DNA of 13,892 nucleotides from a virus. Its lineage: Duplodnaviria > Heunggongvirae > Uroviricota > Caudoviricetes. The notes below the pieces were generated by a model, which did not search any database, was not told the DNA's origin, and saw only the letters and a list, made by a program, of their open reading frames with translations. This document shows, piece after piece, positions 1-13,892 of the stretch; the first letter of the stretch is position 1, and each line of letters begins with the position of its first letter. The DNA lies in the IMG/VR virus record IMGVR_UViG_2802429244_000001, positions 1 to 13,892 of that record; one strand, 5' to 3'. The position numbers and the translations under genes are program-made.

Positions 1-4
1 GGCA

Positions 5-280
5 ATGTTAAGTAACCTTCCCGGATTGCTGAATGTGGCGTTATGCACGGTTATCGTGCTGACGCTCTTTTTTTATCGTCGCCGTGATTCCAGACATAAG
101 CCGCTGGTGTCATGGCTGGCCTGGCTGCTGATGCTGCTGTATGCCTTTGAGCCCCTCAGCTATCTGTGTGGTCGCCCGTTAGCAACGGGCTGGCTGGAAG
201 TGTTTTTTAATCTGCTGTTCTGCGTGCTGGTGATACGCGCACGCGGGAACGTCACAAAAATCTTTCCATTGTTGAGGTGA
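5..280 (+). CDS. Putative holin, 91 aa with three predicted transmembrane segments; may extend upstream of the window
   Basis: Three hydrophobic stretches (LLNVALCTVIVLTLFFY, LVSWLAWLLMLLYAF, WLEVFFNLLFCVLVI) separated by short charged loops, basic C-terminus; stop TGA 278-280 lies immediately before the endolysin start. ORF frame is open to the window edge. Confidence 0.5.
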   Translation: MLSNLPGLLNVALCTVIVLTLFFYRRRDSRHKPLVSWLAWLLMLLYAFEPLSYLCGRPLATGWLEVFFNLLFCVLVIRARGNVTKIFPLLR

Positions 281-282
281 AT

Positions 283-660
283 ATGTCGGGTAAATTCAGA
301 TTCAGCCGTCGCAGTGAAAAAAATCTGGAGGGCGTCAAACCACAGCTGGTTGCTGTCGTTCGCCGTGCGCTGGAGCTGACGGAGGTTGATTTCGGTATTA
401 CGGAAGGGCTGCGCACGAAAGAACGCCAGAAACAGCTGGTCGCGGAAGGGAAAAGTCAGACCATGAACAGCCGCCATCTGACCGGTGATGCGGTGGATGT
501 TGTGGCCTACGTTGGCAGCCAGGTGTCATGGGACTGGCCTCTGTACGAGAAAATCGCGCAGGCATTTAAGCAGGCTGCCGCAGAGCTGGGAACTGCCATC
601 GAATGGGGCGGGGACTGGCGGACGCTTAAAGACGGCCCACATTTTCAATTGAAGCGATAG
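283..660 (+). CDS. Endolysin, peptidase M15 family (L-alanyl-D-glutamate peptidase type)
   Basis: Translation contains SRHLTGDAVDV and GGDWRTLKDGPHFQL, consistent with the His/Asp zinc-binding motifs of M15 phage endolysins; GAGG at 274-277 precedes ATG 283 (in-frame GTG at 277 is an alternative start); position directly after the holin. Confidence 0.8.
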   Translation: MSGKFRFSRRSEKNLEGVKPQLVAVVRRALELTEVDFGITEGLRTKERQKQLVAEGKSQTMNSRHLTGDAVDVVAYVGSQVSWDWPLYEKIAQAFKQAAAELGTAIEWGGDWRTLKDGPHFQLKR

Positions 661-730
661 CTTGCAAAACATACAGGGCCGCCATGAGCGGCTTTTTTAT
701 TGCTCAAAAAACGAAAGAACGGAGGTACGT

Positions 731-1012
731 ATGTACGCGCTGAAAAAAATCACGGTAACGGAAGATGGGCGCCAGGTTGAAGAAGTGCATGTTCTGGGGA
801 ATATGTATCGCCTGGAATTTTACCCGCGCAACACTCACCTTGCTGCCCAGGTGGAGTATTGCCAGGATGGAAATGTACCATGCATTTCGGTGGAAAAAAC
901 GGATGAGGCCTACATCACCACGCTGGCGGGTGACACGGTTCGTTGTATCTGTCGCGGTGACACTAAAGCCAGGAATGAAATAGCCAGATGCCGCACCCAG
1001 GGCAGTAAATAA
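731..1012 (+). CDS. Hypothetical Cys-rich protein, 93 aa, no predicted TM segment
   Basis: GGAGG at 721-725 five nt upstream of ATG 731; the ORF runs to TAA 1010-1012 and is followed by a strong terminator. Five cysteines in the C-terminal half. The ORF track's longer version from 662 lacks an RBS. Confidence 0.45.
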   Translation: MYALKKITVTEDGRQVEEVHVLGNMYRLEFYPRNTHLAAQVEYCQDGNVPCISVEKTDEAYITTLAGDTVRCICRGDTKARNEIARCRTQGSK

Positions 1013-1021
1013 AAAAACAAA

Positions 1022-1052
1022 ACCCCGGCTGCTGGAACAGTCCGGGGTTTTT
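1022..1052 (+). terminator. Rho-independent terminator closing the lysis cassette
   Basis: GC-rich inverted repeat CCCCGG(1023-1028)/CCGGGG(1042-1047), extendable through CTG/CAG with one bulge, followed by TTTTT 1048-1052; an A-run upstream could allow bidirectional function. Confidence 0.6.
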
Positions 1053-1143
1053 AGTTTTCACGTCAAAGAGGAAATTGTGAGTAGTGAGTACGGAGAAAAT
1101 CCTCGTGGGAAAGTATAAAAGATTCTTTTTGAGGTTGTCCATT

Positions 1144-1257
1144 ATGAAAGGTATTGAAGTGGAAACTCCCGCGAGCCTTGATTTGACAAGGGCTGCGGCC
1201 TTTGCAATTCGCCTTGTGGCGGTCGCTGTTCTGATTTGGGCTGTGCGTTGGTGGTGA
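1144..1257 (+). CDS. Small membrane peptide, 37 aa, single C-terminal TM segment (not in the ORF track because of its length)
   Basis: GAGG at 1131-1134 nine nt upstream of ATG 1144; translation MKGIEVETPASLDLTRAAAFAIRLVAVAVLIWAVRWW; stop TGA 1255-1257 sits one nt before the ATG of the next gene, suggesting translational coupling. Confidence 0.35.
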   Translation: MKGIEVETPASLDLTRAAAFAIRLVAVAVLIWAVRWW

Positions 1258-1258
1258 C

Positions 1259-1441
1259 ATGAGCCGAAAACACTGGACACACAGAATGCCTCGAACGGCG
1301 GTGAAATGGGCGCTGGTAGCGATACTGGTGCCTTTTTTCCTGGTGGGATGTGTCAGCCTGGATAAAGCGCGCCAGCTTTTTGATACAGCTTCTCAGGTCT
1401 GTGAAATTGTCGACGGTGTTCGGCAGTGTCTGCAGAACTGA
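1259..1441 (+). CDS. Small lipoprotein, 60 aa, lipobox LVGC, about 30-residue mature part with three Cys
   Basis: Positively charged N-region, hydrophobic stretch WALVAILVPFFLVG, then Cys (lipobox LVG-C); mature sequence CVSLDKARQLFDTASQVCEIVDGVRQCLQN. Tightly coupled to the upstream small peptide. Confidence 0.5.
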   Translation: MSRKHWTHRMPRTAVKWALVAILVPFFLVGCVSLDKARQLFDTASQVCEIVDGVRQCLQN

Positions 1442-1615
1442 TCGCCTGTAAGAGCAGAATATTTTGCTGAAAAATGAAGGATGTGTCAGCGTCCGGAAAG
1501 CATGAAATTCTGTGTTTGTGGCTACTCAATTAAATAAATTCTTTCTGTCGCCGCGAATACTCAAATGTTGATCAGTGCCCGGTGCGGCGACGGGCTTCGA
1601 TATCAGGAGACGATG

Positions 1616-1912
1616 ATGGAAAAAACAGAAAACAAACCGATTGTAATTGGTGCTGATGCTGCTCCGTTTAAGTTTGAGTTGTCTCAACTGGTGGAGATGC
1701 GCATCAGTGATGAATGGGGGGAGGTTAAAGCCCGCGCGCAGTATGCGGATGGCGAAAACCAGTACTTGATCCACTACAAAGCAGCTGATGGTCGCGCCAC
1801 GACGGAGTGGTTTGGTGAGTCAATGCTGGAAGCAACGGAAGATGATCGCCATCCTGGCTGTCCGGTATTTGCTGGTATGAAATTGCCGGAAGGCGCGGTT
1901 GTTACTGAGTAA
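1616..1912 (+). CDS. Hypothetical acidic protein, 98 aa
   Basis: AGGAG at 1605-1609 six nt before ATG 1616 (in-frame ATG 1613 is an alternative); ORF to TAA 1910-1912; followed by a 7-bp GC stem-loop at 1924-1946. No family recognised. Confidence 0.5.
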   Translation: MEKTENKPIVIGADAAPFKFELSQLVEMRISDEWGEVKARAQYADGENQYLIHYKAADGRATTEWFGESMLEATEDDRHPGCPVFAGMKLPEGAVVTE

Positions 1913-2139
1913 CGGGCATTACAGCAGCCCTTCAGCGAGGGGCTGCGATAATGCAACACAGGAATAAAAACCGGCCAGGGAGAATCCGTTAAAGGTCTGC
2001 CGGTGGCGAAAAAGTGCCAGGTGCTCAACCTAAGCTGATTCTCTGTTGAACACAATAATTTTATTTACATCTATGTGAATGCGTAGGGCTTCTGTGATGC
2101 ACGTCATGTTAACGATGTATGGATATGCGAATCATTCCC

Positions 2140-2200
2140 ATTTTCACGGGTCCTTCCTGAATTTTGGAACACCGGGGGGATGCGGACGCGCAGAAATCGC
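2140..2200. other. Candidate cos site (cosQ-like motif and G-rich putative cosN) upstream of the small terminase gene
   Basis: A 437-bp AT-rich non-coding gap lies directly upstream of the small terminase gene, which is where cos sits in lambda-type phages. ACGGGTCCTTCC at 2146-2157 resembles, from memory, the ACGGGTCCTTTCC sequence near the right end of lambda DNA; a G-rich segment 2172-2190 and TTCGTCAT-containing sequence downstream resemble lambda cosN/cosB flanks. Exact nick sites cannot be assigned. Confidence 0.35.
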
Positions 2201-2349
2201 CAAATTTTTGCATTTTCATTCGTCATCATCATCTTGTTAACTACATGATATATATTGTTAATTTAGTTCTCTTATGTCGAAATTGGTGTTTTTTTATTCG
2301 ACAACATAAAACTCGTCGTGACCTTGGTTTTTTATGTGTCTGGTGAATT

Positions 2350-2847
2350 ATGGATCGTGAACTGAAGAATCTTGCACTCAACATCAGTCAGGTAGCTGCT
2401 CTGTCTGGGTTACACCGACAAACGGTGTCTGAAAGGTTAAAAAAAATTAAAACCACGGGTGGGCACGACAAACTTAAGTTGTACAAACTCACTGATATTC
2501 TGGCTGAGTTATTGAAGTTGCCACCGCCTGTCGCTGAAGGGGAAATGGATCCCCATGACCGAAAAGCCTGGTATCAGTCAGAACGGGAACGTCTGAAATT
2601 CGAACAGGAGGTCGGAGAACTGATCCCTGCGTCTGATGTCGCCCGTGAATTTGCTGAAATGGCAAAGGCTATGGTGCAGGTTCTGGAAACCCTCCCCGAT
2701 ATTCTTGAACGCGATTGCGCTCTTGAGCCTTCGGCTGTCATGCGGGTGCAAAGCATTATTGATGATCTGCGTGACGAAATTGCGCGGCGGGTGGCAGATG
2801 ACAGCAAACAGGAAGATACAGAGGAGGAAAATCAGGAGGACGAATAA
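2350..2847 (+). CDS. Terminase small subunit (Nu1-like, N-terminal helix-turn-helix)
   Basis: N-terminal HTH-like segment LNISQVAALSGLHRQTVSERLKK, acidic C-terminal tail, stop TAA 2845-2847 overlapping ATG 2847 of the large terminase (ATAATG). Confidence 0.7.
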   Translation: MDRELKNLALNISQVAALSGLHRQTVSERLKKIKTTGGHDKLKLYKLTDILAELLKLPPPVAEGEMDPHDRKAWYQSERERLKFEQEVGELIPASDVAREFAEMAKAMVQVLETLPDILERDCALEPSAVMRVQSIIDDLRDEIARRVADDSKQEDTEEENQEDE

Positions 2848-4964
2848 TGCCTGTGCAGGCGACCGCCAGATCGTTGAAACTGGATACGGGCCAGTTAATT
2901 AAAGCGCCGCGCAGAATGCCTGTTGCCGAAGCGGTACAAAAATTTATGCGAGTCCCTACATCTGGTGGCAACTCTGTTCCGTGGGATCCGATGGTTGCGC
3001 CGTATGTGATTGAACCCATGAACTGCCTGTCGTCCCGTGAGTTTGATGCGGTTGTTTTTGTTGGCCCTGCCCGTACGGGCAAGACTAACGGCCTGATTGA
3101 TGGCTGGGTGGTTTATAACATTGTCTGCGATCCGTCGGACTTTTTGCTGGTGCAGATGACGCAGGATAAGGCGCAGGAGCACTCCAAAAAGCGCCTGGCA
3201 AGAACATTTCGTTGCAGCCCGGAGGTCAGAAAACGCCTCAGCCCACGCCGTAACGATAACAACGTTCATGACAAATATTTTCTGTCAGGCAGCTTCCTGA
3301 AAATCGGCTGGCCTTCCATCAATGTCATGTCATCCTCTGATTTTAAATGTGTTGCGCTGACTGATTACGACCGATTTCCTGAAGATATCGATGGCGAAGG
3401 TGATGGTTTCTCCCTGGCTTCAAAACGTACCACCACATTTATGTCAGCTGGTATGACGCTGGTGGAGAGTTCCCCTGGACGTGAGATCACAAACAGCAAA
3501 TGGCGCAGAACGTCACCGCATGAAGCCCCGCCCACCACGGGGATCCTTTCTCTGTATAACCGTGGCGATCGTCGTCGCTGGTACTGGCCCTGTCCGGATT
3601 GTGGTGATTATTTTCAGCCATCAATGGAGGCTATGACGGGATATCGTGACAATCCTGATCCTGTAAAAGCCAGTGAAGCGGCTCATATATTGTGTCCGCA
3701 TTGTGGCAGTCAAATCACTGCAGATATGAAACGTGAACTGAATGGTCGCGGCGTCTGGTTGCGTGAAGGTGAGCAGATTGACAGAGAAGGGAATGTAACC
3801 GGAACGCCACGTCATTCAAGGATAGCCAGCTTCTGGATGGAAGGGCCGGCTGCAGCCTATCAGACCTGGGCGCAACTGGTTTACAAACTACTGACTGCTG
3901 AGCAGGAATATGAAGCCACAGGCAGTGAGGAAACGCTGAAGGCGGTGATTAACACCGACTGGGGATTACCTTATTTACCTCGTTCCGCAATGGAGTTGCG
4001 CAGTGCAGATGTTCTGATGCAGCGGGCTGAGGATTACGGTAAGCGCCTGGTACCGCCGAAAGTGCGTTTTCTTATTGCGGCGGTGGACGTGCAGGGCGGG
4101 AAGAACCGACGGTTTGTGGTGCAGATTATTGGTTATGGCGAGGACGGTGAACGCTGGCTGGTGGACCGTTATAACATCCGACAGTCATTGCGCGGCGATG
4201 AAAATGGCGAAGCATTACCTGTGCATCCCGGGGCTTATCCTGAAGACTGGCAGTTGCTGGTCACCGATGTACTGGAGAAAACGTATCCGCTCCAGTCCGA
4301 TCCGGCCCGCAGAATGCCTGTACTGGCAATGGCGGTGGACAGTGGTGGTGAAGACGGGGTGACGGATAACGCCTATAAATTCTGGCGAAAATGTCGTCAG
4401 GATGGACTGGGGCGACGGGTTTTTCTGGTAAAGGGAGACAGCACGAAACGCCAGAAAATTATTACCATCACACACCCGGATAATACCGGGCGAAGCGATC
4501 GCCGTGCGGATGCTCAGGGGAAGGTGCCGGTATATCTCCTGCAGACAGACCTGCTGAAAGATCAACTAAGCAATAACCTGCAACGTGAAATGCCCGGACC
4601 GGGCTACATTCATTTTCCTGACTGGCTCGGGGAGTGGTTTTATGAAGAGTTGACCTATGAGGAACGTGGTGCTGACGGGAAATGGCGCAAGCCGGGAAAA
4701 GGGAATAACGAAGCGTTTGACCTTTTTTGCTATGCCCATGCCGTCGCCATTCTGCGTGGCTATGAAAAAATCCGTGACTGGAGCAACCCTCCCCAGTGGG
4801 CAAGAGGGCAGGGTGCTGACGCGGGGGCTTCGGCAGACAGACGTTCTTCCGACACAGTGGGCAAGAAAAACGTTGCCGGAAGAGATGAGCGGCAAAAAGC
4901 AGCGTCGCCGGAAGCGTTATCCGGAAACTGGTTATCACTACCCCGAAACGGAGGATGGTTGTGA
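2847..4964 (+). CDS. Terminase large subunit, lambda gpA family
   Basis: 705 aa; Walker A-like VGPARTGKT near the N-terminus; Cys-pair segment WPCPDCGDYF...ILCPHCGSQI comparable to the CPHCG region of lambda gpA; synteny small terminase - large terminase - W - portal. Confidence 0.9.
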   Translation: MPVQATARSLKLDTGQLIKAPRRMPVAEAVQKFMRVPTSGGNSVPWDPMVAPYVIEPMNCLSSREFDAVVFVGPARTGKTNGLIDGWVVYNIVCDPSDFLLVQMTQDKAQEHSKKRLARTFRCSPEVRKRLSPRRNDNNVHDKYFLSGSFLKIGWPSINVMSSSDFKCVALTDYDRFPEDIDGEGDGFSLASKRTTTFMSAGMTLVESSPGREITNSKWRRTSPHEAPPTTGILSLYNRGDRRRWYWPCPDCGDYFQPSMEAMTGYRDNPDPVKASEAAHILCPHCGSQITADMKRELNGRGVWLREGEQIDREGNVTGTPRHSRIASFWMEGPAAAYQTWAQLVYKLLTAEQEYEATGSEETLKAVINTDWGLPYLPRSAMELRSADVLMQRAEDYGKRLVPPKVRFLIAAVDVQGGKNRRFVVQIIGYGEDGERWLVDRYNIRQSLRGDENGEALPVHPGAYPEDWQLLVTDVLEKTYPLQSDPARRMPVLAMAVDSGGEDGVTDNAYKFWRKCRQDGLGRRVFLVKGDSTKRQKIITITHPDNTGRSDRRADAQGKVPVYLLQTDLLKDQLSNNLQREMPGPGYIHFPDWLGEWFYEELTYEERGADGKWRKPGKGNNEAFDLFCYAHAVAILRGYEKIRDWSNPPQWARGQGADAGASADRRSSDTVGKKNVAGRDERQKAASPEALSGNWLSLPRNGGWL

Positions 4965-5179
4965 AAAAAGATGAGATTTTCCAGATGCTGGTTATCGTGC
5001 GTCAGGCATACAGGGATTCCCTGGATGGTAAAAGTGTGTCTTTTACCGGGGTGAATGGCAGGGCGATCACCAACCATGATCCTGTTGCATTGCGCAGGGA
5101 GCTTGAATACTGGGAAAAACGCTGGGCGGCGGCCTGCCAGCCCACAAGGAAACCGTACAAACTCGCCCGTTTCTCCTGA
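4955..5179 (+). CDS. Head-tail joining protein, lambda gpW-like
   Basis: About 70 aa ORF between large terminase and portal, the position lambda gpW occupies; GGAGG at 4949-4953 is better spaced for the in-frame GTG at 4961 than for ATG 4955, so the true start may be 4961. Confidence 0.55.
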   Translation: MVVKKDEIFQMLVIVRQAYRDSLDGKSVSFTGVNGRAITNHDPVALRRELEYWEKRWAAACQPTRKPYKLARFS

Positions 5180-5187
5180 GGTTTTTT

Positions 5188-6699
5188 ATGGGTTTTTTTG
5201 ATAAAGCACTTGGTGCAATTGCGCCAGGGTGGGCAGTTTCGCGCGCCAGAAACAAAATGCTGCTGAGAGCTTATGAGGCGGCGCAGCCTTCACGCCTGAA
5301 TAAGGCGCGGCGCGAGAGCCGTTCTGCCGATACAGCGGTTTTTTCTGCCGGTACCTCGTTAAGGGAGCAGGCCAGGGCGCTGGATGAAGATCATGATATC
5401 GTGATTGGTCTGCTGGATAAGCTGGAAGAGCGGGTTATTGGTGCGCAGGGGATCCAGGTTGAACCACAACCACTGAGAAGCGATGGCACCCTGCATGAAT
5501 TGCTGGCAGAGCAGATTTCGGCATTGTGGTCTGAATGGTCTGTTCGCCCTGAGGTCACGGGGATGTTCACCCGACCGGAGGCCGAACGGATGGCATTGCG
5601 ATCTGCTTTGCGTGATGGCGAGATGTTCGTACAACTGGTGCGTGGTCCTGTCGCCGGTCTGAATCATTCCACTGTGGTGCCATTATCACTGGAACTTCTC
5701 GAAGCAGATTTTGTTCCGGTCAGTCTGAACACGAACGCGGGTCAGCAAGTCCGTCAGGGCATTATTCTTAACAACTGGGGGCGGCCTGTAGGGTATCGGG
5801 TTTATAAATACCATCCTGCAAATATGCGCGGATTCAGCGCCGATCTCAAAACTGTTCACGCAGACAACATGCTTCATCTGGCGATGCGGAAACGGCTTCA
5901 TCAGGTGAGAGGTGTCAGCCTGTTACATGGTGTGATTCGCCGGATTGCTGATCTGAAAGATTACGAAGAATCAGAGCGTGTGGCTGCCCGTATTGCTGCC
6001 GCGCTGGGTTTCTATATTAAGCGTGGTGATGCCGCCAGCTTTCCGACGGATAACGACTGGACACCCACAGAACAAAAACCCCGGTACTTTGATATTTCAC
6101 CGGGCATGATTTTTGACGAACTGGCCCCCGGTGAAGATCTGGGGATGGTGGAGTCGAATCGTCCGAATGTTCATCTTTATGAATTCCGGAACGGGCAGTT
6201 GCGTGCTGTGGCTGCCGGAACCCGTGGCAGTTATTCCAGTATTGCCCGTGACTATAACGGCTCCTACAGTTCGCAGCGTCAGGAGCTGGTGGAAGGTTAC
6301 GAAGGCTACGGGGTTTTACAGCAGTGGTTTGTCGGTCAGTACAGCCGCCCGGTGTACCGGGCATGGCTGGAGCAGGCGATACCTTTTCTTGAAATTCCTC
6401 CTGATGTGGATATGTCCACGCTTTTCAATGCCACTTATCTTGGCCCGGTGATGCCGTGGATTGATCCGGTGAAGGAGGCTGCAGCATGGCGGGCCATTCT
6501 TCGCGGTGGTGCCGGGACGGAGGCCGAGTGGATACGTGCCCGTGGGCAGTCACCGCAGGAGGTTAAACGTCAGCGACTGCGTGAAACTGAATTTAACCGG
6601 GAAAACGGGCTGGTGTTCGATTCTGACGCCGCTAACGATAAAGGAGCGATCCCTGATGCAGCAAATGATAAACCCGCGTCTTCGCGGGACGATGATTAA
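5188..6699 (+). CDS. Portal protein, lambda family
   Basis: 503 aa; N-terminus MGFFDKALGAIAPGWAVSRARNKMLLRAYEAA is typical of lambda-family portals; located between the W-like gene and the protease/capsid gene; stop TAA 6697-6699. Confidence 0.85.
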   Translation: MGFFDKALGAIAPGWAVSRARNKMLLRAYEAAQPSRLNKARRESRSADTAVFSAGTSLREQARALDEDHDIVIGLLDKLEERVIGAQGIQVEPQPLRSDGTLHELLAEQISALWSEWSVRPEVTGMFTRPEAERMALRSALRDGEMFVQLVRGPVAGLNHSTVVPLSLELLEADFVPVSLNTNAGQQVRQGIILNNWGRPVGYRVYKYHPANMRGFSADLKTVHADNMLHLAMRKRLHQVRGVSLLHGVIRRIADLKDYEESERVAARIAAALGFYIKRGDAASFPTDNDWTPTEQKPRYFDISPGMIFDELAPGEDLGMVESNRPNVHLYEFRNGQLRAVAAGTRGSYSSIARDYNGSYSSQRQELVEGYEGYGVLQQWFVGQYSRPVYRAWLEQAIPFLEIPPDVDMSTLFNATYLGPVMPWIDPVKEAAAWRAILRGGAGTEAEWIRARGQSPQEVKRQRLRETEFNRENGLVFDSDAANDKGAIPDAANDKPASSRDDD

Positions 6700-8746
6700 T
6701 CCCCGCGCCAGCCTTGCGGGGGTGGATGCCGCTAATGGTCAGTGCTGGTATGAAATCCGTGCACAGGCTGCCGGGCGGGTGGAAATTTACCTCTATGACG
6801 TGATTGGCGGATGGGGCATCACCGCGCAGCAGTTTATTGCTGACTGTAAGGATGCGGGGGTGTTTGAGGCCAGCGCTATTGATCTGCATATCCACAGCCC
6901 GGGCGGTGATGTGATGCAGGGGTTTGCCATCTTTAACACGCTGTCACGGCTGAAAGCGAAGGTGGATATCTGGGTGGATGGTGTTGCAGCCAGCATGGCC
7001 TCCATGATTGTCTGCCTGCCTGGCGCCACAGTGCATATGCCTGAAAATTCCTGGCTGATGGTGCACAAGCCGTGGGGCGGGATCGCCGGTGATTCCGATG
7101 ATATGCGTGATTATGCCGACTGGCTGGATCGCAATGAGCAGCTGATGCTGTCAGCCTACATGAATAAAACCGGACTCGGGCAGGAGGAGCTGGAAGCCAT
7201 GCTGAAAGCAGAAACCTGGATGAACGGTGCAGAAGCCGTGGAAAAAGGCTTCGCTGATACGCTTGAACCTGAATTACAGGCTGCGGCCTGTGTGAATCAA
7301 AATAAACTGAAGGATTACCATAACATGCCAAAACAGCTTAACGCGCTTTTTGCTCCGCGTGCAGAAACGACGAACGGACAGCAGCAGGAACCGAAAACAG
7401 CCCCGCAAAATGCACAACAGACAACTGCTCAGCAGGTGCCATCAACCGGAAATGTGGATATCAGCGCAATTGCTTCGCAGGTTCAGCAACAACTGATGGC
7501 AGCCAATGCGGAACGTGTGCAGGCTGTAACTGCAGTCTTTGCCTCTTTCCCGTCTTATGCCGACCTGAAAGCGGAGTGTCTGAACGACATGACCTGTACG
7601 GAAGCACAGGCCCGTGAAAAACTGTTGCAGGCGCTGGCAGCCGGAACGACACCAAGTGCAGGTCCGGGAGCCATTCATATTCATGCAGGAAACGGTAATC
7701 TGGTTGGCGATTCTATTCGTGCGGCTATCATGGCGCGCGCCGGATATGCTGAAGCAGAAAAAGACAATGCCTATAACGGCTTTACACTGCGTGAACTGGC
7801 GCGTGCCTCGCTGGTTGATCGTGGCATCGGTATTTCCGGACATTCCGCGCCCATGGCGATGGTCGGGCTGGCATTTACCCACAGCAGCAGCGATTTCGGC
7901 AATATCCTGATGGATGTGGCTCATAAAGCTGCGTTGCAGGGCTGGGATGATGCCAGCGAAAATTTTGACAAATGGACCCGCAAGGGAACGCTGACTGATT
8001 TTAAAACCGCGCATCGTGTCGGGCTGGAAACTTTCCCGACGCTACGAAAAGTATTACCGGGGGCTGAATATAAATATGTGACCCTGAAAGATCGTGGCGA
8101 ACCGATTGCACTGGCGACTTATGGTGAATTGTTCAGCATTGATCGCCAGACCATCATCAATGATGACCTGGATATGCTGACCCGTATTCCGATGGCAATG
8201 GGGGCGGCAGCGCGTACTACCGTGGGTGATCTGGTCTGGGCCGTGTTGACCAGTAATCCGAAAATGTCGGATGGCAAACCGCTGTTCCATGCAGATCATG
8301 GCAACCTTGTGACTGCCGATTTGTCTATTGAGGGGCTGGATTCCGGGCGTAAAGCCATGCTGCTCCAGAAATCGGGTGACCGTCGCCTGAACATTCGTCC
8401 TGCTTTTATGTTGACGCCTGTTGCCATTGAGTCACGTGCCAATCAGTTGATTAAGTCTGCCAGCGTGCCCGGTGCAGATGCGAACAGCGGCATTATTAAC
8501 CCGATTCAGAATTTTGCCACGGTTCTGTCAGAGGCCCGTCTTGATGACAGCAGCCCGACGGATTATTACCTGGTAGCAGCGCAGGGGCGTGACACGATTG
8601 AAGTGGCTTACCTCGACGGTATTGATACGCCGTATCTGGAGCAGCAACAGGGCTTTACGGTTGATGGTGCAGCATTCAAGGTGCGCATTGATGCCGGAGT
8701 GGCACCGCTTGACTGGCGTGGCATGGTCAAAGTGAAAAAACAATAA
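6656..8746 (+). CDS. Prohead protease (ClpP-like) - scaffold-like linker - major capsid protein, single 696-aa ORF
   Basis: AAGGAG at 6641-6646 nine nt before ATG 6656 (the ORF track start at 6506 is an upstream extension overlapping the portal). N-terminal domain has ClpP/S14-like sequence (VEIYLYDVIGGWG...HIHSPGGDV...AASMASMI); middle is Gln/Ala-rich low complexity (about nt 7370-7650); C-terminal about 370 aa is capsid-like; strong terminator immediately downstream. Confidence 0.8.
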   Translation: MQQMINPRLRGTMINPRASLAGVDAANGQCWYEIRAQAAGRVEIYLYDVIGGWGITAQQFIADCKDAGVFEASAIDLHIHSPGGDVMQGFAIFNTLSRLKAKVDIWVDGVAASMASMIVCLPGATVHMPENSWLMVHKPWGGIAGDSDDMRDYADWLDRNEQLMLSAYMNKTGLGQEELEAMLKAETWMNGAEAVEKGFADTLEPELQAAACVNQNKLKDYHNMPKQLNALFAPRAETTNGQQQEPKTAPQNAQQTTAQQVPSTGNVDISAIASQVQQQLMAANAERVQAVTAVFASFPSYADLKAECLNDMTCTEAQAREKLLQALAAGTTPSAGPGAIHIHAGNGNLVGDSIRAAIMARAGYAEAEKDNAYNGFTLRELARASLVDRGIGISGHSAPMAMVGLAFTHSSSDFGNILMDVAHKAALQGWDDASENFDKWTRKGTLTDFKTAHRVGLETFPTLRKVLPGAEYKYVTLKDRGEPIALATYGELFSIDRQTIINDDLDMLTRIPMAMGAAARTTVGDLVWAVLTSNPKMSDGKPLFHADHGNLVTADLSIEGLDSGRKAMLLQKSGDRRLNIRPAFMLTPVAIESRANQLIKSASVPGADANSGIINPIQNFATVLSEARLDDSSPTDYYLVAAQGRDTIEVAYLDGIDTPYLEQQQGFTVDGAAFKVRIDAGVAPLDWRGMVKVKKQ

Positions 8747-8749
8747 ATA

Positions 8750-8773
8750 ACCGCCGGACAGGGCGGTTTTTTT
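8750..8773 (+). terminator. Rho-independent terminator immediately after the capsid gene
   Basis: Stem CCGCC(8751-8755)/GGCGG(8762-8766) followed by seven T at 8767-8773, directly after stop TAA 8744-8746. Confidence 0.6.
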
Positions 8774-8818
8774 ATGGCTGAAGCGGCGCACTTTGCGCCG
8801 CATTTACCGGAGAAAAAA

Positions 8819-9148
8819 ATGTCAAAAAATTTTGTTCAGGACGGAAAAAACGTCGACTGGGTGAACGGGACCGGGAAGGCGGTGTCATCTGGCGATCTGG
8901 TTGTTCAGGATAATCTTGTTGGTGTTGCTCACGCTGATATTCCGGATGGGGATGTGGGCATTCTGCATACGGTGGGGGTTTTCTCTTTACCTAAAGAGGC
9001 AGAGGCGCTGACGCAAGGCAAGCTGGTGTATTTCAAAGCGGATACGGCAACACTGACCGCAACGAAATCAGGTAATACGCTGGTGGGAACAGTATGGGCA
9101 TCGGCTGAAGCCGGAGATGCCTGTGTTTGTGTGCGTCTGGGGTACTGA
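8819..9148 (+). CDS. Small head protein, possibly decoration/DUF2190-like, 109 aa
   Basis: GGAGA at 8810-8814 then ATG 8819 (the ORF track start 8774 overlaps the terminator and lacks an RBS); Gly/Val-rich beta-type sequence; position directly after the major capsid gene. Family assignment is from memory. Confidence 0.5.
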   Translation: MSKNFVQDGKNVDWVNGTGKAVSSGDLVVQDNLVGVAHADIPDGDVGILHTVGVFSLPKEAEALTQGKLVYFKADTATLTATKSGNTLVGTVWASAEAGDACVCVRLGY

Positions 9149-9504
9149 TGCATCGATTTCATAAACGGCTGATGCGGGCAGATGCCCGCATTTCCCGGCT
9201 TTTTTCCGAGGAGTGTCCGGCGATACTGTCTATTGGCAGCGAGCGTCGCCCTGTTATGGTGATTTTTGAATCTCCGGATGCGCCGGTTCGTGTTCCGGGT
9301 GGTGGAGAAATTAACGATCAGGCTCCGGCATTCAGCGCACTGACAGAGGATATTAAGGGGCTCAGCACAAACTGCACAGTGGAGCTGAACCACGAATTTT
9401 ACCGCGTCACGCATATAGGTGCGGACGAAATGGGGCGCACACGCGTAACGCTCGGGCGTGGACGGGGGACATCATTACCGACCATCGAATGGAGTAAAAA
9501 ATAA
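9148..9504 (+). CDS. Hypothetical head-completion or head-tail connector protein, 118 aa
   Basis: ATG 9148 overlaps the stop of the preceding gene (TGATG); lies between capsid/decoration and tail genes. Function inferred from position only. Confidence 0.4.
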   Translation: MHRFHKRLMRADARISRLFSEECPAILSIGSERRPVMVIFESPDAPVRVPGGGEINDQAPAFSALTEDIKGLSTNCTVELNHEFYRVTHIGADEMGRTRVTLGRGRGTSLPTIEWSKK

Positions 9505-9525
9505 ACTTCATAAGGAGATGTCGCA

Positions 9526-10209
9526 ATGGCGCGGGCATCACGCATCCGGCGAAATCTGTTGTTTGATATCGACGTCGAAGAATTGCGGGATATTGTGGCG
9601 CAGGCTGGCGCAACGCAGCACCAGTTTCGTCTGGCCTATTCCCGCGCACTGAAGCGAACGGCATCAAAAATGCGCATGAAGGCGCTTGCGGAACTGAAAA
9701 CCGGCCTGGCTCCCCGCAAAATGGACATGCTGCGCAGGCGTCTTTTTTCCACCCGCATTACCCGGGGTAATGCAATGGATGAAGCCCGTTTCTGGTTTGG
9801 TCTGAATGCGATCAAGATAAAGGATCTGCGCGGACGCATTCGTGGACGACGTGTTCGTCATCATGATCTCCGTGATCCGGTAACCGGGCGGTTTATCAAA
9901 GAGAACCGTGCCCGGCGACGTCGCCGCAAAGCCAGCGATCCCGTTTTTGAACCCAACGGTTCGTTTTTATCTCCTGCCGCGTATGAAAACGGGCTGGTGA
10001 TACGCAGCCGTAAAGAGAACCGACGAACGATCATCATCAAAAATCCGGAGACGGGGCGCGTCCGTGAAGCCGAGGCCAACATTTACGCCCGCACGATGGA
10101 TTACGTGGAGGATGTGGCTTTTGCGGAGTGCCTGGAGATTTTTATGAAAGAGTTCGAATCAGACATCCGGCGACGCGCGAAGTACGGCATTACCGTGACC
10201 CCCCGATAA
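9526..10209 (+). CDS. Hypothetical arginine-rich (highly basic) virion-module protein, 227 aa
   Basis: AAGGAG at 9512-9517 eight nt before ATG 9526; strong Arg enrichment (for example RARRRRRK, RGRIRGRRVRHH); position in the head-tail joining block. Confidence 0.4.
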   Translation: MARASRIRRNLLFDIDVEELRDIVAQAGATQHQFRLAYSRALKRTASKMRMKALAELKTGLAPRKMDMLRRRLFSTRITRGNAMDEARFWFGLNAIKIKDLRGRIRGRRVRHHDLRDPVTGRFIKENRARRRRRKASDPVFEPNGSFLSPAAYENGLVIRSRKENRRTIIIKNPETGRVREAEANIYARTMDYVEDVAFAECLEIFMKEFESDIRRRAKYGITVTPR

Positions 10210-10225
10210 AAAACGTGAGGATGTA

Positions 10226-10795
10226 ATGGCTGAACCCTTATGCATGGCATCCTGGCACACTGCTGTGCTGGATGCCCTGAAAAAACTTAAATGGATCAAT
10301 GATGCGGACACCTATCCGGAACGGGTCACGCAGCTGGTCACTCCGGCGGTGTTTCTGGCGGTCGATGGCTGGGATGCGAAAAGCAATGCAGACGGGCAGA
10401 TGACGGTGGTGTTGTCTGCTGCGCTGTGGGTACTGGTTGACCGTGCCGGTGAGCCGGATAAAGAAAAAAAAGAAGAACGCAGGGCGATAAAGCCGGATAT
10501 TTTTATCCGTTCGGCGGCAGCCGCGTTGTCGCACTGGCTCGACGGGCAGACGTTTGGACTGGCAAATGTGGAGCCTGCCATTTTTATATCAGCGGACGCA
10601 GATGAAACCGATCCGCGTCTGGATGATTATCTGGTCTGGCAGATTTCATTTAACCAGACGGTGACGTTTGGTATGGATCCCTTTGCCACGGATAACCTGC
10701 CGCTACAGCGGGCCTGGCTGGGCGCGGCACCGGAGATCGGGCGACAGCATGTGGATGATTACCGGCTGATTTTTGAGGGAAAGCCACGTGAATGA
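10226..10795 (+). CDS. Hypothetical head-tail joining or tail completion protein, 189 aa
   Basis: GAGG at 10217-10220 before ATG 10226; 3' end overlaps the next gene; position-based functional guess. Confidence 0.4.
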   Translation: MAEPLCMASWHTAVLDALKKLKWINDADTYPERVTQLVTPAVFLAVDGWDAKSNADGQMTVVLSAALWVLVDRAGEPDKEKKEERRAIKPDIFIRSAAAALSHWLDGQTFGLANVEPAIFISADADETDPRLDDYLVWQISFNQTVTFGMDPFATDNLPLQRAWLGAAPEIGRQHVDDYRLIFEGKPRE

Positions 10796-11408
10796 GGTTC
10801 TGGGGGATTTACAGCGCCGCCTGGCAAATATGGTCCGGCGTGGGGTGATCCACTCGGTGCGGCTGGACGGTGGTTTTCCGGAATGCCGCGTGGATCTGGG
10901 GGATATTGTGACCACCTGGCTGCCATTGTGTCAGGGTTTTGCCGGAAAAAACCGGGCAGATTTTGAGCCGTTTGCTGTGGGGGATGCGGTTACGGTGCTG
11001 TCAGAGGCCGGGGAGCTGAATAACGGTCGTGTTTTTCCCGGCTGGAATACCGGTGCGGCACCGGCTCCGCAGGGCAGCGACAGTGAGCACATCACCCGTT
11101 ACGGAGATGGCACGGAAATTTGCTATAACCGGGAGACGCACTCACTGACCATTATTCTGGCAGAAGGGGGCACCTATGCCATTACCGGGAATGGTGTGCT
11201 GGACGGAAACGTCATGATCTCAGAAGACCTGATCGTGAACGGACGCACGATGGTTGAAGGTGAAGTGGTGGTGAAAAGTGATTTTTATGCAAAAGGCGAG
11301 GTGACGGATAAATCCGGCAGCATGAGCCGGATCCGGGAAACGTTTAATGGACACGACCATCCCGGAGACAGTGGGGGAACCACGAAAGTACCGAATCAGA
11401 AAATGTGA
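10788..11408 (+). CDS. Baseplate spike protein, P2 gpV-like (about 206 aa)
   Basis: From GTG 10788 (GAGG at 10774-10777 upstream; TTG 10773 is an alternative) the N-terminus VNEVLGDLQRRLANMVRRGVI parallels the P2 gpV N-terminus as I recall it; C-terminal NGHDHPGDSGGTT resembles the His-containing apex motif of gpV/gp45-type spikes; length matches gpV-class proteins. Confidence 0.55.
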   Translation: MNEVLGDLQRRLANMVRRGVIHSVRLDGGFPECRVDLGDIVTTWLPLCQGFAGKNRADFEPFAVGDAVTVLSEAGELNNGRVFPGWNTGAAPAPQGSDSEHITRYGDGTEICYNRETHSLTIILAEGGTYAITGNGVLDGNVMISEDLIVNGRTMVEGEVVVKSDFYAKGEVTDKSGSMSRIRETFNGHDHPGDSGGTTKVPNQKM

Positions 11409-11446
11409 CCTGCTGCGGCAGGTTTTTTTATGTCCGGAGAATGCAA

Positions 11447-12916
11447 ATGGGGCAATTACATGGTGTGGAAACCATCGAGCTGACAGCAGGCACGGTGGCG
11501 GTAACCACAATAGAGACAGCCATTATTGGGGTGGTGGGAACCGCGCCGCAGGCTGCCGGGGCTGTGGCAGCAACACTGACAGCGGGAACGCCGTTGCTGG
11601 GTAACGAGCTGACCTTTACGGCAAAAGCGGCGGGGCGGAGCGGAAATACCATTACCGTTATTGCTGAACAGGCTTTACAGGCAGCAAAAGAAAAAAGTGC
11701 GGGTGCGGTCCCCACGTCAGCAAAATGGGAAAACGGAAGCCTGTTGATTACGCTGGGTTGCAGTGAAAAGGGGGCAGGTAATGCCACCGTCAGTGATGTT
11801 GTGACGGCGGTGAATGGTGTGGCGGGGGCCGGGGTGAGTGCCACCGGCAGCGGTGACGGTATTGTGTCGTCGTTTTCCGGCACACTGAGTGGCGGTGAAG
11901 ATGAACCGTTTCCGCTGAACACGCCAGTGGCGATGGCGGGAACAACGGCGCTTTCACGTCTGGGGATCACCGGAACACTGAAGCAGGCGCTGGCGGAGAT
12001 TAACGACCAGCGTAACGCGCTGTCGGTGATCGTCCGGGTGGAAGAAAAAACAAAGCCGGAAGAGCAGCGTGCTGCCATTCTTGCGGGGATCAGCATGCTG
12101 TCATCGGCAAAATCCGTCACCACGTATCAGCCACGTATTGTGATCGCACCAGGATTCAGTGAAGACGATGCGGTGGGTAAGGCACTGGAAACTGTGGCCG
12201 GAAAACTGCGGGCAGTGGCGTACGTGGATTGTGCGGCGGGCGCGACACTGCAGGAAGTGGTGCAGCGTCGCCAGTCTTACGGTGCCCGGACTGAACTACT
12301 GCGCCCGCGTGTGCAGGTCAGTAATGCAGAGGGGCAACTGGTGTATCGCCCGTATTCGGCGTTTGCTGCCGGACTGCGTGCCCGTATTGACTATGAAAAA
12401 GGGTGGTGGTGGAGCAAATCAAACCAGGAGGTTTACAACATCCTCGGTGTTGAGCAGGTGGATGAATTTATCCTCGGTGAGCGCAACTGCGATGCCAACC
12501 TGCTTAATATGCAGAATGTTTCCACCCTGATCCGCCGCGCCGGATTTAAACACTGGGGAAACCGGCTGTGCTCGTCCCATCCTCAGTGGCATTTCGAGTC
12601 CGTCCGCCGTACTGCGGATGTGATTGAAGACAGTATCCAGGAGGCGATGCTGGCGTATGTTGACCGCCCGCTCGATCGCCAGAATGCGGACGACATTATT
12701 GGCACCATTAATGCGTATATGCGCCGTCTGGTGGCAGAAGGTGCCATCTTCGGGGGGCGGGCATGGCTGGATCCGGAACTGAATACCGCCGAAACGCTGG
12801 CAGCCGGTGAACTGTACATCAACTATGACTTCGGTCCCAAATCGCCGACTGAACTTATCAGCATGCGGGTGAGTGTCAACAACGAATACGGCATTAAGGA
12901 GATGACGGCAACATGA
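11447..12916 (+). CDS. Contractile tail sheath protein (P2 FI / Mu L family) with an extra N-proximal domain
   Basis: GGAGA at 11434-11438 eight nt before ATG 11447; matches to recalled P2 FI: N-terminal HGVETIEL, EPFPLNTPV, TLIRRAGFKHWGNRLCS, ELYINYDFGPKSP; followed by the tube gene with ATGA overlap. Confidence 0.85.
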   Translation: MGQLHGVETIELTAGTVAVTTIETAIIGVVGTAPQAAGAVAATLTAGTPLLGNELTFTAKAAGRSGNTITVIAEQALQAAKEKSAGAVPTSAKWENGSLLITLGCSEKGAGNATVSDVVTAVNGVAGAGVSATGSGDGIVSSFSGTLSGGEDEPFPLNTPVAMAGTTALSRLGITGTLKQALAEINDQRNALSVIVRVEEKTKPEEQRAAILAGISMLSSAKSVTTYQPRIVIAPGFSEDDAVGKALETVAGKLRAVAYVDCAAGATLQEVVQRRQSYGARTELLRPRVQVSNAEGQLVYRPYSAFAAGLRARIDYEKGWWWSKSNQEVYNILGVEQVDEFILGERNCDANLLNMQNVSTLIRRAGFKHWGNRLCSSHPQWHFESVRRTADVIEDSIQEAMLAYVDRPLDRQNADDIIGTINAYMRRLVAEGAIFGGRAWLDPELNTAETLAAGELYINYDFGPKSPTELISMRVSVNNEYGIKEMTAT

Positions 12917-13419
12917 GCAGTAAAAACACATTACGGGCCTGGACTTTTTTCCGCCAGGGGGTCCGTATTCAGGGAGCGCATGAGTTCACGCCACCCACGC
13001 TGTCCATAACCACCACTGATTTACGCACCGGGGCACAGGATGCCCCCACGCCGGTTGACGACGGCATGGAGGCGCTGACCTGCCAGATTAAATTCTATGG
13101 TCTGGATACAGACATGCTGTCCAGTCTCGGATTTGTCAGTGGCAACCGCTCCCGCTTCACGGCCTATCAGGGCTATCTGGCAAACGGCACCGCGCTGGGG
13201 ACCACCGAAGAAATCGAAGGTTTTGTGAAAACGGTGACGCCGGATGCGCGCGGAAACAGCGGGCTGTCAGAAAATGCGGTGACAGTGGAAATCGCGGTGA
13301 ATTATTACCGTCAGACGCTGGAGGGGATCGAACTCATTATGATTGATACCGAGCGTTTTGAGCGTCGGATCAACGGCGTGAATGTTCTCGCCGGCCTGTC
13401 GGCAAAAGTGCGTCTCTGA
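12913..13419 (+). CDS. Tail tube protein (P2 FII-like)
   Basis: 168 aa directly downstream of the sheath with 4-nt overlap; C-terminal GIELIMIDTERFERRINGVNVLAG parallels the recalled C-terminal region of P2 FII. Confidence 0.75.
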   Translation: MSSKNTLRAWTFFRQGVRIQGAHEFTPPTLSITTTDLRTGAQDAPTPVDDGMEALTCQIKFYGLDTDMLSSLGFVSGNRSRFTAYQGYLANGTALGTTEEIEGFVKTVTPDARGNSGLSENAVTVEIAVNYYRQTLEGIELIMIDTERFERRINGVNVLAGLSAKVRL

Positions 13420-13436
13420 TCACTGATTAACGCATA

Positions 13437-13458
13437 ACGGCCTGCGGGCCGTTTTTTT
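13437..13458 (+). terminator. Rho-independent terminator or attenuator between tube and tail chaperone genes
   Basis: Stem CGGCC(13438-13442)/GGCCG(13447-13451) with 4-nt loop, followed by seven T at 13452-13458; AGGAG RBS of the next gene starts right after. Confidence 0.55.
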
Positions 13459-13470
13459 AAGGAGCAGATT

Positions 13471-13770
13471 ATGAATATTCCGGGCGAAACCCGCACCATC
13501 ACACTGTACACGCCGGTCACTCTGGGAGGCGGGGCTGTGCTGGAACGCATCACCATGCGCGAACCGCTGGTGCGCGATCGCATTGCCTTCACCAAAGACC
13601 GGGGAACAGAAGAGGAAAAAGAGGCGCGTATGATTGCGCAGCTTTGTAATCTGAGTGAGCAGGATATCTGGCTGCTGACCGCAGCGGATTATGCCCAGCT
13701 GACGGATGCCTTTAATGTTTTTATGCTGCCACCCGGGAAGCGACCGAAACCGAAATCTTCAGAGGGTTAA
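13471..13770 (+). CDS. Tail assembly chaperone (P2 gpE-like)
   Basis: AGGAG at 13459-13463 then ATG 13471; 99 aa acidic protein directly after sheath and tube genes, the canonical position of the E/E' (or G/GT) chaperone. Confidence 0.6.
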   Translation: MNIPGETRTITLYTPVTLGGGAVLERITMREPLVRDRIAFTKDRGTEEEKEARMIAQLCNLSEQDIWLLTAADYAQLTDAFNVFMLPPGKRPKPKSSEG

Positions 13771-13892
13771 GGTTTCTCGGGCGGCGGCTGCATTTTCCTC
13801 TTTCCGATTATCTGTCCATGCCGTTCAGTGTGTTTACGGCATTTTTACTGGATGAAGTGGAGGCAGTAAAACGTGGGAAGCGTAAGCCAGAA
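13716..13892 (+). CDS. Possible -1 frameshift extension (E'-like) of the tail assembly chaperone, 3'-partial
   Basis: The -1 frame relative to the chaperone is open from 13716 to the window end with no stop, overlaps the last about 50 nt of the chaperone ORF, and has no RBS of its own before the first in-frame ATG (13818); a T-run GTTTTTA at 13717-13723 lies in the overlap. Confidence 0.35.

Follow-up and report, generated by a model that had tools for sequence, protein, structure and literature searches.

Gene content and order of the locus

The window analyzed here (the whole 13,892-nt stretch of IMG/VR record IMGVR_UViG_2802429244_000001, from a virus of the Caudoviricetes) opens with a holin gene and an M15 endolysin gene, which are followed on the same strand by a Cys-rich 93-aa ORF, a gene for a small membrane peptide, and a gene for a 60-aa prolipoprotein (Table 1). 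The original prediction described the last two as a peptide ORF that ends 1 nt before a 60-aa lipoprotein ORF (1144..1257 and 1259..1441), and this arrangement was confirmed, with the single base C1258 lying between the peptide stop and the lipoprotein ATG at 1259. It also placed the two genes after a terminator closing the holin-endolysin unit. They do lie after a terminator, but that terminator (the 1021-1049 hairpin and its T-run) closes the 93-aa ORF and not the endolysin gene. The 93-aa ORF itself is an inserted gene outside the lysis function and was found in just 13 of the 85 loci that carry the lipoprotein; the 91-aa holin gene lies 5' of the lipoprotein gene in every such IMG/VR locus whose contig extends that far. 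No plus-strand promoter was predicted between positions 600 and 2400. Because the lipoprotein gene has no promoter of its own and is separated from the endolysin gene by only 0-18 nt at most loci, it is expected to be expressed late only.

Table 1. Coordinates of genes, signals, and predicted RNA features of the lysis region in the window
Feature	Position	Strand	Evidence or remark
Holin, 91 aa	5..280	+	Pfam Phage_holin_3_7 at 2.2e-21; phrog_217
M15 endolysin, 127 aa	277..660	+	Pfam Peptidase_M15_4 at 2.9e-12; phrog_465 at 1e-75
Terminator-like hairpin 3' of endolysin gene	675..695	+	
Inserted Cys-rich 93-aa ORF	731..1012	+	phrog_33497 at 1e-51; flanked by two hairpins
Predicted antisense RNA, ~95 nt	1011..1105	-	Fold dG -32.4, z -5.3
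GC-rich hairpin (AACCCCGG...CCGGGGTT)	1021..1052	both strands	A-run before, T-run after; terminator-like
Alternative peptide starts	GTG 1084 (57 aa), ATG 1144 (37 aa)	+	
Small membrane peptide, probably 50 aa	1105..1257	+	phrog_4493 at 3e-23; homologue alignments
Sigma-70-like promoter (TGGACA, 18 nt, TATACT)	1112..1141	-	10/12 matches
Peptide TM core	~1192-1245	+	Hydropathy maximum 2.45, residues 38-54 of 57-aa form
Prolipoprotein gene, 60 aa	1259..1441	+	phrog_7528 at 6.5e-37
Lipoprotein signal peptide	1259-1348	+	
Lipobox LVGC	1340-1351; lipidated Cys codon 1349-1351	+	
Mature lipoprotein, 30-residue amphipathic helix	1349-1438	+	Predicted
Invariant Cys codons of lipoprotein	1400-1402 and 1427-1429	+	

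The membrane peptide

The ORF that runs from ATG 1144 to TGA 1255-1257 encodes MKGIEVETPASLDLTRAAAFAIRLVAVAVLIWAVRWW, and a GAGG at 1130-1133 sits 10 nt upstream of that ATG. The frame is open from GTG 1084, and because alignments with divergent homologues begin at residue 8 of the 57-aa form, the product is likely to be 50 aa long, starting at GTG 1105 with GGAG at 1092-1095 as its RBS. Of the 37-aa peptide with a C-terminal TM helix first proposed, the ORF and the helix therefore stand, but the length probably does not. The ORF is a real gene, beyond chance. Across variants and start codons the peptide ranges from 28 to 57 aa with a single TM helix, the shortest forms being little more than that helix, and the family core AFAIR[LI]VA[VI]AVL[IV]WA[VI]RWW is conserved. 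The N-terminus is basic, and the helix is followed at the C-terminus only by RWW. The first 35 residues of the 57-aa form contain six Lys/Arg and no signal peptide, which makes an N-out orientation unlikely, and the product is predicted to be a tail-anchored (N-in) inner-membrane peptide. This predicted topology puts ~3 residues in the periplasm, so that the peptide cannot act as an i-spanin.

Peptide and lipoprotein as separable modules

The original prediction took the peptide and the lipoprotein for a functional unit, and named absence of the peptide ORF from otherwise near-identical prophages as a finding that would speak against it. Exactly this was observed: the peptide is absent at 37 of the 85 lipoprotein loci, whose lipoproteins are still 92-98% identical. 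The peptide family also occurs without the lipoprotein, 1 nt 5' of Rz in other lambdoid prophages; in O157-type prophages, relatives of the peptide sit 1 nt upstream of Rz, and a complete Rz/Rz1 follows. What begins 1 nt after the peptide gene is either Rz (80/80 loci in one survey) or the lipoprotein gene, and DNA homology between these two contexts stops 8 nt into the downstream gene. The window peptide is a member of the group of small peptides found upstream of Rz in O157-type and Stx-type prophages (phrog_4493, phrog_1115, and phrog_3246), with which it shares the core and the 1-nt junction; it differs from them in that the downstream gene is here the lipoprotein and there Rz. The peptide gene is thus facultative in lipoprotein loci, and peptide and lipoprotein are two separable modules that occur independently, not an obligate pair.

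These observations bring close to refutation the idea that the two products form a non-canonical two-component spanin with the peptide as a type I (C-terminal TMD) i-spanin, which we now consider very improbable. The genes are adjacent with a 1-nt spacer, and a protein whose TMD is C-terminal could in principle be an i-spanin (Kongari et al. 2018; PMC6139136), but the peptide is missing from more than a third of the lipoprotein loci, the same family precedes a complete Rz/Rz1 in O157-type prophages, RWW alone extends beyond a helix whose N-out orientation is unlikely, and the 28-aa variants offer nearly a bare helix.

A conserved, predicted antisense promoter over the peptide start

A sigma-70-like promoter is predicted on the minus strand within the peptide gene (Table 1). 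It was found at identical register in all 86 loci scanned (27 distinct segments), with 9-10 of 12 matches, and it is present as well in O157-type loci and in a 45%-identical paralogue. Its variants stay promoter-like, with TGGACA, TAGTCA, or TTGTCA as one hexamer and TATACT or TATAAT as the other. The predicted transcription start coincides with the peptide start codon, GTG 1105, and a bidirectional terminator lies 55-65 nt past it, so that the modeled antisense RNA would extend over both RBS and start codon of the 50-aa ORF and stop at this bidirectional hairpin.

Among the functions first suggested for the pair was a small toxin-like cassette; the conserved antisense promoter over the translation start lends some support to this for the peptide alone, and none of it carries over to the pair. 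In this form the peptide would be a membrane peptide resembling type I toxins: the predicted cis-encoded ~95-nt antisense RNA would repress its translation, and the peptide would aid membrane damage or lysis timing once late transcription overwhelms that RNA. We regard this as possible though doubtful. The register of the promoter, the position of the predicted transcript over the RBS with a bidirectional terminator beyond, and the hydrophobic, single-TM product are all consistent with it, and the prophage type I toxin system hokW-sokW, which aids phage release, provides a precedent (PMC8621323). Against it, the promoter hexamers fall within coding sequence (K-Y-K and L-S-I), so that their conservation may reflect coding constraint; the peptide gene has no plus-strand promoter of its own, unlike classical type I toxins; and a 28-aa variant of the PhiR5_1 type lacks the minus-strand promoter. 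Compared with type I toxin-antitoxin systems in general, the peptide is likewise a small hydrophobic membrane peptide, but it does not belong to a known toxin family: Pfam and NCBIfam gave no match to Hok, Ldr, Ibs, TisB, or others. A scan of the whole window with Rfam at the gathering threshold returned nothing, with sub-threshold, terminator-shaped matches around 950-1300 and in locus L179. These results draw attention to a small membrane peptide that is widespread in the lysis regions of O157-type prophages and probably has an antisense regulator.

The lipoprotein and its family

The lipoprotein precursor has a basic n-region, then a hydrophobic core and the lipobox L28-V29-G30-C31, and the mature part, C31-N60, comprises 30 residues that include C48 and C57. 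Reading of the sequence thus bore out the clean LVGC lipobox and the 30-residue, Cys-containing mature part that had been described before. The gene is real. Its frame has a pN/pS of 0.17 overall and 0.13 for the mature part, compared with 0.89 and 2.3 in the other two frames, and no internal stop occurs among 42 distinct nucleotide versions. Family alignments show no variation at G30, C31, C48, or C57 down to 31% identity, and the two invariant cysteines of the mature part probably form disulfides. At +2 the window protein has V, and the family as a whole has V, A, T, G, S, or E; because no member has Asp at this position, the E. coli Lol +2 rule predicts that the lipoprotein is sorted to the outer membrane (inner leaflet). 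The mature part has a hydrophobic moment (muH) of ~0.5, no Pro, and a near-neutral net charge of -1. AlphaFold2 models the 60-aa precursor as a single continuous helix (pLDDT 71), a model that says nothing on oligomers or disulfides. No hydrophobic segment follows C31, hence the protein has no C-terminal transmembrane domain.

Scans of the lipoprotein and the peptide against Pfam, NCBIfam, and PADLOC gave no matches (Pfam and NCBIfam at E<=1), and a profile search of PDB sequences matched designed helical-repeat proteins alone, an artifact of helical composition. An exhaustive HMM search of 1.84 billion representatives gave 25 hits only and no link of the lipoprotein to any named family. With relatives recovered in a species-level genome scan in Salmonella, Citrobacter braakii, and Lelliottia only, the lipoprotein belongs, as judged by these searches, to a small Enterobacteriaceae prophage family. 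It occurs in Stx2e and Stx2k phages and in prophages of ~4% of complete E. coli genomes.

The lipoprotein gene occupies the spanin position

At the loci compared, the lipoprotein gene always closes the lysis cassette as its last gene. It abuts or overlaps the endolysin stop, or trails it by 10-18 nt, in E. coli W (L005), at 37 of the 85 loci, in Citrobacter (L095), and in Lelliottia (L096), and the same placement is seen for the distant homologues of L091 and L092. The genes that precede it comprise three endolysin types (M15 of 127 aa, M15-like of 131 aa, and GH108/PG_binding_3) and two holin set-ups (a 130-aa plus 91-aa pair and the lambda-type PF05106). It stays with the lysis cassette whichever of at least three morphogenesis modules is present: lambda-like (the window and L184), myovirus (phiP27), and a third with its own terminase/ParB.

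Rz/Rz1 was found within 5 kb on either side of the lipoprotein gene at none of the 85 loci. Among 75 loci with a window-type holin and enough downstream sequence, 71 have the lipoprotein and none has Rz; the four holin/M15 loci that lack the lipoprotein despite enough downstream sequence include two that were inspected and have other genes after the endolysin. In L031-type loci the lipoprotein gene sits between endolysin and bor, which is the position of Rz/Rz1 in lambda, and in mEp390 and HK639 a homologous two-holin cassette is followed by an i-/o-spanin pair in the lipoprotein's place. The lipoprotein is therefore a positional replacement of Rz/Rz1, and the observation from which the original prediction set out, a lipoprotein in the spanin position where a canonical i-/o-spanin pair is absent, holds: in the window, neither an Rz/Rz1 homologue nor an i-spanin-like ORF was found. 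The site behind the endolysin also takes cargo, namely LT-II toxin genes (Rac-SA53 and SerU-LTIIb), the 93-aa ORF (the window), and KilA-N (pPE4).

Search for an inner-membrane partner

A crude scanner, which as positive controls picks up Rz and the i-spanin of mEp390, detected no convincing i-spanin in the window, L005, L092, or L096, and neither a spanin homologue nor a convincing i-spanin candidate in the complete genomes of phiP27, phiSTEC1575-Stx2k, and pPE4. When Rz, Rz1, and the i-spanin of mEp390 served as tblastn queries, every match had E>0.3. Across the two holin and three endolysin set-ups, no phage membrane protein recurs together with the lipoprotein. In combination, the 30 mature residues of the lipoprotein and the ~3 residues of the peptide beyond its TM helix have too short a periplasmic reach for spanning.

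Individual candidates were also examined and dismissed. Other frames of the lipoprotein or endolysin gene hold no TM-bearing ORF that could encode an embedded or overlapping i-spanin, and these frames show no constraint. The 130-aa "putative holin" has multiple TM segments and no periplasmic coiled coil, and loci L092 and L096, which have a lambda-type holin, lack it. The phiP27 i-spanin candidate of Kongari et al. (20348..20542, TTG start) is confined to phiP27-type loci (4/85), has no PHROG match, and runs antisense to an ORF of 90 aa with a phrog_36812 match at 5e-20.

Interpretation

Gene position and conservation suggest that the lipoprotein is a stand-alone outer-membrane lysis factor, a reading to which we assign a probability of about one half. 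The protein would be made from the Q-antiterminated late transcript along with holin and endolysin, processed via Sec/Lsp, and delivered to the outer membrane's inner leaflet. There, once the endolysin has removed the murein, it would destabilize or breach the outer membrane, a candidate activity for which no dedicated phage inner-membrane partner would be needed. The peptide module (~1105..1257) would be a membrane peptide that is accessory or regulated and no i-spanin; its family is placed 1 nt 5' of whichever outer-membrane lysis gene (Rz or the lipoprotein) a lambdoid phage has. More tentatively, and at rather less than even odds, a 30-residue, disulfide-containing, amphipathic outer-membrane lipopeptide may alone suffice for the last lysis step and so represent a third class of disruptor after the spanins and the cationic disruptin, with the peptide and its antisense RNA forming a module of their own, for timing or as a toxin, that Rz-type cassettes have as well.

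Some considerations count against a stand-alone factor. The support for it is all positional and comparative, the mature lipoprotein is near neutral and in this unlike the cationic phiKT disruptin, and the slot after the endolysin doubles as a cargo-insertion site. In lambda, Rz1 alone does not function, and we know of no stand-alone lipoprotein outer-membrane disruptor that has been demonstrated. Further, because spanin-defective phages still release progeny under shear, the absence of spanins is no proof that a replacement exists.

Three other readings of the lipoprotein were weighed against the same evidence. It could be a genuine o-spanin, and then a very short two-component spanin, whose inner-membrane partner has gone unrecognized and is encoded either elsewhere in the phage or by the host. 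The lipobox, the lack of Asp at +2, the conserved periplasmic Cys, and the position in the lysis cassette all suit an o-spanin; the family member of phiP27 has been filed as part of a separated two-component spanin, in a survey whose criteria would, by its own account, miss distant or non-canonical i-spanins (Kongari et al. 2018; PMC6139136). We nevertheless judge it unlikely, since the i-spanin proposed for phiP27 occurs in so few loci and lies antisense to a phrog_36812-matching ORF, no common membrane protein links the different set-ups, three complete genomes gave no convincing candidate, and an intact periplasm is too wide for 30 mature residues. Instead of executing the last step, the lipoprotein might modulate lysis, through its timing or by controlling, from the periplasm, the endolysin or envelope stress. 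Its tight coupling to endolysin genes would fit, and extra small lysis factors are known (e.g., Lcc6 in LambdaSo), but it is found with endolysins of three unrelated types and holins of two types, which makes a specific protein target within the cassette unlikely, and it takes the place of the spanin pair instead of being added to it; this we consider improbable.

The gene could also be an accessory one unrelated to lysis and parked in a permissive site, acting in receptor masking or superinfection exclusion like Cor/Llp or as a Bor-like surface factor. The phage lipoproteins Cor, Llp, and Bor are likewise small and contain Cys, and the site does accept cargo such as LT-II toxin genes, the 93-aa ORF, and KilA-N in pPE4. 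A receptor-specific factor, however, should track tail genes, whereas this gene tracks the lysis cassette across at least three unrelated morphogenesis/tail modules; it and Rz/Rz1 exclude each other; without its own promoter, and 0-18 nt behind the endolysin gene at most loci, it is expected to be expressed late only; and it has no Pfam or PADLOC match. The receptor-masking function that had been suggested at the outset is accordingly disfavored, and an accessory role of any of these kinds seems distinctly unlikely.

How phages without recognizable spanins pass the outer membrane is an acknowledged open question, and this family offers a tractable case in E. coli: a minimal cassette of holin, endolysin, and one 60-aa lipoprotein, present in inducible Shiga-toxin phages among others, in which the lipoprotein and Rz/Rz1 replace each other at a defined junction. 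If the lipoprotein does act as a stand-alone lysis factor, breaching the outer membrane needs no complex that spans both membranes, and a very small genetically encoded lipopeptide that permeabilizes the outer membrane would be at hand.

Comparison with known systems

The lipoprotein has been listed before, as the o-spanin of phiP27 (20706..20861; Kongari et al. 2018, BMC Bioinformatics 19:326; PMC6139136, supplementary files 3-5). That entry is a Met10-start version of the window lipoprotein, 95% identical to it, and was reported to have a 30-residue mature part that is 83% helical; it was noted there as the shortest two-component spanin of the set. The "separated two-component spanin" of phiP27 (PMC6139136) therefore concerns the same family, but the call was bioinformatic only, and the paired i-spanin is not conserved. 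With no i-spanin across the family, the protein is better called a "lipoprotein without linked i-spanin," a class that Kongari et al. (2018; PMC6139136) left open; these authors found no spanin in ~13% of the phages surveyed and a lipoprotein without i-spanin in 31 genomes. The present analysis thus corrects the published spanin call for phiP27. A literature search on orphan o-spanins, phiP27 lysis, and sRNAs upstream of Rz found nothing on the lipoprotein gene.

Like lambda Rz1 and other o-spanins, the window protein is a small lipoprotein (predicted here to lie in the outer membrane) with periplasmic Cys, encoded at the cassette end and interchanged at the same junction. Rz1 differs in having 10 Pro, whereas the window lipoprotein has none, is predicted to be helical, and is not similar to Rz1 in sequence (Pfam gave no Rz1 match); its gene, unlike that of o-spanins, is neither embedded in nor adjoining an i-spanin gene. 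Overall, it shares with two-component spanins a lipobox without a +2 retention signal and the location in the lysis cassette, but not a cognate i-spanin, a span of the periplasm, or Rz/Rz1 homology. The unimolecular spanin gp11 of T1 is likewise a single lysis-cassette gene product with an N-terminal lipobox that stands in place of a two-component spanin. Because the window lipoprotein lacks the C-terminal transmembrane domain of gp11 and has a mature part of only 30 residues, it could not be anchored in both membranes by the gp11 mechanism. From lipoproteins of the Cor/Llp type it differs in being linked to the lysis cassette, without a promoter of its own, instead of being linked to and co-varying with the receptor-binding or tail module, with expression in lysogens or early in infection.

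Among systems that are not spanins, phiKT gp28, the "disruptin," is a cationic antimicrobial peptide proposed to disrupt the outer membrane in a phage without spanins (bioRxiv 10.1101/515445). It too is a small single protein, but a cationic one, in contrast to the window lipoprotein. The colicin lysis proteins (Pfam Lysis_col) are prolipoproteins of ~45-60 aa that have a lipobox of the LxGC type and mature to a lipopeptide of ~28-30 residues, and the window protein matches them in size and lipobox. They differ in that the window protein has no Pfam match at E<=1, a helical mature part with two Cys, and a place in a phage late operon rather than in an SOS-controlled colicin operon. Colicin lysis proteins, or bacteriocin release proteins, permeabilize the envelope without a partner, and by analogy they are the nearest functional counterpart for the stand-alone mechanism proposed here.

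Gene content and the lipoprotein family

The window corresponds to the late region of a lambdoid prophage from E. coli; the table lists its features. Flanked by two terminator-like hairpins and situated between endolysin and peptide, the 93-aa ORF occurs in only 13 of 85 loci carrying the lipoprotein gene and is apparently an accessory gene inserted there. Further downstream, the stretch between the 99-aa ORF and the Nu1-like gene begins with a GC hairpin and then becomes AT-rich, and is probably the cos region.

Features of the window and their positions
Feature	Position	Strand	Remarks
Holin gene	5..280	+	Phage_holin_3_7
M15 endolysin gene	277..660	+
Terminator-like hairpin	675-695		3' of endolysin gene
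93-aa ORF	731..1012	+	phrog_33497; Cys-rich; apparently inserted
GC-rich hairpin with T-run	1021-1049		bidirectional
Predicted antisense RNA	within 1011-1141	-	~95 nt
Sigma-70-like site	1141..1112	-	TGGACA, 18 nt, TATACT
Peptide ORF, small	stop at 1257	+
Lipoprotein ORF, 60 aa	1259..1441	+
Lipoprotein n-region	1259-1309	+	codons 1-17
99-aa ORF			downstream of lipoprotein gene
Stretch without convincing ORF	1913-2349		~430 bp; between 99-aa ORF and Nu1-like gene
GC hairpin	about 1922-1947
Nu1-like and gpA-like terminase genes			after 99-aa ORF

The original prediction described a 37-aa peptide separated by 1 nt from a lipoprotein with an LVGC lipobox and a 30-residue mature part containing Cys, and saw no canonical spanin pair next to the endolysin. 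This is accurate: the 37-codon frame runs from ATG 1144 to TGA 1255-1257, the lipoprotein starts at ATG 1259, its lipobox Cys is C31, its mature part contains C48 and C57, and the window contains no Rz/Rz1. Both are genuine genes. In the lipoprotein frame, pN/pS is 0.17 (0.89 and 2.3 in the other two frames), with 0.14 in codons 1-9 and 0.13 in the mature part, and there are no internal stops among 42 distinct nucleotide versions. Profile searches of Pfam, NCBIfam, PADLOC, and PDB matched neither product to any family; the only matches are to PHROG families. In a word-indexed search with the lipoprotein, every match came from Escherichia or Salmonella and shared at least 67% identity. The family is small: exhaustive HMM searching of 1.84 billion representatives yielded 25 matches. 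G30, C31, C48, and C57 are invariant, and the C-x8/9-C spacing is kept, in members down to 31% identity. Proline is absent from the mature part, which is amphipathic (muH about 0.5) and predicted to be helical.

The signal-peptide n-region, MSRKHWTHRMPRTAVKW, is unusually long and basic, and its codons 1-9 evolve under purifying selection; long, basic n-regions are also seen in the distant homologues. In colicin lysis proteins, a role of its own has been reported for the cleaved signal peptide; by analogy, and speculatively, that of the lipoprotein may have one too. Among 5,426 complete E. coli genomes, 224 carry the gene, with 318 occurrences in all and as many as 7 copies in one genome. A 95%-identical lipoprotein is encoded, unannotated, at 20079-20261 of PP818812.1 ("Actinobacillus phage vB_Apl-pPE4"), directly beside an annotated short minus-strand ORF; the record's DNA is 93% identical to the E. 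coli prophage region, and Actinobacillus looks doubtful as the stated host.

The lipoprotein gene occupies the spanin position

When the 85 loci were classified by arrangement, the lipoprotein gene directly followed the endolysin gene after a 15-18 nt gap, with no peptide, in 37 (e.g., E. coli W); a peptide-family gene lay between the two in 43, four were of the phiP27 type, and one contig begins at the lipoprotein, leaving its upstream side unclassifiable. Distant homologues are placed likewise: in one (L092), the partners are a lambda-type holin and an M15-like endolysin of 131 aa, and the endolysin stop directly adjoins the lipoprotein ATG; in another (L091), a GH108 endolysin lies 10 nt upstream; the gap is 15 nt in Citrobacter; and in Lelliottia the end of the endolysin gene and the start of the lipoprotein overlap. 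At GH108-endolysin loci, peptide and lipoprotein lie between endolysin and bor, exactly the slot that holds Rz/Rz1 in lambda, and in phages mEp390 and HK639 the homologous two-holin cassette leads into an i-/o-spanin pair, annotated as such, where the window has the lipoprotein. Conversely, among 75 loci with the window-type holin and enough downstream sequence, 71 carry the lipoprotein and none carries Rz; both of the two inspected among the remaining four have other genes after the endolysin. The lipoprotein thus occupies the spanin position and is mutually exclusive with Rz/Rz1. No plus-strand promoter is predicted upstream of it, so its expression should, by analogy with lambdoid biology, depend on the antiterminated late transcript.

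The post-endolysin slot also accepts cargo. Rac-SA53 (L087, 3416-4556) and SerU-LTIIb (L090, 3603-4752), LT-II enterotoxin prophages with the two-holin and GH108 endolysin cassette seen at lipoprotein loci, carry LT-II toxin A/B genes directly after the endolysin, and have neither the lipoprotein nor Rz/Rz1 within the stretch examined.

Search for an i-spanin

phiP27 has been listed as having a "separated" two-component spanin, the shortest of the set, with a 64-aa i-spanin at 20348..20542 starting at TTG (Kongari et al. 2018, PMC6139136, and its supplement). The o-spanin of that call (20706..20861) is the window's lipoprotein read from Met10. The i-spanin is unconvincing: it has no PHROG match, is antisense to a 90-aa ORF (phiP27 20332-20604; L002, our phiP27 locus, 2154-2426) that matches phrog_36812 at 5e-20, and is restricted to the four phiP27-type loci. 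Because of this antisense placement and restriction, the published call is probably wrong.

ORFs encoding one N-terminal TM helix and a charged tail were sought with a simple scanner, which recovered Rz and the mEp390 i-spanin as positive controls and found no convincing candidate in the window, the minimal cassettes, or the complete phiP27, phiSTEC1575-Stx2k, and pPE4 genomes. These three genomes also lack homologues of Rz, Rz1, and the mEp390-type spanins; no spanin homologue is present. Further, the lipoprotein loci share no single holin or endolysin type, and a dedicated partner therefore cannot be found among the cassette proteins.

The peptide is a separate module

The peptide core, AFAIRLVAVAVLIWAVRWW, defines a family that also precedes Rz, so that the proposed pairing of peptide with lipoprotein is not supported: the two genes are separable. 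In the best 80 IMG/VR loci with a 28-aa peptide type, Rz lies exactly 1 nt downstream in all 80, and in O157-type prophages Rz is preceded, at 1 nt, by a 37-aa form with 86% identity (peptide 3001-3114, Rz 3116-3583 in L178-L183, from 5.3-Mb E. coli genomes). This form, for which the contig collection has 2,585 indexed blocks, is a very common yet unstudied gene of Stx/O157-type prophage lysis regions. Between Rz-type and lipoprotein-type contexts, DNA homology stops 8 nt into the downstream gene, which makes the peptide 3' end the junction for exchange between Rz/Rz1 and the lipoprotein. The alignment of divergent paralogues begins at residue 8 of the 57-aa form, a position at which they have an ATG start, and so the window's product is probably 50 aa long, from GTG 1105. 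Other loci have two or three small, peptide-like TM genes in tandem. In some lambdoid prophages (L042, 4662-4996; L003, 1713-2061), these are different single-TM genes (phrog_1115, phrog_4906, phrog_4493) lying after the endolysin and ahead of the outer-membrane lysis gene, be it Rz or the lipoprotein.

A sigma-70-like site on the minus strand lies antisense to the 5' end of the peptide ORF and has its predicted transcription start at GTG 1105. Across the 86 loci (27 distinct segments) whose peptide has the long N-terminus, among them the O157 type and a paralogue of 45% identity, the best minus-strand site keeps the same register throughout, and its variants remain promoter-like. The predicted RNA (about 95 nt, z -5.3) would cover the peptide RBS and start codon and end at the bidirectional hairpin. 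The peptide has a probable antisense regulator, in a putative arrangement that resembles type I toxin-antitoxin or cis-antisense control.

Interpretation

We favor, with a probability of about one half, a reading in which the lipoprotein is the cassette's outer-membrane-step factor and acts without a phage inner-membrane partner. It would be sorted to the outer membrane, form a disulfide, and disrupt that membrane, possibly by permeabilizing it as colicin lysis proteins do, or else through entry of its amphipathic helix into the inner membrane after murein loss. Spanin-defective phages can still release progeny under shear, a caveat for any spanin replacement.

A partner that we failed to recognize is unlikely given the scanner results in the window, minimal cassettes, and three complete genomes. 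Slightly less likely is an unrelated accessory lipoprotein, a reading that draws on the capacity of the post-endolysin position for cargo such as LT-II toxin genes, and we place a lysis modulator lower again. The proposed Cor/Llp-type exclusion role, which would be receptor-specific, is argued against by the occurrence of the gene with at least three different morphogenesis modules: lambda-like (the window, phiSTEC1575-Stx2k), myovirus (phiP27), and ParB/Terminase_2-type (strains C5 and W).

Only half of the proposed spanin equivalent stands, namely the lipoprotein in the spanin position; that both products together form a spanin is very improbable. The peptide is absent from 37 of the 85 loci, and its basic N-terminus, with only RWW beyond the TM helix, predicts an N-in, tail-anchored topology that rules it out as an i-spanin. 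The suggested toxin-like cassette is likewise reduced to the peptide, for which a type I toxin-like role is a tentative possibility: the conserved register of the minus-strand promoter favors it, and against it the promoter hexamers lie within coding sequence, the site is missing from the 28-aa type, and the predicted RNA matches no Rfam family.

The lipoprotein gene is not categorically new, because it was already listed as a predicted o-spanin. What is new is that no i-spanin accompanies it across the family, that Rz/Rz1 and the lipoprotein are interchanged at a defined junction, and that the peptide upstream, with its probable antisense regulator, is a widespread module in its own right.

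Follow-up and report, generated by a model that had tools for sequence, protein, structure and literature searches.

In contractile tail sheaths, domain II is located at the surface, with extra domains nested inside it in 'Russian-doll' fashion (PMC6088184). According to Evseev et al. (PMC9230969), such additional domains are positioned at a distance from the tube and are regarded as probably dispensable for contraction, and sheaths with one extra domain are there termed 'type 2' (Evseev, Shneider and Miroshnikov 2022). In T4 gp18, the outer domains are inserted after residue 87, and its domain I protrudes and contacts the baseplate and the retracted long fibres (PMC3004832). The distal domain III of phiCD508 is flexible, being ordered only at the baseplate contact (PMC11948020). 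The sheath described here has a core of the P2 FI type and carries an additional domain of about 115 residues in a loop other than those used by T4 gp18 and Mu L.

The window, meaning the whole stretch of 13,892 nucleotides that was analysed, is the late-gene region of an enterobacterial prophage. Its lambda-type head module comprises the terminase gpA (2847-4964), the portal (5188-6699) and a fusion of a Clp-type protease with the capsid protein (6506-8746). The latter is a single ORF of 746 aa with a Clp-type protease domain (residues 123-252) and a Phage_capsid_4 major capsid domain (435-743), and its counterpart in phage Chris1 is annotated only as 'Clp protease-like'. The P2-type contractile tail module contains a gpV-like spike (10773-11408), the tail sheath gene (11447-12916, plus strand, 489 aa and stop), the tube gene directly downstream (12913-13419, PF04985) and then a tail assembly chaperone (13471-13770, PF10109). 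Terminator-like hairpins with T-runs flank the pair of sheath and tube genes, the first immediately behind the gpV stop and 20 nt 5' of the sheath ribosome-binding site (11407-11424), the second behind the tube stop (13436-13453); four terminator-like sites in the region, compared with 3.4 expected from shuffling, are not above expectation.

The product of 11447-12916 is a contractile tail sheath of the P2 FI / R-pyocin type. The gene starts at ATG 11447, with a GGAGA ribosome-binding site at 11436-11440, 6 nt upstream, and RefSeq gives the same start for E. coli prophage genes that are 97% identical. Two Pfam families match above their gathering scores, PF04984 Phage_sheath_1 at residues 218-367 (57.8 bits, cut-off 31.4) and PF17482 Phage_sheath_1C at residues 378-478 (64.8 bits, cut-off 26.9), and the protein is assigned to phrog_23 with E=9e-109. 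The Foldseek neighbours of the AF2 whole-protein model are pyocin, CIS and phage sheaths, led by the R2 pyocin sheath (E=4e-22) and followed by 45 sheath chains at E<=1e-3. At the DNA level, the gene is 96-97% identical to genes in ten complete E. coli chromosomes, annotated merely as 'phage tail sheath C-terminal domain-containing protein'. The nearest isolated phage is Citrobacter phage Chris1, with a sheath protein 76% identical and the same gene order; a megablast search of the phage collection with the sheath gene returned no match. Decayed copies of the same prophage are found in E. coli P13-6 (L001 3133-3492), as a sheath pseudogene with most of the gene deleted, and in E. coli STEC308 (L003 2994-4406). 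In STEC306-308, which have lost the head and baseplate genes, the sheath 5' end adjoins an ATP-binding gene that is truncated.

The sheath gene falls into three parts, all read on the plus strand. The first (11447-11551), conserved with P2 FI, encodes an N-terminal arm (residues 1-25) and the first strand of sheath domain II ('AIIGVVGTAP', residues 25-34), with 77-83% identity to the query over 112 homologues. The arm sequence 'HGVETIEL' is kept in P2 and pyocin sheaths; the model places strands at residues 7-13, 16-22 and 27-32 in this region, and residues 1-21 have pLDDT values under 50, which is to be expected of an arm ordered in the polymer only. The third part (11897-12913) has 80-95% identity across homologues and encodes the rest of the core with its Pfam matches, that is, the remainder of domain II and the C-terminal domain I, laid out as a Gp18_domIII_N-like segment from 'EDEPFPLNTPV', then Phage_sheath_1 and then domain I. 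Between these two lies the accessory domain at 11552-11896, where the earlier note had placed an insertion of about 115 residues; the segment is in the sheath frame and corresponds to residues 36-150 counted from ATG 11447 (AAGAVAATLT...GTLSGG), with a fold unit of approximately residues 33-152 (11543-11902).

Comparison with the minimal sheaths delimits this segment sharply. The R2 pyocin sheath (3j9q) aligns with the query at E=2e-51, covering only residues 151-481 or thereabouts, to chain residues 37-378, and the tblastn alignment with P2 FI starts at residue 146. In a MAFFT alignment, P2 FI and ECO1230-10 show a single clean gap, about 113 columns long, that separates 'GTAPxA' from 'D/E-x-FPLNTP', and keep both flanks, an N-terminal 'HGV..E......T....IG.VGTAP.A' followed by 'FPLN.P'. 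The P2 FI and pyocin alignments thus skip residues 36-150, which agrees with the claim of an insertion relative to P2 FI outside the conserved core; at this site the pyocin sheath has only the short loop 'TPGAQASAKPN', and P2 has the loop SDADAE. The proposed Ala/Gly/Thr-rich bias is also borne out, since A+G+T+S make up 57% of the insert versus 31% of the rest, with an entropy of 3.52 versus 4.08 bits. The lack of this segment in the P2 FI and pyocin sheaths, the conserved flanks and the compositional bias therefore confirm the insert observation. Base composition gives no clear signal of recent foreign origin (GC 58.8% in the insert versus 56.6% in the rest of the gene).

Within the insert, conservation is concentrated in a 'GxxGN' turn, G-R-S-G-N (residues 63-67, 11633-11647, plus strand), which follows the strand LTFTAK; no other motif of the domain family is conserved as strongly. 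In alignment A1, G63 and N67 do not vary and conservation of G66 is at least 90%; the same threshold is reached by the G, G and N positions in A4, the broad alignment of the family, and the sequence 'TARNAGTIGNHLSV' of 8fop gp20 aligns to this motif. As the sole near-universal motif of the insert family, GxxGN looks structural in role, and no ligand-binding motif was found in the insert. Conservation is lowest in a hypervariable loop at residues 71-90 (VIAEQALQAAKEKSAGAVPT; 11657-11716, plus strand), which has 27-28% identity to the query and is an indel hotspot, with about 50 extra residues in homologue P0116. The sheath contains cysteines at positions 105 (11759-11761), 262 (12230-12232), 348 (12488-12490) and 375 (12569-12571), and the sheath-family cysteines are unusually conserved: C375 never varies, 112 of 113 sequences have C348, and 91 of 113 have the single cysteine of the insert ('LGC').

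Pfam comparisons place the insertion in an unusual loop. Gp18_domIII_N occupies residues 26-86 of P2 FI, and in Mu L it matches weakly at 50-87 and is followed by Phage_sheath_domII (PF17481) at 99-203. In homologues P0049 and P0114, profile positions 9-58 of Gp18_domIII_N match residues 146-198, after the insert, and the domain therefore splits that segment after its first strand. The outer domains of Mu L (99-203), 8fop gp20 (about 98-228) and DSY3957 (from about 93) lie farther along the chain, and the insertion in the window is about 60 residues earlier than in these three sheaths and in T4 gp18. The comparison with Mu L raised in the earlier note accordingly has to be corrected: Mu L carries an outer domain of its own, which occupies a different site. 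A further site is used by the FI-like sheaths of ECO1230-10, FoX5 and ep3 type, which have an unrelated Gly-rich insertion of about 85 residues in another surface loop, after 'PGFTH'. P2-FI-type cores hence take outer domains in at least three surface loops, namely that of the window, the Mu/T4 site and the ECO1230-10 site, and three usable insertion loops would be useful for engineering tailocins or phage tails to display cargo. The sheaths of ECO1230-10 (L006 1402-2823) and FoX5 (L011 720-2156) are 474-479 aa long and lack the domain studied here; their Gly-rich insertion looks internally repeated (…GGSGYTETPTISLTGGGG… / …NSGMGYTTAPTVAITGGNG…).

Structure prediction indicates that the insert folds as an independent domain, in line with what the earlier note had envisaged. 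The AF2 model of the whole sheath, built with 59 homologues, has pLDDT values of 92-94 over most of residues 31-160, the loop at 71-90 being the lowest part of the insert domain (70-79), and residues 33-152 modelled alone with 40 homologues reach a pLDDT of 90.8 and a pTM of 0.83, with seven strands and two helices. The description 'low-complexity' is thus apt for the biased composition and reduced entropy and fails in the sense of unstructured, as pLDDT exceeds 90. The closest structural relatives of the insert appear to be the distal, solvent-exposed domains of other sheaths, a likeness that would favour the suggested surface decoration. gp18PR and the phiKZ gp29PR fragment contain nothing but outer domains. 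Since the two-domain pyocin sheath has nothing that corresponds to the segment, the matches to full-length chains should lie in the accessory domain too.

No significant family emerged when the insert alone was scanned against Pfam, PHROGs and NCBIfam, and a PDB sequence search found nothing at E<=10 with the close-homologue profile A3 and only weak sheath matches with the broadened profile A4. Against PF17481 Phage_sheath_domII, the query scores 11.5 bits (E=0.42), below the cut-off of 31.4. Sub-threshold, co-linear matches to this family occur in 22 of 47 diverse family members (best member E=2e-4), and no other Pfam family recurs among these 47. The family HMM gives 3 bits on Mu L domain II, and the family profile matches 8fop gp20 at 152-215 (E=0.0025) and DSY3957 at 93-139. 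The chain position expected for PF17481, after Gp18_domIII_N at about 90-100, also differs from that of the window's domain at 36-150. From these profile comparisons, we read the insert family as a putative distant relative of Phage_sheath_domII and not as a member. Neither an Ig-type family match nor an all-beta sandwich fold was found, which separates the insert from the Ig-like, FN3 and BIG decoration domains.

Based on these observations, we consider the insert to be, with good probability, an accessory distal-type outer domain of a P2-FI-type sheath, a passive surface module outside the contraction machinery. Residues 36-150 would form an independently folding unit that corresponds to the distal 'domain III' of sheaths with three domains and interrupts the subunit's surface-facing domain II at its first loop. 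With one copy displayed per subunit, these domains would cover the tail as its outermost layer. Judging by the insertion site and homologous structures, we infer that the insert points outwards and takes no part in the contraction engine, the machinery of which would consist of the N- and C-terminal arms and domain I. Its most likely role would be in lateral or baseplate-proximal contacts, or in the docking of folded-back fibres, stabilising the extended tail; weak multivalent binding to cell-surface polymers would be the second possibility. The exposed loops of the insert would be free to diversify.

A broader hypothesis concerns the family to which the domain belongs. When the domain profile was searched against 1.84 billion representative proteins, 488 proteins, including same-site sheaths, were found at E<=1e-3. 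The matches include phage-type 'virion structural' proteins of 700-1050 aa with four to seven tandem copies, one of them encoded upstream of a tube gene in a phage-like contig, and a DUF3383-type sheath with two copies. They also include a FlgE-like hook protein (P0201, 512 aa) and a FlgL-like hook-associated protein (P0176, 463 aa) with two copies each, and a protein of 2909 aa with PATR autotransporter repeats (P0143) and nine copies. P0201, P0176 and P0143 are surface-exposed proteins unrelated to phage tails. On a phage-like metagenomic contig (L009 10001-15606), the gene for a protein of 713 aa with four tandem copies precedes, in this order, those for a histidine kinase, a response regulator and Phage_tube_2, an odd site for a two-component system. 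An hhalign comparison of the sheath alignment with one repeat protein aligned the insert only, including the closing 'GGED', at 94.6% probability and 31% identity. Reversed or locally shuffled controls gave at most 11 bits, compared with a median best-domain score of 36, so composition is not the cause of the matches, and a compositional artefact behind the repeat-protein matches was ruled out. The family consensus reads ..FTAktaGtaGNdItV..ItVtLATdasGaItSTAadVvaAIN..LVtA..GsGvV..LsGGeD, and no Pfam or NCBIfam model reaches threshold on the domain family. It is conceivable, and we put it forward only tentatively, that the insert belongs to a mobile 'polymer-surface display' domain family not described before, only remotely related to PF17481 and sharing a surface property such as binding or lateral bracing. 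Such a family would have been exchanged among tail sheaths, multi-copy virion proteins, flagellar hook and hook-junction proteins and autotransporter-like adhesins, and would have entered the sheath at a loop different from the Mu/T4 site. The tandem copies in virion and flagellar axial proteins suggest a shared surface module worth defining as a family.

The distribution of the domain among sheaths bears on whether it was gained in this lineage or lost elsewhere. The rarity implied by the earlier note does not hold, as the same architecture occurs in more than 100 enterobacterial prophage sheaths, and the domain is present in every close homologue of full length (484-542 aa, 55-97% identity). 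Shorter matches (P0080, P0092, P0099 and others) were considered as insert-less relatives and proved to be truncated ORFs instead. In the genome scan, the sheath was found at 26 loci in 15 named Enterobacterales genera and unclassified Enterobacteriaceae, and wherever no contig end cuts the locus, both the N-terminus and the insert are covered. At least nine further 50%-identity clusters, with sheaths 31-47% identical to the query, have a domain of this family in the same loop. The architecture is shared by the phages Citrobacter Chris1, Hafnia yong2, Vibrio Valp1 and Stutzerimonas ZRG1, the latter with a domain score of 93 bits; a tblastn search of the phage collection with the insert alone recovered Chris1 only. 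E. coli phage 569R10 has a core 54% identical to the query and a diverged same-site domain scoring only 25 bits, and its classification as an insert-less sheath, suggested by a match starting at residue 147, was rejected. The domain could be ancestral to FI-type sheaths and have been lost in P2, pyocins and their relatives, and the same-site architecture is indeed old, extending to sheaths only 31-37% identical to the query and to Vibrio and Stutzerimonas phages; in the core, P2 FI shares about 37% identity with the query. Against this, of the 559 phage records that contain a sheath homologue, only 4 cover 80% or more of the query, 569R10 representing a fifth group, the close relatives of the domain in unrelated proteins fit a mobile module, and other FI-like sheaths have gained different inserts in other loops. 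We regard ancestry followed by loss as rather unlikely.

The domain evolves approximately 3-10 times faster than the core, yet under purifying selection. Identity to the query among homologues is 27-60% for the domain versus 80-95% for the core, and three pairwise comparisons gave dN/dS values of 0.14-0.31 for the domain, all below 0.32, versus 0.03-0.09 for the core. Indels within the domain fall in loops, concentrated at residues 77-87, 97, 125 and 132. The pattern of conservation, dN/dS and indels is that of a folded, exposed and weakly constrained module. A minus-strand ORF of 231 aa (11428-12123), antisense to the insert, was judged spurious, with the purifying selection acting in the sheath frame; it is rich in Ala, Ser, Thr and Pro and most likely a by-product of GC- and Ala-rich sense codons. 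The hypervariability of the exposed loops would also suit an insert that is primarily an adhesin, which would bind host carbohydrates or proteins weakly and multivalently along the tail and raise adsorption, as has been proposed for Ig-like decorations. This reading, which is one hypothesis for extra sheath domains in Evseev et al. (PMC9230969), could also draw on the relatives in tandem arrays in a PATR autotransporter-like protein, giant proteins and flagellar surface proteins; as the primary function, we think it unlikely.

Two other readings of the segment appear highly improbable. The internal duplication suggested earlier, of a unit of about 55 residues (LTFTAKAAGRSGNTITV versus LITLGCSEKGAGNATVSDV), could appeal to the fact that each stretch is a beta-strand followed by a Gly-rich turn, but hhalign of the two half-profiles aligned a single column at a probability of 0.1%, the first stretch is predicted as strand-turn-strand and the second as strand-loop-helix, no tandem DNA repeat was found in the segment, and the wider-family consensus differs between the regions ('FTAktaGtaGNdItV' versus 'ItVtLATdasGaItSTAadVvaAIN'). 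A flexible low-complexity linker or spacer without a defined fold, tolerated as harmless, would match the Ala/Gly/Thr/Ser content, the reduced entropy and the absence of a Pfam or PHROG match for the segment alone, but is refuted by the predicted fold, the motif positions kept across hundreds of proteins, the purifying selection, the specific structural neighbours and the failure of the shuffled controls.

The accessory outer domain proposed here gives a meaning to about a quarter of a widespread prophage sheath (residues 36-150) that is unannotated, likewise in Chris1, yong2, Valp1 and ZRG1, and that can now be labelled a sheath distal domain; the understanding of contraction is unchanged by this finding. 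Among known systems, the minimal sheaths P2 FI and R2 pyocin sheath PA0622 share the homologous core (34-37% identity, E=2e-51) and the gene order sheath-tube-chaperone, but are without the 115-residue domain altogether. Mu L is similar in combining a beta-rich outer domain, PF17481, with a Phage_sheath_1 and Phage_sheath_1C core in a sheath of about 495 aa. Among the three-domain sheaths with a distal 'domain III', phiCD508 gp55 (9gb1) and Desulfitobacterium prophage DSY3957 (3hxl) have cores of the Firmicutes type, in contrast to the P2 FI type of the window, and belong to different lineages; the family profile reaches only E=0.63 on DSY3957, where the matched region begins at about residue 93 and not at 36. 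T4 gp18 (gp18PR) differs in having two nested domains after residue 87 in a much larger sheath, and its baseplate contact and retracted-fibre docking would serve only as a precedent for the window's insert. The type 2 sheaths, as delineated in Evseev et al. 2022 (PMC9230969), likewise have a main domain and one compact additional domain away from the tube, at 426-713 aa, and the AF2 models show the same arrangement, a conserved main domain with one compact additional domain formed by one stretch of the chain. The additional domains in that study are mostly described as Ig-like beta-sandwiches, whereas the insert in the window is mixed alpha/beta. Given the nesting described in the literature, the type 2 class and the structural likeness, a decorated sheath is a known kind of thing and therefore ordinary; what is new, in both cases modestly, is the insertion loop and the unannotated, promiscuous domain family that occupies it.
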